NCBI GenBank assembly: GCA_041650935.1
Contig: JBAZKH010000007.1
Coordinates: 41,471-105,470, forward strand
Source: Candidatus Omnitrophota bacterium
GTDB taxonomy: Bacteria > Omnitrophota > Gorgyraeia > 2-01-FULL-45-10
Direction of reading: 5' to 3'
DNA length: 64,000 bases
In this document: in pieces, positions 1 to 64,000 of the stretch
How positions within the stretch are numbered: position 1 is the first letter of the stretch
Layout: every line of letters begins with the position of its first letter
Position numbers and translations under genes: made by a program
Notes under the pieces: generated by a model
What the model was told of the DNA's origin: nothing
The model's input: the letters and a program-made list of their open reading frames with translations, nothing else
Databases searched by the model: none

Positions 1-1
1 G

Positions 2-874
2 CTTCGGCTCAGCAAGGACTTGATGTCGGAATTTCCTGACATGAAGGGTTTTTCCAAGCGGAATCTTGAGCTTATCAGGCAATGGCACTTGTTTTACAGC
101 CAAATTGCGAAACAAGCTGTTTCGCAATTGCCGCTTGAACAAATTACCCAAATTCCGTGGGGTCACAATATCGCCATAATTGCCAAATGTAAAGATATTA
201 AGGAAGCTCTCTATTATGTTCAGAATACTATTACGCACAACTGGAGCAGAAATGTGCTTGTTCATCAGATAGAGAGTGCTTTGTATAGGCGTGAAGGTAG
301 GGCGGTCACTAATTTTCCATTAACGCTTCCTAAACCGCAATCCGATCTTGCCCGGCAGACTTTAAAGGATCCGTATGTTTTCGATTTTCTAAGCATGTCC
401 GATGATTATAATGAGCGCGATCTTGAGAAGGGGCTTACCGTTCATCTGACAAATTTTCTTCTAGAGTTAGGCGCCGGCTTTTCGTTTATCGGCAGGCAGG
501 TTTCTGTTCAGGTCGGAACCAAGGAATTTTTTATAGATCTGCTCTTTTATCATACCCGTTTGCATTGCTATATAGTGGTTGAGTTGAAAACAGGCGATTT
601 TGAGCCGGCCTACGCGGGTCAGCTTAATTTTTATATTAAAGCGGTGGATAGTCAACTACGCAAAAATGACGACCATCCGACTATTGGTCTTCTTCTTTGC
701 AAAAGTCGCGAAAAATTAGTCGCCGAATACGCCTTAAGCGATATCCATAAACCTATCGGCGTCTCCGAATATAAATTAACTCACTCGTTGCCAAAGAAAC
801 TGAAATCGAGCCTTCCAACGATTAAGGAGATCGAGAAAGAACTAAGTAAGGGCATCGGTAAAGCAAAGAAATAA
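2..874 (+). CDS. PDDEXK nuclease, YhcG/DUF1016 family (5' end runs off the window)
   Basis: Reading frame is open to the window edge. Motifs GFSKRNLELIRQWHLFY and FIDLLFYH...YIVVELKTG (D-x-ExK core) match DUF1016. Confidence 0.6.
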   Translation, partial: LRLSKDLMSEFPDMKGFSKRNLELIRQWHLFYSQIAKQAVSQLPLEQITQIPWGHNIAIIAKCKDIKEALYYVQNTITHNWSRNVLVHQIESALYRREGRAVTNFPLTLPKPQSDLARQTLKDPYVFDFLSMSDDYNERDLEKGLTVHLTNFLLELGAGFSFIGRQVSVQVGTKEFFIDLLFYHTRLHCYIVVELKTGDFEPAYAGQLNFYIKAVDSQLRKNDDHPTIGLLLCKSREKLVAEYALSDIHKPIGVSEYKLTHSLPKKLKSSLPTIKEIEKELSKGIGKAKK

Positions 875-907
875 AAACCATATAGTATTTAAAAGCGGAA
901 AGAAAAG

Positions 908-2122
908 ATGGCTGAAGATGTGGTTTTGACAGAGAAAGACGAGGCGAAGCTGGCGGAAAATGCCGCGAGATTAGCCGAAGAATGGTATAGGGGCGACTTT
1001 GAAGTAAATCATTATGATTATCGCGTATGCACCACTTCCGATGGTTTAGTCCAACTATGTAAAGAAGATCATAAAGTCAAGGTTACTCCTTCAGAAATTG
1101 AGGATATGTGCAAGCTGGACTTATTGGAGTATATTCTGGATGAGAAGGACGAAAAGAAGATGCTCCCGCAATTTATAGCTGATAGGGTGGTATTCATAAA
1201 GAAATTACAGACAAAATTTAATTATTCAACTCCGAGACTACAGCAGATTATAGCATATGAGAATGAATTACTGCCCTATTCAAACGAGGCATGCGGTTTC
1301 TATTACACAGACAGGCAGAATATGTATCCATGGGTGGTTAAAAGGGTAAGATTGGCCGCGGAAGGAATCGTAGATTATTTGCGAGATTTGAATGTGCTTA
1401 CCGAAAGATACGATAATGATGCGAAAATGCAGAAACGCAAGTTATTTACGGATAAGATGATTAAAATATTTGAAGAAGATTTAGCTTATCGTAAAAAGTT
1501 CCTCGCCCATCTATCAAAAAGAGGATGGGCCGATTTATCGGAAGACGAGAAGCGAGCGGTGAAAATATCTGCTTTTGAAACGCAATCTTCCGATGAGATC
1601 GAACGAAAATTATCCGTAAGGCATTATTATGACAAGATGCTGGGTGGATATAGCCCACAGGTAGAGTTCAAGGATCAGGAGATGAGTGTCGGAAAATTAG
1701 AGTTTGGGATGATCGACTGGGCCGAAACGATGGAGTCGGTTCAGGAATATAATAAGTTCATAGACTTTTTCAGGACGCCGTACTTCTCAATCGAAATTAA
1801 TGGGCCAGAAATACCTATCAAGATAACCGATCCCCAACAGGTTAGCGCCCCGTTAATGCGTACAATAGAGAAAATTTATACGATAATGAAGGGCCGGCTG
1901 GGGCGTAAAAGAAAGAGTTGGGGAGAAAATTCCGGAAGAAGGCTATTGATACGTAAACGCGATGAGGAGATGAAGAAGCTTTACGCAAATTGGCGCAAAG
2001 CAACTCCTAATGTGGGAAGCAACATACTGATCGACCGGTTGTGCGAGTATACTAAAAAAGTAGGCACTCCAGTTTCATCCATAGAAAGGATTAAGAGAAT
2101 CATTTATACGAAGAAGAAATAA
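908..2122 (+). CDS. hypothetical protein (404 aa), probable cargo of the mobile element
   Basis: Long ORF with a GGAAAG ribosome-binding site and a hairpin plus T7 terminator downstream. No domain recognised by eye. Confidence 0.5.
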   Translation: MAEDVVLTEKDEAKLAENAARLAEEWYRGDFEVNHYDYRVCTTSDGLVQLCKEDHKVKVTPSEIEDMCKLDLLEYILDEKDEKKMLPQFIADRVVFIKKLQTKFNYSTPRLQQIIAYENELLPYSNEACGFYYTDRQNMYPWVVKRVRLAAEGIVDYLRDLNVLTERYDNDAKMQKRKLFTDKMIKIFEEDLAYRKKFLAHLSKRGWADLSEDEKRAVKISAFETQSSDEIERKLSVRHYYDKMLGGYSPQVEFKDQEMSVGKLEFGMIDWAETMESVQEYNKFIDFFRTPYFSIEINGPEIPIKITDPQQVSAPLMRTIEKIYTIMKGRLGRKRKSWGENSGRRLLIRKRDEEMKKLYANWRKATPNVGSNILIDRLCEYTKKVGTPVSSIERIKRIIYTKKK

Positions 2123-2212
2123 GCCGTAAACGCCTGCATCTATTCTCGACATATGCGAATTCAGATGCTGTAGTTCGCGGCCTATTAAATTAGGGCGTTT
2201 TAAGATATATTT

Positions 2213-2247
2213 CCCTGTAGGAACGAAAAACCTACAGGGATTTTTTT
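2213..2247 (+). terminator. intrinsic terminator (CCCTGTAGG / CCTACAGGG stem followed by T7)
   Basis: Perfect 9-bp stem with a 9-nt loop and a T7 run. The run ends 1 nt before the ATG of the next gene. Confidence 0.5.
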
Positions 2248-2586
2248 ATGACAAAAGGCGAGATAAAGATGAGACGGGTAAAAGTGGATGAAGTGGTATT
2301 CTATCCTATACGGCCCACCGAAAAGGGGCTGATCGGGTTTGCCTCGTGCTTATTCGACGGCCGTCTTTCCTTAAATAGCATCGCCATCTACACGCGTCCT
2401 GACGGAAAGGGCTACAGGCTTCTCTTCCCTCTAAAGCGGCTTCCGAATAGTAGAGATGTAAACATCTTTTACCCTGTTAACAATGAAACTTATGAACTCA
2501 TAAAAGAGGCGGTTGTGAAAAAGATAGAAGAACTAGCAGAAAAAGTGAAAGAAAGAGGCGGATATGAAGAATACGGAACATTATGA
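2248..2586 (+). CDS. SpoVG-like nucleic-acid-binding protein
   Basis: N-terminus MTKGEIKMRRV aligns with SpoVG MEVTDVRLRRV. The conserved pattern G.i.fAS..D..f.v..I.i...G..fp.kR.P.....i..P.N...r..I..AV is retained. Confidence 0.55.
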   Translation: MTKGEIKMRRVKVDEVVFYPIRPTEKGLIGFASCLFDGRLSLNSIAIYTRPDGKGYRLLFPLKRLPNSRDVNIFYPVNNETYELIKEAVVKKIEELAEKVKERGGYEEYGTL

Positions 2587-2634
2587 TTTTAGAAGCGTTA
2601 TCGATGATGTAAGGACAGCGAAGGGAGCGGATGA

Positions 2635-4272
2635 ATGATGGTCGCCACCCTCTTGCCACAACACCTTGAAGACTTCAGGAAATCCGGCATAACGGATGCG
2701 TCGGTTGCAAAATATGATATTTCGTCCGTAAGTCAAGGTGAGGCATCCGAGGCGCTTGGATTTAGGCCGCTGAGCGGTGGGTGGGCCCTCCGATATCCGG
2801 GCTCGGAATTCTTTAAGTTTAAGCCGGATACGCCGTTTAATAAAGAGACGAAGTATCTATCACCAAAAGATACGACGCAGGAGCTATTCGTAACGCATCT
2901 TGCGTCCGGCGCTCACGATGATACATCGGAGCCATATTATTTCTGCGAGGGTGAGAAGAAGTGCCTCGCGTTGGAGCAGGCCGGATACGCGGCCATAGGC
3001 GTATCGGGCGTATGGAATTGGAAATCAAGAGGCCATATCAATGAGTACTTGAGCCAGATCAATCTGATGGGCCGAGAGTGCTACATAATCTTTGATAGCG
3101 ACAAATGTTTTAACGGTCATGTGAAAACTGCGGAAAAGAGATTTGCCGAGGCGCTTACTTCTCTTGGTGCGAAGGTGAAGATTGTTAATCTTGATCCTGA
3201 ATTCGGCAAAGGAGCCGATGATCAGCTATTGCGTCTCGGAATAGCTGATTTTCGATACTATATCGATGAGGCACAAGATTACGGCCCGGGCCTTAAATAT
3301 GAGATTCCGCAATTACCTCCCGTTTCACTGCCTCAATTTTTAGCCAAAGACATACCGCCGGTAGAATATTATGTCCGCGGCCTACTTTCAAAACAGGGTA
3401 AGACCATGATCTCTGCTCAGGCGAACATCGGTAAATCCCTATTTGTTCAAAATCTCTCAATTGCCATAGCTTTGGGCAAGGCAAAGGCATTAGATAAATT
3501 CGATGTTACGCACGCGAAGGTCCTGTATTTGGATCTTGAGATGGGCGAGTCTGCGCTGATGCAGCGTTACCAAATTTTATGTAAAGACGAACCGACAAAG
3601 GCACCGGACCTATTCGTCAAATATATCCCAGCTCCTGATTTTCTTGATAGGGAGTTTCAAGCTACTCTGGAGAATTGGCTGACCACACGCAGTATCAACG
3701 TGCTTATCATCGATCCGCTCGGCAATGCTTGGTCAGGTGATGAGAACGATAAGCAAGAAGTCGGACAGCTGACAGCATATCTCAATACGCTGATCGCTAA
3801 GCATCAGATATCGATTCTGGCAGTGCATCACTGGCGCAAGGCCTCGAAGGATTTTAAGGCAGGCGGTGAGATGGCCGCCGGTAGCTACAAATGGGCCGCA
3901 TGGCTTGATTATCATGTGACGCTGGCCGGTGCGCCGGATAGCATAACCATAACCTGCGAAAAAAGCCGGCATGGTATGAGATTTAAGCCATTTCTGGCGA
4001 AAATCAATACCAATACTCTGCAATTCGAATATCTTACCGATTTTGAGAAGAAATTCACCCAAGACACACTGGCTCAGCTATTCGATGACTTCAGAGCCGA
4101 CCGAGTGTCCATTCCCGGCCTGATAAACCACGCCAAGGAAAAGAAATCCGGCTCTGAAAAAACCATAAGGAAACTTATAGCCGAAAGCGCCGCATTCGAG
4201 ATCGACAAGACGGGCAAAACTCATTATTTAGTCAAAAAACAGGGGTTATTCGATGAAACAGACCTCACTTAA
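2635..4272 (+). CDS. primase-helicase of a mobile element (N-terminal TOPRIM/DUF3854-like, C-terminal RepA-like AAA_25 P-loop)
   Basis: YYFCEGEKKCLALEQAGYAAIGVSG and IIFDSD (TOPRIM). AQANIGKS (Walker A) and VLIIDPLGN (Walker B). Confidence 0.7.
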   Translation: MMVATLLPQHLEDFRKSGITDASVAKYDISSVSQGEASEALGFRPLSGGWALRYPGSEFFKFKPDTPFNKETKYLSPKDTTQELFVTHLASGAHDDTSEPYYFCEGEKKCLALEQAGYAAIGVSGVWNWKSRGHINEYLSQINLMGRECYIIFDSDKCFNGHVKTAEKRFAEALTSLGAKVKIVNLDPEFGKGADDQLLRLGIADFRYYIDEAQDYGPGLKYEIPQLPPVSLPQFLAKDIPPVEYYVRGLLSKQGKTMISAQANIGKSLFVQNLSIAIALGKAKALDKFDVTHAKVLYLDLEMGESALMQRYQILCKDEPTKAPDLFVKYIPAPDFLDREFQATLENWLTTRSINVLIIDPLGNAWSGDENDKQEVGQLTAYLNTLIAKHQISILAVHHWRKASKDFKAGGEMAAGSYKWAAWLDYHVTLAGAPDSITITCEKSRHGMRFKPFLAKINTNTLQFEYLTDFEKKFTQDTLAQLFDDFRADRVSIPGLINHAKEKKSGSEKTIRKLIAESAAFEIDKTGKTHYLVKKQGLFDETDLT

Positions 4273-4384
4273 TCATGGCATCGTGGTAATCGCCCTTATT
4301 GGCACAATGTTGTATTCGGGATTGCCGATGTTGGCAATCGTAGTAAAAGGGGTATTGGTATGATTTCCCATGTAAAACGTATTT

Positions 4385-4424
4385 GTGCAAGAATAACGCA
4401 CCATAAAGTGCGGTATTCTTGCAC
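4385..4424. promoter_or_regulatory. 17-bp near-perfect inverted repeat (GTGCAAGAATAACGCAC n6 GTGCGGTATTCTTGCAC), candidate operator/ori element
   Basis: 16 of 17 positions are complementary. It lies in the primase-xis spacer together with CGTGGTAAT direct repeats and ATCGTGGT/ACCACGAT inverted repeats. Confidence 0.35.
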
Positions 4425-4505
4425 CGATACTGTCGATCGTGGCATTGTGGTAATGGTATATAAGACGGGGACGATTGTTTACCACGATTTTGGCGAGGGC
4501 CAGCC

Positions 4506-4685
4506 ATGACAAAATTGCTCTCGCCTCAAGAATTGTCAGACGTTTTAAGTATAAGCATCGAGACCGTCTATGCGTGGACGTCTCAGAAGAGGATCCCATA
4601 CATCAAGATGGGCAGGCTTGTCCGGTTCAATGCGGATGAGGTGAATAAGTGGCTCGAAAGGCAGAGGGTGGAGGCACAGGAATGA
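4506..4685 (+). CDS. AlpA/Xis-family helix-turn-helix protein (59 aa; below the ORF-track size cutoff)
   Basis: ATG..TGA ORF translating to MTKLLSPQELSDVLSISIETVYAWTSQKRIPYIKMGRLVRFNADEVNKWLERQRVEAQE (AlpA/excisionase HTH pattern). It lies immediately upstream of the integrase. Confidence 0.6.
   Translation: MTKLLSPQELSDVLSISIETVYAWTSQKRIPYIKMGRLVRFNADEVNKWLERQRVEAQE
4641..4671 (+). repeat. 31-bp direct repeat copy 1 (3' end of the xis-like gene)
   Basis: GTGAATAAGTGGCTCGAAAGGCAGAGGGTGG. It is 30/31 identical to 4976-5006. Confidence 0.7.
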
Positions 4686-4692
4686 GATTGCT

Positions 4693-4965
4693 TTGGCCGC
4701 TTCGCGGCCTCGCAATGACGGGGAAAAATGGGACAGTCCCAATCAGCAGATTTGTTCTGCGATACTGAGGTTTCTGGCGATACTGATGTTTTGCAAACAA
4801 AAGGGGGTGGGTATGAAGAAGGGGTGGAATAAGGCATTTAAAAGAATACTGGCTCAAGCCGACCAGGAGCTTAAAGAGTTTGAGCGGAGCTGGGATGCCA
4901 CGCTTCAAAGGCTGGCGGACGAGTGGAATAAGGTAGCCGATGCAAGAGATAAAGAAGGGCGTTGA
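4693..4965 (+). CDS. hypothetical small protein (possibly a diverged xis paralog; start uncertain)
   Basis: The ORF C-terminus RLADEWNKVADARDKEGR parallels xis ADEVNKWLERQR. Weak. Confidence 0.25.
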   Translation: MAASRPRNDGEKWDSPNQQICSAILRFLAILMFCKQKGVGMKKGWNKAFKRILAQADQELKEFERSWDATLQRLADEWNKVADARDKEGR

Positions 4966-4975
4966 TAGTTAAATC

Positions 4976-5006
4976 GTGAATAAGTGGCTCGAAAGACAGA
5001 GGGTGG
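4976..5006 (+). repeat. 31-bp direct repeat copy 2
   Basis: GTGAATAAGTGGCTCGAAAGACAGAGGGTGG. It would encode VNKWLERQRV if read in frame (a xis 3' remnant). Confidence 0.7.
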
Positions 5007-5024
5007 CGCCGGGCGATTAACTAC

Positions 5025-5054
5025 TTGCCAACCCTCACAAAATATGGCTATATA
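5025..5054 (+). promoter_or_regulatory. sigma70-like promoter for int (TTGCCA n18 TATATA)
   Basis: The -10 box ends 8 nt before the ATG, implying a leaderless or very short leader. Confidence 0.35.
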
Positions 5055-5062
5055 CCAACACT

Positions 5063-6133
5063 ATGATATATAAACGGGGCAAAATCTGGTACATAGGGTT
5101 TTCCGTTAACGGACGCTTGATACGAGAAGCGGTCGGAGAGTCGCGGAAATTCGCCGAGCTCGTCCTTGGCAAGAAACGGGCCGAGGTAAGAGAGGGGCGT
5201 TTCCTTGATGTCAAGAAACACGCGAAGATCAGGTTTGAAGATTTTGCGGATGAGTACTTAGAGACGCACTCTAAGCTCAAAAAATCATATTATACAGACT
5301 GTAAAATCGCGGGGCTTCTTAAAAAGTTTTTCGGCGGGAAGTGTCTGCATGAAATAACCTCATTAGATATCGAAAAGTTTAAGACAAGCCGTATCAAAGA
5401 AGTCAAACCTGCAACGGTAAATAGGGCCTTAGCGGTCCTGAAATCGATGTTCAATAAAGCTATTGCATGGGGCAAGGCCGATAGCAATCCCTTTAAGGCA
5501 GTTAAATTGTTTAAAGAAAACAATCAAAGACTACGCTTCCTTGAGCGAGAGGACATTCCCAAGCTACTAGCCAATTGCTGTTTGCATCTTAAACCGATAG
5601 TGATATTAGCCCTAAATACCGGCATGAGAAAGGGAGAGATCCTGGGCCTCAAATGGCATAATATAGACTTCAAAAGAGATACGATCCATTTGCATGATAC
5701 TAAAAGCGGAGAGGGCAGAGATGTGCCTCTTAACGCTGCGGCCAAGAAGGCTTTGATAGCGGTTCCGAAGCATCCAGGCTCACCATATATATTTAATGAT
5801 AACAATGGTAATAATTACGGGGATATAAAGAAATCTTTCTTGACCGCCGTGAAAAAATCGGATATAATTGACTTTCACTTTCACGATCTTAGGCACACAT
5901 TCGCGTCACAGCTTGTTATGGCCGGAGTGGATTTGAATACTGTCAGGGAGTTGTTAGGTCATAAGAGCATCGAAATGACATTGAGATATTCTCATCTGTC
6001 CCCGGATCATAAAAAGCGGGCGGTCGATGTGTTAGGCGGGCGAATTAGCACAAATATAGCACAAACGCCCGCGGTTGACGACACGGAAAAATTGGCAGTG
6101 TCGCAACTCATTGAAAATACGGTAGTTACGTAG
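5063..6133 (+). CDS. int: tyrosine recombinase / phage-type integrase
   Basis: N-terminal SAM-like domain. C-terminal HDLRHTFAS...LLGHKSIEMTLRYSHL catalytic motifs (R..HxxR..Y). Confidence 0.85.
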   Translation: MIYKRGKIWYIGFSVNGRLIREAVGESRKFAELVLGKKRAEVREGRFLDVKKHAKIRFEDFADEYLETHSKLKKSYYTDCKIAGLLKKFFGGKCLHEITSLDIEKFKTSRIKEVKPATVNRALAVLKSMFNKAIAWGKADSNPFKAVKLFKENNQRLRFLEREDIPKLLANCCLHLKPIVILALNTGMRKGEILGLKWHNIDFKRDTIHLHDTKSGEGRDVPLNAAAKKALIAVPKHPGSPYIFNDNNGNNYGDIKKSFLTAVKKSDIIDFHFHDLRHTFASQLVMAGVDLNTVRELLGHKSIEMTLRYSHLSPDHKKRAVDVLGGRISTNIAQTPAVDDTEKLAVSQLIENTVVT

Positions 6134-6136
6134 TTT

Positions 6137-6212
6137 GCCCGCATAGCTCAATTGGCAGAGCAGGACACTCTTAATGTCAAGGTTCCAAGTTCGATTCTTG
6201 GTGCGGGCACCA
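6137..6212 (+). tRNA. tRNA-Lys (anticodon CTT)
   Basis: Cloverleaf folded by hand: acceptor GCCCGCA/TGCGGGC, D stem GCTC/GAGC, anticodon loop CTCTTAA, T stem CCAAG/CTTGG, encoded CCA. Confidence 0.85.
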
Positions 6213-6248
6213 TGTCAGTTAGACTGTAATGACAAATGTCAAAATCTA

Positions 6249-6290
6249 AATGACAAATCAATCTTTAAATGACCAATATTTAAAGATTTG
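6249..6290 (+). repeat. hairpin element family A/B, copy A (CAAATC stem, 25-nt loop, GATTTG)
   Basis: 36/42 identical to 38256-38297. It is preceded by two more AATGACAAAT copies at 6228-6258. Confidence 0.6.
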
Positions 6291-6310
6291 TTATTGTGAT
6301 TTTACAAAAT

Positions 6311-6385
6311 GCGGCGGTAATTCAGTGGTAGAATGCGACCTTGCCAAGGTCGATGTCGTGGGTTCGAAACCCATCCGCCGCTCCA
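6311..6385 (+). tRNA. tRNA-Gly (anticodon GCC)
   Basis: Acceptor GCGGCGG/CCGCCGC, anticodon stem CGACC/GGTCG, loop TTGCCAA, T loop TTCGAAA, encoded CCA. Confidence 0.85.
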
Positions 6386-6419
6386 TTCTACGCTAGAGAA
6401 AACAGGAGGCGCTACCCAT

Positions 6420-6884
6420 ATGAAGATTATGGAATTCTTGAGTAAAAAAGCTATCACCGCCAGTCTTAAGGCTTCGGACAAGGAAGGCGTTATCAGGGAG
6501 ATGGTTGACCTTCTTGCTAAAGCCGACGAGATCAAGAACAAGGAAGATCTGGTCAAAGCCCTTCTGGTAAGGGAGTCGCTGGGCTCGACCGGAATAGGCC
6601 AGGGCATCGGCATACCTCATGCGAAGTCACCCAATGCGAAGAATCTTGTGGCCGCGTTCGGTTTGTCCCAAAAAGGAGTAAACTTCGATTCTCTCGACGG
6701 GGAATCGGTTTATATATTTTTCTTATTGATAGCTCCCGAAGAGTCCGCAGGCCCCCACCTGAAAGCGCTTGCCAGGATATCCCGCATGCTGAAGGATAAA
6801 TATTTTAGAGAGATGCTGAAAAAGGCCAAAGACGAAAAAGAGATACTTCGCATAATTCAAGAAGAAGATTCGAAGAAGTACTAG
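6420..6884 (+). CDS. ptsN: PTS EIIA-Ntr (nitrogen regulatory IIA protein)
   Basis: GIGQGIGIPHAKS phosphorylation-site motif. AGGAGG ribosome-binding site. The ORF-track start at 6333 overlaps tRNA-Gly and is rejected. Confidence 0.75.
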   Translation: MKIMEFLSKKAITASLKASDKEGVIREMVDLLAKADEIKNKEDLVKALLVRESLGSTGIGQGIGIPHAKSPNAKNLVAAFGLSQKGVNFDSLDGESVYIFFLLIAPEESAGPHLKALARISRMLKDKYFREMLKKAKDEKEILRIIQEEDSKKY

Positions 6885-6977
6885 CCCGGCACCTTCTTAA
6901 AATAGGGATTTATTAGAATGTGCTCGATGGTTAGGATGTAATATTTGAACATATACATAATTAAGGAAGGTGCCGGG
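6885..6977 (+). promoter_or_regulatory. 12-bp perfect inverted repeat (CCCGGCACCTTC ... GAAGGTGCCGGG) bracketing the ptsN-yvcK spacer
   Basis: The 3' arm contains the AGGAAGG ribosome-binding site and the GTG start of the next gene. Pairing would sequester them. Confidence 0.3.
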
Positions 6978-8218
6978 TGAAGATACTGAAAGCTTTTAAA
7001 TGGTTATATCCCGGCATGTGGGTAAAACGCTGGATACTTCTGACTGTATTCGGCGTCATCATGGTATCGATGGGATTTGTGATGGTGCTCCTCGAACAGC
7101 ATCCGAAGAACAAGGCTTTCGCGAGTGTTATCATAATCCTCGGTATCCTGGCGGTGATAACCGGGATAAAGCGTATAATAAAGTCCCTGGTTACGGTCTT
7201 CCTGCCGCAGAGCGAAGACGAACTTGTAGATAAGGTTTATAAGAAGAGGGTCCTTGAGAAAGGGCCGAAGATAGTGGTTATAGGCGGCGGCACGGGGCTG
7301 GCGACTCTTCTTCGCGGTTTAAAAGAATATACCAGCAATATTACCGCGATCGTTACGGTGGCCGACGACGGCGGTTCGTCGGGACGTTTGAGACAGGAGT
7401 TCGATGTATTGCCGCCCGGCGACATACGCAACTGCCTTGTCGCGCTTGCCGATGCCGAACCCCTGGTAGGTAAACTATTCCAATTCAGGTTCGATGAGGG
7501 CACGGGCCTGGCCGGACACAACTTCGGCAACCTGTTTATAACGGCTCTTTCGCAGGTAACCGGTGATTTTGACGCCGCTATAAAAGAATCGAGCAAGGTA
7601 CTTGCTATCAGGGGAAGGGTCTTGCCTGCGACGCTGGATAAAGTTGCGCTGGTGGCCGAGCATGCGGACGGGACGGAGACTGTCGGCGAAAGCATTATAC
7701 CGCAGGCCGCTATGCCTATAAAACGCGTGCACCTGAGGCCGGCAAATTGCAGGCCCACCGACGAGGCGATCGATGCCATTAAGAGGGCGGATGTCGTTGT
7801 CCTGGGTCCGGGCAGTCTCTATACGAGCATTATGCCCAACCTTATGGTCGGGAAAATTTACCAGGAGATAATAGATTCAAAGGCCATAAAAATATACGTA
7901 TGCAATGTAATGACGCAGAAGGGCGAAACGGAAGATTATAAAGCGAGCGAACACCTTAAGGCAATAATAGCGCATACCGCTCCCGGGATAGTCGATTACT
8001 GTATCGTGAATACGGCAAAGATAAAACCCGAGATGCTGGAAAAATATAAACAGGAAGAAGCATATCCGGTTATCCCGGATTCGGAAAACGTAAGAAAGAT
8101 GAAGTGCAAAGTGATAGAGGCGCACATAGTCAAGGCAGAGGGTTATGTAAGGCACGACTCGGACAAGGTGGCAAAGATAATCGTGGATCTTGTAACGAGC
8201 CTTAAGAAATCAAGGTAA
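6977..8218 (+). CDS. YvcK/UPF0052 (CofD-like, gluconeogenesis factor family) with an N-terminal two-TM extension
   Basis: VVIGGGTGLATLLRGLK...VADDGGSSGRLR motifs. GTG start with a ribosome-binding site. Confidence 0.75.
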   Translation: MKILKAFKWLYPGMWVKRWILLTVFGVIMVSMGFVMVLLEQHPKNKAFASVIIILGILAVITGIKRIIKSLVTVFLPQSEDELVDKVYKKRVLEKGPKIVVIGGGTGLATLLRGLKEYTSNITAIVTVADDGGSSGRLRQEFDVLPPGDIRNCLVALADAEPLVGKLFQFRFDEGTGLAGHNFGNLFITALSQVTGDFDAAIKESSKVLAIRGRVLPATLDKVALVAEHADGTETVGESIIPQAAMPIKRVHLRPANCRPTDEAIDAIKRADVVVLGPGSLYTSIMPNLMVGKIYQEIIDSKAIKIYVCNVMTQKGETEDYKASEHLKAIIAHTAPGIVDYCIVNTAKIKPEMLEKYKQEEAYPVIPDSENVRKMKCKVIEAHIVKAEGYVRHDSDKVAKIIVDLVTSLKKSR

Positions 8219-8219
8219 T

Positions 8220-8501
8220 ATGATGATCGTAGAGAAAAGCGTAACGATAAGAAATAAACAGGGATTACATGCCAGGCCCGCGGCACTATTTGTCCAGGTG
8301 GCGAATAAATTCTCCAGCGAGATCACCATCGCCAAGGGAAGGCAGAAGATAAACGGTAAATCTATAATGGGGATCATGATGCTGGCCGCAGCCGCGGGCT
8401 CGAAAGTTACTATAATTGCCGACGGAGACGATGCGGATAAAGCCGTCGTGGAACTGGAAAAATTGCTTATTGCCGACGATATGGATGAATTCGTAATTTG
8501 A
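8220..8501 (+). CDS. ptsH: phosphocarrier protein HPr
   Basis: GLHARPAA with the His15 context. About 90 aa. Confidence 0.8.
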   Translation: MMIVEKSVTIRNKQGLHARPAALFVQVANKFSSEITIAKGRQKINGKSIMGIMMLAAAAGSKVTIIADGDDADKAVVELEKLLIADDMDEFVI

Positions 8502-8514
8502 CCGGGGACATCAT

Positions 8515-10281
8515 ATGATTAAAAAGAAAGAAATAGTGTTAAAAGGTATTCCGGCATCACCGGGCATTACTACGGGTAAGGCGTTCCTGTATGGCCGGGA
8601 GCAGTACACTATTCCCCGGCGCACCGTGGGAGACCTTCAGATACAGAATGAAATAAAGCGCTTCAAAGATGCCCTTATCCAGACCAAGAACGAGATACAG
8701 GAGATAAAGCGGCACATTTCGGATGAGATGGGGGCGGAGCATGGACAGATATTCAGCGCGCATCTCCTGGTAATCGACGACAGCATGCTGATCGAAGAGG
8801 TCATATCCAGGCTTAAGCGGGAGAAGCTGTCGATCGAGTATATATTCCAGGATGTCCTGCGCAGGTATATAAAAGTATTTTCCGAAATGGACGATGAATA
8901 CCTGAAGGAGCGCATCAGCGATGTGAACGATGTCGGGCGCAGGATACTGAAGAACCTTATAGGCGCCAAAGAGGACATCCTCTCGAACCTGAAAGAGAAA
9001 GTCATCGTCATTGCTTATGATCTTTCTCCCTCCGACACCGCTACGATGCACAAGAAGAATGTCATCGCCTTCGCTACGGATATAGGCGGCAGGACCTCGC
9101 ATACCGCTATAATGGCAAAGTCGCTGGAGATACCCGCCGTCGTCGGCTTGGAGGGCGCGACAAAGAAGGTCGAGACCGGTGATATCATAATAGTGGATGG
9201 CACGCATGGGACGGTGATAATCAATCCGTCCGCCGCAACGATCAAAAAATACGAAAAGGATAAGATAAAATTTGCCGAGGTTGAAAAACACCTCCTGGAA
9301 CTCAAAAACCTGCCGTGCGTTACCCTCGACGGTAAGAATATCGAATTATCCGCTAATATCGAAGTTCCCGAAGACGTCCCTTCCGTTATAGCGCATGGCG
9401 CGACGGGCATAGGGTTATACCGCACCGAATACTTTTACATGAACCGGAAAGACCTGCCGTCCGAAGAAGAGCAGTTCAAGGCTTATTCCGCCGTTGCCAA
9501 AAAAGTGAAGCCGCATTCGGTAATTATAAGGACACTCGATATCGGCGGAGATAAATTCCTGTCACAGCTGGAAGTGCCGCAGCAGATGAACCCGTTCCTT
9601 GGATGGCGGGCGATACGGTTCTGCCTTGCCAGGCCCGATATATTCAGGGCCCAGCTCAGGGCGATAGTAAGGGCGTCGTTTTATGGCAAGCTCAAGGTTA
9701 TGTATCCTATGATATCGGGGCTCGAGGAGTTGAGGCAGGCAAATGCATTATTAGAGGAAGTGCAGAAAGAGCTCAAGAAAGAGGGCGTCCCGTTCGATGA
9801 AGAGATGGAAGTGGGCGCGATGATCGAAGTTCCGTCTGCCGCCCTGACGAGTGACATACTTGCCAAAGAGGTAGACTTCTTCTCCATAGGTACCAACGAC
9901 CTTATCCAGTATGCGCTTGCCGTCGACAGGGTTAATGAGAAGATAGCGTATCTTTACGAGCCGGCCCATCCGGCGGTATTGCGTCTCATCAAGAACGTCA
10001 TAGAGAGCGGTCATAATGCCGGCATATGGATCGGTATGTGCGGCGAGATGGCGGGCGATATAGCTATGACCATAGTGCTCCTGGGCCTGGGCCTCGATGA
10101 ATTCAGCACCTCTCCCATAGCGATACCGGAGATAAAGCGCATAATAAGGTCCGTGACGCTCCGCCAGGCGAAGGAGATAGCTCAGGGAGCCATAAGCCTT
10201 TCTACCGGCAAGGATGTAGAAAAGTTTGCCAAGAAGAAACTGACCGAGATAGTGCCCGATCTTGCCATAGAAATAGGATAA
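8515..10281 (+). CDS. ptsI: phosphoenolpyruvate-protein phosphotransferase (Enzyme I)
   Basis: GGRTSHTAIMA phosphohistidine region and a PEP-utilising C-terminal domain. Confidence 0.9.
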   Translation: MIKKKEIVLKGIPASPGITTGKAFLYGREQYTIPRRTVGDLQIQNEIKRFKDALIQTKNEIQEIKRHISDEMGAEHGQIFSAHLLVIDDSMLIEEVISRLKREKLSIEYIFQDVLRRYIKVFSEMDDEYLKERISDVNDVGRRILKNLIGAKEDILSNLKEKVIVIAYDLSPSDTATMHKKNVIAFATDIGGRTSHTAIMAKSLEIPAVVGLEGATKKVETGDIIIVDGTHGTVIINPSAATIKKYEKDKIKFAEVEKHLLELKNLPCVTLDGKNIELSANIEVPEDVPSVIAHGATGIGLYRTEYFYMNRKDLPSEEEQFKAYSAVAKKVKPHSVIIRTLDIGGDKFLSQLEVPQQMNPFLGWRAIRFCLARPDIFRAQLRAIVRASFYGKLKVMYPMISGLEELRQANALLEEVQKELKKEGVPFDEEMEVGAMIEVPSAALTSDILAKEVDFFSIGTNDLIQYALAVDRVNEKIAYLYEPAHPAVLRLIKNVIESGHNAGIWIGMCGEMAGDIAMTIVLLGLGLDEFSTSPIAIPEIKRIIRSVTLRQAKEIAQGAISLSTGKDVEKFAKKKLTEIVPDLAIEIG

Positions 10282-10292
10282 AGAGGGACGAT

Positions 10293-11039
10293 ATGACGCT
10301 GATAATACTGGCGGCAGGTTATGCGGTAAGGCTCCAACCCTTGACCCTGGACACGTCCAAATCGCTTCTGCCGATCGGCGGTAAGAAGATAGTGGACAGG
10401 ATACTCGAAAAGGTTGTTAAGATAAAGGGCGTATCCGCAATTTACATCATCACTAATTCGAAATTTTTTAAAAATTTCAGCGACTGGCTGAAATCATCCA
10501 GGCATGGGAAAAAAATAGCGCTTATATGCGACGGCACTACAACTAACGAGACCAGGCTCGGCGCTGTAAGGGACCTTGAGTTCGTGATAAAAGAAGAGTT
10601 TATCAAAGACGATATCATGGTAGTGGCCGGCGACAACCTCTTCGAATTCGACCTTAATGATTTCCTGGCTTTTGCCAAAAAAAAAGACGGGGTCTCCATA
10701 GCCGTGCATGACATCGGCGCGCTGGAGCCCGCGAAGAACTACGGAGTGGTGAAGGTAGCCGGGGACGACAGGGTCGTAGATTTCGAGGAGAAGCCGCCTC
10801 AACCGAAATCCACATTGATCTCGACGGGGATATATTATTTCCCGAAAGATAAAGTTGCATTTATTAACGAATATGTTAAAATGCAGAACAAACTTGACGC
10901 CCCGGGCCATTACATAGGATGGCTCGCGAAGCGCGACAAGGTTTATGGTTTCGCCTTCTCTGAAGATTGGTACGATATAGGTAACATGGAATCTTATAAG
11001 AAGGCGGATGGGGAGTATCTAAAAAAGGAGAATAGGTAG
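10293..11039 (+). CDS. sugar-phosphate nucleotidyltransferase (NTP_transferase family)
   Basis: [13 protein letters not shown]...[14 protein letters not shown]-terminal signature. Confidence 0.65.
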
Positions 11040-11040
11040 A

Positions 11041-12213
11041 ATGACGAAGCATAAATATCTTTTTACATCGGAGAGCGTGACCGAGGGTCACCCCGATAAA
11101 GTTTGCGACCAGGTATCGGATGGCGTTCTTGACGAAGTCTTAAGGCAGGACCCTGCCGGCCGCGTTGCCTGCGAGACATACGTAACGATGGGCCTTATAA
11201 TAATAGGCGGAGAGATAACGACGACCGCTTATGTGGATATCCATAAATTATGCAGGGAGATATTGAAGGATATAGGATATATCCATCCAAAATACGGTTT
11301 CGATTACCATACCTGCGCCATATTGAACGCAATACACACGCAATCTCCGGATATCGCGCTAGGTGTGGATAAGGGCGGGGCAGGCGATCAGGGGATGATG
11401 ATGGGTTATGCCTGTAACGAAACCCCGGAGCTCATGCCCCTGCCGATCATGCTTTCGCACAGGCTATGCAGAAAACTGGCCGAATTGAGGAAAAATAACA
11501 TATTGAAGTATCTCGGCCCTGATGGGAAATCACAAGTGACGGTCGAATATCACGACAACAAGCCGGCAAGAGTGACATCGGTAGTCCTGGCGTCGCAGCA
11601 TACCGAAGATGTAGTGGATAAAAAGACCGATACGCTTTCGGACAAAGCCCGCAATGAGATCATAGAGAAGGTTGCGAAACCTATCCTGAAAGATTACATC
11701 GATAACGAGACCAAGTTTTATATCAACCAGACAGGCAAGTTCGTCATAGGCGGACCTCAGTCGGATACCGGCATGACGGGCCGCAAGATAATAGTCGATA
11801 CGTATGGCGGGACGATCTCGCATGGAGGCGGTGCTTTCTCAGGTAAAGATCCCACGAAGGTGGACCGTTCGGCGGCATATATGGGCAGATATATCGCAAA
11901 GAACCTGGTAGCCGCAGGCATCGCGGACCGCCTGATGGTTCAGCTGGCGTATGTCATAGGCAAGGCCGAACCGGTATCGATGATGGTCAATACTTACGGC
12001 ACCGGCAAACTTTCGGACGACAAAATAGTAAAGGTCATAAGAGATAATTTCGAATTGACGCCGCACGGGATGATCGCGGAGCTGAAATTACGCGAATCAG
12101 ACGGTAAAAGATACAGACAGACGGCGGCATACGGCCATTTCGGCAGAGCCGGGGATGCGTTTACCTGGGAAGCGACGGATATGGCGAAGGGACTTAAAAA
12201 ATACCTTAAATAG
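11041..12213 (+). CDS. metK: S-adenosylmethionine synthetase
   Basis: [20 protein letters not shown] and [19 protein letters not shown] motifs. Confidence 0.95.
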
Positions 12214-12216
12214 CAC

Positions 12217-12240
12217 GTAGTGTATAGTGAATAGTGGGTA
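12217..12240. repeat. AGTGRAT-type short tandem repeats
   Basis: GTAGTGTATAGTGAATAGTGGGTA. The same family occurs at 36567-36649. Confidence 0.5.
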
Positions 12241-12262
12241 AAAAAATAGGAAAATTAAAATT

Positions 12263-13519
12263 ATGCGATACGATGTAAAAGACTCAGGCTTGGCAAAAAA
12301 AGGCAAGCTGCGTATAGAGTGGGCGAATGAGTACATGAAAGTCCTTCAGCTTATTCGCAGGCATTTTAAAAAAGAGAAGCCGTTAAAAGGGCTCAAAATT
12401 GCGGCCTGCCTGCATGTTACTACCGAGACGGCTAACCTGGCGTATACATTAAAGGAAGGCGGCGCTGAAGTGGTTATATGCGCTTCTAACCCGTTGAGCA
12501 CCCAGGATGATGTTGCCGCGTCCCTGGTAAAAGATTACAAAATACCTACTTTTGCCATAAAGGGCGAAGATAATAAGACATACTATAGCCATATAAACAG
12601 AGTCCTGGACACAAAGCCGAATATAACTATGGATGATGGCGCCGACCTTGTCTCCACGGTCCAGAAGTCAAGAGCCAGCCTTGTCAAGGATATTATAGGC
12701 GGGACCGAAGAGACTACCACGGGTGTTATAAGGCTGAAGAGCCTTGAGAAGCAGGGACTGCTTCGCTATCCTATAATAGCCGTGAACGAAGCTCTTACAA
12801 AGCACCTCTTCGACAACCGTTATGGAACCGGGCAGTCCACGGTAGACGGTATAGTGCGCGCGACCAACGTCCTTTTAGCGGGGTCGAATTTTGTGGTATG
12901 CGGTTATGGCTGGTGCGGCAGGGGCCTTGCCATGCGCGCGAGAGGGATGGGCGCTAACGTGACTATCGTAGAGATCGATCCGCTGAAAGCGCTTGAAGCG
13001 GTGATGGACGGATACACCGTTGCACCGATAAAGGAAGCGTGTAAAAAGGCCGATGTCATAGTTACCCTTACCGGAGATATAAACGTTATCAGGCAGGAGC
13101 ATTTCGAGACGATGAAGGATGGGGCGATAGTCGCGAACTCGGGGCATTTTAATGTGGAGATAGATATCCCGGCTCTCGAGCGGATTGCCGTTAAGAAGAG
13201 AGTGGTGAGGGATTATGTGGAAGAGTATACGCTGAAAGACGGCAGGCGTGTCAATCTGCTGGGTGAAGGCAGGCTCATAAACCTGGCTTCGGCGGAAGGC
13301 CATCCGGCAAGCGTAATGGATATGAGTTTCGCGAATCAGGCCCTGGCGGCTGAATATATCGCGAAGAACTATAAGAGGCTGGAACGTAAAGTCTATGAAG
13401 TGCCGGAATTTATAGATAAAAATATCGCAAAACTCAAACTGGAATCTCTCGGCGTCAGGATAGACACATTGACCGAGGAGCAGAAGAAGTATCTGGAAAG
13501 CTGGGAATTGGGGACGTAG
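12263..13519 (+). CDS. ahcY: adenosylhomocysteinase
   Basis: Full-length match to the SAH hydrolase pattern ([16 protein letters not shown]..., NAD-binding GYGWCGRG). Confidence 0.95.
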
Positions 13520-13618
13520 TTAGATATAGACCATAAACCAAAATCTAATTTTTTAGTCTCTGGTCTACTGTCTCTGGCCTATAGTCTATAAGGTGCGCAG
13601 AAAGGAGCGTAGTAAAAG

Positions 13619-14944
13619 ATGGGTAGAAGTCCGATCGACATGGATAAAGTAATAATGGATCTTATTTTGACCGATAATCTGGACGAAAAGAAGATGCTTG
13701 CCAAGAAGATAACGGATATCGCATATAAAAAAGGCATCTTTCTTTCCAGTATAAATGGATTTTATATGGCACGCGGGAAAGGTGAAGTCCCGGCCAATTT
13801 TACCGTGCCGGCAATGAACCTGAGAGTTCTCACCTATGATCTTGCCAAGTCCGTCTTCAGGGTTGCGAAGCGGAAGAACGCCGGGGCCTTTATCTTCGAA
13901 ATAGCCAAGTCAGAGATGGGATATACGAACCAGCCGGCGATAGAATATACGGCTGTCTGTCTTGCCGCTGCTATAAAAGAAGAATGGACGGGGCCGGTCT
14001 TCATACAGGGCGACCATTTCCAGCTAAATGCCAAGAATTATAAAGATAACCCGGCCAAGGAGCTCGACAGCCTGAAGTCGCTCATGCTTCACGCGCTTGA
14101 GGCGGGATTTTACAATATAGATATCGATTCATCGACTCTTGTAGACCTTTCGAAGGTAAGCGTTAAGAAACAGCAGGAAGCTAACTACGAAGTTTGCGCC
14201 GCGCTTACGAACTTCATACGCCAGAACCAGCCGCGCGGCATAGAGGTTTCTGTGGGCGGCGAGATAGGCGAAGTGGGCCATCAAAATTCTACGCCGGAGG
14301 ACCTGCAAGCGTTTATGGCGGGTTACAAGGAGAGACTGCGCAAGGGCCGGTGCGGTATATCGAAGATAAGCGTCCAGACGGGGACCTCGCACGGCGGCGT
14401 AGTCCTGCCCGATGGCACGATAGCCAAGGTCAAGCTTGACTTCAATACTTTGAGGACGCTTTCAAGGCTCTCGCGCGAAGAATACGGTCTGGCCGGTGCG
14501 GTCCAACATGGCGCATCGACTCTGCCCGACGAGGCGTTTGGAAAATTTCCCGAGGAAGAGACCGCCGAGGTGCATCTGGCGACCGGTTTCCAGAATATGG
14601 TCTATGACAGCCCTCACTTTCCGAAAGAGTTGAAGAATAAAATGTACGATTGGGTAAAGAAGAACCTCGCTTCCGAGCGGAAGGGCGACCAGACGGAAGA
14701 GCAGTTCCTTTATAACTCAAGAAAGAAAGCTCTCGGGCCGTTCAAGAAAGAGATCATGACTCTGCCGGCGGACGTGAGGAGCGCGATGGCCAAAGAGATA
14801 GAAGCGAAGTTCGATTTCCTGTTCGAGAAACTGAATGTCCGCAATACGAGAGAGCTTGTATCGAAACATACGGTGCTTAAGAGGGTGATATCGAGGAAGC
14901 ATTCCGCGGCTCACATCGAGATGACAGGGGAAGGCGCCGATTAA
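13619..14944 (+). CDS. class II (metal-dependent) ketose-bisphosphate aldolase family protein, long form
   Basis: VFIQGDHFQ, NIDIDSS, EVSVGGEIGEVG and SVQTGTSHG correspond to the F_bP_aldolase motifs. Confidence 0.5.
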   Translation: MGRSPIDMDKVIMDLILTDNLDEKKMLAKKITDIAYKKGIFLSSINGFYMARGKGEVPANFTVPAMNLRVLTYDLAKSVFRVAKRKNAGAFIFEIAKSEMGYTNQPAIEYTAVCLAAAIKEEWTGPVFIQGDHFQLNAKNYKDNPAKELDSLKSLMLHALEAGFYNIDIDSSTLVDLSKVSVKKQQEANYEVCAALTNFIRQNQPRGIEVSVGGEIGEVGHQNSTPEDLQAFMAGYKERLRKGRCGISKISVQTGTSHGGVVLPDGTIAKVKLDFNTLRTLSRLSREEYGLAGAVQHGASTLPDEAFGKFPEEETAEVHLATGFQNMVYDSPHFPKELKNKMYDWVKKNLASERKGDQTEEQFLYNSRKKALGPFKKEIMTLPADVRSAMAKEIEAKFDFLFEKLNVRNTRELVSKHTVLKRVISRKHSAAHIEMTGEGAD

Positions 14945-16032
14945 GTCCTCTTGTTGACGAGATAGATTCCGATAATCGCGAAGACAATGTCGCCCAGCCA
15001 TGCCGCAGTAAGCGGCGGCAGTATTCCCGCCTTACCGAAGGCAATGCTTATTGCCATAGAAGCATAATAGAGCAAGCCTATCGCTATGCTCATCCCCATG
15101 CCTATCATAACCCCGCCCCGTGTCGTTATTAACGCGAACGGGGCTCCTATCAGGATTATAATAAGGCTTATGACGGAGAAGGAGATTTTTTGGTATAGAT
15201 CCACCATAAGACCTCTTACCAGCTTGGTGCTTGTGCCCCTGAAATTTTTAATGTAATTCTTAAGTTCGGCGTAACTCATATATTCGGAATGCCATTCCTT
15301 ATAAGCGAAGTCGCGCGGCCTCTCTTTTAGAGGGACTACCTTTTCGTCGTAGAAAACAGGCTCGCTTAGTATCTTTCCGGAATTATCTATCTTCCAGGTG
15401 ATTACTTTGAAAAATTTCCATGAGTTTCCCGTCCATACGCCGCGCTGGGCCGTCGTCTTAGATATCAGGTTCTCGGAGCGGTCGTGATCGTGTATAACGA
15501 CATCGGTGAGAAGCTTCTTCTCGGTATCATAAAGCCGCGCAAAGAGTATCTTGTTGCCCGCGCCGTAGACGGCTACATTTTCGATCACCTTCTGGGGGTT
15601 ATTTTTCCGCTTCGCCTTTTCAAGTTCTTCCTGTCTTATCATACTGGCCACTTTGGAGCTTATAGGTATTATCCTGTCGCTTACGATAAAAGATGAGATG
15701 CTTATTATGAGCCCGAGGATGATTATCGGAGAGATGATCCGCCATAGGCTTATGCCGCTGGACTTCATCGCCGTTATCTCATTATTCTTATTGAGGTTGC
15801 TTAAAAGGAACATGGTCGAAAGCAGGACCGCCATAGGCGTTACCTGTAATATGATCGTAGGCGAGTAATAGACATAGAAAGCGGCCATCGCTTCGGCGGG
15901 AATCTTATATTTGACCACATCCTCGATAAAGGAGAATATGTCTATTATTACCGCCATTACCGTGAATATGAAGAGACACCACGTGAACGGCGTAAGGAAA
16001 CCTCTTACCATGTATCTATCTATTATCTTCAT
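14941..16032 (-). CDS. LptF/LptG-family permease (YjgP/YjgQ)
   Basis: MKIIDRYMVRGF start. Six-TM permease with a periplasmic beta-jellyroll region. Confidence 0.7.
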   Translation of the reverse strand: MKIIDRYMVRGFLTPFTWCLFIFTVMAVIIDIFSFIEDVVKYKIPAEAMAAFYVYYSPTIILQVTPMAVLLSTMFLLSNLNKNNEITAMKSSGISLWRIISPIIILGLIISISSFIVSDRIIPISSKVASMIRQEELEKAKRKNNPQKVIENVAVYGAGNKILFARLYDTEKKLLTDVVIHDHDRSENLISKTTAQRGVWTGNSWKFFKVITWKIDNSGKILSEPVFYDEKVVPLKERPRDFAYKEWHSEYMSYAELKNYIKNFRGTSTKLVRGLMVDLYQKISFSVISLIIILIGAPFALITTRGGVMIGMGMSIAIGLLYYASMAISIAFGKAGILPPLTAAWLGDIVFAIIGIYLVNKRT

Positions 16033-16727
16033 AGCCCTCTTGCCAGCGTCAGGCATCTGACTTCCGCCGCGCCGCCGGCTATTAACGTGTTTGCGCACTC
16101 GCTAAGGGTGGCGCCGGTCGTCATGACATCGTCTATCAGCAGCAGCCTCATATCATCGAGCCTGTTACCGTATTTTACGCGAAAGGCGCCCGCGAGATTG
16201 GATAGCCTTCCATCCCTGGAAAGCTCGGTCTGCCGCTTTGTGTGGAGCGTCTTCTCCAGGACCGGCGAAAGAGGCCGGCCGAATTCTTTAGCTATGGCCG
16301 CGGCTAGTATTTTCGATTGGTTGAAATGCCGTTTCTTCAATCCCATCTTATACAAAGGCACAAATGTTATAAGATCGATGTCGTTGATAATCTCACCGTT
16401 GTCTCTGATAAACCCTATCATAAGCCCGGCGAGCATATCCGACAGCGCCAGCTTCTCTCCGTACTTAAAATGGTGTATAAGTTCTTTCAGGGCCCCCTCA
16501 TATAAACATGCCGACCATGCCCTGGCCTTTTCGGCGGAAAGTCCGCATACGGCGCAGGGTTGCTTTGGGTTCCGTTTTATCTGGTTCTTGCAGGAGCGGC
16601 ATAGCCTGTCCTTATCTGCCGCATCGAGTGGAACTTTGCAGGCCGCGCAGTGGAGCGGGTAGAATAGGTTGACGAAGTTCTTTGCGATAAATGTCATCGT
16701 TTGCTTCATTGCACCATATAATAGCAT
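16029..16727 (-). CDS. comF: ComF-family protein (zinc-finger + phosphoribosyltransferase domain)
   Basis: CxxC...CxxC N-terminus. LLIDDVMTTGATL PRTase motif. Confidence 0.65.
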   Translation of the reverse strand: MLLYGAMKQTMTFIAKNFVNLFYPLHCAACKVPLDAADKDRLCRSCKNQIKRNPKQPCAVCGLSAEKARAWSACLYEGALKELIHHFKYGEKLALSDMLAGLMIGFIRDNGEIINDIDLITFVPLYKMGLKKRHFNQSKILAAAIAKEFGRPLSPVLEKTLHTKRQTELSRDGRLSNLAGAFRVKYGNRLDDMRLLLIDDVMTTGATLSECANTLIAGGAAEVRCLTLARGL

Positions 16728-16829
16728 GGCAAAACCGTGTTGTCAATTCACCCGAAGTTGGGCGGCCGGCAAAAAACCTTGATTTCTTTATCAGACAGTA
16801 TTAAAATACCTCCGAAAGAGGGGGTGCGG

Positions 16830-18653
16830 ATGGCGAAGGTAGAGCAGGATGATATGCTTAAGAATAACTGGAAGGCCGCCGGGCGGAAGAGGCGCGGAGG
16901 GGTCCTAGTGCCGCTATTTTCCGTCTATTCCGGGAAGAGCGCCGGTATCGGTGATTTCCGGGATCTGCGCATACTTTCCGATTGGTGCGAAAAGACAGGG
17001 CTCTCTATCTTGCAGCTTCTCCCGATGAATGAAGTCGGCCCCACTTTTTGTCCTTATGATGCGATAAGTTCATTTGCGCTGGAGCCCATGTATATATCGC
17101 TCGACGACCTGCCCGGCGCCGCCGGCAGGTCCGCCAGGGCAAAGATAGACAAGCTTAAGAAGAAGTTTCCAACGGGCAGACGGCACGTCAATTATGGCAT
17201 AAAAGACGCCAAGCTCGCCTTGTTGCGGCAGATATATTCTACAGAAACCCTATCTGCCCGCGATTCAAAAGATTTCAATACATTCGTCTCCGCGAATTCC
17301 TGCTGGTTGGATGATTTTGCCCTGTTCAAGACCCTGAAGGCTTATCATGAGGGGAGGCCGTGGTATGAGTGGGCCGATCCTTACAAGACCCGCGATGCCG
17401 CGCGGTTGGAAGCTTTCATGGAAGATAATAGGGAGAAGATAGGGTTTGAAAAATGGCTGCAGTGGATAGCTTTCTCACAGTTCGGCTCGGCCAAAAAATA
17501 TGCCGCCTCGAAGAAGATCCTCATCTGCGGAGACTTGCCGATCCTTACCTCGAGGGATAGCGCCGATGTCTGGGCCCATACGGGATTTTTCAAACTCGAA
17601 TTCGCCGCGGGAGCGCCGCCGGATATGTATTGCGCCAAAGGCCAGAGATGGGGTATGCCCACATATAACTGGGATTGTATAGCCGGCGACGGTTATGGAT
17701 ATGTTAAAGAACGGCTGAAATATGCCGAAAATTTTTATAATATGATCAGGGTGGACCATGTGGTGGGGCTATTCCGTATCTGGAGCATACCTTATAACGA
17801 CCCGGCCCAAAACGAGGGTTTGAACGGATCCTTCGATCCTGCCGACGAGAATAGATGGTGGGACCATGGGCGGGGAATACTCTCTATCATGCTTGAAAAC
17901 ACATCCATGCTCTTTACGGCCGAGGATCTTGGTATGATCCCGAGGGCCTGTCCTGAGACTTTGAACGATTTTGGCATACCGGGTAACGATGTCCAGAGAT
18001 GGGTCAAGGACTGGTCGGGCACGCACGATTTTATTAGGCCGGAAGATTACAGGCAGTTTTCCGTCGCTATGCTCTCGACGCACGATACCACCAACTGGCC
18101 GGCATGGTGGGAGAATGAAGCGGGGACGGTCGATGAGGCGCTCTTTATACGCCGCACGCAGGGACGCGGTATAGACTATGAGAGCGCGAAGAAGAAACTA
18201 TTCGACTTGCGTCTTTCGCGGCACGGACGGCTCAGGTGGCGCAAAAGCGTAGTATCTGCCGATGTGCTGGCAAAAATACTCGGGAAAGATAAGAGCGAGA
18301 TCGGTGATTTTATCGATATGTATGAAAATACATATGGCGAAAAAGAGCGGTTGTGGAAATATCTCGGGCTCGGCGGCGCGATGAGAGAGCGGAGCGATAA
18401 ACAGATCGTGGAGCGGGCGCTTAATATAACGCTTGGCTCCAGATCCATATTCTGCATCGAGCTATTGATGGATTACCTGTATATGGCGGAGGTCTTCGTC
18501 GGGGACCCGTATCAGGCCCGTATAAATAAACCCGGTACGGTCAGTGAAGACAATTGGTCGCTCGTGATCCCTATTTCGCTCGACGATCTGCTGGATCATA
18601 AGATTGGGGGCAGGATAAAGGGTATGATGTCGGCTTCCGGCAGGACGGTATAA
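16830..18653 (+). CDS. malQ: 4-alpha-glucanotransferase (amylomaltase, GH77)
   Basis: GVLVPLFSVYS..GIGDFRDL..LQLLPMNE signature. Start reassigned to the ATG after the AGAGGGGG ribosome-binding site. Confidence 0.8.
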   Translation: MAKVEQDDMLKNNWKAAGRKRRGGVLVPLFSVYSGKSAGIGDFRDLRILSDWCEKTGLSILQLLPMNEVGPTFCPYDAISSFALEPMYISLDDLPGAAGRSARAKIDKLKKKFPTGRRHVNYGIKDAKLALLRQIYSTETLSARDSKDFNTFVSANSCWLDDFALFKTLKAYHEGRPWYEWADPYKTRDAARLEAFMEDNREKIGFEKWLQWIAFSQFGSAKKYAASKKILICGDLPILTSRDSADVWAHTGFFKLEFAAGAPPDMYCAKGQRWGMPTYNWDCIAGDGYGYVKERLKYAENFYNMIRVDHVVGLFRIWSIPYNDPAQNEGLNGSFDPADENRWWDHGRGILSIMLENTSMLFTAEDLGMIPRACPETLNDFGIPGNDVQRWVKDWSGTHDFIRPEDYRQFSVAMLSTHDTTNWPAWWENEAGTVDEALFIRRTQGRGIDYESAKKKLFDLRLSRHGRLRWRKSVVSADVLAKILGKDKSEIGDFIDMYENTYGEKERLWKYLGLGGAMRERSDKQIVERALNITLGSRSIFCIELLMDYLYMAEVFVGDPYQARINKPGTVSEDNWSLVIPISLDDLLDHKIGGRIKGMMSASGRTV

Positions 18654-18712
18654 TTTCCGGGCCGATTTTGAGCTTGCTTTCGTTTCTCGTTTAGGTTAAA
18701 ATAGTCAAAATC

Positions 18713-19375
18713 ATGCAAAAAATGGCAAGCAGTAATTTAGTGGTATTTTTTGACTTCGATAATACTATAACGACGATCGATGTGATCGATGATATGCTAG
18801 GGCGGTTTTCCGAAGATGAAAGATGGAAAGAGCTCGAGGGGAAGTGGCAGAGAGAAGAGATAGGTTCGCGCGAATGCCTTAAGGGCCAGGTCGAAGGCAT
18901 AAAGATAGCCAGGAAACGGTTCGATGACTACCTGGCGACGGTAAAGATAGACCCGTATTTCAAAAAACTGCTCAAGTTCTTAAAATCCCACGACATACCT
19001 GCCTTGATAGTAAGCGACAATTTCGAGTATATAATAAAGAGCATATTAAAGCGCAACGGCATATCCGGTATCGATATTTATTCCAACAGGATCAACTTTT
19101 CCGGCGGAAGGCTAAACCCGGATTTTCCATTTACCAATGAAGCATGCGGCGATTGCGCGAACTGCAAAAAAGAACGCGTACTTTCCACGCGGAAGGGCGG
19201 GGCGCTTGCCGTATATATAGGCGATGGAAGGTCGGATCTCTGCGCGGCGAGAGAATCGGATATCGTGTTTGCGAAAGATTATCTTAAAGATACCATGAAA
19301 AAAGAGCGGCGGCCGCATGTGCCCATAGACGGCCTTAAGGACGTCTATGATTATTTTCAAAAGGAAGGGATCTAG
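18713..19375 (+). CDS. HAD-IB phosphatase, MtnX (HK-MTPenyl-1-P phosphatase)-like
   Basis: FDFDNTIT (motif I), Cys cluster CGDCANCK and IGDGRSDLCAARESDIVFAKDYL align with B. subtilis MtnX. Confidence 0.55.
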   Translation: MQKMASSNLVVFFDFDNTITTIDVIDDMLGRFSEDERWKELEGKWQREEIGSRECLKGQVEGIKIARKRFDDYLATVKIDPYFKKLLKFLKSHDIPALIVSDNFEYIIKSILKRNGISGIDIYSNRINFSGGRLNPDFPFTNEACGDCANCKKERVLSTRKGGALAVYIGDGRSDLCAARESDIVFAKDYLKDTMKKERRPHVPIDGLKDVYDYFQKEGI

Positions 19376-19377
19376 CG

Positions 19378-20793
19378 ATGAGCGAAGTTCAGAGATCAGG
19401 CGTTCTTAACGGCAAAAAAACAATGTCCGATGAAGAACTTTTGAAGCTTGAGGCAAAATACTGTTCATGGGGCGATACTGTCCACTATGTAGAGCGGCCG
19501 AATATTTTTTCCGAGTGCCGCGGCAGCTGCCTGTACGACAGGGCCGGGACGGAGTTTCTAGACCTGCAGATGTGGTATTCCGCCTGCAATTTCGGATACA
19601 ATAACGAACGCATAAATAATGCCTTAAAAAGACAGATCGGCAGGCTCCCGCAGTTGGCCTGCCAGTATCTTCACGAGGAGAAGATACGGCTTGCGGCGGC
19701 GCTGGCCGGGAGGATGGAGAGGACGCACGAGGAGAAGGGAAGGATACATTTCAATGTCGGCGGTTCGCAGTCGCTCGAAGATTCTCTGAAACTGGTCAGA
19801 AAAAATAGCGGTAAGTCGCTTATGTTTGCTTTCATGGGCGGATATCATGGCAGGACGCTGGGCGCCTCAGCCATAACATCCAGTTACCGCTACAGGGAAC
19901 ATTACGGCCATTTCGGCGAAAGGGCGTTCTTTGTGCCGTTCCCGTATTGTTTCAGGTGCTTCTACGGCAAGAAGAGGGACTCGTGCTCCATGTACTGCCT
20001 GAAACAATTCGAAAAACTCTTCGAATCGGAATATTACGGCGTTGTCGATAAAAAGACGAATGCGTGCGAATTTGCCGCTTTTTATGTCGAGGCGGTCCAG
20101 GGGACGGGCGGTTACCAGATAGCGCCGCGTGACTATTTCGTGGAGCTCAAAAAGATCCTGGATAGATATAATATACTCATGGTGGACGATGAGATACAGA
20201 TGGGCTTTTACCGGACGGGTAAATTCTGGGCGATCGAAAATTTCGATGTTACGCCCGATATAATAGTATTCGGCAAGGCGCTTACTAACGGCATGAACCC
20301 CATTGCCGGTATCTGGGCGAAGGAGCGGCTGATATCGCCCAAGGTCTTCGGGCCGGGCTCTACCCATTCCACATTCTCCTCGAATCCTCAGGGAACGGCC
20401 ATCGGCTTGGAGGTTATGAAGCTGATCGAGGAATCCGATTTCGAAACGGAAGTGCCCAGGAAGGGCAAGTATTTCGTTTCGCGCTTGAAAAGTCTGCAGA
20501 AGAAATATCCGCAGATCGGAGATGTGGACGGGCTCGGTATGGCACTGCGGGTCGAGATGTGCGAGAAGGACGGTTTTACTCCCAGCAAACGGCTCGCGGA
20601 TACGATGGAAGAGATAGGGCTGTCGGGTAACCTTACCGCCGGAGGGAAGAAACGCGGGCTGGTTCTCGACATCGGCGGGTATTACAAGAACGTCTTTACG
20701 ATGGCGCCCTCGTTCTACATTACGAAAGACGAGATAGATTTAGGCGTCGACCTCTTCGAAGAGGCGCTTGTAAAAGCACTGAAAAAAAATTAA
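19378..20793 (+). CDS. class III PLP-dependent aminotransferase
   Basis: VDDEIQMGFYRTGKFWA..FGKALTNG (Schiff-base Lys region). Confidence 0.75.
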   Translation: MSEVQRSGVLNGKKTMSDEELLKLEAKYCSWGDTVHYVERPNIFSECRGSCLYDRAGTEFLDLQMWYSACNFGYNNERINNALKRQIGRLPQLACQYLHEEKIRLAAALAGRMERTHEEKGRIHFNVGGSQSLEDSLKLVRKNSGKSLMFAFMGGYHGRTLGASAITSSYRYREHYGHFGERAFFVPFPYCFRCFYGKKRDSCSMYCLKQFEKLFESEYYGVVDKKTNACEFAAFYVEAVQGTGGYQIAPRDYFVELKKILDRYNILMVDDEIQMGFYRTGKFWAIENFDVTPDIIVFGKALTNGMNPIAGIWAKERLISPKVFGPGSTHSTFSSNPQGTAIGLEVMKLIEESDFETEVPRKGKYFVSRLKSLQKKYPQIGDVDGLGMALRVEMCEKDGFTPSKRLADTMEEIGLSGNLTAGGKKRGLVLDIGGYYKNVFTMAPSFYITKDEIDLGVDLFEEALVKALKKN

Positions 20794-22110
20794 ATGCTCG
20801 CCAATATTCTAAATAGAGCCATAGACGCTATCCCGCCGAAGATCTCGGCCGGGCTTCTTAGGATGACCCCGAGGCCGGTCTTTGACTGGAAACGCGGCCT
20901 TTCTTTCCGCAGTTTTGTCAATTATGCCTATAAAAATTCTAAATTTTATAAGGATAGGTTCGATTCTCTCGGAATAGACCCGCGCAAGGTCCGCTCTCCT
21001 GCCGACCTGAAGGATTTTTACACGACCGCCGAAGACATCGTAAATCACGCCGAAGATATGCTCTGCGGCAGGCCGCATATGGTATTCGAATCATCCGGTA
21101 CGACCGGAAGGAACAAACGCATCTATATGTCGCAGGAAGATCTCGATCATTCAGGCTCGCTCGACAGGGTGGGTTTTTCGCTATGGGGCGTCGAACCTGA
21201 GGATAGAGTGGTGAACGCTTTCGACTTTTCCATATGGATCCCGGGACACCTGACCCAGAGGGGATTGGAGCGGTCGAGGTTATTCACTCTTGCCGCGGGT
21301 AAATCCGATCCGATGGAGGTATATAAACGTATTCCCATATATAACATAAATGTTATCTTTGGCGAACCGACCTGGCTCATTAAGCTGACCGAGATAGCGG
21401 AAGAGAAGGGCAGTTACCCGCTGAAACTTTTGATCGGCGGGGCGGAAAATATGCCGGAAGCGGCAAGGCCATGGATGGAGAAGGTCTGGCGGGGCGCCAA
21501 AGTCAGGATGGTCTATGCATCGGTCGAGTGCGGCGGGGTTCTCGGGTGCGAAGTTGAGCCCGAATGCGACGGTTACCATGTCGACGAAGGGGATTATTAT
21601 ATAGAGATAGCGAACCCGGATAAAGACGGGTACGGTGAAGTGGTCTTTACGACGCTCGGCCGCAGTGTTATGCCGCTCATAAGGTATCGCACTAAAGATT
21701 CGAGCAGAATAATCGAGGCGGCATGCCCGTGCGGCGTGCGTTACAGAAGGCTAGCTAAATTGCGCGGCCGGACGGACGAGATGGTAGTTTCGGCCGGAGG
21801 CAACCTCTATCCGCTGATGTTCGAGGAGATATTAAAAGACGTCGAAGGCATAACGAGCGATTGGCAGATGGTCTTCAAGCTGCGCGGTCTGAAAGAGGTT
21901 ATGGAATTTAACCTTGAATTAAAAGATGGCGCGTCGAAGGATAATGTCCGGGAGAACGTTCTTTCCAAAATAAAAGAGCGCTATCCGGATATGTGGAAGA
22001 ATTATTCGATATCGATCTTCGAGACCGAATTCATATATCATCCTGCCGGCGCGCTTCGGGGCACGGCCAGGAAATTATTGCGCCTTTCCGATAAGCGTTA
22101 TACCAAATAA
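20794..22110 (+). CDS. adenylate-forming enzyme, PaaK/CapK/F390-synthetase-like
   Basis: ESSGTTGRNKRIY (A3 P-loop). About 430 aa, as for the PaaK family. Start abuts the aminotransferase stop. Confidence 0.6.
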   Translation: MLANILNRAIDAIPPKISAGLLRMTPRPVFDWKRGLSFRSFVNYAYKNSKFYKDRFDSLGIDPRKVRSPADLKDFYTTAEDIVNHAEDMLCGRPHMVFESSGTTGRNKRIYMSQEDLDHSGSLDRVGFSLWGVEPEDRVVNAFDFSIWIPGHLTQRGLERSRLFTLAAGKSDPMEVYKRIPIYNINVIFGEPTWLIKLTEIAEEKGSYPLKLLIGGAENMPEAARPWMEKVWRGAKVRMVYASVECGGVLGCEVEPECDGYHVDEGDYYIEIANPDKDGYGEVVFTTLGRSVMPLIRYRTKDSSRIIEAACPCGVRYRRLAKLRGRTDEMVVSAGGNLYPLMFEEILKDVEGITSDWQMVFKLRGLKEVMEFNLELKDGASKDNVRENVLSKIKERYPDMWKNYSISIFETEFIYHPAGALRGTARKLLRLSDKRYTK

Positions 22111-23211
22111 CTAAAGTTTTAATAGCCTGGCGGTCCCGTTCAGAAGAAGATTCAGCAGTATGTTGCGGTGCCTGCCGTATGCGTAAAGATCCACGGTCTT
22201 CCCACCCAGCCCTATCTTTGGCCCGTAGTCCGTCTGTCCCACTTGATAACGCCTGATAGAGTTCTTCAGGCACCATTCAATATTATGGTACCAGCTTACA
22301 AAATACAGGTTATGCTTAAAAGACAGGTCGTAGTCGAAGCCTATGAATTTATCTATAAATAAGTCGTTATAAATAAAACATAAATTAAAAGCGGCAAGCC
22401 TGTTGTCTACATAATACAGGAAAAACCTGGCATTTGGTCCCAGGTTTTTTATTATGCGGGCGAAGAATTCTTTTGTCAGCCGCTCGAACTTGACAGTGCC
22501 GGCATTATACGTGTTCAGATAGAGTTCATATATCCTGTCGATCGAACCGTCGATATTATCCGCTACGTCTATTCGTATATTGTTTGAGACGTTCGATCTA
22601 TTCAGTTTGCGCCTGAGGTCTTTCCTTGTCGATCGGCCGAGAAGTTTAAGGTAGCCGTCCATGGAATCGAAGGCTATATCAATAGTGACGGAGGGGAGGC
22701 TCCTTATCTTAAAGAAGCCGTTTCTCTTCAGGCGGTCCAGCGTATCCGTATCCTGCGAAAGAAAATCTTTGAATATGACCAGACCCACCCGTTTTTTTCT
22801 GGAAAGTCTCGTCATGGTCTTCGAAAGCCTCAGCGCTAGCGCTTCCTTTTCTGTCTTCGCCAGGCCTTCTCTTATGCCTATCCTGCCGTTTTCGCCGCAC
22901 GGAGAGCCGCAAAAGAGAGCCTTAACCATAAGAAAGCGCGGAGCGCGTTTACGGATGGATTTTATGATCTTTGAAAGCGGGCCGTCGATCGCTATATCGA
23001 GGTTGATCTCTGCTATAAATACAGGGGCTATCAGGAGAGTCCTTTTATCGCGATGGAATATTATGTAGAAAAAACAAAACTGTTCCAGACCGGACTCCTC
23101 GAGCGTCCTGTAAAAATCGTATCCCTCGGGAAGATCGCCAAAGACGGCGTTCCATTCGGATTTGTTGATATCTTTTATGGATGTGAGTACCCTCTTTCTT
23201 ATAACGCCCAT
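22111..23211 (-). CDS. FemAB-like / BioF2-like GNAT-fold acyltransferase
   Basis: Length and pattern fit PF13480-type proteins. Start chosen at MGVIRKRV. Confidence 0.5.
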   Translation of the reverse strand: MGVIRKRVLTSIKDINKSEWNAVFGDLPEGYDFYRTLEESGLEQFCFFYIIFHRDKRTLLIAPVFIAEINLDIAIDGPLSKIIKSIRKRAPRFLMVKALFCGSPCGENGRIGIREGLAKTEKEALALRLSKTMTRLSRKKRVGLVIFKDFLSQDTDTLDRLKRNGFFKIRSLPSVTIDIAFDSMDGYLKLLGRSTRKDLRRKLNRSNVSNNIRIDVADNIDGSIDRIYELYLNTYNAGTVKFERLTKEFFARIIKNLGPNARFFLYYVDNRLAAFNLCFIYNDLFIDKFIGFDYDLSFKHNLYFVSWYHNIEWCLKNSIRRYQVGQTDYGPKIGLGGKTVDLYAYGRHRNILLNLLLNGTARLLKL

Positions 23212-23323
23212 GATGGACCCGATTTTACCATAAAAACCGGTTTTTTGCCATTGGTCCTTCGGCAAAGTTCATGATCAACCCCTTGCAAATCCCGGCATCT
23301 TAATCCGTCGATTCGTATAGGAG

Positions 23324-23352
23324 TTGACTTGGGCTAACTTTTGAGGTATACT
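23324..23352 (+). promoter_or_regulatory. sigma70-like promoter (TTGACT n17 TATACT)
   Basis: Canonical spacing. It lies 39 nt upstream of the TpsB-like ATG. Confidence 0.4.
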
Positions 23353-23390
23353 TTTGAAAACTTCAATAGAACCGTAGCGCAGTCGAGGTC

Positions 23391-25136
23391 ATGAACTTGT
23401 ATCCAAAGAAATCGATAGTGAAATACATAATCCTTCCGGCAATCCTTTTTGTCTTTATTTTCCCCGCTAAAGTTTCGGCCCAGAATTTACCTCCCGGCCA
23501 GGACACCGAGGCGAGCGCGGGCCGGTTCGTCGAACAGGTCGAACGCAAAAAGGCCGAGCTGCAGACTAAAAAAGTAAAAGCTCCCGAAATAGAGGTCGAA
23601 GAGCAGAAGAAGGAGGCGCCGCCTGTTTCCGGCGCTACATTCGTTCTTAGGGATGTCAAGATAGCCGGATTGACTATCTTCAAGCCGGAAGATTTCTCCG
23701 ACGCATACCGGAAATATATCGATAAAGAAATTACTTTCAAAGACGTAAACGATATAGTCGAAGCTATCAAGGCGAAGTATAAAGAGGGGGGCTTCCTTAC
23801 CACCAACGTCTACATCCCCGAACAGCAGATAATGGGGGGCGTAGTCGAGATAAGGGTGGTAGAAGGCAAGATGGGGAAGCTGTTGATAGAGGGTAACAAG
23901 TGGTTCACTAAAGCCATAGTAGAGAAGTATTTCCACACAAAAAAAAATGAAATTTTGAACATAAAAAAACTCCAGAGGGATCTTCTCAGGCTTAACCAGA
24001 ACCCCGATCTCGAAGTTAAGACCGTTATAGCGGCCGGCGAAGAACCTCAGACCTCCGATATAGTCCTGAAAGTCAAAGATAAATTTCCTTACCATGTCGG
24101 TACCGCGGTTGATAACCAGGGCACGCGGTTATCGGGTAAGTACAGGGCGTCGGTCTCCGGGCGCAGCACAAATCTCACCGCGAATAACGATTTCATGTTT
24201 TTTAACTCGGTAATGTCCGCGGATTCCACAGGTGACTTCGTGACCTATGTCGTCCCTATGGATACGTACGGCACTAAATTCGGTTTCGACTTCTCATACT
24301 TTACTTCTAAAGTCGGCAGGGAGTTCAGGGGCTTCGATATAGCAGGTAATAGCTGGTACTACATTCCGCACGTTACGGGCGAAATATATCTTACGGAGAA
24401 TATGCAGATATCGGCCGATGCCGGCATTAGGATAGAGTCGATCAAAAAATTTGCGCATGCCGATATTACTGTCGATGACCAGTTGCGTCTCCCGTATTTC
24501 AAGCTGGACGTATCGCGGACTGATGCTTTCTTCGGCGGAGGGCAGACGAGTTTTTCTCCGGAATTTAGTTTTGGAACCGCCAAGTTTTTGGGAGCTTCAA
24601 CCGAAGATCATGCGAAAGCCTCCAGAGCCGGTACCGGCGGGTACTTTTTTAAGTATAGTCATTCCATACGGCGCGTACAAAGAATGATGTGGGAAAGCTA
24701 TATGCTTGTACGCCACCAGTTCCAGGGGACGACCCATACACTGCCGTCGTCGGAACAATTCCAGCTGGGCGGTGAAAGCAGTATAAGGGGTTATCCCGAA
24801 GGCGATTATCTTGCGGATATCGGAGCAAGTATCAGCGCGGATTGGATATTCCCGATGTACTGGATACCCAAGGAGTATAAGCTGCCGTATTCCGACACCC
24901 CGCTAAGGAACCAGATAGAGCCGGTCATATTTGTGGATATGGGCGGAGGAAAGATAGAGAGAAAACTGGTCGGCGAAAAAGGCTATAAGTTTCTTATGGG
25001 TGCAGGCGGGGGTGTGAGGATAAACCTGTACAATAAGTTCAGCGCAAGGATCGAATTTGCCCAGGCCATAGGCGCCCATCCGACGGCAAATTCCGGGCCG
25101 TCAACCTTCCATATATCCATTAATTTCGAAATGTAA
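23391..25136 (+). CDS. ShlB/FhaC/HecB-family outer-membrane transporter (TpsB; POTRA + beta-barrel)
   Basis: Signal peptide, POTRA region and C-terminal barrel ending in F. No TpsA partner is visible. Confidence 0.55.
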   Translation: MNLYPKKSIVKYIILPAILFVFIFPAKVSAQNLPPGQDTEASAGRFVEQVERKKAELQTKKVKAPEIEVEEQKKEAPPVSGATFVLRDVKIAGLTIFKPEDFSDAYRKYIDKEITFKDVNDIVEAIKAKYKEGGFLTTNVYIPEQQIMGGVVEIRVVEGKMGKLLIEGNKWFTKAIVEKYFHTKKNEILNIKKLQRDLLRLNQNPDLEVKTVIAAGEEPQTSDIVLKVKDKFPYHVGTAVDNQGTRLSGKYRASVSGRSTNLTANNDFMFFNSVMSADSTGDFVTYVVPMDTYGTKFGFDFSYFTSKVGREFRGFDIAGNSWYYIPHVTGEIYLTENMQISADAGIRIESIKKFAHADITVDDQLRLPYFKLDVSRTDAFFGGGQTSFSPEFSFGTAKFLGASTEDHAKASRAGTGGYFFKYSHSIRRVQRMMWESYMLVRHQFQGTTHTLPSSEQFQLGGESSIRGYPEGDYLADIGASISADWIFPMYWIPKEYKLPYSDTPLRNQIEPVIFVDMGGGKIERKLVGEKGYKFLMGAGGGVRINLYNKFSARIEFAQAIGAHPTANSGPSTFHISINFEM

Positions 25137-25173
25137 CCCGCGCTGCTTTTCCCAGGCGCATTATTTCATGTCC

Positions 25174-25215
25174 AGTGAAGCTCCACCGCCTTATTAGCGG
25201 CGGCTTCTTTTTTTA
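25174..25215. repeat. palindromic terminator-like element, copy 1
   Basis: AGTGAAGCTCCACCGCCTTATTAGCGGCGGCTTCTTTTTTTA. Its reverse complement recurs at 34513-34554 with 1 mismatch. Confidence 0.6.
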
Positions 25216-25346
25216 CAGGGTTTCTCTCTTTCGGCTGCGCGAAACCCTGAACCGAAAGCCATTCTCACCACGTCTTTACAGGCATGGCTTTCTGGTTCAT
25301 GGGTAAAACTTATTACGCTGCCATATCCGTGAATAGATCGATTTGT

Positions 25347-25364
25347 TTCCACCCCGGGGTGGAA
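25347..25364. repeat. 18-bp perfect palindrome TTCCACCCCGGGGTGGAA
   Basis: An identical copy sits inside comEC at 50737-50754. Confidence 0.7.
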
Positions 25365-25447
25365 TAACACCGAAAAAATACTGAGGAATGATGTTGCAAA
25401 GTATATTTTATTTCCATATAATAAAATCAAAATAAGGCGATATATAT

Positions 25448-27001
25448 ATGGCTAAGAAGAGGCAGTCGTGGGGGACGAGGCTCGGTGTCATAATGGCCGT
25501 TGCCGGCAGCGCGGTAGGACTTGGTAATTTTTTGAGATTTCCGGTCCAGGCCGCCTCGAACGGCGGCGGGGCATTCATGATCCCGTATTTTATCTCGCTC
25601 TTTCTGCTGGGGATACCGCTCATGTGGGTAGAATGGACCCTGGGCAGATATGGAGGCGGATTCGGGCATGGCACAGCGCCCGGCATATTCCATACGATGT
25701 GGCAGAAGAATAGGTTCATAAAATACTTCGGCGTCATAGGGATATTCGGCCCGCTTGTAATTTTCATCTACTACACATATATCGAATCCTGGACGCTGGC
25801 CTACAGTTTTTTTGCCATTACCGGAAAGTACGCGCAAGCCTCTACCCAGGACTCGATGCAATCTTTCTTAAGGGCGTTCCAGGGGCTGGAGCGGAACGGA
25901 TACTTCTCGTCTTTAGGCCCCGCGTATATATTTTTTCTTGTTACTTTCGCGGCCAATATAGCCGTTATATATTACGGCATAAAAGGCGGCGTAGAAAAAT
26001 TATGCAAAATAGCGATGCCGCTGCTATTTTTCTTCGGCATCCTTCTTACCATACGCGTCTTTTCTTTCGGCGCGCCCGACCCATCGAAACCGTCCTGGAA
26101 CCTTATTAACGGCCTGGGTTTCTTATGGAATCCGGATTTCAGCGCTCTTATGAGCGCTAAAGTATGGCTTGCCGCGGCAGGCCAGATACTCTTTACGCTG
26201 AGCGTCGGTATCGGTGTCATACTTACCTACGCCAGCTATCTATCAAAGGGCGACGATGTTGTCCTATCCGGACTTTCGGCCGCGAGCATGAATGAATTTG
26301 CCGAGGTTATAATAGGCGGATCGATAATCATACCGGCGGCCTTCGTCTTCTTCGGCCCGGATCAGATATGCTCGATTGCAAAGAGCGGCGCTTTCAATCT
26401 CGGCTTTGTTACGATGCCGCTCGTATTCGAGAAGATTGTGATGGGCGCCTTCTTCGGCTGTATATGGTTCCTCCTGCTCTTTCTCGCGGGTATAACATCA
26501 TCGATATCTTTGGCGCAGCCGGCCATAGCGTTCCTCGAGGACGAGTTTAATATCGACCGGAAGAGGGCGGTCGCGATATTCGGCATAGCCGCTTTCATAC
26601 TGTGCCAGCCCGCGATCTTCTTATTGGCCAGGGGCGTTGTGAACGAGCTCGACTTCTGGGGAGGGACTTTCTGTCTGGTCGTATTTGCCACCATTGAGAT
26701 AATACTCTTTGCCTGGGTCTTCGGGATGGAGAATGCCTGGAAAGAGATACATCATGGCGCGGATATGCCCGTTCCGGGAATCTATAAATTTATAATAAAA
26801 TATATAACACCTCTCTTCCTGTTTTTTGTACTCGGATACTGGCTTTACCAGGACGGCATACCGACCATATTGATGAAGGGCGTTTCGGCTGCTGACAAAC
26901 CGTTTGTCATGGGTACCAGGATATTTTTGCTGGCCATATTCATGCTTTTAGCGATTATGGTAAAGATGGCCTGGCATAAAAAAAGGAGCATGAAGAGATG
27001 A
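25448..27001 (+). CDS. NSS-family (LeuT/MetP-like) sodium-dependent amino-acid transporter
   Basis: GLGNFLRFPVQAASNGGGAFMIPY signature nearly identical to LeuT. Confidence 0.85.
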   Translation: MAKKRQSWGTRLGVIMAVAGSAVGLGNFLRFPVQAASNGGGAFMIPYFISLFLLGIPLMWVEWTLGRYGGGFGHGTAPGIFHTMWQKNRFIKYFGVIGIFGPLVIFIYYTYIESWTLAYSFFAITGKYAQASTQDSMQSFLRAFQGLERNGYFSSLGPAYIFFLVTFAANIAVIYYGIKGGVEKLCKIAMPLLFFFGILLTIRVFSFGAPDPSKPSWNLINGLGFLWNPDFSALMSAKVWLAAAGQILFTLSVGIGVILTYASYLSKGDDVVLSGLSAASMNEFAEVIIGGSIIIPAAFVFFGPDQICSIAKSGAFNLGFVTMPLVFEKIVMGAFFGCIWFLLLFLAGITSSISLAQPAIAFLEDEFNIDRKRAVAIFGIAAFILCQPAIFLLARGVVNELDFWGGTFCLVVFATIEIILFAWVFGMENAWKEIHHGADMPVPGIYKFIIKYITPLFLFFVLGYWLYQDGIPTILMKGVSAADKPFVMGTRIFLLAIFMLLAIMVKMAWHKKRSMKR

Positions 27002-27102
27002 AACCTTCCGGATGGATATTCCTTATAGTTTCCTGGGGTGTCATCGCGGGCCTGAGCATATTTTGCTTCTATAAGGTAATTACGAAGAAGAAGCTTGAAT
27101 GA
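26998..27102 (+). CDS. MetS-like small subunit of the NSS importer (34 aa; below the ORF-track cutoff)
   Basis: ATGA overlap with the transporter stop. AAGGAG ribosome-binding site. Single-TM peptide MKPSGWIFLIVSWGVIAGLSIFCFYKVITKKKLE. Confidence 0.5.
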   Translation: MKPSGWIFLIVSWGVIAGLSIFCFYKVITKKKLE

Positions 27103-28172
27103 AGAAAGCCTCCATAAAAGATCTTTCCAGGCCGGAACTTACAAAAGCGCTTGAGGAAGCGGGGAGCCCCTCCTACCGCGGCCGTCAAATATTCAGGTGG
27201 TTGTATAAAGTAGCTGTCAAATCTTTCGATGAGATGACTGATATACCGGCCTCCCTGCGCAGTGTGCTTGCCGCTAAGTTTCGAATCTCCTTTCCGGAGA
27301 CTATGGGCTTTAAAAGATCGCTGTCGGACGGCACCACAAAGTATCTCTTTGAGCTGGAGGATGCCAACACGGTCGAGACGGTGCTCTTGCCGGAAAGGGC
27401 GCGTAATACTATATGCCTTTCTTCGCAGGTCGGGTGCAAATTTGCCTGTGACTTTTGCGCGAGCGCGCCGTTCGGGTTTATAAGGAACCTGTCGCAGGGC
27501 GAGATACTTAATGAAGCGCTAGCCGTTAAACTCGCGAATCCGGATGCTGATATCACAAATCTTGTCTTCATGGGGATAGGTGAGCCCCTCGACAACTATG
27601 ATAACGTACTCAAGTCCATCAGGATATTTAATGATAAAGACGCTTTTAACATAGGCGCGCGAAAGATCACAGTCTCGACGTGCGGAGTCGTTCCCGGGAT
27701 CGCGAGATTGGCCGGAGAGGGCCTGCAGCTAGAACTCTCGGTGTCGTTGCACGCGGCCAATGACGATGCCAGGTCGAGGCTTCTGCCGATAAACCGGCGC
27801 TATCCCCTGAAAGACCTCATGGCGGCATGCAGAGATTATATAGACGCCACAAACAGGATCATCACGTTCGAATATGTGTTGATGGCCGGAGTGAACAGTT
27901 CCAGGGCGGATGCCATGGAGCTGGGGCGGCTCCTTAAGACGATTAAGTGTAAGGTGAATGTAATCTCGTATAATACGGTTCCCGGAAGGCCGTATAAAGA
28001 GCCTCCCGGAGACGACGTAAAGGTATTTGTGAAGACGCTGAAGAGAGCCGGTATAAACGCGATGCATCGCAAGCCGAAGGGCGAGGATATAGCCGCCGGT
28101 TGCGGACAGCTCAGGATATCGACCGCGCACCTTACGAAGAAGGGCGGTAAAATGGAAGAAGGTGCCCGATGA
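27099..28172 (+). CDS. rlmN: 23S rRNA/tRNA m2A methyltransferase (radical SAM)
   Basis: CLSSQVGCKFACDFCAS radical-SAM cluster in an RlmN/Cfr-family context. Confidence 0.85.
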   Translation: MKKASIKDLSRPELTKALEEAGSPSYRGRQIFRWLYKVAVKSFDEMTDIPASLRSVLAAKFRISFPETMGFKRSLSDGTTKYLFELEDANTVETVLLPERARNTICLSSQVGCKFACDFCASAPFGFIRNLSQGEILNEALAVKLANPDADITNLVFMGIGEPLDNYDNVLKSIRIFNDKDAFNIGARKITVSTCGVVPGIARLAGEGLQLELSVSLHAANDDARSRLLPINRRYPLKDLMAACRDYIDATNRIITFEYVLMAGVNSSRADAMELGRLLKTIKCKVNVISYNTVPGRPYKEPPGDDVKVFVKTLKRAGINAMHRKPKGEDIAAGCGQLRISTAHLTKKGGKMEEGAR

Positions 28173-29137
28173 AGAAGAGCGATAGGCTTAAGAGGGTCAT
28201 CGTGTTCTATGCTTCGGTCCTCTTATTTTTCATCACCCTGCCGATACTCTTATCTTATTCCCTGGGTTACCGTATCGATTACAGGGCGTTAAAGATATAT
28301 AAGACCGGGATAATCTTTATAAACAGCAAGCCCTCGGGCGCTTCGATCTATGTGAATGATAAATTGCACAATAGCCTTACGCCCTCACAAATTGAGGACC
28401 TGAACCCGGGGGTTTATAAAATTAAAGTAAAGCGCGATGGTTTCTATCCATGGGAAGAGGAGCTCATCGTGAGACCAAATATGGTGACGAAAGCCGAAAG
28501 CATAATACTCTTTCCGGTCATACAGGAAATGAACCTGATGATCGCCAAACCGATAGCGGACTTTGCCATATCCGACAGGGGTTATATCTATTATCTTGCA
28601 GGCACAGGCCTCTACCGGTCCGATGCCGATGGCAACGGCCTGAAACAGCTGTCAACATATTCCGGTTGGCCCTCGAAGATATTGAAAAAGCGCTTCTCTC
28701 CCGACGGTGATAAATTCTTATGTTTTGGCGAAAGAGAGGTTGTAATCATATACCTGAATCTCGACAAAACTACGGCCAGGGACGGCGAAAGCGCGAGGAT
28801 CGAGAATATGCTGACTACCGAAGAGCCTATACTCGATGTCTTCTGGTATTCCGGGTCCGGTTATATAATCGTCGTGACGCAAAAATATATCAATGTGGTC
28901 GAGCTTAGGGGCGGGGGCAAGCGTAATATCGCCACGCTATATAAATTTAACGCCGCTCCGCATACCGTATTTTATGATATCAATAACGGATCATTATATT
29001 TCATGGACCGGGAAAAAGATAATTTCTCCAAAGACAGCAGTTATCTTTACAGGCTCGACCTGCGGCAGAAATTTTTCGATTACCTGATGCAGTTATTGTT
29101 GAAGAGGGAGCCCGAGGCTGCGAATGAAAAACGATAG
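28169..29137 (+). CDS. membrane-anchored PEGA-domain protein with a PD40/beta-propeller-like region
   Basis: SKPSGASIYVNDK...GVYKIKVKRDGFYPWEE (PEGA). Start overlaps the rlmN stop. Confidence 0.5.
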   Translation: MKKSDRLKRVIVFYASVLLFFITLPILLSYSLGYRIDYRALKIYKTGIIFINSKPSGASIYVNDKLHNSLTPSQIEDLNPGVYKIKVKRDGFYPWEEELIVRPNMVTKAESIILFPVIQEMNLMIAKPIADFAISDRGYIYYLAGTGLYRSDADGNGLKQLSTYSGWPSKILKKRFSPDGDKFLCFGEREVVIIYLNLDKTTARDGESARIENMLTTEEPILDVFWYSGSGYIIVVTQKYINVVELRGGGKRNIATLYKFNAAPHTVFYDINNGSLYFMDREKDNFSKDSSYLYRLDLRQKFFDYLMQLLLKREPEAANEKR

Positions 29138-30635
29138 ATTCTACAGGCGGGTCTTCGAGATAATACCCGGCCTCCTTACGTGGACGACCCTTGGATCGTT
29201 GTTTATCCTCGCTTTTATAAGGCCTCTCTGGGTCGCGATATTCGTTATAACATTCGATCTCTACTGGGTTATAAGGATATGCTACCTTACACTTTTGCTG
29301 GTATTTGCTTATAGAAGGCTCGGTAAGGAGAAGAAGACGGATTGGTTAAAGCAGGCAAGGGCCGCCGGTTACGTCGACGGTATCGAATTCGAAAACATAT
29401 ACCATGCGGTCATATTCCCGACATATAAGGAGGGCCTGGAGATATTGACGCCGTCCATAACAGCTCTTGAGCGGGCAAACTACCCTAAAGATAAGATGAT
29501 AGTTGTGATAAGCGTGGAGGAGAGGGCGGGTGCGGAGGCCTGGAGCAATGCCGTCAGCCTGAAAGATAAATACAGGGGCCGTTTCTTTCATTTTATAGTA
29601 ACGCGCCACCCTGACAATATCGCCGGTGAGGTGAAGGTGAAGGGGGCCAATGCTACCTGGGGCGCCAAGGTGCTTAAGACCTTTATCGATTCTAAAAATA
29701 TAGATTATGAGCATGTGATAATTTCATGCTTTGATGCGGATACGTGCGCTCAGGAAGAATACTTTAGCTGTCTTGCCTACCACTATATAACGAATCCGCG
29801 GAGGACCCACTCGAGCTACCAGCCGATCCCCGTCTATAATAATAACATCTGGTATGCCCGTTCCATAGCCAGGATACTCGAGCTGGGATCGAGCTTCATG
29901 CAGATGATAGAGACGATGCGTCTGGAAAAGTTTGTTACGTTCTCGAGCCATAGCATGAGTTTCAAGACACTCGTTGACGTAGATTACTGGCCGGTCGACA
30001 TGATATCGGATGATTCGGTCATATACTGGAAATGCTTTCTCTATTTCGACGGCGACTATTCCGTAATCCCGATGTATGTGACGGTTTCTATGGACGTGGC
30101 GACGGCAAAAGGCATCATACCTACAATAATAAAGCAGTATAAGCAGAAGAGGCGCTGGGCGTGGGGGGTGGAGAATTTCCCTTACGTGATGCTGGGTTTT
30201 ATGAAGAATGACAGGATACCGCTATCCAAGAAGATAAGGCGCGGTTTCCATATCCTCGAGAGCCACTACACATGGGCCGTATGGGCCATCATCATAACGT
30301 TTATTGCCCCGCTTCCTCTTATCTTCGGCGGCGGCCTTTTCAGGCAGACCGCGATCGGTTATAACCTGCCGAGCGTCGCGGCGGCGCTATTCAGAGTCTC
30401 GCTATTTACGATATTTGTCTGCATGTTCATAAGCATAAAACTGCTTCCGCCGAGGCCAAAGGACGTGAAACCGCAGAAGAGGATAATCATGTTCGTACAG
30501 TGGCTCTTCTCGCCGGTGGTCGCGGCGCTGCTCGGCTCCACGCCGGCTATAGATGCGCAGACGCGGCTTATGCTGGGCAAGTATATGCACTTCTACGTGA
30601 CCGAAAAATCCCGCTCCCCGGCCGCGTCAAAATAA
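29124..30635 (+). CDS. integral-membrane GT2 glycosyltransferase (synthase-like; DAD and Q..RRW motifs)
   Basis: VIFPTYKE, CFDADT and QYKQKRRWAWG, with TM helices at both ends. Confidence 0.6.
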   Translation: MKNDRFYRRVFEIIPGLLTWTTLGSLFILAFIRPLWVAIFVITFDLYWVIRICYLTLLLVFAYRRLGKEKKTDWLKQARAAGYVDGIEFENIYHAVIFPTYKEGLEILTPSITALERANYPKDKMIVVISVEERAGAEAWSNAVSLKDKYRGRFFHFIVTRHPDNIAGEVKVKGANATWGAKVLKTFIDSKNIDYEHVIISCFDADTCAQEEYFSCLAYHYITNPRRTHSSYQPIPVYNNNIWYARSIARILELGSSFMQMIETMRLEKFVTFSSHSMSFKTLVDVDYWPVDMISDDSVIYWKCFLYFDGDYSVIPMYVTVSMDVATAKGIIPTIIKQYKQKRRWAWGVENFPYVMLGFMKNDRIPLSKKIRRGFHILESHYTWAVWAIIITFIAPLPLIFGGGLFRQTAIGYNLPSVAAALFRVSLFTIFVCMFISIKLLPPRPKDVKPQKRIIMFVQWLFSPVVAALLGSTPAIDAQTRLMLGKYMHFYVTEKSRSPAASK

Positions 30636-30759
30636 GTTTTCGATTTTGAAATATATCCCTCGAGGGGATGGCTTCAATAGGAATCGAAAATTTTCCGTCG
30701 GAAATGCTTGCGGGATTTTTCGTCTACTCCGGCCGCCGGGAATTTTTTGTGAAAATTTC

Positions 30760-30788
30760 TTGCCAAGAGTTGGCTTGCGTGCTATACT
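30760..30788 (+). promoter_or_regulatory. sigma70-like promoter (TTGCCA n17 TATACT), 9 nt before the ATG
   Basis: Perfect spacing. Implies a leaderless transcript. Confidence 0.4.
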
Positions 30789-30797
30789 TTCACCGCT

Positions 30798-30995
30798 ATG
30801 GGAAAAGTTTTGAGCTTGATTATCGGGACAGCGGTTGCAGTTATCGGAGTTGTGCTTTTAGTAATATGGTGGTGCGATTTCGTAACGATGTTGAAAGGCG
30901 CCGTGCCCGTAATACTGATATTTGGCGGTGCTATCGCGGTAATCGCGGGGCTTAGCGAACTGAAAGACGAGCTGGCCGCCAAAGAAGATAAATAA
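30798..30995 (+). CDS. small two-TM membrane protein (65 aa)
   Basis: Has its own promoter and a strong terminator. Confidence 0.45.
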   Translation: MGKVLSLIIGTAVAVIGVVLLVIWWCDFVTMLKGAVPVILIFGGAIAVIAGLSELKDELAAKEDK

Positions 30996-31007
30996 GCACT
31001 CCTACAC

Positions 31008-31037
31008 GGCTCTTGCCGACGGCAAGAGCCGTTTTTA
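31008..31037 (+). terminator. intrinsic terminator (GGCTCTTGCC GAC GGCAAGAGCC followed by a T run)
   Basis: 10-bp perfect stem, 3-nt loop, then GTTTTTA. Confidence 0.75.
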
Positions 31038-31089
31038 TAAATAATGTTTACCCCGGACACCTCTACTAATAGTGTTTCCAGTTTCAAAA

Positions 31090-31141
31090 ACCACTATATA
31101 TGGTATTTTGATTTGACTTATCCCCGTAAGTGTGATATAGT
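31090..31141 (+). promoter_or_regulatory. candidate NrdR boxes overlapping a TTGACT n17 TATAGT promoter
   Basis: ACCACTATATATGGT is a near-palindrome resembling the NrdR consensus acaCwAtATaTwGtgt. A second degenerate box, GTGTGATATAGTCA, overlaps the -10. Confidence 0.35.
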
Positions 31142-31201
31142 CAATGACCGGAATACGGAATTATTTTTTTATAAAGTATTTTAAGAGAAAGGCAGTAGAA
31201 G

Positions 31202-33499
31202 ATGGAAGAAACGCGTGACAGGAATTTGGGTTTGTCGGAAAATGCTTTGAAAGTTCTCGAGAAACGGTATCTTAAAAAAGACGCGAACGATAAAGTGACA
31301 GAGACGTCGGCGGATATGTTCCGCAGGGTCGCAAAGAACATCGCGTCGGCGGACTCGCATTACGGTAAGAACGCCTCCGCGATTGCCGCGACGGAGGAAG
31401 ATTTTTACGATATGATGACGCAGCTGGAATTCCTGCCTAACTCGCCGACACTTATGAACGCGGGCCGCGACCTGCAGCAGTTATCGGCATGTTTTGTGCT
31501 GTCTATAGAAGATTCTATGGAATCGATATTCGAAACCATAAAAGATACCGCAATCATACATAAATCAGGCGGCGGCACAGGTTTCAGTTTCTCAAGGCTG
31601 CGCGGAAAGAATTCACGGGTCCGTTCTACGGGAGGAATCTCGAGCGGGCCGGTATCGTTTATGAAGGTCTTTAACTCCGCTACGCAGGCTGTGAAGCAGG
31701 GCGGCACGCGCAGGGGCGCCAATATGGGCATCCTCAGGGTCGACCATCCGGACATCCTGGAATTTATAACATGCAAAGAAAGCGACAAGGATATAACGAA
31801 CTTCAATATCTCCGTAGCGCTTACGGAAGATTTCATGGATAAGGCGTCCTCGGGCGAGGCATATGATCTTATCGATCCCCATACTAAGAAACCGGCCGGC
31901 AAGCTTAATGCTAAAGATGTCTTCGACCTTATAATAAAGATGGCGTGGAAGAATGGCGAGCCGGGCATAATATTTATCGACAGGATGAATAAAGATAATC
32001 CGACCCCGATGGTGGCCGAGATAGAATCGACTAACCCGTGTGGAGAACAGCCGCTCCTTCCTTACGAAAGCTGCAATCTGGGATCGATAAATCTCGCGCG
32101 GATGGTGGAGGGCGGGGAGATCAACTGGAAGAAGCTGGGGGAGACGGTCAAAAGAGCGGTCCATTTCCTCGATAACGTCATAGATATGAACGCGTATCCG
32201 CTCAAGCGCATAGAAGAGACGACGAAATCGAACCGCAAGATAGGGCTGGGCGTCATGGGTTTTGCGGATATGTTGTTTATGCTGGGCATCAGTTACGACT
32301 CCGAGAATTCGATACAGATAGCAGAGAAGATTATGAAGTTTGTCCTGGAGGCGGCTCAAGCCGCTTCGCAGGAGATGGCGCGCGAACGCGGAGCCTTCCC
32401 TAATTTTAAAAAGAGTATATACAATACTCCGGGTGCGCGGCCCCTGCGCAATGCCACATTGACCACTATCGCTCCGACCGGGACTCTCTCGATAATCGCG
32501 AATTGCTCAAGCGGCATAGAACCGATCTTCGCTATCTCTTATATAAGGAATATAATGGATAACACCAAGCTTGTAGAGGTGCATCCTTATTTTAAGGATG
32601 TGGCGATGAAGGGAGGATTCTTTACGCCGGAACTCATGAATATCATTGCTCAGAAAGGGTCCGTAAAATCTTTAAACGAGATACCCGAGGATGTGCAGAA
32701 GGTATTTGTTACGGCGCATGACATAGACCCTGTCTGGCACATAAAGATGCAGTCCGCTTTCCAGAAATACACCAATAACGCAGTCTCTAAGACCGTAAAT
32801 CTTCCCCAGGCCGCTACGATTGAGGATGTGCGCAATATATATCTGTTGGCTTATCAGGGCGGATGTAAAGGCGTAACGATCTATAGGGACCACTCCAGGG
32901 AAGAGCAGGTCCTGAGCGTTTCAACCGCCAAAGAGACCAAAGAGCCGGCGCCGGCCAAGATAAGCCCGCGTCCCAGGCCCGCTGTTACCGTAGGCACCAC
33001 CACCAAAATAGCGACAGGGTGCGGTAATCTGTATGTGACTATAAATGAAGATAAAGACGGGCTCCCATTCGAAGTATTTATGTCGATGGGCAAGGCGGGC
33101 GGTTGCGCAATGAGCCAGCTCGAAGCCATAGGCAGGCTCTTGTCTCTGGCCTTAAGAAGCGGTATAGAGACAAATTCCATCATAGAACAACTTCGCGGTA
33201 TAAGATGTCCTTCGCCTAGCTGGGAGAAGGGCGGGAGGATATTCTCCTGCAGTGACGCGATAGCGCGCGTCCTCGAAAGAAGGATAATAGTGTCCAAAAA
33301 TAAAGCTCCCCAAGACAATGCCGCTGCAGAGCGGTCGGTTGAACCTCCTGCGGAAGGGTCAGTTGCCACCCAGACGCAGAAAAGCGTAAAGGCCAAGACC
33401 GAGAATATAGTAGGCGTTTGCCCTGATTGCGGAAGCGCCCTTTGGCATGTCGAGGGCTGCATGGTCTGTAAATCCTGCGGTTATTCGAAATGCGGTTAA
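31202..33499 (+). CDS. nrdJ: class II (adenosylcobalamin-dependent) ribonucleotide reductase
   Basis: NrdJ N-terminal and catalytic motifs plus a C-terminal CxxC...CxxC zinc ribbon. Confidence 0.9.
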   Translation: MEETRDRNLGLSENALKVLEKRYLKKDANDKVTETSADMFRRVAKNIASADSHYGKNASAIAATEEDFYDMMTQLEFLPNSPTLMNAGRDLQQLSACFVLSIEDSMESIFETIKDTAIIHKSGGGTGFSFSRLRGKNSRVRSTGGISSGPVSFMKVFNSATQAVKQGGTRRGANMGILRVDHPDILEFITCKESDKDITNFNISVALTEDFMDKASSGEAYDLIDPHTKKPAGKLNAKDVFDLIIKMAWKNGEPGIIFIDRMNKDNPTPMVAEIESTNPCGEQPLLPYESCNLGSINLARMVEGGEINWKKLGETVKRAVHFLDNVIDMNAYPLKRIEETTKSNRKIGLGVMGFADMLFMLGISYDSENSIQIAEKIMKFVLEAAQAASQEMARERGAFPNFKKSIYNTPGARPLRNATLTTIAPTGTLSIIANCSSGIEPIFAISYIRNIMDNTKLVEVHPYFKDVAMKGGFFTPELMNIIAQKGSVKSLNEIPEDVQKVFVTAHDIDPVWHIKMQSAFQKYTNNAVSKTVNLPQAATIEDVRNIYLLAYQGGCKGVTIYRDHSREEQVLSVSTAKETKEPAPAKISPRPRPAVTVGTTTKIATGCGNLYVTINEDKDGLPFEVFMSMGKAGGCAMSQLEAIGRLLSLALRSGIETNSIIEQLRGIRCPSPSWEKGGRIFSCSDAIARVLERRIIVSKNKAPQDNAAAERSVEPPAEGSVATQTQKSVKAKTENIVGVCPDCGSALWHVEGCMVCKSCGYSKCG

Positions 33500-33669
33500 A
33501 GCTGCCAAAGAAATTTAGTTCCTAACACTTGCCAAAATCAAATTTTGTGGTAAACTTATTCCATAGTGACGTTTTTGTTCTATGGTCAGGCAAAGGCAGC
33601 CCCTCGGCGCGGGACTTAGATATTAAGGTATTCCCTCGACACGGGACTCAAAACAGTAGTGTCTCGGGA

Positions 33670-33736
33670 TGATTTGCAAGACTAAGGTAATGGCAAATCA
33701 CGGGACGATTTGTCAGACTTAGATAACAACAAATCG
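33670..33736 (+). repeat. tandem hairpin leader elements (family C/D) ending in the Shine-Dalgarno sequence
   Basis: TGATTTGC/GCAAATCA and CGATTTGT/ACAAATCG stems. The last 45 nt are near-identical to the rpsT leader. Confidence 0.6.
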
Positions 33737-33745
33737 GAGGTGGGT

Positions 33746-34420
33746 ATGGATTGGTTGACGTTCGTTGTAGTTGATCCTGTGAAGGCGATGTTGATAAAGA
33801 TATGGAGTTATGTTCCTGCCATCGCAGGCGCGATTGTCATCCTAATCGTAGGCTGGCTTATAGCAAAAGTGCTGGAAATGGTGATTGTCAGGGTTCTTAA
33901 AGCCGTTCGCCTGGATATGGCAAGCGATAAGGCGGGTCTTTCGAACATTCTGGCGCAGGGAGAGATAAAGCTGAGTCTCTCGGAGCTGATAGGGGCTGTA
34001 ATATATTGGATCATTATACTTGTAGTGATTGCGACCGCGCTTGGTACGCTCAACCTTACCATTGCCGCGGAGCTCGTCGCACGGCTCATAGAATATGTGC
34101 CTAATATACTGGGCGCGATATTTATCCTGATAGTCGGAACTTTTGTGGCGGATTTTGTAGCTACGATAGTGCGGACAACGGCAGGAAACGCCGGAATAAA
34201 GAAGGCAAGTCTTCTTGCCAAGGCGACGAAGATCGTCCTTGTGATCTTTGCGGCAGTTATCGCGATCGAACAATTGAAGATAGCTTCGACGCTGATAGTC
34301 CTGGCTGTTAATATAATTCTTATATCTTTAGGTATCGGCATAGCCCTGGCGTTCGGTCTTGGCTGTAAAGATATAGCCGGTAAATTTGTTCAGGATCTCA
34401 TCAACGATCTGAAGAAATAG
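33746..34420 (+). CDS. membrane protein with internally duplicated conserved-TM-helix repeats (MscS-N/CmpX-like)
   Basis: Start reassigned to the ATG 6 nt after GGAGGT (the ORF-track start 33710 is a TTG inside the hairpin). Two homologous halves. Confidence 0.55.
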   Translation: MDWLTFVVVDPVKAMLIKIWSYVPAIAGAIVILIVGWLIAKVLEMVIVRVLKAVRLDMASDKAGLSNILAQGEIKLSLSELIGAVIYWIIILVVIATALGTLNLTIAAELVARLIEYVPNILGAIFILIVGTFVADFVATIVRTTAGNAGIKKASLLAKATKIVLVIFAAVIAIEQLKIASTLIVLAVNIILISLGIGIALAFGLGCKDIAGKFVQDLINDLKK

Positions 34421-34446
34421 GGTTTAGCGTATTCAGATAACACTGT

Positions 34447-34507
34447 AGGGGAGGCTTCCGCATTCGCCAGGGCTTCGGCGGAGAGGTAAGCTTCCCCTGC
34501 TTTTTTT
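34447..34507 (+). terminator. intrinsic terminator (long imperfect stem followed by T7)
   Basis: AGGGGAGGCTTCC...GGTAAGCTTCCCCT followed by GCTTTTTTT. Confidence 0.45.
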
Positions 34508-34512
34508 ACCCA

Positions 34513-34554
34513 TAAAAAAAGAAGCCACCGCTAATAAGGCGGTGGAGCTTCACT
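34513..34554. repeat. palindromic terminator-like element, copy 2 (inverted)
   Basis: Reverse complement of 25174-25215 with one mismatch. Confidence 0.6.
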
Positions 34555-34585
34555 TTTTCACGCGTTTCCTCTATAATATAGCCTC

Positions 34586-35710
34586 ATGGAACCATCTCTA
34601 TATATCCACATTCCCTTCTGCCGGCGGAAGTGTATCTACTGTAATTTTTACAGTTGTATCTACGATGCATCTACGGCCGCATCTTTAGTAGATATTCTTA
34701 TCGGCCAGCTGAAGGAGCTATCCGCCCGGGTCTATTCTATATACGTCGGGGGCGGGACTCCCAGCGTTCTTGATATAAGGATGCTGGGGCGGCTGCTGTC
34801 CGGCCTAAAGAAATTTTCAATTACCTCGGGTGAATTTACTGTGGAAGCCAATCCGGAAAGCCTGGACGATGATCGGATAAAGCTCTTCCTGGATAGCGGT
34901 GTCAATCGGTTGAGCATAGGCCTTCAGTCGTTCAACGAACGGAAGCTGAAGAAGCTGGGAAGGATACATACTGCCGCAAAAGGCGCAGGGGCGGTGGAGT
35001 TGGCGCATAAGAGGGGTTTTAAGGATATCAGTGTCGATCTTATATTCGGGGTCTGGGATGAAAAGGCGGAAAGCTGGAAAGACGAGCTTGATCAGGCGGC
35101 GCGCCTGCCGATTACCCACGTATCTTGTTATGAGCTTACTTATGAGAAGGATACTCCGCTATTTGCGGCGGCCGCGAATAAGAGCGTTATGCCGTTATCC
35201 GACGAAATTAACGCGGCCATGTATGGGGCGGCAATAGACCTTTTATCCCTGCGCGGCTTCAAGCAATATGAAGTGTCGAATTTTGCCAAAGGCGGTTACG
35301 AATCCAAACATAACCGGAACTACTGGGATAATAATTCTTATATCGGTCTTGGACCGTCGGCGGTATCGTATCTCGACGGCGAAAGGTCGCGAAATGTCTC
35401 CGACATCAAAGAGTATGCCGAAAGGTCCGGCGCCGGTAAGCCTCTGGCCGAGTCTAGCGAAAGACTCTCCCCCATAAGGAGCGCCAAAGAGACCGCCGCC
35501 GTAAAGATAAGGACGAAAGACGGCATCGACTTCGATTGGTTCGACCGGCGGACGGGATTTGATTTCCTGAAACTTGAAAATAAGGCGCTCCCCAAACTTT
35601 TGGAAGAGGGGCTCATTAAGTATAAAAAATATAATAATATATCTGCTGGAGTCTGTTTAAAAAGAAAAGGATTTCTATTCTGCGATACGGTCTCTTCCGC
35701 ATTACTGTAA
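34586..35710 (+). CDS. hemW: radical-SAM heme chaperone / coproporphyrinogen-III-oxidase-like
   Basis: HIPFCRRKCIYCNF cluster. The TATAAT box ends 9 nt before the ATG (leaderless). Confidence 0.8.
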   Translation: MEPSLYIHIPFCRRKCIYCNFYSCIYDASTAASLVDILIGQLKELSARVYSIYVGGGTPSVLDIRMLGRLLSGLKKFSITSGEFTVEANPESLDDDRIKLFLDSGVNRLSIGLQSFNERKLKKLGRIHTAAKGAGAVELAHKRGFKDISVDLIFGVWDEKAESWKDELDQAARLPITHVSCYELTYEKDTPLFAAAANKSVMPLSDEINAAMYGAAIDLLSLRGFKQYEVSNFAKGGYESKHNRNYWDNNSYIGLGPSAVSYLDGERSRNVSDIKEYAERSGAGKPLAESSERLSPIRSAKETAAVKIRTKDGIDFDWFDRRTGFDFLKLENKALPKLLEEGLIKYKKYNNISAGVCLKRKGFLFCDTVSSALL

Positions 35711-35819
35711 ATAGATAAATAAAAAGCCGATTATTGCATGCCTTGAGTGTGAAAAAAGTGGCCTGGCCTATTTTTTTGTGTTAAAATACCATCGCTAAAA
35801 TTAACCGGAGGATTGCACG

Positions 35820-36569
35820 ATGAAGAAGCTCGTATTATTGCGCCACGGCCAGAGCGCGTGGAATAAGGAGAACAGGTTCACGGGCTGGACCGATGTCGAC
35901 CTGTCGGAAAAGGGCAGGGCCGAGGCGAAAAAGGCGGGAGAGGCGCTCGCGAAAGAAGGCTTCATTTTCGATATTGCTTATACATCCGTATTAAAAAGGG
36001 CCGTAAGGACATTGTGGATCACGCTCGATGAGATGGATCTTATGTGGATCCCCGTATACAATTCATGGCGCCTGAACGAGCGCCACTACGGTGCGCTGCA
36101 GGGATTGAACAAGTCCGAGACGGCGGCAAAGTTTGGAGAGGACCAGGTGCTTGTCTGGAGGAGGAGCTATGACGTGCCCCCTCCGGAACTCGAGAAGAGC
36201 GATCCGCGTTATCCGGGTAATGATCCCCGCTACAAAGGTTTAACTCCGAAAGAACTGCCGCTTACGGAATGCCTTAAAGATACCGTGGCGAGATTTTTGC
36301 CATATTGGCATGAAACGATCGCGCCGGCCGTGAAGAGCGGTAAGCGCGTAATAATAGCTGCGCATGGGAACAGCCTGAGAGCGCTGGTTAAATATCTCGA
36401 TAACGTATCGGATAAGGATATCGTCGGGTTGAATATCCCGACGGGGCTTCCGCTCATCTATGAGTTGACCGACGATTTGAAGCCGGTCAAAAGTTACTAC
36501 CTCGGCGATCCGGAAGCAGTCAAAAAAGCTATGGCGGATGTTGCTAATCAGGGAAAAGCTAAAAGATAG
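35820..36569 (+). CDS. gpmA: 2,3-bisphosphoglycerate-dependent phosphoglycerate mutase
   Basis: [10 protein letters not shown] catalytic-His motif. Confidence 0.9.
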
Positions 36570-36649
36570 TGAATGGTGAATAGTGGATAGAGCGGTCGAG
36601 CAATACGGCCTTGCTTCACTACCTACTCTCCACTATACACTAATCACTA
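36567..36649. repeat. AGTGRAT-type repeats forming a 25-bp imperfect inverted repeat
   Basis: TAGTGAATGGTGAATAGTGGATAGAG ... CTCTCCACTATACACTAATCACTA. Confidence 0.5.
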
Positions 36650-36664
36650 AAAAGGGGAATAAAG

Positions 36665-38257
36665 GTGATAAAAGTCAGGAGAGCGTTAATAAGTGTATCG
36701 GATAAGACGGGGCTTGAGGACCTGGCCGGGGTTTTAAATAAGTTCGGGGTCGAGATATTGTCGACGGGCGGCACGGCAAAGGCCATAAGGGCTTTGGGTA
36801 TTCCGGCCAAAGACGTTTCCGAACATACCGGTTTTCCCGAAATGCTCGATGGGCGGGTGAAGACTCTCCATCCCAATATCCACGGAGGCCTCCTTGCCCT
36901 TCGCGAAAACAAAGAACACATGGATACGGTTAAGGAGCGCGGCATCGGTCTTATAGACATGGTCGTTGTCAACCTGTATCCCTTCGAAAAGACGATTGCC
37001 AAACCCGGCGTTAAGCTGGAAGAGGCGATAGAAAATATCGATATCGGCGGACCTTCCATGCTGAGAAGCGCGGCGAAGAACCACAGGTCGGTTTGTGTCG
37101 TATGCGATCCCGGTGATTACGGAAAGGTCATCGGCGCGATGGAAAAGAATTCCGGCTCTCTTCCGGAGAGCCTGCTCGTCGAGCTGGGCGTAAAGGTTTT
37201 CCAGAAGACGTCGGATTATGACGCGGCGATATGCGGGTATTTGAAAGACCATAGACCGGAGACCGGAGACCGGGGTGAGGATTTTCCGCAACGCCTTGAC
37301 TTGAGGTACAAGAAGCTGCAGGACCTAAGGTACGGCGAAAACCCGCACCAGAAAGCGGCGTTCTATAAGGATGAATCATCCAGCGAACCAAGCGTGTCGA
37401 ACGCCGTCCAACTGCACGGCAAAGAGTTATCGTTCAATAATATAATAGACCTCAACGCCGCCCTGGAGATAGTCAAGGAATACGATGAACCGGCCGCGAC
37501 GATAATAAAACATACAAACCCCTGCGGCGCGGCGACGGCAAAGAGCCTGAAGCAGGCGTATATAGACGCTCTCGACTGCGACCGTTTAAGCGCGTTTGGG
37601 AGCATCGTCGGATTTAACAAGCCCGTGGACCTGGAGACGGCAAAGACGATCCTGGAAGAGGCGGATTTCGTCGAGTGTATAATAGCGCCTTCTTATGTCC
37701 CGGCGGCGTTAGAAGCGCTTAAGGCAAAGAAGAACCTGCGGCTCCTGGAAGTTAAAGATTTCGCCTCCAGGCTATCGCCCGGGCGCAAATCGGATAAGAT
37801 AGATAAGGACATGAAGAAGGTCGTCGGCGGGATGCTGATGCAGGATAGGGACGTTGCTTTACTGGAAGAGCCGGCGCTAAAGGTCGTTACGAAGATAAAG
37901 CCCACCAAAGAACAACTCGCATCTCTTCTCTTCGGATGGGTAATCGCCAAGCATGTTAAATCGAATGCCATCGTCCTATGCCGGGGCACAAAGACCGTCG
38001 GTGTCGGCGCCGGGCAGATGTCGAGGGTCGATTCGGTAATGATAGCATGCAGAAAAGCCGGCTCCCGCGCCAGGGGCTCTACGCTGGCGAGCGACGCATT
38101 CTTCCCCAAAGAAGACGGCATCGAACAGGCTCATCAGGGCGGCATTACCGCGATAATACAGCCGGGCGGATCCATACGCGACCAGGATGTAATAAAGATG
38201 GCCGATAAGCTCGGGATCGCGATGGTATTTACCGGAGCAAGACACTTTAAACACTAA
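36665..38257 (+). CDS. purH: AICAR transformylase / IMP cyclohydrolase
   Basis: ALISVSDKTGL...GGTAKA MGS-like domain plus AICARFT domain. GTG start. Confidence 0.9.
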   Translation: MIKVRRALISVSDKTGLEDLAGVLNKFGVEILSTGGTAKAIRALGIPAKDVSEHTGFPEMLDGRVKTLHPNIHGGLLALRENKEHMDTVKERGIGLIDMVVVNLYPFEKTIAKPGVKLEEAIENIDIGGPSMLRSAAKNHRSVCVVCDPGDYGKVIGAMEKNSGSLPESLLVELGVKVFQKTSDYDAAICGYLKDHRPETGDRGEDFPQRLDLRYKKLQDLRYGENPHQKAAFYKDESSSEPSVSNAVQLHGKELSFNNIIDLNAALEIVKEYDEPAATIIKHTNPCGAATAKSLKQAYIDALDCDRLSAFGSIVGFNKPVDLETAKTILEEADFVECIIAPSYVPAALEALKAKKNLRLLEVKDFASRLSPGRKSDKIDKDMKKVVGGMLMQDRDVALLEEPALKVVTKIKPTKEQLASLLFGWVIAKHVKSNAIVLCRGTKTVGVGAGQMSRVDSVMIACRKAGSRARGSTLASDAFFPKEDGIEQAHQGGITAIIQPGGSIRDQDVIKMADKLGIAMVFTGARHFKH

Positions 38258-38297
38258 TGACAAATAGATCTTTAAATTACCAATATCCAAATATTTG
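38256..38297 (+). repeat. hairpin element family A/B, copy B (CAAATA stem, 25-nt loop, TATTTG)
   Basis: 36/42 identical to copy A, with a compensatory C/G to A/T stem change. TTTGTCATTT repeats follow. Confidence 0.6.
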
Positions 38298-38375
38298 CGA
38301 TTTGGATTTAAATGATTGATTTGGATTTTGTCATTTGAAATTTGTCATTTTCATTTTATAAGCTTATCTTATCGC

Positions 38376-39671
38376 ATGACCTATACTGAGGCGCTACAAT
38401 ATCTCGATTCGTTCATCAACTATGAAAGACGCAGTAATTACGATTACAAGCAGTCTTTCAAGCTGGAGAGGATGAAGCGCCTGTCAGAGATACTTGATAA
38501 CCCTCACCGGAATTTCCGATCCATCCACATAGCCGGCACAAAAGGCAAGGGCTCTACGTCGGCGATCGTCTATTCGATCCTGAAAGAAGCCGGATATAAG
38601 ACCGGGCTCTATACGTCGCCGCACCTTGTTTCGTTTCGCGAAAGAATACGTATAAATGACGAATTTATAAGCGAGGCCGATCTGTCGCGTCTGCTCTTGA
38701 AGATAAAGGGCGGCGTCGAGGCGATGGCGGATGACAGGCCCACCTTCTTCGAGGTTTGCACGGCCGTCGCGTATCTATATTTCAGCCGGGAGAAAGTCGA
38801 TTTCGCGGTTTTCGAGGTCGGCCTCGGCGGCCGCCTGGACGCTACGAATGTATTAGAGCCGCTCGTTACGGCTATTACCCCTATAAGTTACGAACATACC
38901 GATAAGCTGGGCTGCACCCTCGGCGAGATCGCCTGCGAGAAGGCCGGCATCGTCAAAGAGAAGACCCCGTGTGTCATAGCGCCGCAGGAAGACGAGGCTC
39001 TGAGGGCCATAATCAAGGTGTGCGAGGAGAGGAGCTCAAAGACGATTCTCGTCGGGAAAGATATAAAATTTAACGAGATAGGGTTCAGCGATTCTATGGA
39101 AATATTTTCCGTTACGGGAACGGCTTCCGGATATCAGAAACTCGAGATGACACTGCTTGGGAGCCACCAGGTCGTCAACGCCGCCACCGCTATAGGCGTT
39201 ATCGAGTCGCTGCGGCTCAAGGATATCGCCGTATCCGACGAGGCTGTCCGTAAGGGTGTGCGGAATGCCAAATGGCAGGGGAGGCTCGAGGTTATTTCCC
39301 GGTGTCCTTATGTCGTCCTCGACGGCGCGCAGAACCGCGCCAGCGCAAAAGCGCTCGCGAGAGCCGTAAAGCGGATATTTAAGTATGGTAAGCTTATCCT
39401 GGTCCTGGGCATTTCGAAAGATAAGGATATTAAGGGAGTGGCCGAAGAACTCCTGCCGATTGCCGATAAGGTGATCCTGACGAAGGCCGGAGTAACCGGG
39501 CGGGCGGCGGAACCGGAACATATAAAAAAGTTTGTGACGCGCAAAGACAGGGATGTCTATTTGACCGGTAGTGTTAAAGAGGCCCTGGGCATGGCAAGGG
39601 CATTCGCTTCACCCGACGACATGATCCTGATAACGGGCTCGCTATTTGTGGTAGGAGAAGCAAAATTGTGA
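38376..39671 (+). CDS. folC: folylpolyglutamate synthase / dihydrofolate synthase
   Basis: IHIAGTKGKGST P-loop. Start reassigned to MTYTEALQYLD. Confidence 0.8.
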   Translation: MTYTEALQYLDSFINYERRSNYDYKQSFKLERMKRLSEILDNPHRNFRSIHIAGTKGKGSTSAIVYSILKEAGYKTGLYTSPHLVSFRERIRINDEFISEADLSRLLLKIKGGVEAMADDRPTFFEVCTAVAYLYFSREKVDFAVFEVGLGGRLDATNVLEPLVTAITPISYEHTDKLGCTLGEIACEKAGIVKEKTPCVIAPQEDEALRAIIKVCEERSSKTILVGKDIKFNEIGFSDSMEIFSVTGTASGYQKLEMTLLGSHQVVNAATAIGVIESLRLKDIAVSDEAVRKGVRNAKWQGRLEVISRCPYVVLDGAQNRASAKALARAVKRIFKYGKLILVLGISKDKDIKGVAEELLPIADKVILTKAGVTGRAAEPEHIKKFVTRKDRDVYLTGSVKEALGMARAFASPDDMILITGSLFVVGEAKL

Positions 39672-41074
39672 CGAGGATTAACCTGGACGATACTATTGTG
39701 GCTATCTCGACGCCCGCGGGCGAGGGCGGCATAGGCATCGTCCGCTTGAGCGGTGAGCGGGCGTTAACGATAGCGGATGAAATATTCCGGTCTAAAGACG
39801 GCAGGAAGGTTTCCCTGTTCGAGACGTATACTACCCATTACGGGCATATCATAGACCGTAAACAAAAACGTACGAAATACGAAGTTATCGACGAAGTCCT
39901 CCTTACGGTGATGAGGGCTCCGAAGAGCTATACGAAAGAGGATGTTGTCGAAATAAATTGCCACGGCGGGATGCAGCCGGTAAAGAAGGTCATGGATATT
40001 GCCGTGAGGCTCGGAGCGAGAGTTGCCGAACCCGGAGAGTTTACAAAGAGGGCCTTTTTGAACGGCAGGATAGACCTGACACAGGCCGAGGCTGTGCTCG
40101 ATGTCATAAGGGCAAAGACGGAGGGTTCTCTTAAGGTTGCGGTGAGCCAGCTTGAGGGAGAGCTTTCGGAAAGCGTAAACAGTATCCGTGACGGAATAAT
40201 GGAGATGGCCGCCGAAGTCGAAGCCGCGATAGATTTCCCCGAGGAAGGGTTGGAGTTATCCCGTCGGCCGGAATTGATCGACGGCGCGAAAGATATATTG
40301 AACCGGCTGGGATCTCTTATGTCGAGTTACGATAGCGGCATGATATTCAGGGAAGGGGTGCTCGCCATAATTTGCGGTAAGCCCAACGCCGGTAAATCGA
40401 GCCTCATGAACCTTCTCTTAAAGAGGGACAGGGTCATTGTTTCCCATATACCGGGAACGACACGCGACGCAGTCGAGGAGATGATAAATTTAGATGGTAT
40501 ACCTGTGCGCCTTGTCGATACGGCGGGGATTTCCGATACAAACGATGCTTTGGAAAAAGAGGGTATAAAGAAGAGCAAAAGATATCTCAAGTTATCCGAT
40601 ATAGTGATCCTGATGCTTGACGCATCGACCGGCATGACAAAGGCCGACAGGGATATAATGAAGCTGGTTGGCAGTAAGAAGCGGATAGTGGTATTCAATA
40701 AATGTGACAAGGCCCGGAAGGGTAACCTGCAAAAACTGAGAGAGAAATTTAAAGGTGAGGCTCCGATAGACCTTTCGGTGAAGAACAGGGAGGGCATTGG
40801 GCTCCTCGAGAAAACGATTGTAAAATCGGTTACAAGCGGCGTTTTTAACCAGGGTGAAAGCGCCATCGTGAGCAATGCCAGGCACAAGGAAGCGCTTGAC
40901 AAGGCTTACGGATCTATGTTATCTGTAAAAAATGCTCTTGAGGATAACGCGGGCGCCGAGATAGCGGCAATCGATCTTAAAGAAGCCGCGTATAACCTTG
41001 GGCTGGTGGTAGGCAAGTCGGTTTCGGACGATATCCTGGACAGGATATTCAGCCGGTTTTGTATAGGCAAGTAA
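39668..41074 (+). CDS. mnmE: tRNA modification GTPase
   Basis: N-terminal [19 protein letters not shown] domain, C-terminal CIGK. Confidence 0.9.
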
Positions 41075-41090
41075 AGATAAAGAGGGAATA

Positions 41091-41648
41091 ATGGATAAGA
41101 AACGGATAGAGAAGGCGGTCAAGGAGATATTATTGGCGGTAGGTGAAGACCCGAACCGCCCTGATATAAAAGATACGCCCAAACGCGTCGCGGAGATGTA
41201 TGAAGAGATACTGGGCGGCACTAAGATCAACCCGGAAAAAGAGCTGGAAGTAGTATTCGAGAAGGACCATGACGAGATAATCCTCCTGAAAGGGGTCCCT
41301 CTATATTCGGTCTGCGAGCACCATCTCCTGCCGTTTATCGGCAGGGCGCACGTCGCGTATATACCGAGCAATAACAAGGTTACGGGCCTGAGCAAGCTTG
41401 TAAGGGTGGTCGATACGCTGGCCAGGAGGCTGCAGGTCCAGGAGCGCCTTACGACGGATATTGCCGATATCGTTATGCGTAAGCTTTCCCCTAAGGGCGT
41501 TCTCGTCGTGATAGAAGCGGAGCATCTATGTATGTCGATGCGCGGGGTTAAGAAGCCGGGCGTATTGACCATTACAAGCGCTGTTCGAGGCGTTTTTCGG
41601 CAGAACGAAAAGACGCGCGCCGAAGCATTGTCCCTTATAAGAGGCTAA
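41091..41648 (+). CDS. folE: GTP cyclohydrolase I
   Basis: VCEHHLLPF motif. Confidence 0.9.
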
Positions 41649-41714
41649 TGTTAATATTATAATTGAAACTACGCGGCTCCTATATTATAATATCCCCAAT
41701 ATATAACCCATAGT

Positions 41715-42167
41715 ATGAAAATGAACTATTTCGTCGAATTCAGCAAAAACTACATATTCTGGACATCGGCCGCTTCCTGGATCATGGCGCAATCTATAAA
41801 AGTTGCGCTGGGCGCATTCAGGGAGAGACGGTTCAATTTCCGTTGGTTCCTGGGAACCGGCGGTATGCCCAGCTCTCACGCGGCCGGCGTTTCGGCGCTT
41901 GCTACCTCTGTAGGCGTGACATACGGCTTTGACTCGGCCCTATTCGCCGTAGCGCTTACCTTTACACTCATAGTTCTCTTCGATGCGCAGGGGGTGAGGC
42001 TTGCGACAGGCAGGCAGGCGGAGATATTGAACAAGATGCTGGACGATATCTATTGGAAGAAGAAGCTGGACGAAGAAGAGCTTAAAGAGCTGATAGGTCA
42101 CACGCCGGTCGAAGTATTCGCCGGAGCGTTTTTAGGGATAATAGTCTCCCTTCTATTTTATAAATAA
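41715..42167 (+). CDS. divergent PAP2-family membrane protein (DUF212/YuiD-like)
   Basis: GGMPSSHAA motif. Confidence 0.6.
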   Translation: MKMNYFVEFSKNYIFWTSAASWIMAQSIKVALGAFRERRFNFRWFLGTGGMPSSHAAGVSALATSVGVTYGFDSALFAVALTFTLIVLFDAQGVRLATGRQAEILNKMLDDIYWKKKLDEEELKELIGHTPVEVFAGAFLGIIVSLLFYK

Positions 42168-42177
42168 GAGGTGCGGA

Positions 42178-43050
42178 GTGAACAAGAATATTATAGTGAT
42201 AGCGCTTATTGTGATACTGGCCGTAGCCGCGGCCTTGCTGGCATATGGTATAATTACTCATGCGGCGTCGCAGAAGGTGAATGCCGGTAAAGAGGAAAGT
42301 GTCGAAACGGCCGGGCCGAAATCGGCAGAGCATCCCGTATCCGGAGAGTCCGAATCGGACTATTTCAATTCCGCCGCGAATTATGAAAAGCGGGGCGATT
42401 TATCGGGAGCGCGGGACGCTTATCAGAAGATTATCGAAAAGTACCCCGGATCGAATAATATATCGAGAGCCCAGGAAGCGCTGGAAGCGCTTAATATAAA
42501 ATTGCTATTCTCGTCCGTTGCGACACCGGATTCCACTCTTTACGAAGTCCAGAAAGGCGATACGTTAACGAAGATAGCAAAGAAGTTCAATACCACCACC
42601 GAATTGATATCCAGGGCAAACGCGCTTAAGGACGCAAACGTTAAAGTGGGCAAGCGGCTCAGGATATCGAAAGCGAAATTCAGCATAGCAGTAGACAAGT
42701 CCCAGAATATACTTACCCTGAAGTCCGATCAGGAGATATTAAAGACCTACAAAGTCTCGACGGGAAAAAACGCCTGCACTCCCGTCGGAACGTTCAAGGT
42801 CACGAATAAACTCATCGACCCGCCCTGGTATCCTTCAGCGGGCGGCATGATACCCGCCGGCGATCCTAAAAACGTGCTAGGCTCCCGCTGGATAGGCCTC
42901 TCCAAGCAAGGCTACGGTATACACGGTACCATAGAACCCGAATCGATAGGGAAAAGCGTTACCGAAGGCTGTGTGAGGATGAAGAATTCCGATGTAGAGG
43001 AATTATATTCGATAGTGCCTATCGGTACGGAAGTCGTTATAGTTGATTAA
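42178..43050 (+). CDS. LysM-domain L,D-transpeptidase (YkuD fold)
   Basis: LysM segment YEVQKGDTLTKIAKKF. Catalytic HGT...GCVRM. Confidence 0.7.
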   Translation: MNKNIIVIALIVILAVAAALLAYGIITHAASQKVNAGKEESVETAGPKSAEHPVSGESESDYFNSAANYEKRGDLSGARDAYQKIIEKYPGSNNISRAQEALEALNIKLLFSSVATPDSTLYEVQKGDTLTKIAKKFNTTTELISRANALKDANVKVGKRLRISKAKFSIAVDKSQNILTLKSDQEILKTYKVSTGKNACTPVGTFKVTNKLIDPPWYPSAGGMIPAGDPKNVLGSRWIGLSKQGYGIHGTIEPESIGKSVTEGCVRMKNSDVEELYSIVPIGTEVVIVD

Positions 43051-43079
43051 ATTCGTAAAAACGGACCGGAAATAAAAAA

Positions 43080-44045
43080 ATGGCTGCCCATCATATGCCG
43101 GGTCTTGATTTTGAAAGGCCCATTATAGAGCTGGAGAGGAAGATAGAGGAACTGAAGGGTTTTACTGCCCACAAGGATATCGATATATCCAGCGAAATTT
43201 CCAGGCTCGAAGAAAAACTCTCGCATATAAAGAAAGATGTTTACGATAGCCTCACGCCCTGGCAGAGGGTGCAGATAGCCCGCCATCCGAAGAGGCCGTA
43301 TACCCTCGATTACATCGAGATGATGATTACGGGTTTTATCGAGATACACGGTGACCGCCATTTTGCCGATGACAAGGCGATGATATGCGGGCTTGGGCGG
43401 CTCGGCGGGGAACAGGTAGTCGTCATAGGGCATCAGAAGGGGCGCGATACTAAAGAGAACCTGCAGAGGAACTTCGGGAGCGCTCACCCGGAGGGATACA
43501 GGAAGGCGATGCGGGTCATGAAAATGGCGGAGAAGTTCGACCTTCCCGTGATCGTCTTTATCGATACGCCGGGCGCGTATCCGGGAATAGGCGCCGAAGA
43601 GCGCGGGCAGGCCGAAGCGATCGCGTATAATCTGCGCGAGATGGCAGACCTGAAGACTGTGGTTCTCGTCTTCGTGATAGGCGAAGGCGGATCCGGCGGC
43701 GCTCTGGGAATAGGTATAGGCGATAAGGTCTATGTTCTGGAGAACGCATATTACTCCGTAATCTCTCCCGAAGGCTGCGCCGCTATATTATGGAAAGAGC
43801 GGTCCAAATCGCCCAATGCGGCCGCGGCGTTGAAGCTTACCGCGAAGGATCTTCTCGATATGCATATAATAGACGGTATAGTTAAAGAGCCCGTCGGCGG
43901 CGCGCATAAGGATCCCGCCGAAGTGGCGGAGAATATAAAAAAGATAATAAAAAAAGACCTTGCCGCACTGAAAGCCATACCTAAGGATAGACTTATAGAC
44001 GCGCGTTATAACAAGATACGCGCGATCGGAGTATTTAAAGAATAA
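43080..44045 (+). CDS. accA: acetyl-CoA carboxylase carboxyltransferase alpha subunit
   Basis: Full-length AccA pattern ([10 protein letters not shown]...[10 protein letters not shown]). Confidence 0.9.
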
Positions 44046-44091
44046 TAGACCGGAAAAGATGAAGTCGAGCGAAAGACGGTTTTGATGAAAG

Positions 44092-44127
44092 GCCAGCCTG
44101 AAATTAAAAGAGCTGGCTTTATTTTTT
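44092..44127 (+). terminator. intrinsic terminator (GCCAGC/GCTGGC followed by TTTATTTTTT)
   Basis: Stem-loop followed by a T run after accA. Confidence 0.55.
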
Positions 44128-44143
44128 GGCTAAAGGGGGCATT

Positions 44144-44653
44144 ATGAAGAGATACGGAATGAAGCTGTTTTTTGTGCTGCTTGCAGCCGCGTCGTCGTGC
44201 GTAATGACCGGGTGCGGCGGGAAGAAGTGCCAGGAGAGCCGGGTGATAGCAAAGATCAATAATTACGAATTGACCGCGGCGGATTTCCGCGATGAGGCGG
44301 GACTGCTCTTGTCCAATGCTTTCGCCGCCGGCGCCGACATGGAAAAAGCAAAAGAGCGCGCGTTGGACGAAATTATAACGAAGAAGGTCCTGCTCCAGGC
44401 GGCGCAGGAGGAGTCTTTCGATAAGGATAAAAAATTTATGAAAGAGATAGAGCGGTATTGGGAGCAGGCTCTTCTCAAACTTTTGATAAAGAAAAAGATA
44501 GACGGATTCGCGGCAAAAATGTCACCCGATATACAGCCCGGCGCCAGGCAGAAGATCCTGAAGTCGGAGCTCGATAACTGGGTCAAAGATATCCGCAATT
44601 CCGCGAAAGTGCGGATATATAAGGACAGCCTTAAGGATGCAGAGATTAAATGA
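44144..44653 (+). CDS. lipoprotein with a SurA-N-like chaperone domain
   Basis: Lipobox VMTGC. Start reassigned to the ATG after the AAAGGGGG ribosome-binding site. Confidence 0.45.
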   Translation: MKRYGMKLFFVLLAAASSCVMTGCGGKKCQESRVIAKINNYELTAADFRDEAGLLLSNAFAAGADMEKAKERALDEIITKKVLLQAAQEESFDKDKKFMKEIERYWEQALLKLLIKKKIDGFAAKMSPDIQPGARQKILKSELDNWVKDIRNSAKVRIYKDSLKDAEIK

Positions 44654-44666
44654 AAGGGGTGTCGGT

Positions 44667-45215
44667 ATGAACGACTACCGCAATAGAAGGAGAAACTATT
44701 TTATAAAGAAGGACTTCCAGCGAAATTTCATACTGAAATTCTGCCTGCTGGTTGCGATCGGCTCGATCGTTTCGGGCCTGATCATCTACCTGATGTCGAG
44801 GTCCACCGCTACCACATCATTCGAAAACCTGCGGCTCGTCATCAAGAGTACGGCGGATTATATTCTTCCGGCGGTTCTCCTGTCCGGCGCTATCGTCATA
44901 GTCATTACGGGAATAGCCGCTATCCTGATCACCCTGTTTACTTCTCATAAGATAGCGGGGCCGCTCTACAGGATAGAGAAGGATATAAGAGAGGTTGCCG
45001 CCGGTGATCTTACGCAGGAATTCAACCTGCGCTCAGGGGACGAGATTAAACCTATTGCCGGAGCTCTCAATTTGATGGCCCATTATTTACGGGATGAAGT
45101 GGGCGCGCTTAAGAAAGATATCGCGCGGCTGGAATCCGTATCGGCAGGCGCGCCTCAGGAGATAAAGGAAAAAGTGGCGGCATTAAAATCCAGAATTGAA
45201 AAACTGAAGACATGA
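44667..45215 (+). CDS. membrane protein with a HAMP domain only (no output domain)
   Basis: Two TM helices then HAMP (SHKIAGPLYRIEKDIREVAAGDLTQ). Ribosome-binding site AAAGGGG. Stop overlaps the next start. Confidence 0.5.
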   Translation: MNDYRNRRRNYFIKKDFQRNFILKFCLLVAIGSIVSGLIIYLMSRSTATTSFENLRLVIKSTADYILPAVLLSGAIVIVITGIAAILITLFTSHKIAGPLYRIEKDIREVAAGDLTQEFNLRSGDEIKPIAGALNLMAHYLRDEVGALKKDIARLESVSAGAPQEIKEKVAALKSRIEKLKT

Positions 45216-45793
45216 AGCGGCTGATAACGGTATCTATATTAGTGATGGCGCTTAGCATCTCCGTCGGAGAAGCCCGCTTTGCTTCGGCCGGTGAAACGGT
45301 AAATGGCGGCGAGGAATGGATGACTCTCGAGACGGGCTATCTTACCATCTATTATCCGCCCGATGCGGATCTCGGGCTCATAGAGGCTGATTTAAGAAAG
45401 CGGGCCGCATATTTTTCCACCGATATGCCGGGCGACGACGCGCCCGCAGAAGAGAAGATACGCTATCAGCTAGATGCCCTATTCAGGCGCGCCGAAGATA
45501 TCCTCGATATGCGCCCGGCCGATATCCACATAAAGATAAAGATATTCAGGACCATAGAGGAGCTTAAAGACGAATATGCCAGGATATTCGACGGCATAGC
45601 GCCGAGGGAAGGATTAAAATCGTTTTATATACATAAATATAGCACTATCTATGCTTCGGAAGCGGATATGTCTGATTCCGTCATAGCCCACGAGATGGCC
45701 CATGCCATAGTCGACCATTACTTTGCGGTAATACCTCCGGAAAAGGTGAGGGAGCTCCTGGCTTCTTACGTTGACTTGCACCTTGCGGAATAG
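45212..45793 (+). CDS. secreted protein with an HExxH zincin-like motif
   Basis: Signal peptide. VIAHEMAHAIVDHY. Confidence 0.4.
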   Translation: MKRLITVSILVMALSISVGEARFASAGETVNGGEEWMTLETGYLTIYYPPDADLGLIEADLRKRAAYFSTDMPGDDAPAEEKIRYQLDALFRRAEDILDMRPADIHIKIKIFRTIEELKDEYARIFDGIAPREGLKSFYIHKYSTIYASEADMSDSVIAHEMAHAIVDHYFAVIPPEKVRELLASYVDLHLAE

Positions 45794-45894
45794 GTCTCAG
45801 ATTCGCAGCCCATTTTTCCTGGATGGAAATTCTCGGTAAAGCCGATGTAGAAGTTATTGTCCTTTTCACTCAATAAGGCGTAGACGTAATGCAT
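45766..45894 (-). pseudogene. GIY-YIG nuclease fragment (42 codons, truncated)
   Basis: MHYVYALLSEKDNNFYIGFTENF matches the GIY-x10-YIG N-terminal motif. The ORF ends before the rest of the domain. Confidence 0.35.
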
Positions 45895-45966
45895 AGTCCT
45901 CGAGAAATTATTGCCCTGTACCAGTCGGCCTACCGTCAAGCGATAGCCTCCGGTACAGGGCATTCA

Positions 45967-46039
45967 CCACTCACAAAAATTACTGCATGGCTGTGCCATG
46001 TACCCGAACAAAAATTTCGATAGAAATTTTTGTGAGTGG
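45967..46039. repeat. 15-bp perfect inverted repeat (CCACTCACAAAAATT / AATTTTTGTGAGTGG) with a 43-nt spacer containing the CATGGC-TGT-GCCATG hairpin
   Basis: It sits directly 3' of tRNA-Ala on the minus strand. Confidence 0.6.
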
Positions 46040-46043
46040 TACA

Positions 46044-46117
46044 TGGTGGAGCTGACGAGAATCGAACTCGTGATTACACAATGCCATTGTGTCGTGATCC
46101 CTCTTCACTACAGCCCC
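46044..46117 (-). tRNA. tRNA-Ala (anticodon GGC)
   Basis: The reverse complement folds as acceptor GGGGCTG/CAGCTCC, D stem GTGA/TCAC, anticodon stem ACACA/TGTGT, loop ATGGCAT, T loop TTCGATT, CCA. Confidence 0.8.
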
Positions 46118-46146
46118 ATATTCAAATAGTATTATAGCACAAAAAC

Positions 46147-46233
46147 TGGTGCCGAGGGAGGGAGTTGAACCCTCATATCCGTGAGGAAATCGGTTTTTGA
46201 GACCGACGCGTATGCCAGTTCCGCCACCTCGGC
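46147..46233 (-). tRNA. tRNA-Leu (anticodon CAA), type II with a long variable arm
   Basis: The reverse complement folds as acceptor GCCGAGG/CCTCGGC, anticodon stem TCGGT/ACCGA, loop CTCAAAA, long variable arm, T stem GAGGG/CCCTC, CCA. Confidence 0.8.
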
Positions 46234-46337
46234 GTAAAAAATACTATCCCGTGTCAGGCTAATTTAACATTATAAATCTTACTTTGTCAAATCTTTTCAT
46301 TGACCCCGTCGGGAACTATGTGTTAAAATCTCAAACT

Positions 46338-47180
46338 ATGCGCATCGGCGTCCATGTTTCCATAGCCGGACATATTTATGAGTCCCTTGATCGGGCTCGC
46401 GCCCTCGGCTGTAATACGATGCAGATATTCAGCCGCAATCCGAGGAGCTGGCAGGTCTCCGGGCTTGCCGGGGGCGATGTCGAAGAATTCAGGCGCCTCA
46501 AGGCCGAGTACGATATAGCGCCGGTAGTTATCCATATACCTTATCTGATAAATCTCGCGACACCCGACGACACGCTATACGAAAAATCGATAGATGCGTA
46601 TATAGAAGATATAAAACGCGCCGACCTTCTCAGCGCCGAATATTTTGTAACGCATCTTGGCAGCCACGTCGGCAGCGGCGAGGATAATGGTATCAGGAGA
46701 TTTTCGGATGCGCTCAAGATGATTATAAAACGCGCCGCATCCAGGGCCATGATACTTCTGGAGAATACCGCGGGCTCGGGCGACGGTATAGGGTACAAAT
46801 TCGAGCATTTGAAACGTATAATAGAGGACCAGGATAAGCCGTCCGGCATAGGCGTTTGCCTTGATACGGCGCACACGTTTGAAGCGGGCTATGACATCAA
46901 GAGTAAGGCTGGTCTGGAAAAGACATTAAAACAATTCGATAAATTAGTCGGTATCGACCGGATCAAGGTAGTCCATTTTAACGATTCCTTGTCGGCGTTC
47001 GGGTCTCACGTCGATAGGCACAACCATGTAGGGAAGGGCAGTCTGGGGATGGCGGCGATGAAGCGTATTATCAGCCATCCGGAGCTCAAAAACGCGGCTT
47101 TCATTATGGAAACACCCAAAGAGACAGAAGACGACGATAAAAAGAATCTTGCGGCGGCAAAGAAGCTGGCAGGGGTATAA
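46338..47180 (+). CDS. nfo: endonuclease IV (AP endonuclease family 2)
   Basis: MRIGVHVSIAGH start. TIM-barrel metal-binding motifs. Confidence 0.85.
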   Translation: MRIGVHVSIAGHIYESLDRARALGCNTMQIFSRNPRSWQVSGLAGGDVEEFRRLKAEYDIAPVVIHIPYLINLATPDDTLYEKSIDAYIEDIKRADLLSAEYFVTHLGSHVGSGEDNGIRRFSDALKMIIKRAASRAMILLENTAGSGDGIGYKFEHLKRIIEDQDKPSGIGVCLDTAHTFEAGYDIKSKAGLEKTLKQFDKLVGIDRIKVVHFNDSLSAFGSHVDRHNHVGKGSLGMAAMKRIISHPELKNAAFIMETPKETEDDDKKNLAAAKKLAGV

Positions 47181-47181
47181 G

Positions 47182-49716
47182 ATGACCGACGATATACGAA
47201 CGACGGACGACGAACGACTCTATCCGTTTGGCTCAATAGAGCCCAAATGGCAGAAGTACTGGCGTGATCACAGGCTCTTCAACTGCGATACCAAAAATAC
47301 CGCGAATAAATATTACTGCCTTATGATGTTCCCGTACCCGTCGGCGGCGCTGCATGTCGGGCACGGCAGGAATTACATTATAGGCGATGTCGTCGCCCGT
47401 TATAAGATGATGCGCGGATACAATGTCCTGGCGCCGATGGGGTTCGATTCATTCGGGCTTCCGGCGGAGAATGCCGCGATCAAGGGGGGCATCCATCCGA
47501 AAACGTCTACTCTCAATAATATAAGCACGATGAAACGCCAGCTGAACCAGTGGGGCGTAGAGTACGATTGGGAAAGAGAGGTCGTATCCTGCCTTCCCGA
47601 ATATTACAAATGGACCCAGTGGATATTCGTAAAGCTTTACGAAAAGGGCCTGGCGTACAAGAAGAAGGCCTTTGTGAACTGGTGCCCTTCCTGCAAGACG
47701 GTCCTTGCCAACGAACAGGTCGTAAACGGCGGGTGCGAACGCTGTTCCACCGAGGTTACTCAAAAAGAGCTCGAGCAGTGGTTCTTCAAAATAACCGATT
47801 ACGCCGAAAGGCTCTTGAAGGACCTGGGCAAACTTACCGAGTGGCCGGAACGTGTCAAGACGATGCAGGCCAACTGGATAGGCAGGTCCGAAGGCGTCGA
47901 AATAGACTTTAAGATCGACGCTCAGGCGGAGCGGCTCAAATGTTTTACCACGCGGGTCGATACTATTTACGGCGCCACATTCATAGCGCTTGCCCCCGAG
48001 CATCCTCTTGTCGAAAGGCTGTTGAAAGGGTGCGGGGATGAGCTGTCCGCGTTCAAGGCCGTGCGTAAGATGCGCGACGAGTCCAGGATAACGCGCTCTC
48101 AGACTGAAGTCGAAAAGGAGGGCGTATTTACCGGAAAGTATGTAATAAATCCGGTGAACGGACGGAAGATCCCGATATGGATCGCTAATTACATACTTAT
48201 GGAATACGGCACGGGCGCGATAATGGCGGTTCCAGCCCATGACCAGCGTGATTTTGATTTCGCGAAGCAATATAAGCTTCCCATCGAGGTAGTTATAGAT
48301 AACCCGGCGGCCTCACTTGACCCGGCCGCAATGAAAGAGGCCTATGTCGCGGAAGGCGTGATGGTCAATTCGGCGCAGTTTAACGGGCTTAAGTCGCAGG
48401 ATGCCATTAAGACTATAACCGGATTTTTCGAAGAGCGGAAGTTCGGTAAAAGGACGGTGCAGTATAAACTTAGGGATTGGCTCATCTCCAGACAGAGATA
48501 TTGGGGCGCTCCCATACCTGTGATCTATTGTCCTGAATGCGGCGCCGTAGCGGTGCCGGATAAAGAGCTTCCGGTCCTTTTGCCCGGGGATGTGGAATTC
48601 AGGCCGACCGGCGAATCGCCATTGAAGTTCGTTAAAAGTTTCGTGGATACCAGGTGTCCAAAATGCCATTCTCCCGCCCAGCGCGAAACGGATACGATGG
48701 ATACTTTTGTCGACTCGAGCTGGTATTTCCTGCGCTATATAACCCCGCGCACCGGCGATAAGCCTTTCGATCCGGAGCTTGTCAATAAGTGGCTGCCCGT
48801 GGACCAGTATATCGGCGGCATAGAACATGCGATCCTGCACCTTTTATACTCACGTTTTATAACCAAATTTTTGCGTGACATAGGTGTTATAAATTTCGAT
48901 GAACCATTCAAGAACCTTTTCACCCAGGGCATGATAATAAAAGACGGCGCGAAGATGTCGAAGTCCAAAGGGAATGTCGTTTCGCCCGACGCATTGATCG
49001 CCGCTTACGGCGCCGATACCATCAGGCTCTATACGCTCTTCATCGGCCCTCCGGAGAAAGACGCGGAATGGTCGGATCGCGGCGTAGAGGGAGCGTACCG
49101 CTTCCTGGGCAGAGTTTGGCGGTTGGTAGAGAAGGTCCATGGTGAAAAAAAAGTTATCCACAGCAGTAGGGCAGGTTTAAACCTGCCCTACAATGTGGAT
49201 AACTTGTCGTCAAAAGACAGTCAGGACTTGCGGCGCAAAACACACCAGACGATAAAGAAAGTTACCGAAGACCTCGACGGGGGATTTCATTTTAATACGG
49301 CGATAAGCGCGATAATGGAGCTTGTGAATCAGACGTATGATAGTGTAGTCCATGGTCCGCAGTCTGAGGATAATGTTGTCAATGAGGCGGTGGAAACTAT
49401 AGTAATACTGCTTTCTCCGTTCGTCCCCCACATAGCCGAGGAGATGTGGCAGCGGCTCGGTAAAGAGAGTACCATCTTTAAAAGCAAATGGCCCTCCTAC
49501 GATAAGGCCGCGATCGTCGAGAATGTGCTGACTATACCCGTCCAGGTGAACGGCAAGCTTCGCTCAAAAGTAGAGGTTCCTGCCGGGATAGATAATGACT
49601 CGCTCAAGGAGCGCGTCATGGCCGACCCGAAAGTGAAGAGCTGGACGGCCGGCAAGACGGTCAAAGATTTCATAATAATTCCCAAAAAACTGGTCAGTAT
49701 AGTGGTCTCCGGATAA
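47182..49716 (+). CDS. leuS: leucyl-tRNA synthetase
   Basis: HVGHGRNY (HIGH) and KMSKS motifs. Start at MTDDIRT. Confidence 0.95.
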   Translation: MTDDIRTTDDERLYPFGSIEPKWQKYWRDHRLFNCDTKNTANKYYCLMMFPYPSAALHVGHGRNYIIGDVVARYKMMRGYNVLAPMGFDSFGLPAENAAIKGGIHPKTSTLNNISTMKRQLNQWGVEYDWEREVVSCLPEYYKWTQWIFVKLYEKGLAYKKKAFVNWCPSCKTVLANEQVVNGGCERCSTEVTQKELEQWFFKITDYAERLLKDLGKLTEWPERVKTMQANWIGRSEGVEIDFKIDAQAERLKCFTTRVDTIYGATFIALAPEHPLVERLLKGCGDELSAFKAVRKMRDESRITRSQTEVEKEGVFTGKYVINPVNGRKIPIWIANYILMEYGTGAIMAVPAHDQRDFDFAKQYKLPIEVVIDNPAASLDPAAMKEAYVAEGVMVNSAQFNGLKSQDAIKTITGFFEERKFGKRTVQYKLRDWLISRQRYWGAPIPVIYCPECGAVAVPDKELPVLLPGDVEFRPTGESPLKFVKSFVDTRCPKCHSPAQRETDTMDTFVDSSWYFLRYITPRTGDKPFDPELVNKWLPVDQYIGGIEHAILHLLYSRFITKFLRDIGVINFDEPFKNLFTQGMIIKDGAKMSKSKGNVVSPDALIAAYGADTIRLYTLFIGPPEKDAEWSDRGVEGAYRFLGRVWRLVEKVHGEKKVIHSSRAGLNLPYNVDNLSSKDSQDLRRKTHQTIKKVTEDLDGGFHFNTAISAIMELVNQTYDSVVHGPQSEDNVVNEAVETIVILLSPFVPHIAEEMWQRLGKESTIFKSKWPSYDKAAIVENVLTIPVQVNGKLRSKVEVPAGIDNDSLKERVMADPKVKSWTAGKTVKDFIIIPKKLVSIVVSG

Positions 49717-49719
49717 ACG

Positions 49720-50088
49720 ATGAAACTAGAACGCCCCGAAAGGATCATATTGGTATTTCTCACCGGGGCGCTTATTTTAGGGATAACGGTCTCGGCCATC
49801 CGGAAGATTAAATCACCCGCCGCGGTAACGATCGAAAAATTCGATACCGAAAGTTACAAGGAACCTGCTGCCTCTATACCCGGCGCCCCGGTCGAAAAGA
49901 TAGACATAAATGTCGCCGGCCGGGAAGAATTCGAAAAGATAAAGGGTATAGGCAAGACGATTGCCGGCCGGATAGTGGAATACCGCTACCGGAACGGGCC
50001 GTTCGATTCGATCGACGAGCTGAAGAACGTGAAGGGCCTGGGCGCTGCGCTCTTCGAGAAGATAAAAGATAGAATAAAAGTTGAATAA
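49720..50088 (+). CDS. comEA: competence protein ComEA (HhH DNA-binding)
   Basis: IDINVAGREEFEKIKGIGKTIAGRIVEYR...LKNVKGLG. Confidence 0.75.
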   Translation: MKLERPERIILVFLTGALILGITVSAIRKIKSPAAVTIEKFDTESYKEPAASIPGAPVEKIDINVAGREEFEKIKGIGKTIAGRIVEYRYRNGPFDSIDELKNVKGLGAALFEKIKDRIKVE

Positions 50089-50092
50089 CAGC

Positions 50093-52585
50093 ATGAACCC
50101 TGAGCAAGGTCGAGGCATGAAGCGCCCCGCTCTATACATCCTCATCCCGTTTTGCCTGGGAATAGCGTTCGCGGGATTAGTTAAACCGCCGATACTTTTC
50201 GTTCTTCTTTCAGCCGCTATTTTTGTCATTGCCGCAATAATTTTTTCCGCGCGCAATACCATCTCGCATATAATGCTTTTTCTGGGAGTCTTTTTTACGG
50301 GCGCCAGCCTGTATCTGAATTCTAGTATCCTTCCGGCCGATCACATATCAAGATTTATCGCCGCCGGCGGTAAAAGTACCGTCGCTATAAAAGGTACGGT
50401 TGCAGACGACCCGATTACCGCCGTCACATCGTATAGGACGATTAAGACGAGCTTTACGCTTAAGGCGAGCGCTGTCAAATACATGCTTCCCGGGCAGGAT
50501 ATTTTTTCCGGGTGGCGTAATACCCGGGGGTTAGTGAAGGTCAGCCTCTTCTCGCGGAGCGCCCCCCGCGTCTTATTTGGCGATGAAGTTGTCGTCGAGG
50601 GTGAGCTTGCAAAGCCGTATAGCTTAAATAACCCCGGGCTATTTAGTTATGCCGGGTATCTTGAGTTAAAGGATATTTATTGCTGTTTTACGGTGAAAGA
50701 CGGGGACAGCCTTATTCCATCCCGGGGTGTAAAAATTTCCACCCCGGGGTGGAAATCAGCGGCATACAGGGTCCGGCGCGGCATCAGGGCTTCGATAGAC
50801 GAATATTTGGATATGCCCTATAGCGGTTTCCTGAAAGCCATACTTATAGGCGACAGGAGTACTTTAAAAGACAGGATACGCGATGACTTTGTCCATACCG
50901 GCACGGTCCACATACTGGCTATAAGCGGTCTCAATATCGGGTTGATAGCGGCCGTATTTATGACGGTATTCGCATTTTGCGGTGCGCCGAAGAAGATCAA
51001 CCTTGCCGTTACGATGCCACTCCTCATTTTATACTATTTTATCGGCGGTTCGAACCCGCCGATATTGAGGGCGGTCATAATGTTTGCCATTTGTGCCGTC
51101 GGATATATAATAAATAGGGATACAGATGTTTTGAATTCTCTCGCCATTGCTGCGCTCGCGATACTTTTATGGAACCCGAAAGAACTGTATGACCCCAGTT
51201 TCCAGTTGTCGTTTGCCTCTGTAGCAGGGATCTTGATATTCAGCTCCAGGATAGAGGCGGCGCTTCTTTCTGCCGTGCCGGAAGAAAGGCGGCGGAAGGG
51301 GTGGGGCAGGGTTTTAAGGTACATCGCCGCCGGCGTTGCGGTATCGGTTGCGGCGTGGCTGGGAACTTTCCCCATAATTGCCGCATATTTTAACATCGTC
51401 TCACCGGTCTCCGTTATCGCCAATCTGATAGTTGTCCCGGTCCTCTTTTTTCTTATGGCCTCAGCGTTCGTATTTCTCGCGCTATCTTTTACGTTTGCCT
51501 ATGCCGCCGCCGGCCTTGCGCACGTTTTGCAATTAACCGAGAAGATGCTCTTTGTCGTGAACGGATTTCTGGCTGCCGTGCCTTTCGCGTTCTTCCGGAC
51601 CGCCGCCCCGTCACCCGGATTTACGTTTTTATTTTACGGCGCGGTCTCTCTTCTGGTAATGCCCGCGTCTTTTACATTTAAAAACTTCAGGATAAAAAAG
51701 ACGCTTATCGTTATCATTATCCTCGCGCTATTTAACATTCAGGTATGGTCATCCGTCCTGTCCGGCAGGGCGGACGGCGCCCGGATAACATTTTTCGATG
51801 TCGGGCAGGGAGACGCCGCGTTTTTGGAGTTTCCCGACGGAAATATCCTTCTAGACGGCGGTTCGGGCGGCATCGATGAGAAGCTTGATATGGGCGAGTC
51901 CGTCATCGCGCCGTCTTTGTGGAACCGCGGAATAAAGCGGATCGATCTTTTGATGATTACGCATCTTCACGAGGATCATCTGGGAGGCATACTGTATATC
52001 CTGAAAAATTTTGCCGTAGGATGCGTGATCGATAATGGCGCATACGCGGACGCCGGAGGCGGCGTATATGAAGAATACCGGCGCATTATCAGGAAGAAAA
52101 ATATCCGCCGGATCGCGGCGCGGGAAGGGGATATCGTAAAAGCCTTTCAAGATGTCCGGGTATTTGTTTTAAACCCCGCGCGGAGCGATAAAATTTTGAC
52201 GGATTCCAACGACAACTCTCTTGTTCTCAAGATTGCATACCGGAATTATACTTTCCTTGTCTGCGGCGATATCAGGGAAAATGCGATATCGCGCCTCCTG
52301 CCGTATGGTAATTTTTTACGGTCCGATCTTTTGAAAGTACCTCACCATGGCGGCTTTTTGGGTAACGATAAGACCGTTGGAGAGTTCTTCCGGCTTGTCT
52401 GTCCGCGCATTTCCGTGATAAGTGTCGGAGCTTCGAATAAGTACGGCATGCCGTCGCGAAAGACTTTAAGGGCCATAGCCGATTCGAAGTCGGACATTTA
52501 TATGACAAAGGATAGCGGTGCCATAGAGATAAATGTTTCTTCCGGGCAAGAGAAAGTAAGGGAAGCAATTCTTAAGAAAAACTAG
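50093..52585 (+). CDS. comEC: ComEC/Rec2 DNA internalisation channel with a C-terminal metallo-beta-lactamase domain
   Basis: Polytopic Competence domain. HLHEDHLGG. Confidence 0.8.
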   Translation: MNPEQGRGMKRPALYILIPFCLGIAFAGLVKPPILFVLLSAAIFVIAAIIFSARNTISHIMLFLGVFFTGASLYLNSSILPADHISRFIAAGGKSTVAIKGTVADDPITAVTSYRTIKTSFTLKASAVKYMLPGQDIFSGWRNTRGLVKVSLFSRSAPRVLFGDEVVVEGELAKPYSLNNPGLFSYAGYLELKDIYCCFTVKDGDSLIPSRGVKISTPGWKSAAYRVRRGIRASIDEYLDMPYSGFLKAILIGDRSTLKDRIRDDFVHTGTVHILAISGLNIGLIAAVFMTVFAFCGAPKKINLAVTMPLLILYYFIGGSNPPILRAVIMFAICAVGYIINRDTDVLNSLAIAALAILLWNPKELYDPSFQLSFASVAGILIFSSRIEAALLSAVPEERRRKGWGRVLRYIAAGVAVSVAAWLGTFPIIAAYFNIVSPVSVIANLIVVPVLFFLMASAFVFLALSFTFAYAAAGLAHVLQLTEKMLFVVNGFLAAVPFAFFRTAAPSPGFTFLFYGAVSLLVMPASFTFKNFRIKKTLIVIIILALFNIQVWSSVLSGRADGARITFFDVGQGDAAFLEFPDGNILLDGGSGGIDEKLDMGESVIAPSLWNRGIKRIDLLMITHLHEDHLGGILYILKNFAVGCVIDNGAYADAGGGVYEEYRRIIRKKNIRRIAAREGDIVKAFQDVRVFVLNPARSDKILTDSNDNSLVLKIAYRNYTFLVCGDIRENAISRLLPYGNFLRSDLLKVPHHGGFLGNDKTVGEFFRLVCPRISVISVGASNKYGMPSRKTLRAIADSKSDIYMTKDSGAIEINVSSGQEKVREAILKKN
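50716..50754. repeat. tandem palindromes TTCCATCCCGGGGTGTAA + TTCCACCCCGGGGTGGAA inside comEC (in frame)
   Basis: Encodes IPSRGVKISTPGWKS in the ComEC linker. The second copy is identical to 25347-25364. Confidence 0.7.
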
Positions 52586-52602
52586 CTTTTTTATACTTTA
52601 CC

Positions 52603-52631
52603 TTGACAAAGAGAGCTTTATGTGGTATATT
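52603..52631 (+). promoter_or_regulatory. sigma70-like promoter (TTGACA n17 TATATT), with a second TTGACA promoter 30 nt downstream
   Basis: Consensus -35 and spacing. Confidence 0.45.
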
Positions 52632-52693
52632 TTTGACAACCGAAATCATATTTTTTTATAAACCTTTTTTATGTAAAAGGAGAACGCCCATAA

Positions 52694-53059
52694 ATGGAAA
52701 ATTATATGCCGGCGGATGATAAGAGAAGGTATAGAAGAGTAGGCACGAATTTAGCTGTGCAGTACAGGGATCTAAAGAAGACAGCAGAGCTTCCGAAGGG
52801 TTCGGTTCTTCGGAACATAAGTGAAGGCGGAGCCTGTTTTGTTTCCAAGGAATTCATGTCGCTGGCATGCCGTCTCATCGTAAACATTACCCTCCCCGAT
52901 AATCCCAAGCCTGTAAAAGCGATCTCGAAAGTAGCCTGGATCAGAAGGCTCCCGTCAGGCGACCAGTATGAGCTTGGCAATCAGTTTTTGGAGATTGCGA
53001 AAGAAGATAAAGTCCTGATATCGGATTTTGTCAAGAGTACTATGGCCTCCGATAGGTAG
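52694..53059 (+). CDS. PilZ-domain c-di-GMP-binding protein
   Basis: RRYRRV (RxxxR) and NISEGG (DxSxGG-type) motifs. Confidence 0.7.
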   Translation: MENYMPADDKRRYRRVGTNLAVQYRDLKKTAELPKGSVLRNISEGGACFVSKEFMSLACRLIVNITLPDNPKPVKAISKVAWIRRLPSGDQYELGNQFLEIAKEDKVLISDFVKSTMASDR

Positions 53060-53080
53060 CGCGCGTCAAGAGTTGTGGTA

Positions 53081-53110
53081 TTGACTAATTGCTTTCTTCC
53101 GTGGTATAAT
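53081..53110 (+). promoter_or_regulatory. sigma70-like promoter (TTGACT n18 TATAAT)
   Basis: Perfect -10 box. Confidence 0.4.
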
Positions 53111-53166
53111 TCTCTCCTGAAAATTTACACGCTATATATCCCAATTTATTTAAGAAAGACCGATAG

Positions 53167-55059
53167 ATGAAGAAGAGTGTGATTGCCAGAAATGTATTAA
53201 TTGCTGGCACTGCTTTATTATTTATATTTTCCGATATAGCCTCAGCTTACTGGGTCTGGACGCCCGGCACCAAAAAGTTTATAAATCCCAAATACGCCGT
53301 CAAAGATAGTCCGAAAGAACAATTCGAATGGGCGATGAGTTTCTATAGCGCCAAGGACTACCAGAGGGCATCCACCGAGTTCGAAAAGCTCACCAAACAG
53401 TATGAATATTCCGAATATGCATCCAAGGCTCAATATTATGTAGGGCTCTGTTATGAGAGTATGAATAAGCCGTATATCGCCTTCCAGAACTACCAGAAAG
53501 CGATAGACAATTTCCCGCATATCGAAAATATGGACGAGATAGTGGCCAGGGAATATAACATCGCCAATATGTTTGCGGTCAAAGAGAGCCCTAAAGTTCT
53601 CGGCACCGATATCATGACCTCGCTCGACCGCGCTATAGAAATATACAAGAAAGTGGTGGAAAACGCGCCCTACGGGAGGCTGGCGGACGAGGCCCAGTTC
53701 AAGATGGGACTGACCATGAAGCAGGCCGGCCGTTACGATGAGGCGATACAGGCGTTCCAGAAGATACTAGATGATTATCCGACTTCGTCTTTGGTCGATA
53801 AGGCAAAATTCGAAGTTGCCGATAGCGCTAATAAAGCGTCTTTGAAACCCGCATACGACGCAGAACCGACTTCCCGGGCAATCAGGGCATTCGAGGACTT
53901 CAGCCGCGAAAACAGGGACAGGTCGCTTACTCAAGAGGCCGAAAAGACGATACAGCGGTTGAGGGATAGGGCCGCGGAAAAATCGCTGCTCACGGCCCAG
54001 TTCTACGAAAAGATAGGCCGTTATCAGGCCGCTGTAATATATTATAAAGATATTATCGAGGCCTACCCTGACAGCTCTTTTGTGCCTATGGCAAGATCCA
54101 AGGTGGAGTCGTTGACGGCAAAGCTTGAAAGGCCGAAGAAACCGTTTATGGCGATGAATTTTACTAAACCCTCCGCCTCGCCTAAGGCGGCGCCGCAAGG
54201 TATTGAGACGCCTGAGCCTGTCGAGGCGCAGAAGAAGGGATGGAGACCGCTTAATTTTACCGGAACGCCGAAACAAAAAGAAGCCGTTGCGGAAACTCCG
54301 GCGGATCTTCAAGCCGCGAAGAAAAAAGGCTGGACGCCGTTTAGCTTTACCAAACCTGCGAAATCCAAAGAGAGTGTAACTACGGAGAAACTGCCGGAAG
54401 TTGATGCCTCAAGGAGAGGTGAGTGGAACCCGCTCGATCTATTCAGGCCTTCGAGGCGGCCGGCAAAGCCTAAAGAGGCCGTTGTGGAACCGGCGCCTGA
54501 GCCTCAAGCTGTAAAGAAGAGCTGGACGCCTCTTAATTTTGATAAACCGGAAAAGGGCGAGAAAGCTGTTACGGAAGTTTCACCCGAGCCTCAAGGCGCG
54601 AAGAAGAGTTGGGCGCCGCTCAATTTCACTAAAGCCTCAAAACCGAAACCGGCCGTGGAAGAGGCGGCAGCGCCAGGTGAAAAGAGCTGGCGGTGGAGGC
54701 CTTTCGATTTTACCAGGACCAGGAGGCCCGTTTCTATGGCGGCAGTTCCTGCGGAAAAAGAATCAGCAGCGCCGCCGGCTGCTGTTCAGAGCGAGGAACC
54801 GGCGAGCGCGCCGTCAAGCAAGGCGGAACCGGTAACGCCGGAGGAACCGAAAAAGGTCGAAGAACCGCCGGTAAGTACGGCCGGCCCTGCGGCGGCGACC
54901 GAGGAATCGAGCCAGATTACAGTTACGACCAACGAGGCCGAGGTGAAGACGCCCGAAAGCCGTGCTGTAGAATCCGGGTATATGAAAAAAGAATCTGCCC
55001 AGGAACCTGCGGCCAAGGAAGAAGATACCGAAGACCAGATCGAAAAGACGGAATACTAA
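53167..55059 (+). CDS. secreted TPR protein, BamD/YfiO-like, with a low-complexity C-terminal repeat tail
   Basis: Signal peptide and TPR region. About six KK(G/S)WxPLNF(T/D)KP repeats, then a Pro/Glu/Ala-rich tail. Confidence 0.5.
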   Translation: MKKSVIARNVLIAGTALLFIFSDIASAYWVWTPGTKKFINPKYAVKDSPKEQFEWAMSFYSAKDYQRASTEFEKLTKQYEYSEYASKAQYYVGLCYESMNKPYIAFQNYQKAIDNFPHIENMDEIVAREYNIANMFAVKESPKVLGTDIMTSLDRAIEIYKKVVENAPYGRLADEAQFKMGLTMKQAGRYDEAIQAFQKILDDYPTSSLVDKAKFEVADSANKASLKPAYDAEPTSRAIRAFEDFSRENRDRSLTQEAEKTIQRLRDRAAEKSLLTAQFYEKIGRYQAAVIYYKDIIEAYPDSSFVPMARSKVESLTAKLERPKKPFMAMNFTKPSASPKAAPQGIETPEPVEAQKKGWRPLNFTGTPKQKEAVAETPADLQAAKKKGWTPFSFTKPAKSKESVTTEKLPEVDASRRGEWNPLDLFRPSRRPAKPKEAVVEPAPEPQAVKKSWTPLNFDKPEKGEKAVTEVSPEPQGAKKSWAPLNFTKASKPKPAVEEAAAPGEKSWRWRPFDFTRTRRPVSMAAVPAEKESAAPPAAVQSEEPASAPSSKAEPVTPEEPKKVEEPPVSTAGPAAATEESSQITVTTNEAEVKTPESRAVESGYMKKESAQEPAAKEEDTEDQIEKTEY

Positions 55060-55077
55060 TATAAAGAGGTGCCCCTG

Positions 55078-55623
55078 ATGAAGATATCTATATGGAAATA
55101 TATTTGCCTGCCGGTATTTATCTTCATGATCGCAGGCTGCGGTTACACGACCCGCTCGCTTTTACCGTCGAATCTCAGGACGATCAAGGTGGAGAATTTC
55201 AAGAATGAGATCAGGGTTACCGCGGAGCAGTCGAATGTCAGGATGTATAGGGGGTATAGGCCCGGTATGGAGATAGAGATGACAAAATCCGTCATAAAAG
55301 AGTTCCTTCGCGATGGCTCTCTCAGGATAGCCGGGGAGTCCGGCGCCGACCTCATACTTAAAGCGAGCCTGATAGATTTTAAGAGAGACGCTCTTCGTTA
55401 TGACGCCAATGACAATATAGAAGAATACAGGATAAAACTCATAATCAATATGGAGCTTTTAAATACCAGGACAGGCAATGTCATGTGGAAGGAAAGAGGG
55501 TTTGCCGGCGAGACGACTTACAGAACAGGCGGGAACCTGGGAAAGAGCGAAGATACTGCCGTGAACGATGCCATTGCCGACCTGTCGCGCAGGATAGTAG
55601 AGCGGACCGTCGAGGCATGGTAA
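55078..55623 (+). CDS. LptE-like lipoprotein
   Basis: Lipobox IAGC. Gene order lptE-holA is conserved. Confidence 0.4.
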   Translation: MKISIWKYICLPVFIFMIAGCGYTTRSLLPSNLRTIKVENFKNEIRVTAEQSNVRMYRGYRPGMEIEMTKSVIKEFLRDGSLRIAGESGADLILKASLIDFKRDALRYDANDNIEEYRIKLIINMELLNTRTGNVMWKERGFAGETTYRTGGNLGKSEDTAVNDAIADLSRRIVERTVEAW

Positions 55624-56594
55624 ATTCTAAAAATTCGGTTTTTTTGTTCGCGGGCAGCGATAGTTATTCCAAAGAACAGGCGATAAAGAAGCTCGAGCTC
55701 ACTCTCCTGGATACCTCGGCGCGCGAGCTTGATTATAAGGTGTTTGACGGCGCCAGCGCTTCGGCGCGCGAAATCCTCGACCATATCTCCACCATTCCCT
55801 TCATGGCCCCCAGGCGGTTCGCGGTCATAAAGAATTTCGAAGAGCTTTCCGCCGAGGATAATAAACGCATTGCCAGCTATATAAAGTCACCCCTGAAAAG
55901 CGCATGTCTTGTCCTTGACTCCGCGGACGACTCTTTCATAAAGGATCATCCCGAATTGGCGCGGCATATTATGGTAAGCCGGTTCGGTTCGAATGTGAGC
56001 GATTTCCAGTTCCAGTCACGCGTAAAAGATATCTTATCGGCTGTTGGCGGCGGTAAGAATATAAGCGCGGATGCCGCCAGGGCGCTTAAAGAGCTGTGCG
56101 GCGGCGACATGGGTTCCGCGTCGCAGGAACTGCATAAACTTGCGTCTTTTGTGGGTTCGCGCGCCACGATCGAACTATCGGATGTAGAAGAGGCGGTAGG
56201 ACGGAACCTGACCGCGTCCGCATTCGACCTTACCGACGCGATCGAAGAAGGTAATTTGAAAAAAGCGCTTTTTATTATTTCAGAACTTATATTATTGGGC
56301 AAAAAACATTATGAGATAGTGGGTCTCTTATGCTGGCAGACGAAGAGGTTCTTCAAGGGAAGGGCTCTTCTGGAGCGGAGGATGGCGGATCCGCAGATTG
56401 CCGAAGCGCTTAAGATCGGCATGCGTTACCAGGCGAGGTTTTTTAAGCAGATAAAATCCTCGACCCTGTCTCAGATAGAGTCGAGGATGAAGGTCCTTTT
56501 GGATGCGGATATGGATATAAAGAGGACCAGGTACAATCCGGCGGTTGCGCTGGAATTTGCCGTTATAAAATTATGCCTTGGGGCCGCGCGGTAA
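55617..56594 (+). CDS. holA: DNA polymerase III delta subunit
   Basis: Start at MVNSKNSVFLFAGSDSY overlapping the previous stop. Delta-subunit length and pattern. Confidence 0.65.
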   Translation: MVNSKNSVFLFAGSDSYSKEQAIKKLELTLLDTSARELDYKVFDGASASAREILDHISTIPFMAPRRFAVIKNFEELSAEDNKRIASYIKSPLKSACLVLDSADDSFIKDHPELARHIMVSRFGSNVSDFQFQSRVKDILSAVGGGKNISADAARALKELCGGDMGSASQELHKLASFVGSRATIELSDVEEAVGRNLTASAFDLTDAIEEGNLKKALFIISELILLGKKHYEIVGLLCWQTKRFFKGRALLERRMADPQIAEALKIGMRYQARFFKQIKSSTLSQIESRMKVLLDADMDIKRTRYNPAVALEFAVIKLCLGAAR

Positions 56595-56843
56595 AAGCTT
56601 CTTCATCAGGCGGGATATCTTCCTTGCCGCTGTATTCTTTTTGATCACGTCTTTTGAGGCGGCCTTATCCAATTTAGAAACGAGCAGGGATAATGCCTTC
56701 TTTGCCTCGTCGGTTTTGTTTGCCTTCACAAGGCTCTCGAAATCTTTAATGGATGTTCTCAGGTCCGATTTAGTCGAGATGTTCTTGAAGTGGCGTTTCT
56801 TGGCTTTTCGCAGTTCTTTATACGCAGTTCTTTCTCTTGGCAA
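56571..56843 (-). CDS. rpsT: 30S ribosomal protein S20
   Basis: KELRKAKKRH...NTAARKISRL S20 pattern. TTG start 7 nt after GGAGGT. Confidence 0.85.
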   Translation of the reverse strand: MPRERTAYKELRKAKKRHFKNISTKSDLRTSIKDFESLVKANKTDEAKKALSLLVSKLDKAASKDVIKKNTAARKISRLMKKLLPRGPKA

Positions 56844-56853
56844 TTGCTACCTC

Positions 56854-56958
56854 CGATTTGTTATTATCTAAGTCTGACAAATCGTCCCTAGGTGCACTAA
56901 CTTGAGTCCGGCACCGTGGGACTACCGTAATTTGTACTTAAGTCTGACAAATCGTCCC
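56854..56958 (-). repeat. hairpin leader elements (family C/D); the proximal copy abuts the rpsT Shine-Dalgarno sequence
   Basis: Minus-strand read GGGACGATTTGTCAGACTTAGATAATAACAAATCGGAGGT. A second unit lies 70 bp upstream with nested covarying inner stems. Confidence 0.6.
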
Positions 56959-57046
56959 GAGCTGCCGCTGTCTAACTCCAGCAGCGAGGGACTACTGTAA
57001 AGACAAAATTATATCACGTGAGTAATTTGAGGTCAACATTTTTTAT

Positions 57047-58579
57047 ATGAGTAAAAAGAGCCTGATACGATTTACGGGAATAATAGGTTTCGCCACGGCG
57101 ACGAGCAGGGCGCTGGGGTTCGTAAGAGATATCGTCATAGCGCGGTTCTTCGGTACGGCCATCTATGCCCAGGCGTTCGTTATAGCTTTCAGGATACCGA
57201 ACCTGCTGCGCGATCTTGTCGGCGAAGGCGCGACGAATTCGGCTTTTGTGCCTGTCCTGACGGACGAATTGACCAGGAAAGGCAGGAAAGATTTCTTTAA
57301 GCTTGCCCAGGTCATATTAAACATAATGTTCTGGGTCTTGTGTGTACTTACGCTTTTAGGCATACTCCTCTCGCCGCTGATCGTGCGGCTGATAGCCCCG
57401 GGCTTCGCCGCCGATATCGAAAAATTCGAAGTGACTGTGCGGCTCACAAGGATACTATTTCCGTTCCTGATCCTGGTCGGTTTATGGGCATACGCCATGG
57501 GGGTGCTGAATTCGCTCGGGATATTTGCCGCGCCCGCCTTCGGCCCCAGTGTCATGAACCTTTCCATGATAATATGCGCTTCGGCCTTCGGCGAAAACGT
57601 ATTCGGCCTTGCGGCAGGTGTCCTGGCAGGAGGATTTTTACAACTCGCAATACAGATAAAACCGCTGGTGCGCAGCGGCTGGCGGGCGCGCCTGACTAGG
57701 GAATTTACTCATCCGCAGGCGCGGCGGGTGGGGATGCTCCTCGTTCCCCGCGCGCTGGGCGCTTGCGTATATCAGGTCAACGTCTTTATCAGCACTATCC
57801 TTGCGTCGCTGTCGAGCATCGTCGGTGAAGGCGCCGTAGCCGCTTTATATTACGCCAACCGTGTATGGCAATTGCCGCTGGCGATATTCGGAATCGCTTT
57901 GGCGCAGGCCGCCCTTCCCATGATGTCCAGGCACGTCGCATTGAACGAAAAGGAAGATCTTAAAAAGATGCTGGCATTTTCTCTCAAGGTGCTCTTCTTC
58001 ATCCTCGTTCCTGCCACCGTCGGGCTCATGGTTCTGTGCGAGCCCATAACTCAGGTGCTTTTCCAGCGCGGCGCGTTTACGGCTTATTCGACGCGGATAA
58101 CGGCAACGGCGCTCTTTTATTATGCCGTAGGATTGATTGCCTGCGGCGGTATCAAGATCCTCGTAAATACGTTCTATTCGATGCACGATACCATGACTCC
58201 GGTGAAGACGGCGCTGGCTGCTTTAGTATTGAATATCGTGCTCAACGTGGTCCTGATGTTTCCCATGAAGCTTGGCGGGCTGGCCCTCGCCACTTCGGTA
58301 GCGGCATTTTTGAATTTCCTGATCTTATATGTGATCCTTGCAAGGCGTATAGGCGATTTTGGCACGGCATCGATCGCCGATACTTTCTTCAGGGTTTTGC
58401 TCGCAAGCCTCGTTATGGGCACGGTCTTAAGGCTTCTTATTGTGCGTATGCCTGATTTCACGTTCGTTTCGATAGGGATACTTATAGCCGCGGGGATAAC
58501 GGTCTTCCTGGGCTCAAGCTATCTTTTTGGGGTAAACGAGCTGAAGGAGTTCTTTGCGTGGATCTCAAGGCGAAAGTAA
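57047..58579 (+). CDS. murJ: lipid II flippase MurJ
   Basis: MurJ/MviN N-terminal signature RALGFVRD...FGT..YAQAF. Confidence 0.9.
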   Translation: MSKKSLIRFTGIIGFATATSRALGFVRDIVIARFFGTAIYAQAFVIAFRIPNLLRDLVGEGATNSAFVPVLTDELTRKGRKDFFKLAQVILNIMFWVLCVLTLLGILLSPLIVRLIAPGFAADIEKFEVTVRLTRILFPFLILVGLWAYAMGVLNSLGIFAAPAFGPSVMNLSMIICASAFGENVFGLAAGVLAGGFLQLAIQIKPLVRSGWRARLTREFTHPQARRVGMLLVPRALGACVYQVNVFISTILASLSSIVGEGAVAALYYANRVWQLPLAIFGIALAQAALPMMSRHVALNEKEDLKKMLAFSLKVLFFILVPATVGLMVLCEPITQVLFQRGAFTAYSTRITATALFYYAVGLIACGGIKILVNTFYSMHDTMTPVKTALAALVLNIVLNVVLMFPMKLGGLALATSVAAFLNFLILYVILARRIGDFGTASIADTFFRVLLASLVMGTVLRLLIVRMPDFTFVSIGILIAAGITVFLGSSYLFGVNELKEFFAWISRRK

Positions 58580-59997
58580 AGGCGCTGCCTCACTCACCCG
58601 GCGTATATATCATGAAGGATACGTTCGGCCGTGTGCTGTATGTTGGGAAAGCCGTTAACCTGCGTAAGCGGGTGTCGAGCTACTTCTATCCGCATCGCGC
58701 CCTTAATGAAAGACTGTCCCGGATGGTGCGGCTGGTCGCAGATATAGAATATATGTCTGCCGCGACCGAAGCCGAGGCGCTCATTTACGAGAATAGCCTG
58801 ATAAAGCAGCTTTCTCCTAAATATAATGTAGCCCTGCGCGATGACAAGAGCTACCCGCTCCTGAAACTTACCGTAAACGAAAAATTCCCGCGTCTTTTTA
58901 TAACAAGACGGAAAGCCGGCGACGGCGCGGTATATTACGGCCCGTATGCTAACGCGAAATTATTGAGGGAGGCTGTCTTGATCCTGAGGCAGATCTTTCC
59001 GCTGAGGACCTGCGGGAAATTGCCGAAAAAAGCATGCCTCAATTACCATATAAGGCAGTGCCTTGCGCCGTGCGTCGGGGGAGTGAGCGATTCGGAATAC
59101 GGTGAGATCGTCTCGGAGCTGAAGCTGTTCCTCGAAGGGCGCAGGACCGAGCTTTTAAAGCTTCTCACAGAAAGGATGACGGCGGCGTCCAGGGCGGAGA
59201 ATTTCGAGAGGGCCGCCCAATTGCGGGGAAGGATAGAAGCCTTGAGTTCGCTGAACAAGGATTCCGTCAGCTACAAACCTGCCGGACAGATCGAAGAACT
59301 GAGGCAGGTACTTGGAATTAAAGGCCCCCTGGATGTTATAGAGGCCTTCGACGTATCCAATATAATGGGTAAGGACGCGGTTGGTTCGATGATCTGTTTT
59401 TATAAAGGCAGGTCGCGAAAGAGTGAATATCGAAAATTCAAAATTTCGACCGTCAAAGGTATAGACGATTACGCTATGATGCGCGAAATAGTTTCGAGAA
59501 GGTACTCGAGGCTCCTTGAAGAGAAGGAGAGACTGCCGGATCTCGTGCTGATAGACGGCGGCAGGGGCCACCTGGCTTCCGCCGTGGGCGAGCTCGAAAA
59601 GCTGGGCCTTGCCGGCATCCCGGCGATAGGTATCGCGAAGCCTGCCCGCCCGACGGAACATCCTCGGACAGACGGGGAATTCGAACATATCTACCTTAAA
59701 GGGAGGCAGGACGCTATCGTTCTGCCTAAGGAATCGAAGGCCCTTCACCTTCTGGTCATGATAAGGGACGAGGCGCACAGATTTGCGATATCATATCATA
59801 AGAGCCTGACGTCTAAGAGGATGGGCGTTTCCCTCCTCGACGGGATAGGCTTGATCGGCGCGCGGCGTAAAGAAGCGCTATTAAAGCATTTTGGATCGTT
59901 CGACGACATAAAAAAAGCGAGCTTTGAAGAGCTCCTTACGGTAAGGGGGATGAATGAAGCCGCGGCGCGGAATATTATCGCTTATTTCAAAGGATAA
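58558..59997 (+). CDS. uvrC: excinuclease ABC subunit C (short form, 479 aa)
   Basis: GIY-YIG N-terminus (GVYIMKD...LYVGKA), endonuclease V-like region LIDGGRGHL, C-terminal HhH. Confidence 0.7.
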   Translation: MDLKAKVKALPHSPGVYIMKDTFGRVLYVGKAVNLRKRVSSYFYPHRALNERLSRMVRLVADIEYMSAATEAEALIYENSLIKQLSPKYNVALRDDKSYPLLKLTVNEKFPRLFITRRKAGDGAVYYGPYANAKLLREAVLILRQIFPLRTCGKLPKKACLNYHIRQCLAPCVGGVSDSEYGEIVSELKLFLEGRRTELLKLLTERMTAASRAENFERAAQLRGRIEALSSLNKDSVSYKPAGQIEELRQVLGIKGPLDVIEAFDVSNIMGKDAVGSMICFYKGRSRKSEYRKFKISTVKGIDDYAMMREIVSRRYSRLLEEKERLPDLVLIDGGRGHLASAVGELEKLGLAGIPAIGIAKPARPTEHPRTDGEFEHIYLKGRQDAIVLPKESKALHLLVMIRDEAHRFAISYHKSLTSKRMGVSLLDGIGLIGARRKEALLKHFGSFDDIKKASFEELLTVRGMNEAAARNIIAYFKG

Positions 59998-60322
59998 AAC
60001 CCTGACCGGTTTTGAAAAATCGGTATTAAAAGCGGCGCTCGATATACCTTCCGGCGAAGTCCGGACATATAAATGGGTGGCGGCCGCCGCAGGCGCTCCG
60101 GGAGCGTGCAGGGCCGCGGGTAATGTCTTAAATAAGAATCCGTATGCGCCTACGGTGCCGTGCCACCGGGTCGTCAGATCCGACGGCTCTATCGGCGGTT
60201 ATGCCAAAGGGGCAGGCTTAAAGAAGATGATGCTTGAAAAAGAGGGCGTAGTATTCTTGCCGGGAAAAGACCTCCTATCCGGCAAGGAATATTACCCGGC
60301 AAGAAAGACCTCGGCATCCTAA
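59954..60322 (+). CDS. MGMT-family protein (O6-alkylguanine-DNA alkyltransferase C-terminal domain)
   Basis: PCHRVV active-site motif. Confidence 0.6.
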   Translation: MKPRRGILSLISKDKTLTGFEKSVLKAALDIPSGEVRTYKWVAAAAGAPGACRAAGNVLNKNPYAPTVPCHRVVRSDGSIGGYAKGAGLKKMMLEKEGVVFLPGKDLLSGKEYYPARKTSAS

Positions 60323-60376
60323 TGAGAGATTGACTAAAGCCGGCGGGCATTGTTATAATGATCGAAAAGGTATGAA

Positions 60377-61487
60377 ATGATAGAAGGGCTTAGAGAAGAG
60401 CTAAAGGTATTAGAGGAGAAGTTCAGGAACCTCAGAGGTTATCTTTGACGTGGATAAAAAGGCCGGAAGGATCAGGTCTCTTGAGTCCGAAACGGCCAGA
60501 GAGGGTTTCTGGAACGATGAGGCGCGCTCTAAGGAGCTGTTTAAAGAGTTAAAAGAGCTCAAGTCCGACATAGAGCCGCTTCTGAAGCTGGAATCCGAAT
60601 TCAAGGATTTAAGCGACGTTATTTCCATTGCCGGGCCGGAAGATGCGGTATCGCTGGAGCATTTTAAGAAGGATCTCTCCGGGATAAGGAGCAGGCTGGA
60701 TACCCTGGAGTTCAGGACGCTCCTCGGCGATGAAGCCGATAAGTCCAATGCGATCCTGAGCGTGAATGCCGGCGCGGGCGGTACCGAATCCTGCGACTGG
60801 GCGGCAATGCTTCTCAGGATGTATGTCAAATGGGCCGAGGCGAAAGGTTTCCAGATTTCGGTGATAGACCAGCTTTCCGGGGAAGAAGCGGGCGTAAAGA
60901 ACGCGACGTTTATCATCAAGGGTGACTACGCTTACGGTTTTCTGAAGTCCGAGACGGGGGTACACCGCCTGGTCAGGATATCGCCGTTCGATTCCAACAA
61001 AAGACGTCACACTTCGTTTGCCTCCATAGATGTGATACCCGAAGTCTCCGACGATATCCAGCTCGATATAAAAGATTCGGAACTCAGGATAGACACTTAT
61101 CGCGCGGGCGGCAAGGGCGGGCAGCATGTCAATAAGACCGACTCCGCCGTCCGGATCACCCATATACCGTCGGGAATAGTGGTCCAGTGCCAGAACGAGC
61201 GCTCGCAGTTCAAGAACAGGGCGACGGCGATGAAGATACTCAAGGCGAAATTGTACGAGCGTCAGCGGCAGCAGAAGCGGCGGGAGCTCGAAAACGCTTA
61301 CGACGCGAAGAAAGAGATAGCGTGGGGCAGTCAGATAAGGTCATACGTCCTGCATCCTTATTCGATGGTCAAGGACCACAGGACGGGTTGCGAAACGCCC
61401 AAGGCGCAGGCCGTGCTGGACGGCGAGATAGACGAATTCATAGAAGCGTATTTAAAAAACGCAAAACAGAAGGCCTCGGGTAATTGA
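60377..61487 (+). CDS. prfB: peptide chain release factor 2, programmed +1 frameshift at CTT TGA C (60443-60449)
   Basis: Frame 0 encodes MIEGLREELKVLEEKFRNLRGYL then TGA. The +1 frame continues DVDKKAGRIRSLE through the SPF and GGQ motifs. Internal Shine-Dalgarno AGAGGT lies 3 nt before CTT. Confidence 0.9.
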
Positions 61488-61522
61488 AAGTGGATAGAGG
61501 ATAGGAGTGGCTGCTAAAATAG

Positions 61523-64000
61523 ATGATAAATTATATACTTAAAAAGATAGTCGGGACACAGAATGAGAGGGTGGTCAGGACCTTGAAGCCCGTCGTCGAC
61601 GAGATAAATTCGTTTGAGGCGAAGATAACTAAATTGTCCGACGCGGAATTAAAGGCGAAGACGGATGAGTTCAGGGCCAGGATAACGGACGCGCGCAAGA
61701 ATTACCAGGATGAGCTAAACAGCCTGGAAGAGTCCTTCAAAGAGTCGACGTCGCCCGATGAGAAAGAAAAAATAAAGCGTAAGGCCAGGGACGTAAAGAA
61801 CAAGATATTCGAGGGAGTACTGCCGGAAGCATTCGCGGTCGTGCGCGAAACCGCCAGGCGCACCATAAATATGAGGCATTTCGATGCCCAGCTTATGGGC
61901 GGCCTCGTCCTCCACCAGGGCAGGATCGCCGAGATGGCCACCGGAGAAGGAAAGACGCTTGTCGCGACGCTGCCGGTCTATCTGAACGCTCTCACGGGCG
62001 AAGGCGTCCATGTCGTTACCGTGAACGATTACCTGGCCAACAGGGATCGTCACTGGATGGGTCCGGTCTATGAATTCCTGGGGCTCACGATAGGAGTTAT
62101 ACAACATGATATGGACCAGAAAGCCAGGAAAAATGCCTATGCCTGCGATATCACTTACGGCACCAACAATGAATTCGGCTTCGACTATCTCAGGGACAAT
62201 ATGGTGGTGCACGCCGCCGATATGGTCCAGAGGCCGCTTAACTACGCGATCGTCGACGAAGTCGATTCCATACTCATAGACGAATCGCGCACCCCTCTTA
62301 TAATATCCGGGCCCGCGGAAGAGTCGACCGATAAATATTACATAATAAACAAAATAATCCCCAAGCTTAAAGGAAAAGTGATCACGGATAAGGAGGAGAT
62401 CGAGGCTAAGTATAAAGGGCTCGATCTGGAGAAGGGGATCGACTACGTCGTCAACGAAAAGAACCACACCGTGAACCTGACGGACGAAGGTGTTGTAAAG
62501 TGCCAGGAGCTTATAGGCGTAAAGAACCTGTACGATGACATACAGTCCGAATGGGAGCACCATATACGCCAGGCTATAAGGGCGCACGCCCTGTATAAGG
62601 CGGATGTCGACTACGTCGTCAAAGACGGGGAAGTGATTATAGTGGATGAATTTACTGGGAGGCTCATGCCGGGCAGGCGGTGGTCGGACGGCCTGCATCA
62701 GGCGGTGGAGGCCAAGGAAAGCGTTAAGATCGAGAGGGAGAACCAGACGCTCGCGACGATAACCTTCCAGAACTATTTCAGGATGTATAAGAAGCTGGCA
62801 GGCATGACGGGAACCGCCGAAACGGAGGCTGTCGAATTCGGGAAAATATACGGTCTCGATGTCGTTGTAATTCCCACCAACAGGCCGATGCGCCGGGCAA
62901 ATCATCCGGATGTTATATATAAGACCGAACGGGAAAAATTCAATGCCGTCTGTGCGGAGATAGCGGGGTTCTTCAAAGAAGGCAGGCCCGTTCTCGTCGG
63001 GACGATATCTATCGAAAAGTCGGAGCACCTTTCCGGTATATTGAAGAGGATGGGGGTTGCTCATCATGTACTGAACGCTAAATATCATGAGCAGGAAGCC
63101 CAGATCATCGCCAAGGCGGGCCAGCCGTACGCCGTGACGATCGCGACGAATATGGCAGGCCGCGGTACCGATATCGTGCTGGGCGAGGGCGTTGCCGAAA
63201 AGGGCGGACTGCATGTCCTGGGGACCGAACGGCACGAGGCGCGGCGCATAGATAACCAGCTGCGCGGCAGGTCCGGCAGGCAGGGCGATCCCGGCTCGAG
63301 CAGGTTCTATCTTTCGCTCGAAGACGACCTTATGAGGATATTCGGTTCCGACAGGATAAAGACGGTCATGGACAGGCTCGGTATGGAGGAAGGCCAGGAC
63401 ATCCAGCATCCATTTATCACAAAGGCCATCGAGACCGCGCAGAAACGCGTCGAACAGCATAACTTCGAGGTAAGAAAGCATCTCCTCGAATACGACAACG
63501 TGATGAACCGGCAAAGGGAAGTTATTTATGAAGAGCGCCGCAAGATCCTGCAGGGAGAAGACCTGAAAGACTATATCCATGAAGTCATGGAGGAAGTCCT
63601 CGATTACGCCCTGGATACATACCTCAATGACAAGGTGAGCGTCGATCAGTGGGATTTTGACGGTATAAGGCAATATCTCGAATCGAGGTTTGCCGTGAAG
63701 GCTAAAGATGCCAACCTGGAAGAGATGCGCAAGCCGGAGATAAGGGATGTCCTGTTGGAAGAGATGAAGAAGATTTACGATGAAAAAGAGCGCACTATGG
63801 GCCGGGATATGACGCGGTATATGGAGAAGATGATACTCCTTCAGGTGGTGGATTCGAAATGGAAAGACCATCTGTACGCTATGGATAGCCTTAAGGAGGG
63901 CATAGGATTAAGAGCTTATGGCCAGCGCGATCCCCTCGTTGAATATCAGCATGAGGCATACGCGATGTTCATGGATATGATAGACAGGATCAAAGAAGAG
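61523..64000 (+). CDS. secA: preprotein translocase SecA (3' end beyond window; absent from the ORF track)
   Basis: [23 protein letters not shown]...[17 protein letters not shown] (Walker A) open to the window end. The long antisense ORF at 61715-63871 is rejected. Confidence 0.9.

What the first reader, a model, noticed from the sequence alone, without database searches (positions are those of the whole stretch)
2..6212. Integrated mobile element (satellite/PICI-like or mobilisable island) ending at tRNA-Lys
In order: a PDDEXK nuclease (YhcG/DUF1016, truncated by the window), a 404-aa orphan, a SpoVG-like protein, a TOPRIM + RepA-like AAA primase-helicase, a 230-bp repeat-rich spacer, an AlpA/Xis-type HTH, and a tyrosine integrase whose stop is 3 nt before tRNA-Lys(CTT). 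This gene set matches an integrase/AlpA/primase-replicase element. The left boundary lies outside the window. The element lies on the 5' side of the tRNA rather than the usual 3' side, so the true att partner may be a tRNA or repeat upstream of the window, or the tRNA may be carried by the element itself.
Basis: partly seen in the sequence, partly recalled or inferred. Interest (0 to 1): 0.6.

Follow-up and report, generated by a model that had tools for sequence, protein, structure and literature searches.

The report
Integrative island replacing tRNA-Lys front half
The first 6.2 kb of the window is the integrase end of a mobile DNA island that inserts into a lysine tRNA gene the unusual way round, supplying the gene's front half rather than its back half, and dozens of related integrases do the same.

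Summary
In detail: the gene order, the repeat-rich spacer, and an integrase stop codon 3 nt before tRNA-Lys(CTT). It is the integrase-proximal end of an integrative element, but nothing supports a phage satellite.

The 5'-side position is the design of the family. Only tRNA positions 1-38 (window 6137-6174) are shared between the element contig (L001), the empty chromosomal site (L003) and the window. Five related genomes keep tRNA-Arg/Leu/Lys/Gly-ptsN with no integrase.

Among 80 relatives, 35 have the integrase stop abutting position 1 of a co-oriented tRNA. Five of these have a displaced tRNA 1->37-43 repeat 4-10 kb upstream. 28 more distant relatives show the classical layout with 3'-part repeats.

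The family's att sites carry tandem 8-mer pairs at 11-nt spacing on both arms, one pair inside the integrase 3' coding region (window 6046-6064).

Unresolved: no attL or cognate second arm lies within 15 kb to the left. That DNA is low-GC and chromosome-like, and the source contig equals two other contigs joined at the 38-nt core. So this is either a large (>=48 kb) island or an assembly chimera at the tRNA.

5'-part tRNA integration is known but rare; a coherent bacterial clade doing it appears undescribed.

The parts
2..874 (+). YhcG/DUF1016 PDDEXK nuclease, truncated by the window (352 aa in L001). Cargo; a candidate defence gene.
   Evidence: Pfam YhcG_C E = 5.8e-65. PADLOC PDC-S02 E = 6.5e-152. 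No homologue in any of 80 related loci.
908..2122 (+). 404-aa protein of a very small uncharacterised family, with a possible weak MerR-like HTH near the N-terminus.
   Evidence: No hit in Pfam, PHROGs, NCBIfam, PADLOC or PDB. 62 representatives in 1.84 billion. The family profile gives only weak MerR-family matches, E 0.006-0.5.
2248..2586 (+). SpoVG-like small protein; part of the conserved backbone.
   Evidence: Pfam SpoVG 26.8 bits, below the 29.6 cut-off. Homologues sit at the same place in L007, L013, L016, L023 and L028; those in L016 and L023 pass the cut-off.
2635..4272 (+). DUF3854 (TOPRIM-like) + AAA_25 (RepA/DnaB-like) primase-helicase; presumed replication protein.
   Evidence: Pfam and PHROG hits. 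57 % homologue in L028. Functional analogue Prim-Pol+DUF5906 in L023.
4273..4505 (.). Repeat-rich intergenic spacer: about 4 copies of (A)TCGTGGTAA around a 23-nt-arm palindrome (4379-4430). Candidate operator or origin.
   Evidence: the repeat finder. DNA fold -19 kcal/mol, z = -6.2.
4506..4685 (+). HTH_17 / excisionase-family DNA-binding protein (Xis/AlpA-like).
   Evidence: Pfam HTH_17 E = 8.4e-14. TIGR01764 55.3 bits against a cut-off of 28.8. Conserved immediately upstream of int in almost all relatives.
4672..5006 (+). 335-nt segment absent from the close relative L008. It contains a 90-aa ORF (4693-4965) and is bracketed by a 31-nt duplication of the HTH gene's 3' end (4641-4671 and 4976-5006).
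   Evidence: Direct repeat D5, 97 % identical. Pairwise alignment with L008. Mostly missing in L086 as well.
5063..6133 (+). Tyrosine integrase. N-terminal arm-binding-type domain (about aa 1-62), core-binding domain, and catalytic domain with R189, K214, H274, R277, H300 and Y309 invariant.
   Evidence: Pfam Phage_integrase E = 2.5e-34 and Int_N. Invariant columns in the 37-sequence alignment. NJ tree.
5840..5868 (+). Near-consensus sigma-70-type promoter-like site (TTGACC-N17-TATAAT) inside int, pointing at the tRNA. Candidate element-borne promoter for the rebuilt tRNA.
   Evidence: 11/12 match. At the homologous position, >=9/12 in 15 of 32 5'-polarity loci (all in the window's subclade) and in 0 of 26 classical loci. 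Function is inferred.
6046..6064 (+). Tandem pair TAGCACAA-N3-TAGCACAA (11-nt spacing) inside the int 3' coding region. Arm-type (P-arm) recombinase binding sites.
   Evidence: Only tandem occurrence in the window and in L001. The same architecture is perfect (8/8) in 27 of 38 relatives, against 1 % of control windows. It is mirrored by a second pair inside attL in bounded relatives.
6137..6174 (+). att core / identity block: tRNA-Lys positions 1-38 (5' end through the anticodon loop). This is the element-borne copy that now forms the 5' part of the functional tRNA.
   Evidence: It is the only block shared by the window, L001, L086 and L003.
6137..6212 (+). tRNA-Lys(CTT), a hybrid gene: 5' part from the element, and 3' part (6175-6212) plus everything downstream from the chromosome.
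   Evidence: ARAGORN. Rfam 66.5 bits. L003 is 100 % identical from the tRNA onward for 10.7 kb.

Best explanation
Window 1-6174 is the integrase-proximal (right) end of an integrative genetic element. It belongs to a clade of lambda-type tyrosine integrases that recombine with the 5' part of tRNA genes.

The element carries a copy of tRNA-Lys(CTT) positions 1-38 directly after its integrase gene. Recombination with the chromosomal tRNA-Lys takes place in or next to the 7-nt anticodon loop (inferred from where identity ends). This puts the element upstream of the gene, so the functional tRNA is a hybrid: element-borne 5' part, chromosomal 3' part.

The window junction is therefore an attR-type junction.

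The integrase is modular. Its N-terminal domain, and/or the adjacent excisionase-type HTH protein, reads tandem 8-mer arm sites. One pair lies inside the integrase's own 3' coding sequence (6046-6064). A second, identical pair is expected about 120 nt inside the far end (attL). The core-binding and catalytic domains read the tRNA-derived core.

Integration cuts the tRNA off from its native upstream region, so the element must supply transcription. A near-consensus promoter inside int (5840-5868), conserved only in this subclade, is the candidate. This step is inferred.

The primase-helicase, the SpoVG-like protein and the repeat-rich spacer would replicate the excised circle (inferred). YhcG (PDC-S02) is defence-type cargo.

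This copy has no detectable attL or cognate second arm within 15 kb. The element is therefore either much larger than its 4-10 kb relatives (>=48 kb of low-GC DNA) or truncated on its left.
For: SHOWN
1. Identity block. L001 is 100 % identical to window 1-6174 and then diverges after tRNA position 38. L003 (same sample) is 100 % identical from the tRNA onward but has tRNA-Arg / tRNA-Leu upstream instead of the integrase.
2. The empty site is ancestral. L092, L093, L095, L098/L099 and L101 keep tRNA-Arg(TCG)-Leu(TAG)-Lys(CTT)-Gly(GCC)-ptsN-cofD-HPr-ptsI, with no integrase and with core-like composition on both flanks.
3. Family trait. Of 80 related loci, 35 have the int stop about 0-40 nt (or overlapping) from position 1 of a co-oriented tRNA of many specificities, and 28 have the classical opposite layout.
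4. Displaced halves. L014, L016, L021, L023 and L042 carry repeats of tRNA positions 1->37-43, located 4-10 kb upstream. Classical relatives carry repeats of positions about 30->3' end.
5. The NJ tree gives one clade of about 34 leaves that is purely 5'-polarity and contains the window, with the Lys(CTT) users as a subclade.
6. Arm sites. Tandem 8-mers at 11-nt spacing lie 70-100 nt before the tRNA: perfect in 71 % of loci against 1 % of controls. The word varies between relatives and the two copies fall in different reading frames.
7. In bounded relatives the same word occurs in the whole locus only as a second pair 113-131 nt inside attL. L019 shows this for the window's own word, AGCACAA.
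8. Modularity. The window and L008 share the HTH gene (78-95 % nt), Int aa 1-62 (about 97 %) and the arm word, but differ in the CB/catalytic domains and in the target tRNA.
9. A related integrase (72 %) sits at the same chromosomal locus in an independent NCBI MAG whose two flanks are both core-like (L089).
10. Promoter-like site: >=9/12 in 15/32 5'-polarity loci against 0/26 classical loci.
11. The catalytic residues are invariant.
Against: - No attL. No copy or remnant of tRNA-Lys 1-38 lies in the 15.2 kb left of int. The best match is 21/38, which equals the shuffle level. No second AGCACAA pair is found either.
- In L001 and L086 the integrase + half-tRNA is followed by a Pol-beta NTase/HepT cassette that lacks the cognate arm pair. 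That junction is therefore not a canonical attP.
- The DNA left of the module (ECF transporter, pyruvate kinase, trehalose operon) has GC 0.41 and lies more than 20 SD from the core in tetranucleotide usage. It resembles chromosomes of low-GC Omnitrophota.
- The window's source contig (112,548 nt) equals the L001 contig up to the core (47,603 nt) plus the L003 contig after it (64,932 nt). An inter-genome mis-join at the tRNA cannot be excluded without reads.
- General sigma-70 scoring directly upstream of the tRNAs shows no enrichment over controls.
- The crossover position is inferred from the boundaries of identity. It has not been demonstrated.
Confidence: 0.72

Rival explanations
1. Assembly chimera. 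The 6-kb module and everything to its left belong to a low-GC Omnitrophota genome, in which the element is an old, left-truncated island followed by a half tRNA and a toxin-antitoxin cassette (the arrangement seen in L001 and L086). The DNA from the tRNA's 3' half onward belongs to a different, 50 %-GC genome (L003). The window's contig joined the two at the shared 38-nt tRNA segment.
For: - Contig arithmetic: 47,603 + 64,932 = 112,535, against 112,548.
- The same ENA sample assembles the two halves separately.
- The left flank has GC 0.41 and is compositionally as close to L104 (a low-GC contig) as one genome is to itself (distance 0.128). TreT homologues sit on chromosomal contigs of up to 714 kb with GC 0.37-0.46.
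- The L001-type junction is conserved in a diverged lineage, L086.
- There is no attL and no cognate arm pair.
Against: - The shared repeat is only 38 nt, shorter than the k-mers of the final stages of usual metagenome assemblers (general knowledge, not checked for this assembly).
- An independent MAG (L089), with core-like DNA on both sides, has a 72 % integrase at this very tRNA-Lys. Next to it lies a fragment 90 % identical to a gene 13 kb left of our integrase, so such low-GC DNA does become linked to this locus.
- The window junction has exactly the canonical geometry of 35 other loci.
Confidence: 0.22
2. Large integrative island or episome. The element is real, integrated, and at least 48 kb long. 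Its low-GC, chromosome-like cargo includes an ECF transporter, pyruvate kinase and a trehalose operon. The 6-kb module is its replication/integration end, and attL lies beyond what could be seen. This is a sub-case of the best explanation, concerning extent.
For: - All 15.8 kb of the L001 contig that could be read is compositionally foreign to the core.
- An empty site co-occurs with a 100 % identical right flank.
- 7 of about 12 co-oriented relatives with >=7 kb of upstream sequence also show no attL within reach, so the 4-10 kb sizes are a lower tail set by detection limits.
- A CbiQ-gene fragment is linked to int in L089.
- Large circular integrative elements with housekeeping-like cargo, one of them with a tyrosine-integrase module, are reported in Omnitrophota (bioRxiv 10.64898/2026.05.20.726742).
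Against: - The cargo looks like ordinary chromosome of a low-GC lineage.
- The junction in L001 lacks the cognate P' arm, so L001 cannot simply be the excised form.
- The far end was never observed.
Confidence: 0.4
3. Phage satellite (PICI-like). The island is mobilised by a helper phage.
For: The gene set int / AlpA-like HTH / primase-replicase resembles the PICI backbone. The related bounded elements are small.
Against: - No terminase, capsid, portal or redirection genes. PHROG hits fall only in the integration and DNA-metabolism categories.
- No relatives of the replication protein in IMG/VR and none beyond remote partial hits in 50,697 phage records.
- Cargo in relatives is defence, TA, R-M or metabolic.
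Confidence: 0.03
4. The tRNA-Lys (and tRNA-Gly) are cargo of the element, or the integrase is a resident chromosomal recombinase unrelated to mobility.
For: The integrase and the tRNA are only 3 nt apart and co-oriented. L089 has a diverged integrase at the same locus, and its divergence (about 70 % nt) is similar to that of the core genes.
Against: - The tRNA with an identical 3' half and identical downstream genes exists without the integrase in the same sample and in five related genomes.
- Relatives show flanking direct repeats, and different tRNAs are targeted.
Confidence: 0.03

Closest known systems
[quoted passage not shown] 2019 (PMC6563490).
   Same: The element recombines with the 5'-distal part of a tRNA gene, lies upstream of it, and must restore the 5' part. 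PMC6563490 calls this 'considerably less frequent' than 3'-distal use.
   Different: Those are isolated elements, mostly archaeal. Here it is the fixed trait of a large bacterial integrase clade (Omnitrophota, Planctomycetota, Nitrospirota, Aerophobetes and other MAGs) using at least 11 tRNA specificities. The 2002 paper itself could not be read, so a detailed comparison of its att site rests on memory only.
Classical anticodon-loop class of tRNA-integrating islands and phages with lambda-type integrases (Williams 2002, Nucleic Acids Res 30:866; from memory).
   Same: Tyrosine integrase with arm-type and core-type sites. Identity block ends at the anticodon loop. int lies next to att, with an excisionase-type HTH beside int. 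The more distant relatives in this same family are exactly of this type.
   Different: Here the identity block runs from the anticodon loop to the 5' end of the tRNA, not to the 3' end. The core is inverted relative to the conserved arms.
dusA-associated integrases (PMC4482086).
   Same: Integration into the 5' end of a gene, with the element restoring the displaced 5' part (abstract seen).
   Different: The target there is a protein-coding gene, not a tRNA. No sequence relationship was tested.
PICI / P4-like satellites.
   Same: int - AlpA/Xis-like HTH - primase/helicase backbone next to a tRNA.
   Different: No packaging or capsid-redirection genes, no viral relatives, and opposite polarity at the tRNA.
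Replicative integrative plasmids/elements such as pSAM2-type AICEs (from memory).
   Same: Small elements with int, xis and a replication gene that integrate into tRNA genes and can replicate after excision.
   Different: pSAM2-type elements carry the 3' part of the tRNA. The replication proteins are unrelated, no transfer genes are seen here, and nothing was tested.

Membership tests
Tyrosine recombinase, lambda-Int-type integrase | Catalytic domain with the R-K-H-R-H/W-Y residues | tested here: met
   Pfam Phage_integrase 119 bits against a cut-off of 27.1. R189, K214, H274, R277, H300 and Y309 are invariant in 37 sequences.
Tyrosine recombinase, lambda-Int-type integrase | Separate arm-type binding sites, distant from the core, read by an N-terminal domain | tested here: met
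   Tandem 8-mer pairs occur on both arms at about 95 and 120 nt from the core. The word co-varies with Int aa 1-62 and the HTH protein. Binding itself was not tested.
Classical tRNA-integrating genomic island | The element carries the 3' part of the tRNA, with the displaced fragment being a 3' fragment | tested here: not met
   The identity block is tRNA positions 1-38. Bounded relatives show 5' fragments.
Classical tRNA-integrating genomic island | Empty site in related genomes, plus a compositional shift | tested here: met
   L003, L092, L093, L095, L098 and L101. GC is 0.44 against 0.498.
Classical tRNA-integrating genomic island | Flanking direct repeats (attL and attR) that delimit the element | tested here: not met
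   For this copy, no attL lies within 15.2 kb. The feature is met in five relatives.
Reverse-orientation (5'-part) tRNA integrators | The element lies upstream of and co-oriented with the tRNA, and the identity block covers the tRNA 5' portion | tested here: met
Reverse-orientation (5'-part) tRNA integrators | The element supplies a promoter for the rebuilt tRNA | tested here: inconclusive
   A candidate TTGACC-N17-TATAAT lies inside int and is conserved only in the window's subclade (15/32 against 0/26). No enrichment of promoter-like sites was found immediately upstream of the tRNAs. No transcript data are available.
PICI / phage satellite | Packaging or capsid-redirection genes and dependence on a helper phage | tested here: not met
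   No structural or packaging PHROG hit. No IMG/VR relatives. Helper dependence cannot be tested here.
Excisionase family (TIGR01764) | Score above the curated cut-off, and a position next to int | tested here: met
   55.3 bits against 28.8. Adjacent to int in nearly all relatives.
SpoVG | Pfam/NCBIfam score above the curated cut-off | tested here: not met
   26.8 against 29.6 (Pfam) and 19.7 against 108 (NCBIfam). Homologues in L016 and L023 pass Pfam. 'SpoVG-like' is the fair label.
PADLOC candidate defence system PDC-S02 | Match to the family model | tested here: met
   E = 6.5e-152 over the full length. A defence function has not been tested for this family member.

The most novel reading that the evidence does not exclude
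A large, so far undescribed clade of bacterial tyrosine integrases has permanently inverted its tRNA-derived core between conserved arm sites. Its elements therefore always replace the 5' half of tRNA genes. These elements carry one arm-site pair, and a tRNA-directed promoter, inside the integrase coding sequence itself. In this window such an integrase has joined at least 48 kb of chromosome-like DNA from a low-GC Omnitrophota lineage to the chromosome of a 50 %-GC lineage.
Probability: 0.35. Interest if true: 0.72.

Novelty: new variant of a known kind. Interest (0 to 1): 0.55.

Why it matters
tRNA genes are the commonest landing sites for genomic islands, and the near-universal rule is that the element carries the gene's 3' part. 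Here a whole integrase clade does the opposite, while its nearest relatives follow the rule and share the same arm architecture. That gives a natural matched pair for asking what sets the polarity of integration.

It also shows how an element copes with having to provide a promoter for an essential gene.

Practically, island-finding software that looks only for 3' tRNA fragments downstream of tRNAs will miss or misplace these elements in Omnitrophota, Planctomycetota, Nitrospirota and related MAGs.

The case also shows how a 38-nt att core can be the join point of metagenomic contigs. That matters for judging MAG chimerism.

Tried and rejected
1. Search for attL. Pattern, ungapped and gapped searches for the tRNA-Lys 5' half in the 15 kb left of int found nothing above shuffle level.
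2. Reading L001 as the excised attP form. I held this view for a while and then rejected it, because the cognate AGCACAA arm pair is missing after the core.
3. A small circular form joining HepT to YhcG. Rejected, because the Logan unitig L002 runs from TreT into YhcG without branching.
4. Looking for the reciprocal junction (tRNA-Leu - Lys 1-38 - Pol-beta). No hits in metagenome or viral contigs. That collection evidently lacks the relevant small contigs, so this is uninformative.
5. Walking along the L001 contig. The 32 kb further left were never seen.
6. Using TreT relatives to find an element-free left junction. Synteny is already lost at 80 % nt identity.
7. A sigma-70 promoter immediately upstream of the tRNA. 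No enrichment over controls. The conserved motif there (ATTGA[A/T]AATA...AGTTA) varies at third codon positions, so it is better explained as the integrase's conserved C-terminal tail.
8. Circular contigs among the relatives: none.
9. Rfam: only the two tRNAs.
10. Function of the 404-aa ORF: only weak MerR-like matches.
11. The Zhao & Williams 2002 paper is not held in the library.

Full report
OBSERVATION

- YhcG/DUF1016 nuclease, 20-874, truncated by the window.
- A 404-aa ORF, 908-2122.
- A SpoVG-like ORF, 2248-2586.
- A DUF3854+AAA_25 primase-helicase, 2635-4272.
- A 233-nt spacer.
- An HTH_17 protein, 4506-4685.
- A tyrosine integrase, 5063-6133, whose TAG stop is 3 nt before tRNA-Lys(CTT), 6137-6212.

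Family assignments come from Pfam, PHROGs, NCBIfam and PADLOC.
- The HTH passes the curated excisionase cut-off.
- YhcG matches the candidate defence family PDC-S02 (E = 6.5e-152).
- SpoVG falls just below Pfam's cut-off.

The spacer is repeat-rich: about four copies of (A)TCGTGGTAA and a palindrome with 23-nt arms, fold z = -6.2.

- A 335-nt segment with a 90-aa ORF, bracketed by a 31-nt duplication of the HTH gene's 3' end.
- tRNA-Gly(GCC) at 6311-6385.

Downstream lie ptsN, cofD/yvcK, HPr and ptsI, which are core genes.

THE KEY JUNCTION

Public assemblies hold the same DNA in other contexts.
- Contig L001 (ENA ERZ27247363, 48 kb) is 100 % identical to window 1-6174. It then diverges inside tRNA-Lys, exactly after tRNA position 38 (the 3' edge of the anticodon loop), into a Pol-beta nucleotidyltransferase/HepT pair.
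- Contig L003, from the same sample, is 100 % identical to the window from the tRNA onward for 10.7 kb. Upstream of tRNA-Lys it has tRNA-Leu(TAG) and part of another tRNA, not the integrase.
- A four-way alignment shows that the only block common to all contexts is tRNA positions 1-38, window 6137-6174.
- A diverged variant from another sample (L086, 86-92 % nt) keeps integrase - Lys(1-38, 100 % identical) - Pol-beta, so that arrangement is not an artefact of one assembly.

WHICH FLANK IS ANCESTRAL

Five related genomes with PtsN 89-95 % identical (L092, L093, L095, L098/L099, L101) keep ptsN-cofD-HPr-ptsI. Where the upstream sequence is available, they also keep tRNA-Arg(TCG)-tRNA-Leu(TAG) together with tRNA-Lys(CTT) and tRNA-Gly(GCC). 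None has an integrase, and both flanks have core-like composition.

So L003 is the empty site, and the window's integrase|tRNA junction is derived.

THE 5' SIDE IS A FAMILY TRAIT

The integrase has thousands of homologues. The closest (60-77 %) are mostly from Candidatus Omnitrophota MAGs.

In 80 loci from GTDB genomes:
- 35 have the integrase stop within about 0-40 nt of (or overlapping) position 1 of a co-oriented tRNA. The tRNAs are Lys, Thr, Met, Phe, Pro, Gln, Leu, Arg, Tyr, Ala and Val.
- 28 have the classical convergent layout.
- 17 have no called tRNA, being contig ends or half-tRNAs.

Displaced fragments agree with this.
- Five co-oriented loci carry a direct repeat of tRNA positions 1->37-43, located 4.3-10 kb upstream: L014, L016, L021, L023 and L042.
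- Classical loci carry repeats of positions about 28-33->3' end.

Both classes therefore break identity at the anticodon loop, with opposite polarity.

An NJ tree of 72 integrases gives three zones.
- One clade of about 34 leaves is purely 5'-polarity. It includes the window, with the tRNA-Lys(CTT) users (window, L087, L089, L006, L007, L009) as a subclade.
- One clade is purely classical.
- A mixed zone lies between them, where polarity differs between near neighbours.

ATT-SITE ARCHITECTURE

A tandem 8-mer with 11-nt (rarely 12-nt) spacing lies 70-100 nt upstream of the tRNA, inside the integrase 3' coding region.
- It is perfect in 27 of 38 loci (71 %), against 1 % of 190 control windows. 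It is >=7/8 in 89 %, against 7 %.
- The word differs between relatives: TAGCACAA in the window at 6046 and 6057; elsewhere TGGACAC, TGCAGGAA, TGGATAAC, GTCACAAA.
- The 11-nt spacing puts the two copies in different reading frames, so the constraint is on the DNA.

In bounded relatives the same word occurs in the whole 12-19-kb locus only once more: as a second tandem pair 113-131 nt inside attL.

Classical-polarity relatives have the same two pairs.

The family's attP is therefore [pair] - about 95 nt - [tRNA-derived core] - about 120 nt - [pair]. Polarity is the orientation of the core between conserved arms.

The window and L008 share the HTH gene (78-95 % nt), integrase residues 1-62 (about 97 %) and the arm word. 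They differ in the core-binding and catalytic domains and in the target (Lys against Thr). This is the modularity expected of lambda-type integrases (established knowledge). Which protein binds the 8-mers was not determined.

TRANSCRIPTION OF THE REBUILT tRNA

General sigma-70 scoring just upstream of the tRNAs shows no enrichment. The conserved motif there behaves like a conserved C-terminal peptide of the integrase.

A near-consensus TTGACC-N17-TATAAT lies inside int at 5840-5868. At the homologous position, promoter-like sites of >=9/12 occur in 15 of 32 5'-polarity loci, all in the window's subclade, and in 0 of 26 classical loci.

This is a candidate element-borne promoter. It is an inference.

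WHAT KIND OF ELEMENT

Bounded relatives are small islands.
- L023 (10 kb): SpoVG, Prim-Pol/DUF5906 primase-helicase, HTH, int.
- L016 (6.9 kb): MazF toxin, a C5 methylase, SpoVG, HTH, int.
- L042: an AIPR protein.
- L021: a carbamoyltransferase.

The window's module fits this backbone, with YhcG as defence-type cargo.

There is no sign of a phage or satellite.
- No structural PHROGs.
- No IMG/VR relatives.
- Only remote partial hits in phage and plasmid references.

The 404-aa ORF belongs to a tiny family (62 representatives) and shows only weak MerR-like similarity.

WHAT REMAINS UNRESOLVED: THE LEFT END AND THE REALITY OF THIS PARTICULAR JOIN

- No attL remnant and no second AGCACAA pair exists in the 15.2 kb left of the integrase.
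- The Pol-beta side of L001 also lacks the cognate pair. L001 is therefore not a canonical attP; more likely it is a junction with a neighbouring or decayed insertion. Tandem arrays of half-tRNAs do occur (L019, L034).
- The DNA left of YhcG (ECF transporter, TauE, pyruvate kinase, OtsA/OtsB/TreT) has GC 0.41. Its tetranucleotide distance from the core is 0.33, against 0.100 +/- 0.010 for size-matched core chunks.
- That DNA resembles low-GC Omnitrophota contigs, some certainly chromosomal (up to 714 kb).
- The exact proteins from CbiQ through the integrase lie on one 112,548-nt NCBI/JGI contig. Its length equals the L001 contig up to the core plus the L003 contig after it.

Two readings remain.

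(a) A real recombinant: a large (>=48 kb) low-GC island, or a moved chromosomal segment, integrated at tRNA-Lys. Support:
- The canonical junction geometry.
- The shortness of the shared repeat (38 nt).
- L089, where a 72 % integrase at the same locus of a 50 %-GC genome is flanked by a fragment 90 % identical to a gene 13 kb left of our integrase.
- A preprint reporting large integrative circles with housekeeping-like cargo in this phylum.

(b) An inter-genome chimera at the tRNA. Support:
- The chromosome-like nature of the left flank.
- The contig arithmetic.

I put (a) at roughly 0.65-0.7 and (b) at about 0.2-0.25. Under either reading, the family-level mechanism and the nature of the 6-kb module stand.

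COMPARISON WITH WHAT IS KNOWN

Integration into the 5'-distal part of tRNA genes is documented but rare. PMC6563490 cites Zhao & Williams 2002 and a few archaeal cases.

In the accessible literature I found no description of a coherent bacterial integrase clade with this polarity, of arm sites embedded in the integrase coding sequence for such elements, or of these elements in Omnitrophota. I could not read the 2002 paper, so the claim of novelty is limited to 'new variant of a known kind'.

VERDICT

- Observation: confirmed.
- Interpretation: partly supported. It is an integrative element, but not a satellite.
- The odd 5' position is explained as an inherited reversed-polarity design.
- The extent of this copy is unresolved.
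- Interest: 0.55.

Noticed in passing
window 4641-5020: The last 31 nt of the HTH gene are duplicated 335 nt downstream (4976-5006). The second copy continues as a remnant C-terminus ending at a TAA around 5018-5020. The segment in between, with a 90-aa ORF, is absent from L008 and mostly absent from L086. It looks like an insertion, or the scar of module shuffling between elements.
   Followed up: partly
L089 11078-11369; L101 about 9492-9584: Small footprints lie upstream of tRNA-Lys in related genomes. L089 has two tandem 146-nt units, each starting with tRNA-Lys positions 1-12. L101 has a homologous unit starting with positions 1-14. They suggest a second kind of 5'-side event at this tRNA, with a breakpoint in the D-arm.
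   Followed up: partly
L089 9362-9606 vs L001 1146-1390: An 87-aa ORF next to the HTH-int pair of L089 is a 5'-truncated copy of the last 82 codons of the 416-aa ECF-T (CbiQ-fusion) gene of L001. It is 90 % identical overall, and the first ~100 nt are 100 % identical, whereas the core genes of the two genomes are about 70-73 % identical.
   Followed up: partly
L001 15328-15832; L086 1433-1850; L090 10001-10679: The Pol-beta NTase/HepT toxin-antitoxin pair is highly multi-copy in Omnitrophota: 219 homologues at E<=1e-15, many 85-98 % identical. Similarity between copies starts at the ribosome-binding site, so the cassette itself seems to move. It probably also causes contig breaks.
   Followed up: partly
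L001 15290-15309 (also L086 about 1394-1413): A different tandem pair, GTATGCCT-N4-GTATGCCT, lies 23 nt after the half-tRNA. It is 100 % conserved between L001 and L086 although the neighbouring bases differ. Its function is unknown.
   Followed up: no
L017 1566, L018 9227, L020 2435, L022 2902, L025 16235, L036 1889, L089 11587: Short 3'-terminal tRNA fragments (positions about 53-58 to the 3' end) lie 100-5000 nt downstream of the same tRNAs that carry a 5'-side integrase. These tRNAs are also used, or were used, by classical 3'-end (T-loop class) integrators.
   Followed up: no
L019 5973-6243 and 7607-7878: A tandem array. An integrase with arm word GTCTCAAA is followed by tRNA-Thr(1-38). 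Then comes the left arm (AGCACAA pair) of a second element, a decayed integrase 3' end with another half-tRNA, and a third AGCACAA pair.
   Followed up: partly
L003 about 90-297 and L089 about 11840-11886: A conserved motif, CTCGGGACTGAAA(A)TTT..GAGAAA..TTTCTT, directly abuts the 5' end of several tRNAs (tRNA-Leu in L003, tRNA-Gly in L089). It may be a lineage-specific tRNA upstream or promoter element.
   Followed up: no
NJ tree of integrases: L041-L063 region: In a mixed zone of the tree, 5'-polarity and classical-polarity integrases are nearest neighbours (for example L051/L053, and L054 with L046/L031/L039). Polarity has apparently flipped several times.
   Followed up: no
window 46135-46142: A single copy of the arm word TAGCACAA lies between tRNA-Ala(GGC) and tRNA-Leu(CAA) (46044-46233). 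It is probably chance (3 matches against 0.69 expected in the window).
   Followed up: no
window 6885-6977: An inverted repeat with 35-nt arms (74 % complementary) lies between ptsN and the cofD/yvcK-like gene.
   Followed up: no
L090 1-9875: A 3706-aa HEAT-repeat protein lies next to the chromosomal Pol-beta/HepT paralogue in another Omnitrophota genome from the same sample.
   Followed up: no

What the first reader, a model, noticed from the sequence alone, without database searches (positions are those of the whole stretch)
6213..6310. Second hairpin family (A/B) between tRNA-Lys and tRNA-Gly and again between purH and folC
The 42-mers at 6249-6290 and 38256-38297 are 36/42 identical: AATGACAAAT, then a 6-bp stem, a 25-nt loop RATCTTTAAAT(G/T)ACCAATATYYAAA and the complementary stem. 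Copy A uses CAAATC/GATTTG and copy B uses CAAATA/TATTTG, so the outer stem pair changed on both sides while the loop stayed conserved. Copy A is preceded by two further AATGACAAAT repeats (6228-6258). Copy B overlaps the purH stop and is followed by GATTTGGA x2 and TTTGTCATTT x2 (38298-38350). The stem sequence GATTTG/CAAATC is shared with family C/D, which suggests related elements. Candidate functions are a transcript-processing or terminator structure, a small-RNA gene, or a binding site for a regulator.
Basis: seen in the sequence. Interest (0 to 1): 0.65.

Follow-up and report, generated by a model that had tools for sequence, protein, structure and literature searches.

The report
Species-specific AT-rich palindromic spacer repeat
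Two gene junctions in this Omnitrophota genome carry related copies of a short, AT-rich palindromic repeat that close relatives lack, so it looks like a small inserted repeat element, not a conserved regulatory RNA hairpin.

Summary
The two 42-mers exist and are 36/42 identical. The ungapped match extends to 44/54, far above chance. Copy A folds through an inner 10-7-10 AT palindrome, and the proposed stem in copy B is worth only -0.5 kcal/mol (z +0.6). Both loci are imperfect palindromes built from a ~22-nt unit, AATGACAAAT-NNATC-TTTAAAT, with outer arms AATGACAAAT/ATTTGTCATT.

Both are insertions specific to this lineage. All six related Omnitrophota contigs examined have purH and folC 1-2 nt apart. 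In the roughly 30 related loci where tRNA-Lys directly precedes tRNA-Gly, the spacer runs from 0 to 968 nt and never contains the motif.

A second assembly of the same species has both copies 100% identical but lacks the neighbouring integrase island. A is therefore not that island's attachment site.

No further copy was found in 612 kb of local sequence, and Rfam gave nothing. The sequence shared with family C/D is within chance.

Best reading: a small non-coding palindromic repeat, MITE- or REPIN-like, tolerated at gene junctions. Copy B may also supply a weak promoter for a leaderless folC. Genome-wide copy number could not be tested. Interest is low to moderate.

The parts
6213..6310 (+). 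Locus A: the whole 98-nt tRNA-Lys to tRNA-Gly spacer, 23% GC in a 49% GC window
   Evidence: Some relatives have a spacer of 0-14 nt (L143, L188, L137, L116, L117).
6228..6295 (+). Element A proper, bounded by AATGACAAAT (6228 and 6249) on the left and ATTTGTTATT (6286-6295, 9/10 inverted) on the right
   Evidence: RNA fold of the spacer is -23.8 kcal/mol, z -4.0.
6249..6270 (+). Unit copy AATGACAAATCAATCTTTAAAT. A degenerate tandem copy lies at 6228-6248.
6261..6287 (.). Inner perfect 10-7-10 palindrome ATCTTTAAAT-GACCAAT-ATTTAAAGAT. This is the real hairpin of copy A and is not kept in copy B.
   Evidence: (MFE of 6249-6290 is -7.7 kcal/mol, z -3.7) and direct reading.
38258..38375 (+). Locus B: 118-nt purH-folC spacer, 25% GC, an insertion relative to six related contigs where the spacer is 1-2 nt
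38256..38349 (+). Element B proper: a 94-nt imperfect palindrome with perfect 10-nt outer arms AATGACAAAT (38256-38265) and ATTTGTCATT (38340-38349), centred on CAAATATTTG (38288-38297)
   Evidence: B vs its reverse complement scores 52, 0/500 shuffles.
38256..38277 (+). Unit copy AATGACAAATAGATCTTTAAAT
38306..38349 (-). Inverted unit copy with an internal duplication (reverse complement: AATGACAAATTTCAAATGACAAAATCCAAATCAATCATTTAAAT). It includes a period-7/14 TTTGTCA array.
   Evidence: A vs rc(B) scores 51, 0/500 shuffles. TRF rows 38327-38356 and 38319-38350.
38342..38370 (+). Sigma-70-like promoter match TTGTCA-17 nt-TATCTT (9/12). Its -10 ends 5 nt before the folC ATG at 38376, and no Shine-Dalgarno is present.
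   Evidence: and sequence. Function is inferred, not shown.

Best explanation
A and B are two copies of a small, non-coding, AT-rich palindromic repeat element specific to this Candidatus Omnitrophota species. It is MITE- or REPIN-like in architecture. A ~22-nt unit (AATGACAAAT-NNATC-TTTAAAT) is arranged in tandem and inverted copies, so each locus is an imperfect palindrome with AATGACAAAT/ATTTGTCATT outer arms.

Shown: the element was copied into two junctions where, in some or all relatives examined, the flanking genes nearly or directly abut. One is tRNA-Lys|tRNA-Gly and the other is purH|folC.

Inferred: it persists there because such junctions tolerate an insertion. In A the spacer is removed anyway when the tRNA precursor is processed. 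In B the insert separates purH from folC, whose stop and start codons are 1-2 nt apart in relatives. folC is then expressed either by read-through with initiation on an AU-rich leader that lacks a Shine-Dalgarno, or from the weak outward-facing promoter that the right arm provides (TTGTCA-17-TATCTT), giving a leaderless folC mRNA. On RNA the element would form an AU-rich hairpin inside a polycistronic transcript. The way it is copied is unknown: transposition in trans, or template switching primed on TAATGAC-like microhomology.
For: - Homology of A and B in both orientations is far above shuffles. nhmmer gives E 6e-12 and 7e-11.
- Terminal inverted repeats are 10/10 in B and 9/10 in A.
- Empty sites: purH-folC are 1-2 nt apart in six related contigs: L002, L003, L004, L205, L206 and the P0004 contig.
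- In related loci where tRNA-Lys directly precedes tRNA-Gly the spacer is 0-968 nt and carries no motif. Other related loci have tRNA-Leu before tRNA-Gly and also lack the motif.
- No copy in about 548 kb of related Omnitrophota loci.
- Both copies are 100% identical in an independent assembly of the same species (ERZ27247363: L191, L193). Part of B is also in a Logan contig. They are therefore real and fixed.
- GC is 23-25% against 49% for the window.
- Both inserts begin right after TAATGAC. L115 has TAGTCAC at the corresponding place in its spacer, and folC in relatives starts with ATGAC.
- The same genome has other palindromic, heptamer-periodic junction inserts, for example gpmA-purH 36570-36664.
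- Promoter match.
- Another probably leaderless gene follows the promoter near 30790.
Against: - Only two loci are known, and the rest of the genome could not be searched.
- No clear target-site duplication. ATGAC flanks B, but nothing comparable flanks A.
- No transposase or RAYT gene in the window.
- A and B are only ~81-86% identical and differ in architecture, which is odd for recent copies of one master element.
- No presence/absence polymorphism between the two strains available.
- The B promoter match is weak (9/12), whereas clear promoters in this genome match nearly perfectly.
- B's RNA fold is not significantly better than shuffles (z -1.8).
Confidence: 0.5

Rival explanations
1. The spacers grew locally, without a mobile element. 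Short AT-rich repeats expanded by replication slippage and were made palindromic by fold-back template switching. The A/B similarity then comes from one templated copying or gene-conversion event between the two loci, primed on the TAATGAC microhomology.
For: - Tandem substructure: 19-21-nt repeats in A's left arm, and a period-7/14 array in B's right arm (lag 14, 1/1000 shuffles).
- Both inserts start after TAATGAC-like sequence that may be ancestral.
- Spacers before tRNA-Gly in relatives carry unrelated repeat-armed hairpins, for example in L122, L146 and L168.
- No transposase in the window.
- A and B differ in architecture.
Against: - 44/54 ungapped identity includes non-periodic sequence (ATCTTTAAATKACCAATAT), so at least one copy-and-paste step is still needed.
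- Heptamer periodicity in A is not significant (129/1000 shuffles).
Confidence: 0.22
2. The repeats are an array of binding sites for a DNA-binding protein, such as a regulator or a nucleoid-associated protein, that recognises AATGACAAAT in direct and inverted orientation. Such an array would act as an operator or roadblock upstream of tRNA-Gly/ptsN and folC.
For: - The 10-mer occurs in direct and inverted copies with spacings of 21, 19 and 14 bp.
- TGACAAAT is enriched in the window, 8 hits vs 1.3 expected.
- The A core is a perfect 10-7-10 palindrome.
Against: - The sites are absent from the orthologous positions in all relatives examined.
- The flanking genes have no shared function.
- The 8-mer enrichment comes almost entirely from the repeat copies themselves and from copies of the C/D repeat.
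- No candidate binding protein is known.
Confidence: 0.13
3. One reading: a structured RNA, meaning a processing or terminator hairpin or a small RNA, whose stem is kept by compensatory change.
For: - Spacer A folds better than shuffles (z -4.0).
- There is one C-G to A-T double change between the proposed stems.
Against: - The proposed hairpin is not the MFE in A, and in B it is -0.5 kcal/mol with z +0.59.
- No Rfam match.
- No terminator-like site in either spacer, although the genome has canonical GC-rich terminators (repeat I1).
- Not conserved in any relative.
Confidence: 0.07
4. Locus A is the attachment or core site of the adjacent tyrosine integrase (5063-6133). The 10-7-10 palindrome would be the core and the AATGACAAAT repeats the arm-type sites. 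B would be a secondary site.
For: - The core-site-like architecture lies about 130 nt downstream of an integrase gene.
- A and B share the left half and the centre and then diverge.
Against: - A strain of the same species without the island has A 100% identical.
- Contigs carrying integrase homologues (98% and 77% identity) have the same int-tRNA-Lys junction but no A-like sequence downstream. In L188, tRNA-Gly follows tRNA-Lys directly.
- The island junction is on the 5' side of tRNA-Lys, not at A.
- The 32 kb between A and B are syntenic housekeeping genes.
Confidence: 0.02

Closest known systems
Bacterial MITEs, e.g. Correia elements (CREE/NEMIS) of Neisseria (comparison from my own knowledge)
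   Same: - Small and non-coding, with terminal inverted repeats.
- Inserted between genes and co-transcribed with them.
- Able to form a long hairpin.
- The ends can create outward promoters.
- Restricted to one species or genus.
   Different: - No sequence similarity.
- The element here is shorter (about 47-94 nt) and very AT-rich.
- No clear target-site duplication (Correia elements duplicate TA).
- Copy number is unknown; Correia elements number in the hundreds.
- No parent IS was identified.
REP/REPIN elements mobilised by RAYT transposases (comparison from my own knowledge)
   Same: - Short repeats restricted to intergenic regions.
- Often occur as inverted doublets that form a hairpin.
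- Families are species-specific.
- Sit at the 3' ends of genes inside operons.
   Different: - The unit here is not itself a palindrome and lacks the conserved 5' GTAG-type tetranucleotide.
- It is AT-rich.
- No RAYT gene is seen in the window.
- High copy number is not shown.
STRR heptanucleotide tandem repeats of heterocystous cyanobacteria (comparison from my own knowledge)
   Same: - Intergenic arrays of tandem heptamers.
- B's right arm is a TTTGTCA array, close to the STRR2 heptamer TTGGTCA.
- Other spacers in this window are clearly heptamer-periodic.
   Different: - STRRs are plain tandem arrays, not palindromes.
- A's periodicity is not significant.
- The phylum is different.
Intrinsic (rho-independent) terminators
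   Same: A hairpin followed by a U-rich stretch in A (UUGUUAUUGUGAUUUU).
   Different: - The stem has no G-C pairs.
- The terminator scan finds none in either spacer.
- In relatives with a 0-14-nt spacer, tRNA-Gly and ptsN have no room for a promoter of their own downstream of tRNA-Lys, so termination here would be harmful.

Membership tests
MITE | Terminal inverted repeats | tested here: met
   B: AATGACAAAT (38256-38265) / ATTTGTCATT (38340-38349), 10/10. A: 6249-6258 / 6286-6295, 9/10.
MITE | Small size and no coding capacity | tested here: met
   47-94 nt elements in 98- and 118-nt spacers. The only in-frame reading is an artefactual TTG extension of folC that homologues do not share.
MITE | Target-site duplication | tested here: inconclusive
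   ATGAC flanks the B insert. The empty site in L205 is CACTAGTATGACC. No matching duplication is seen at A.
MITE | Empty sites in related genomes | tested here: met
   - purH-folC spacer is 1-2 nt in six related contigs.
- tRNA-Lys-tRNA-Gly spacer is 0-14 nt in L143, L188, L137, L116 and L117.
MITE | Many dispersed copies in the genome | not testable with these tools
   - Only 2 loci in the 64-kb window.
- The metagenome scan did not return even A and B, so this species is not in that collection and the scan had no power.
MITE | Parent IS or transposase with matching ends | tested here: not met
   No transposase in the window. The only recombinase is the island integrase, which is unrelated to A. 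Not testable genome-wide.
REP/REPIN-RAYT | Unit is a 20-40-nt imperfect palindrome with a conserved 5' GTAG-like tetranucleotide | tested here: not met
   The unit AATGACAAAT-NNATC-TTTAAAT is not self-complementary and has no GTAG.
REP/REPIN-RAYT | Cognate RAYT gene in the genome | not testable with these tools
   Not present among the window ORFs scanned.
Intrinsic terminator | G+C-rich stem followed by a T run | tested here: not met
   No terminator-like site in either spacer. The A stem consists of A-T pairs only.
Known RNA families (Rfam 15) | Match to a covariance model at the gathering score | tested here: not met
   Only the tRNAs pass. The permissive scans give only sub-threshold chance hits.
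Tyrosine-recombinase att site of the adjacent island | The site travels with, or is created by, the island or its integrase | tested here: not met
   A is identical in the island-free strain L191. It is absent next to the 98% and 77% integrase homologues.
Same family as hairpin family C/D | Sequence similarity above chance | tested here: not met
   The longest shared word with the 33666-33741 copy is 9 nt, reached by 11% of shuffles. Control spacers share 9-10-mers.

The most novel reading that the evidence does not exclude
A/B may belong to a previously undescribed class of species-specific mobile palindromic short-repeat elements in Omnitrophota. Elements of this class would insert exactly at gene junctions, 3' of a TAATGAC-like target, uncouple tightly packed genes, and donate -35-like (TTGTCA/ATGACA) promoter parts. 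They would be mobilised by an as yet unidentified enzyme. The other heptamer-periodic junction inserts in this genome and its relatives would be sister families.
Probability: 0.15. Interest if true: 0.5.

Novelty: new member of a known kind. Interest (0 to 1): 0.25.

Why it matters
If the element is mobile, it would be the first small non-autonomous repeat described in Omnitrophota, an uncultivated phylum with compact genomes. It would also show how operons packed gene against gene (purH|folC, tRNA-Lys|tRNA-Gly) get split and possibly re-wired with new promoters. In practice, such spacers mislead gene callers: folC was called 20 codons too long in an independent assembly. Contig L001 also begins inside B, which may be a break caused by the repeat. 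If the element is only a neutral insertion, it is ordinary.

Tried and rejected
- **Metagenome scan.** ATCTTTAAATNACCAATAT gave 110 hits, all with unrelated flanks. Neither the source contig nor the ERZ27247363 contig was returned, so the species is not in that collection and the result says nothing about copy number.
- **Viral scans.** The unit pattern gave 0 hits. The inverted 10-mer pattern gave 10 unrelated hairpins. Two of them, on one 58-60% GC viral contig, are AAATGAC-heptamer palindromes with similar architecture but no further similarity.
- **Local searches.** Mismatch-tolerant searches and nhmmer over 612 kb of window plus Omnitrophota loci found no further copy.
- **Rfam.** Gathering and permissive thresholds both gave nothing.
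- **Integrase att-site idea.** Rejected. No tRNA-Leu remnant was found in the window.
- **Link to family C/D.** Not above chance.
- **Terminator reading.** Rejected.
- **Promoter in A.** No sigma-70-like match at 9/12 or better. By eye there is only ATGACA-18-CAATAT, which is weak.
- **Heptamer periodicity of A.** Not significant.
- **More sequence of this genome.** The look-up of the last gene in the window failed. All other look-ups of window proteins led back to the same region.
- **Literature.** A search for Omnitrophota intergenic repeats found nothing relevant.

Full report

The sequences are as described. tRNA-Lys(ctt) is at 6137-6212 and tRNA-Gly(gcc) at 6311-6385. purH is 36665-38257 and folC starts at the ATG at 38376. 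The 42-mers are 36/42 identical, and the ungapped match extends to 44/54 (6249-6302 vs 38256-38309). The local-alignment score is 58, against 17.6 +/- 2.7 for shuffles. The 24-nt core with up to 3 mismatches occurs only at these two places. AATGACAAAT with up to 1 mismatch occurs 13 times against 4.3 expected.

One detail is wrong. Only one extra exact AATGACAAAT (6228) precedes copy A, because the one at 6249 is the start of copy A itself.

**2. The proposed hairpin is not the structure.**

The predicted fold uses this palindrome plus an outer AUGACAAA/UUUGUUAU helix. The whole spacer folds at -23.8 kcal/mol, z -4.0. In B that inner palindrome is not kept. The "compensatory" change is a single pair in two sequences.

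**3. What the two loci have in common.**

A aligns to B in both orientations: score 58 forward and 51 against the reverse complement of B. B aligns to its own reverse complement with score 52. In all three cases 0/500 shuffles reach the score.

Both loci are imperfect palindromes built from a ~22-nt unit, AATGACAAAT-NNATC-TTTAAAT.
- In A the unit occurs at 6249-6270, with a degenerate tandem copy at 6228-6248 and an inverted, shortened copy at 6278-6295.
- In B it occurs at 38256-38277, with an inverted copy carrying an internal duplication at 38306-38349.
- The outer arms are AATGACAAAT/ATTTGTCATT, matching 10/10 in B and 9/10 in A.
- B's right arm is a period-7/14 TTTGTCA array.

Both spacers are 23-25% GC in a window of 49% GC.

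**4. Organism and relatives.**

Contigs carrying close homologues of the neighbouring PTS EIIA-like protein (called ptsN below) are almost all titled Candidatus Omnitrophota MAGs. The nearest purH proteins are 81-84% identical. The synteny RNR - msc - radical SAM - gpmA - purH - folC - mnmE - folE is kept across relatives.

*purH-folC junction.* In six related contigs (L002, L003, L004, L205, L206 and the P0004 contig) purH and folC are 1-2 nt apart. Typical junctions read ...AAACATTAGAATGAC... or ...AAACACTAGTATGACC.... B is therefore a 118-nt insertion between the purH stop and the folC start.

*tRNA junction.* The cluster tRNA-Arg/Leu/Lys/Gly-ptsN is conserved, though tRNA order varies. In the roughly 30 loci where tRNA-Lys directly precedes tRNA-Gly, the spacer runs from 0 to 968 nt with unrelated content. 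In other loci tRNA-Leu precedes tRNA-Gly. None of these spacers carries the A motif. In L143 and L188 the two tRNAs abut directly. Mismatch-tolerant searches and nhmmer over 612 kb (window plus Omnitrophota loci) find only A and B.

**5. The copies are real and fixed.**

An independent assembly of the same species (ENA ERZ27247363, contig k141_2474919; ptsN and folE proteins identical) has A and B 100% identical. A Logan contig from SRR8542065 starts inside B and is identical over the rest.

**6. The integrase next door is not involved.**

The window has an integrative island left of tRNA-Lys. It carries a YhcG-type nuclease, a DUF3854/AAA_25 protein and a tyrosine integrase at 5063-6133, with an excisionase-like fragment upstream of the integrase read from the 4600-5062 spacer. 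A's 10-7-10 palindrome with flanking direct repeats looks like a recombinase core site with arm sites, so I tested that idea.
- The ERZ strain lacks the island. It has tRNA-Leu(tag) and a TTGCAT-17-TATAAT promoter before tRNA-Lys, yet it has A unchanged.
- Contigs carrying integrase homologues of 98% and 77% identity show the same junction (integrase stop, 3 nt, tRNA-Lys) but no A-like sequence downstream.

The att-site idea is rejected.

**7. Other readings tested.**

- Rfam finds only the tRNAs.
- There is no terminator-like site in either spacer, although the genome has canonical GC-rich terminators (repeat I1).
- The link to family C/D rests on a shared 9-mer, which 11% of shuffles reach. 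Unrelated spacers share 9-10-mers with A/B. C/D is a separate module (GGGAYGATTTG...CAAATC) just 5' of the Shine-Dalgarno of the msc-like gene and of rpsT. It has one orthologous copy in L002.

**8. Most likely explanation.**

A species-specific, non-coding, palindromic repeat element, MITE- or REPIN-like in architecture, was copied into two junctions where relatives have little or no spacer.

*Shown:* the homology of the two copies, the inverted terminal arms, the empty sites in relatives, and fixation in two strains.

*Inferred:*
- Mobility itself.
- A possible target preference. Both inserts begin right after TAATGAC. L115 has TAGTCAC at the matching place, and the ancestral folC start supplies ATGAC.
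- Consequences for expression. In A the spacer lies inside a tRNA-tRNA-ptsN co-transcript and would be removed during tRNA processing. In B the insert separates purH from folC, whose stop and start codons nearly touch in relatives, and folC has no Shine-Dalgarno. The right arm gives a weak promoter match, TTGTCA-17-TATCTT, whose -10 ends 5 nt before the ATG. A leaderless folC mRNA is therefore possible. Another probably leaderless gene follows a strong promoter near 30790.

*Against:* only two loci are known. There is no clean target-site duplication and no transposase in the window. The copies are only 81-86% identical and differ in architecture.

**9. Main rival.**

The spacers could have grown locally by slippage plus fold-back template switching, with one templated copying event between the two loci. 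This fits three things: the tandem substructure, the TAATGAC microhomology, and the many unrelated repeat-armed hairpins in the spacers before tRNA-Gly of relatives. It still needs a copy-and-paste step to explain the non-periodic shared core.

**10. Limits.**

The metagenome scan did not return even A and B. The species is therefore not in that collection, and the scan says nothing about copy number. The rest of the genome could not be reached. Genome-wide copy number is the decisive missing piece.

**11. Verdict.**

The repeat is real. The claimed structured-RNA hairpin is not supported. The element is most likely an ordinary small intergenic repeat of a known general kind, newly seen in Omnitrophota. 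Interest is low to moderate.

Noticed in passing
window 36570-36664 (gpmA-purH spacer); also 12218-12240 and 61488-61510; L205 515-601: A 95-nt palindrome of ATAGTGA heptamers around a GC-rich centre. Lag-7 periodicity: 0/1000 shuffles reach it. It shares a 23-nt arm with 12218-12240. gpmA and purH overlap in L002-L004 and in the P0004 contig. L205/L206 (purH 83%) carry a related insert with the same arms but a different centre, so this family is older than A/B and could be tested for covariation.
   Followed up: partly
window 33590-33745 (+) and 56849-57000 (-): Family C/D: repeated GGGAYGATTTG...CAAATC hairpin modules directly 5' of the Shine-Dalgarno of an msc-like gene and of rpsT. The last 40 nt are 98% identical between the two genes. 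One orthologous, diverged copy lies upstream of msc in L002; L003 and L004 have none.
   Followed up: partly
window 1-6136; L191 1-600: An integrative island abuts the 5' end of tRNA-Lys. It carries a YhcG-type nuclease, a DUF3854+AAA_25 primase/helicase-like protein, an excisionase-like fragment and a tyrosine integrase. It is absent from a same-species contig, where tRNA-Arg, tRNA-Leu(tag) and a promoter precede tRNA-Lys. Integrase homologues of 98% and 77% identity show the same junction of integrase stop, 3 nt, tRNA-Lys.
   Followed up: partly
window 4641-4671 and 4976-5006: A 31-nt direct repeat (97% identical) upstream of the integrase. It appears to be a duplicated 3' end of an excisionase-like ORF.
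   Followed up: no
window 25174-25215 and 34513-34554: A 42-nt terminator-like GC-rich hairpin with a T run, present twice in opposite orientation at 98% identity. TTTCCACCCCGGGGTGGAA occurs three times (25346, 50714, 50736).
   Followed up: no
window 13520-13618: A spacer with a TAGTCTCTGGCCTA period-7/14 array and a partly complementary left part. Lag-7 periodicity: 0/1000 shuffles reach it.
   Followed up: no
L119, L122, L162 (tRNA-Lys to tRNA-Gly spacers); L122, L146, L168: Related Omnitrophota spacers contain duplicated tRNA-Lys 3' ends (GATTCTTGGTGCGGGCACCA), which are likely scars of elements integrated into tRNA-Lys. They also contain unrelated hairpins whose arms are short tandem repeats: TGTGTAA in L122, TTGCCAT in L168, and an A/T-rich AAGTTTTAAG-type repeat in L146.
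   Followed up: no
L196 1408-1470 and L198 5587-5654 (IMGVR_UViG_3300018077_000011): A viral contig of 58-60% GC carries two AT-rich palindromes made of AAATGAC(C)/AAATGAGC heptamers. The L198 copy lies in a short gap between same-strand ORFs. The architecture matches the Omnitrophota junction inserts, but the relation is unknown.
   Followed up: partly
window ~30780-30990: A small membrane-protein-like ORF (MGKVLSLIIG...) starts 9 nt after the -10 of a strong TTGCCA-17-TATACT promoter, so its mRNA is probably leaderless.
   Followed up: no
L193 1726-3081 (same-species contig): The gene caller started folC at the TTG inside element B (window 38316). This gives 451 aa, against 431-435 aa in homologues. 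It is probably a mis-annotation caused by the insert.
   Followed up: yes

What the first reader, a model, noticed from the sequence alone, without database searches (positions are those of the whole stretch)
33670..33746. Near-identical 45-nt hairpin plus Shine-Dalgarno leader in front of rpsT and an unrelated membrane-protein gene, with compensatory stem changes
On the strand of each downstream gene the sequence is GGGACGATTTGTCAGACTTAGATAA(C/T)AACAAATCGGAGGT. That is an 8-bp perfect stem CGATTTGT/ACAAATCG with a 15-nt loop CAGACTTAGATAAYA whose 3' arm runs directly into GGAGG. The membrane-protein ATG (33746) follows 6 nt after the Shine-Dalgarno sequence, and the rpsT TTG (56843) follows 7 nt after it. 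A second copy 36 nt upstream at 33670-33700 has stem TGATTTGC/GCAAATCA. This differs at two paired positions that covary (T:A becomes C:G at the inner pair, C:G becomes T:A at the outer pair), and the loop is a related AAGACTAAGGTAATG. The rpsT locus has another degenerate unit 70 bp upstream (56938-56958) whose inner hairpins also covary (GGTGC/GCACC versus GCTGC/GCAGC, with loops sharing CTAACT). Covariation plus placement against the ribosome-binding site argues for a functional RNA structure such as a shared translational control element, possibly linked to S20 autoregulation or a regulon. A DNA site bound by a dimeric factor is the alternative. Sharing a leader between a ribosomal protein and a membrane protein is unusual.
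Basis: seen in the sequence. Interest (0 to 1): 0.75.

Follow-up and report, generated by a model that had tools for sequence, protein, structure and literature searches.

The report
Portable two-hairpin mRNA leader repeat
The shared hairpin is real but is only half of a roughly 75-nt two-hairpin repeat that some Omnitrophota bacteria carry in the mRNA leaders of unrelated genes, always ending at the ribosome-binding site; no RNA-family database lists it and its function is unknown.

Summary
The 40-nt sequence occurs exactly twice (33702-33741 +, 56849-56888 -); no shuffle gave a match. It is the 3' half of a roughly 75-nt module.

- **Hairpin A:** GUCCC, a UC/UC internal loop, a variable 5-6 bp stem, a roughly 15-nt loop, then GGGAC. 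It is stable (-17 to -21 kcal/mol).
- **Hairpin B:** GAUUUGY, a 15-nt loop, RCAAAUC. It is weak (-5 to -7 kcal/mol) and runs directly into GGAGG.
- **Copies in the window:** the rpsT leader has two A+B units. The membrane-gene leader has a truncated A, one A+B unit and a further B.

The source is a Candidatus Omnitrophota genome assembled from a metagenome. I found 14 units in 11 leaders, all sense-oriented, with a start codon 9-17 nt after B. Downstream genes are unrelated (rpsT, SecD, PpiD-like, CysK-like, PheA-like and others).

The A inner stem shows many compensatory changes (96% of cells paired, 0 of 500 shuffles as good). There is no Rfam match.

The module is missing upstream of rpsT in six of seven related species, so it is not an S20 operator.

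Best reading: a dispersed, modular leader RNA element, probably bound by an unknown factor that acts on translation or mRNA fate. A REP-like selfish repeat remains a serious rival.

The parts
33529..33556 (+). Predicted promoter of the membrane-protein gene (TTGCCA-16-TAAACT with an upstream TG)
   Evidence: The same promoter sequence is conserved in orthologous loci L034, L035, L040 and L044, so the module lies in the 5' UTR.
33600..33626 (+). Truncated older hairpin A: 5' arm CCCCTCGGCGC plus loop GGGACTTAGATATTAA, with its 3' inner arm lost
   Evidence: Sequence. It matches the single hairpin A of the orthologous leader in L034 (CCCTCGGTGC gggagttagatgaca). This part is inference from comparing the two sequences.
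33632..33670 (+). Hairpin A: (T)CCC-TC-GACAC, loop GGGACTCAAAACAGTA, GTGTC-TC-GGGAT
   Evidence: Covariance model hit covering 33629-33707 at 73.7 bits.
33671..33699 (+). Hairpin B, distal copy: GATTTGC, loop AAGACTAAGGTAATG, GCAAATC
   Evidence: It carries the one compensatory double change seen in the B stem (T-A to C-G).
33702..33706 (+). Orphan GGGAC, the remaining 3' outer arm of the truncated older hairpin A
   Evidence: by comparison with L034. Inference.
33707..33735 (+). Hairpin B, proximal copy: GATTTGT, loop CAGACTTAGATAACA, ACAAATC
   Evidence: Covariance model hit on the B half alone at 28.9 bits. Folds at -5.3 to -6.9 kcal/mol.
33736..33748 (+). Shine-Dalgarno GGAGG (33736-33740), 5-nt spacer and the ATG of the PF05552 membrane-protein gene (33746)
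   Evidence: All orthologues start with ATGGATTGG.
57008..57036 (-). Predicted rpsT promoter TTGACC-17-TATAAT (11 of 12 consensus positions, TG before the -10)
   Evidence: The same promoter is conserved in all rpsT orthologous loci.
56954..56992 (-). Hairpin A of the distal rpsT unit: GTCCC-TC-GCTGC, loop TGGAGTTAGACAGCG, GCAGC-TC-GGGAC
   Evidence: Folds at -21.1 kcal/mol. Covariance model hit covering 56925-56994 at 67.7 bits.
56929..56953 (-). Hairpin B of the distal rpsT unit, with a shortened loop: GATTTGT, CAGACTTAAGT, ACAAATT
56884..56922 (-). Hairpin A of the proximal rpsT unit: GTCCC-AC-GGTGC, loop CGGACTCAAGTTAGT, GCACC-TA-GGGAC
   Evidence: Folds at -18.3 kcal/mol. Covariance model hit covering 56847-56924 at 88.8 bits.
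56855..56883 (-). Hairpin B of the proximal rpsT unit: GATTTGT, loop CAGACTTAGATAATA, ACAAATC
56841..56854 (-). Shine-Dalgarno GGAGG (56854-56850), spacer and the TTG start of rpsT (56843)
   Evidence: The S20 protein is 100% identical to P0001, annotated as 30S ribosomal protein S20 from a Candidatus Omnitrophota metagenome-assembled genome.

Best explanation
This is a lineage-restricted family of roughly 75-nt modular repeats that acts at the RNA level inside mRNA leaders of some Omnitrophota.

**Anatomy.** Each unit is GGUA, then hairpin A, then hairpin B with no spacer, then the Shine-Dalgarno sequence with no spacer.
- Hairpin A is stable. It has an invariant GUCCC/GGGAC outer stem, a conserved UC/UC internal loop and a free-to-vary inner stem.
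- Hairpin B is marginally stable and has an invariant AU-rich stem.
- Both hairpins display a similar 15-nt loop, consensus nRGASUNARAUNAYA.

**Proposed mechanism (inferred, not shown).** A trans-acting factor, most likely a dimeric or two-domain RNA-binding protein, recognises the two similar loops and the invariant helices. Because the 3' arm of B abuts GGAGG, binding would set ribosome access or mRNA fate for the downstream gene. Units spread and multiply by duplication or recombination, which would recruit unrelated genes to the same control.

**Shown here.** The architecture, the base pairing, the sense-strand orientation, the fusion to the Shine-Dalgarno sequence, conservation above synonymous sites, and sporadic gain and loss.

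**Inferred.** That it is transcribed (from promoter predictions only), that a factor exists, and which way any effect on expression goes.
For: **Architecture and pairing.**
- 13 units align with 96.4% of cells paired.
- Three inner pairs of A each carry 4-6 compensatory double changes.
- No shuffle out of 500 matched this, and slid controls pair only 34-50%. RNAalifold gives the same two hairpins.
- At least 10 different inner stems of A occur. One example is GGATAC/GTATCC against GGATGC/GCATCC in otherwise near-identical copies.

**Orientation and position.**
- The scan pattern did not include the 3' arm of B, the Shine-Dalgarno sequence or the gene.
- Even so, all 7 real copies it found have RCAAAYM, then a Shine-Dalgarno sequence, then a start codon 9-17 nt after B, on the gene's strand.
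- The two window leaders lie on opposite strands of one GC-skew arm, each following its own gene.

**Within the 5' UTR.** Promoter-like sites with 9-11 of 12 consensus matches end 11-43 nt upstream of the module in five leaders.

**Conservation above neutral at orthologous loci.**

| Comparison | B plus Shine-Dalgarno identity | Fourfold-site identity in adjacent gene |
|---|---|---|
| window / L034 (membrane gene) | 93% | 65% |
| window / L040 (membrane gene) | 85% | 57% |
| window / L023 (rpsT) | 82% | 48% |

The element identities were counted by eye.

**Orthologous covariation.** At the membrane-gene locus the inner stem of A is GGCGC (5' arm only, truncated older copy) and GACAC/GTGTC in the window. 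It is GGTGC/GCACC in L034 and CCGCC/GGCGG in L040.

**Similar loops.** A and B loops share a 15-nt consensus. At one mismatch or fewer plus a flanking stem, one unrelated site was hit in 271 kb besides module hairpins.

**Specificity of the model.** True copies score 59-95 bits and everything else scores 18.4 bits or less, over 64 kb (filters off) plus 228 kb.

**Stability.** A folds at -17 to -21 kcal/mol and B at only -5 to -7 kcal/mol. That fits a B helix whose formation could be modulated.
Against: - No factor has been identified, and there are no expression data.
- The downstream genes form no coherent functional set.
- The module is absent at orthologous loci in close relatives. Six of seven related species lack it upstream of rpsT, and two of five lack it upstream of the membrane gene. 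The unit number varies from 0 to 2.5. This behaviour is more typical of repeats than of conserved regulators.
- Predicted accessibility of the Shine-Dalgarno sequence varies widely between copies (probability unpaired 0.0-0.82), so no uniform masking mechanism emerges.
- In L004 an upstream ORF reads through the whole module.
- High similarity between copies could reflect recent copying or gene conversion rather than selection. Examples are L013 against L017 (one indel in 69 nt) and the two proximal B copies in the window (39 of 40).
- The sample is small and partly selected by a sequence pattern.
Confidence: 0.45

Rival explanations
1. This is a selfish or domesticated dispersed repeat, REP-like or MITE-like, copied by a transposase or by recombination. 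Under this view its conserved hairpins are recognition features for the mobilising enzyme. Its position next to the Shine-Dalgarno sequence would reflect insertion-site preference or survivorship, with no regulatory role for the host.
For: - Presence and absence differ at orthologous loci among close relatives, and the unit number varies.
- Near-identical 69-nt copies sit before unrelated genes in one metagenome (L013 and L017).
- In the window, one whole unit with the same GGTA...AC boundaries as in the tandem arrays sits inside an older hairpin A.
- A 5' GTAG followed by an imperfect palindrome with a conserved mismatch, present in 7 of 13 aligned units, recalls REP sequences and their Y1 transposases (RAYTs). 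This comparison is from my own knowledge.
- Y1_Tnp genes do exist in related genomes.
Against: - All 11 leaders are sense-oriented and fused to a Shine-Dalgarno sequence.
- Orientation follows the gene, not the replication arm.
- Each copy keeps its own compensated inner stem of A. Decaying insertions would not do that.
- Orthologous copies are more conserved than synonymous sites.
- No terminal inverted repeats or target-site duplications are visible.
- No Y1 transposase is encoded in the window.
- The Y1_Tnp genes seen are in genomes or places without the module, and the one examined (L020) carries different flanking hairpins.
Confidence: 0.25
2. This is a factor-independent cis element. Hairpin A would act as a 5' or intercistronic barrier against ribonucleases, and A plus B as an insulator that presents the Shine-Dalgarno sequence in a constant context. 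That would raise or standardise expression of the downstream gene.
For: - A is very stable and begins roughly 5-20 nt after the predicted transcription start in four promoter-proximal leaders.
- Other copies sit in short gaps after same-strand upstream ORFs (4-37 nt in L014, L016 and L018), where a processed 5' end could be protected.
- The Shine-Dalgarno sequence lies outside both helices.
Against: - A pure barrier does not need invariant stem sequences, a conserved UC/UC internal loop or a shared 15-nt loop consensus.
- Close relatives express the same genes from short leaders without it.
Confidence: 0.17
3. This is a ligand-sensing riboswitch. The two similar hairpins would form one pseudo-symmetric aptamer, as in guanidine-II, and control the adjacent Shine-Dalgarno sequence.
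For: - Two similar hairpins lie directly upstream of a Shine-Dalgarno sequence.
- The nucleotides are strongly conserved.
- Tandem units occur.
Against: - There is no Rfam match.
- The loops are not complementary to each other.
- The downstream gene set is incoherent.
- The distribution at orthologous loci is sporadic.
- No consistent alternative pairing with the Shine-Dalgarno sequence was found.
Confidence: 0.06
4. This is a double-stranded DNA operator, the GATTTGY-N15-RCAAATC palindrome, bound by a dimeric transcription factor. Alternatively it is an S20-specific autoregulatory operator.
For: - The B arms are invariant, and their centres lie 22 bp (about two helical turns) apart.
- rpsT has a TTG start, as does the autoregulated E. 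coli rpsT. This comparison is from my own knowledge.
Against: - The inner stem of A varies in sequence but stays complementary. This needs a folded single strand.
- Some copies lie in short gaps after same-strand upstream ORFs, without a nearby promoter.
- The strand orientation is fixed.
- Six of seven related species lack the module upstream of rpsT, and most copies precede other genes.
Confidence: 0.04

Closest known systems
REP / BIME elements of enterobacteria and pseudomonads, with their Y1 transposases (RAYTs)
   Same: - Short, highly conserved imperfect palindromes in transcribed extragenic DNA.
- Stems kept by compensatory changes.
- A conserved 5' GTAG-like tetranucleotide.
- Clustered in variable numbers.
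- Sporadic at orthologous loci.

The comparison draws on my own knowledge of REP/BIME elements.
   Different: - REPs lie mostly 3' of genes or between convergent genes. They occur in both orientations or as inverted pairs, and have small loops.
- Here every copy is a direct, sense-oriented, two-hairpin unit with 15-nt loops, fused to the Shine-Dalgarno sequence of the downstream gene.
- No RAYT was found nearby.
Pneumococcal BOX elements (boxA, boxB repeated n times, boxC)
   Same: - Modular composite repeats with a variable number of internal modules.
- Predicted to fold when transcribed, and reported to change expression of neighbouring genes (PMC3049150).
   Different: - There is no sequence similarity.
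- BOX elements have terminal inverted repeats and are not locked to the Shine-Dalgarno sequence or to one orientation.
ERIC and Correia elements
   Same: Intergenic repeats that are co-transcribed with genes and affect mRNA processing by RNase E or RNase III (summarised in PMC3049150).
   Different: - Those are longer (about 127-150 bp) single long hairpins or terminal-inverted-repeat elements that insert in either orientation.
- They show no fixed register with a Shine-Dalgarno sequence.
Mycobacterial interspersed repetitive units (MIRU)
   Same: Tandem 40-100 bp units in intercistronic gaps, oriented with the operon. This is from my own knowledge.
   Different: - MIRUs act through small overlapping ORFs and translational coupling.
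- The units here have no constant reading frame, and two of three frames in the loops contain stop codons.
Ribosomal-protein leader operators, including E. coli S20 autoregulation
   Same: A structured 5' leader next to the ribosome-binding site of an rpsT gene with a TTG start.
   Different: It is not conserved with rpsT (present in one of seven related species) and it is shared with many genes that do not encode ribosomal proteins.
Guanidine-II (mini-ykkC) riboswitch
   Same: Two tandem hairpins with similar conserved loops immediately upstream of the Shine-Dalgarno sequence. This is from my own knowledge.
   Different: - Guanidine-II has ACGR tetraloops that kiss each other, and a coherent gene set.
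- Here the loops are 15 nt and not complementary to each other, the genes are unrelated, and there is no Rfam hit.

Membership tests
Any Rfam 15 family | A covariance-model match at the gathering score, or even at E-value 10 or below | tested here: not met
   At the gathering threshold the window gives only 4 tRNAs. E-value-mode scans of 33500-33800 and 56800-57060 give nothing relevant.
S20 (rpsT) autoregulatory leader | The element is conserved upstream of rpsT orthologues | tested here: not met
   A full module is present only in L023/L024. It is absent in L020, L021, L022, L025, L027 and L028-L033, although synteny and the promoter are conserved.
S20 (rpsT) autoregulatory leader | The element is specific to rpsT | tested here: not met
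   The same module lies upstream of PF05552 membrane-protein, PheA-like, PpiD-like, SecD, CysK-like, aldolase-like and other genes.
REP / RAYT system | An imperfect palindrome preceded by a conserved GTAG-like tetranucleotide | tested here: inconclusive
   GTAG precedes TCCC in 7 of 13 units. The others have GAAG, GCAG, GAGAG, GTAT or GATAG. Hairpin A is an imperfect palindrome with a conserved 2x2 mismatch.
REP / RAYT system | An associated Y1 (RAYT) transposase gene in the genome, typically flanked by the REPs | tested here: inconclusive
   tblastn finds none in the 64-kb window. The Y1_Tnp genes in L020, L022, L028 and L035 are in module-free loci, and L020's carries different flanking hairpins. 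The rest of the source genome could not be searched.
REP / RAYT system | Both orientations or inverted pairs (BIME/REPIN), mostly 3' of genes | tested here: not met
   All 14 units are direct and sense-oriented, 5' of a start codon.
MITE | Terminal inverted repeats and target-site duplications | tested here: not met
   The unit ends (GGTAGTCCC... and ...ACAAATC) are not inverted repeats of each other. Comparing filled and empty sites shows no duplication. The empty sites are diverged, so this test is weak.
Integron attC site | R''/L''...L'/R' boxes (RYYYAAC ... GTTRRRY) at the base of the stem, within a cassette array | tested here: not met
   The stem bases are GTCCC/GGGAC and GATTTGY/RCAAATC. 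The context is conserved housekeeping synteny (murJ-rpsT-holA and nrd-membrane gene-radical SAM), not a cassette array.
Intrinsic terminator or attenuator | A GC-rich hairpin followed by a U tract | tested here: not met
   The terminator scans find none in the modules. A is followed by GAUUUGU and then B, and B is followed by GGAGG.
CsrA/RsmA-type target leader | Several GGA motifs exposed in hairpin loops, with one overlapping the Shine-Dalgarno sequence | tested here: inconclusive
   GGA is present in 8 of 13 A loops and 1 of 13 B loops. The invariant GGGAC is base-paired. GGAGG at the Shine-Dalgarno sequence is present.
Structured cis-regulatory RNA motif (generic) | A conserved secondary structure supported by covariation, with fixed orientation 5' of genes | tested here: met
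   covariation; orientation and position.
Structured cis-regulatory RNA motif (generic) | The element is transcribed and affects expression | not testable with these tools
   Only promoter predictions are available. No transcriptome or reporter data exist here.

The most novel reading that the evidence does not exclude
The module is a portable translational operator. It would be a self-propagating roughly 75-nt RNA cassette that lands directly 5' of Shine-Dalgarno sequences. It would thereby place arbitrary genes (ribosomal, secretion, biosynthetic, membrane) under one as yet unknown RNA-binding regulator or ligand, so that a post-transcriptional regulon grows by copying its operator. A related, less likely version is a new ribozyme or processing signal that insulates cistrons.
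Probability: 0.2. Interest if true: 0.85.

Novelty: new variant of a known kind. Interest (0 to 1): 0.6.

Why it matters
Omnitrophota are uncultured, so their gene regulation is known only from sequence. This would be a structured RNA motif specific to that phylum that Rfam does not list.

It also combines two things usually seen separately. It shows the dynamics of a dispersed repeat: gain, loss and tandem expansion. It also shows the fixed register and covariation of a cis-regulatory leader.

If a factor binds it, this would show how a post-transcriptional regulon can grow by copying an operator. It could also supply a compact natural leader part, ending in a ribosome-binding site, for synthetic biology. 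If it is a REP-like element, it would be an unusual one that targets the 5' side of Shine-Dalgarno sequences.

Tried and rejected
**Rfam.** Gathering-threshold and permissive scans gave no family.

**Collection scans with GGGAYGATTTGYMAGACTWA.**
- Genome contigs gave 10 hits, 2 of them real, both in Omnitrophota metagenome-assembled genomes.
- Metagenome contigs gave 9 hits, 5 of them real.
- Viral contigs gave 2 chance hits.
- The other hits lack the 3' arm and are chance matches, with about 17 expected in the genome collection (my estimate).

**S20 operator.** Rejected by the rpsT orthologues.

**Further hidden copies.** The covariance models, with filters off on the window, and a loop-plus-stem scan found nothing above noise. 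Weak relic-like hits are L025 13669-13729 (17.5 bits) and L021 9945-9995 (14.8 bits).

**Masking of the Shine-Dalgarno sequence.**
- Partition-function accessibility is inconsistent between copies.
- The 9-nt pairing between A's 3' arm and the Shine-Dalgarno region in L034 is not shared by other copies.

**Loop-loop kissing.** No conserved complementarity was seen by eye.

**Y1 transposase link.** None is encoded in the window.

**Strand test using G-U against A-C mismatches.** The counts are two each, so the test is uninformative.

**Literature.** Searches by sequence and by topic found nothing on this element.

**One failed look-up.** P0011 returned contigs without DNA.

**Taxonomy of the metagenome copies.**
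- Exact cluster look-ups returned no names.
- SecD homologues place L014 in Omnitrophota.
- L013, L016, L017 and L018 remain unassigned. L018's PpiD-like protein is 41% identical to that of L007.
Full report
**1. The observation**

The 40-nt sequence GGGACGATTTGTCAGACTTAGATAAYAACAAATCGGAGGT occurs exactly twice in the window, at 33702-33741 (+) and 56849-56888 (-). None of 100 shuffles gave a match even with three mismatches allowed. The hairpin pattern GATTTGY-N(11-19)-RCAAATC occurs three times against 0.01 expected. The first 20 nt recur a third time at 56939-56958 (-).

GGAGG 33736-40 precedes the ATG at 33746, and GGAGG 56854-50 precedes the TTG at 56843. The second copy at 33671-33699 with its covarying arm is also as described.

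**2. The real unit is larger**

Reading both leaders on the sense strand shows a composite unit of about 75 nt.

- **Hairpin A** is GUCCC, a 2x2 internal loop (UC/UC, in one case AC/UA), a 5-6 bp inner stem, a loop of about 15 nt, the return of the stem, then GGGAY.
- **Hairpin B** follows A with no spacer. It is GAUUUGY, a 15-nt loop, then RCAAAUC. It is in turn followed with no spacer by GGAGG.

The unit content of the two window leaders is as follows.

| Leader | Units |
|---|---|
| rpsT | Two tandem A+B units (56992-56929 and 56922-56855), behind an 11-of-12 sigma-70-type promoter at 57036-57008 |
| Membrane gene | A truncated older A (33600-33626), a complete A+B unit (33632-33699), an orphan GGGAC (33702-06) and a second B (33707-35), behind a TTGCCA-16-TAAACT promoter |

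A folds at -17 to -21 kcal/mol. B folds at only -5 to -7 kcal/mol and drops out of the centroid structure of a whole unit. The whole rpsT leader folds with a z-score of -3.8, the membrane leader with -1.4.

**3. Source and relatives**

The S20 protein and the membrane protein are each 100% identical to proteins of a Candidatus Omnitrophota metagenome-assembled genome, on a contig of 112,548 bp. No Rfam 15 family matches either leader, even at E-value 10 or below.

I scanned the public collections with a pattern covering only the 3' end of A and the 5' half of B.

- The genome collection gave two real copies, both in named Omnitrophota genomes: L004 and L007.
- The metagenome collection gave five real copies: L013, L014, L016, L017 and L018.
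- The remaining hits lack the 3' arm and are chance matches.
- L014 belongs to Omnitrophota, judged by its SecD/SecF protein.

All seven real copies have the full arrangement of A, B, Shine-Dalgarno sequence and start codon. None of those downstream features was part of the search pattern.

The start codon lies 9-17 nt after B. The downstream genes are unrelated to one another:

- a PheA-like chorismate mutase / prephenate dehydratase
- a PpiD-like chaperone
- a 60-residue protein
- SecD/SecF
- a CysK-like enzyme
- a membrane protein
- a DeoC/LacD-type aldolase

These names are my reading of the translations. Only SecD was checked, by homologues.

**4. Structure support**

An alignment of 13 units (A2) gives 96.4% standard pairs. 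Five pairs show changes on both sides, in 17 cells. No shuffle out of 500 reached the observed values. Controls with the 3' partner slid by 1-3 columns pair only 34-50%.

The covariation is concentrated in three inner pairs of A, with 4-6 double changes each and at least ten different stems. The outer stem of A and the B stem are almost invariant. RNAalifold predicts the same two hairpins without guidance.

The A and B loops resemble each other, with consensus nRGASTNARATNAYA. Examples are GGAGTGAGATAACA in A and CAGACTTAGATAACA in B. At one mismatch or fewer plus a flanking stem, one unrelated site (L004, near 5723) was found in 271 kb besides module hairpins.

Covariance models R1 and R2 separate true copies (59-95 bits) cleanly from everything else (18.4 bits or less). 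This holds in the window with filters off and in 228 kb of related DNA. The window holds three full units plus one B-only unit and nothing more.

**5. Orthologous loci**

*rpsT.* Seven related species keep the murJ/rpsT/holA arrangement and the same TTGACC-17-TATAAT promoter.

- Only L023/L024 has a module. It is a single A+B unit with a new A stem, GTTGC/GCAAC. Its S20 is 89% identical to the window's, and it comes from genome STD1_81, the same genome as L007.
- L020, L021 and L022 keep only a B-like 3' half (…AACA-RCAAATC followed by the Shine-Dalgarno sequence).
- L025, L027 and L028 have short unrelated leaders.

*Membrane gene.* Synteny and the promoter are conserved in all five related species examined.

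| Locus | Protein identity to window | Module |
|---|---|---|
| L034 (STD1_81) | 92% | Single A+B unit, 94.8 bits |
| L040 (GCA_028699255) | 84% | Variant A (CCGCC/GGCGG, no internal loop) plus B, 59 bits |
| L035-39 | 88% | Absent |
| L044/45 | 76% | Absent |

These results come, with bit scores.

Presence tracks the genome. STD1_81 has the module at three loci and GCA_028699255 has weak versions at two. The species of L028/L035 (one WOOD18 contig) has none at either locus.

Where the module is orthologous, B plus the Shine-Dalgarno sequence is 93%, 85% and 82% identical. Fourfold-degenerate sites in the adjacent genes are 65%, 57% and 48% identical (for the coding values; element identities counted by eye).

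The window's membrane-gene leader looks like a whole unit, with the same GGTA…AC boundaries as in the rpsT tandem, copied into an older A hairpin. This last point is inference.

**6. What this means**

*Shown.* This is a folded single-stranded element. It is strictly sense-oriented and lies inside predicted 5' UTRs or in short gaps after same-strand upstream ORFs. It is fused to the Shine-Dalgarno sequence. It is conserved above the synonymous-site level and is gained, lost and multiplied on short evolutionary time scales.

The two window copies lie on opposite strands of one GC-skew arm, each following its gene. This argues against an orientation bias tied to replication.

*Inferred.* The invariant helices, the conserved UC/UC loop and the two similar 15-nt loops point to sequence-specific recognition by a trans-acting factor. 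The zero-nucleotide junction between a weak B helix and GGAGG suggests that the output is ribosome access or mRNA fate.

I put this at about 0.45. The rivals are:

- a REP-like or MITE-like repeat with no host role (about 0.25)
- a factor-independent stabiliser or insulator (about 0.17)
- a riboswitch (about 0.06)
- a duplex DNA operator or S20 operator (about 0.04)

The S20 idea fails on conservation and specificity. The DNA-operator idea fails because the inner stem of A varies in sequence yet stays complementary.

**7. Limits**

- The sample is small: 14 units in 11 leaders from at least 8 genomes or contigs. Seven leaders were found by a sequence pattern, which inflates the apparent invariance of the 5' half of B.
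- Transcription is inferred from promoter consensus only.
- Whole genomes could not be scanned, so copy number per genome and any co-occurring gene are unknown.
- Predicted accessibility of the Shine-Dalgarno sequence varies between copies.
- In L004 an upstream ORF reads through the module.
- No literature on the element was found.
- Background on BOX, ERIC, BIME and Correia repeats is taken from PMC3049150. Statements about REP/RAYT, MIRU, guanidine-II and E. coli S20 rest on my own knowledge.

**8. Verdict**

The finding is real and more extensive than reported. It is best filed as a new, Omnitrophota-restricted, modular leader repeat with RNA-level structure. That makes it a new variant of the known kind [quoted passage not shown]. 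Interest is 0.6.

Noticed in passing
L020 about 770-830 and 1360-1400, flanking the Y1_Tnp gene at 825-1391: A Y1 (IS200/RAYT-type) transposase gene is flanked by long perfect hairpins that share the loop AGATTAAAGTAATCT, with 19-bp and 11-bp stems. This looks like a REP/RAYT-type pair. It is unrelated in sequence to the A-B module.
   Followed up: partly
L004 about 4440-4210 (- strand): The upstream ScpB-like ORF has no stop codon before the module. It reads through both hairpins and ends about 30 nt inside the pheA-like gene. This copy therefore lies inside a translated tail.
   Followed up: partly
L020 9985, L022 9980 and L007 6920 (+): ACAAATC followed within 0-4 nt by GGAG occurs without any hairpin in two rpsT leaders and upstream of the gene divergent from ppiD. 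The 3' arm of B may therefore be an older part of the leader next to the Shine-Dalgarno sequence, or a relic of lost modules.
   Followed up: partly
window 33562-33586: A small hairpin, CCATAGTGACGTTTTTGTTCTATGG, lies directly after the predicted membrane-gene promoter. It is not conserved in the orthologous leaders L034 and L040.
   Followed up: no
window 56923-56930 and module loops: GGUAGUCC (5' flank of A) and UUAGAUA (loops) also occur, in the opposite order, in the universal 16S rRNA 790-loop / 806R primer region. This is recalled from memory. About one shared 8-mer is expected by chance. No 16S gene was available to test it.
   Followed up: no
L025 13669-13729 (+): A weak model hit (17.5 bits): TCCCTCGGCTTCGCTCGGGATGATTAAT…. 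It looks like a miniature or decayed hairpin A followed by the start of B. It lies on the strand opposite to the flanking PilZ and TPR genes.
   Followed up: partly
L021 12361 and 12739 (- strand): A near-identical repeat of about 45 nt (ccaggaACAGGaaaaaccgaaatcgcaaCCTGTgaagatgtggaa…) occurs twice inside the TPR/YfiO-like gene, which indicates an internal coding repeat.
   Followed up: no
window 6137-6382 (+) and 46047-46233 (-): There are two pairs of adjacent tRNA genes (Rfam RF00005, 58-67 bits).
   Followed up: no
L022 5695-6366, L025 5463-6218: The release-factor gene (PCRF/RF-1 domains) is called much shorter here (223-251 residues) than in sister contigs (339-379). This would fit the programmed +1 frameshift of prfB or an assembly difference.
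   Followed up: no
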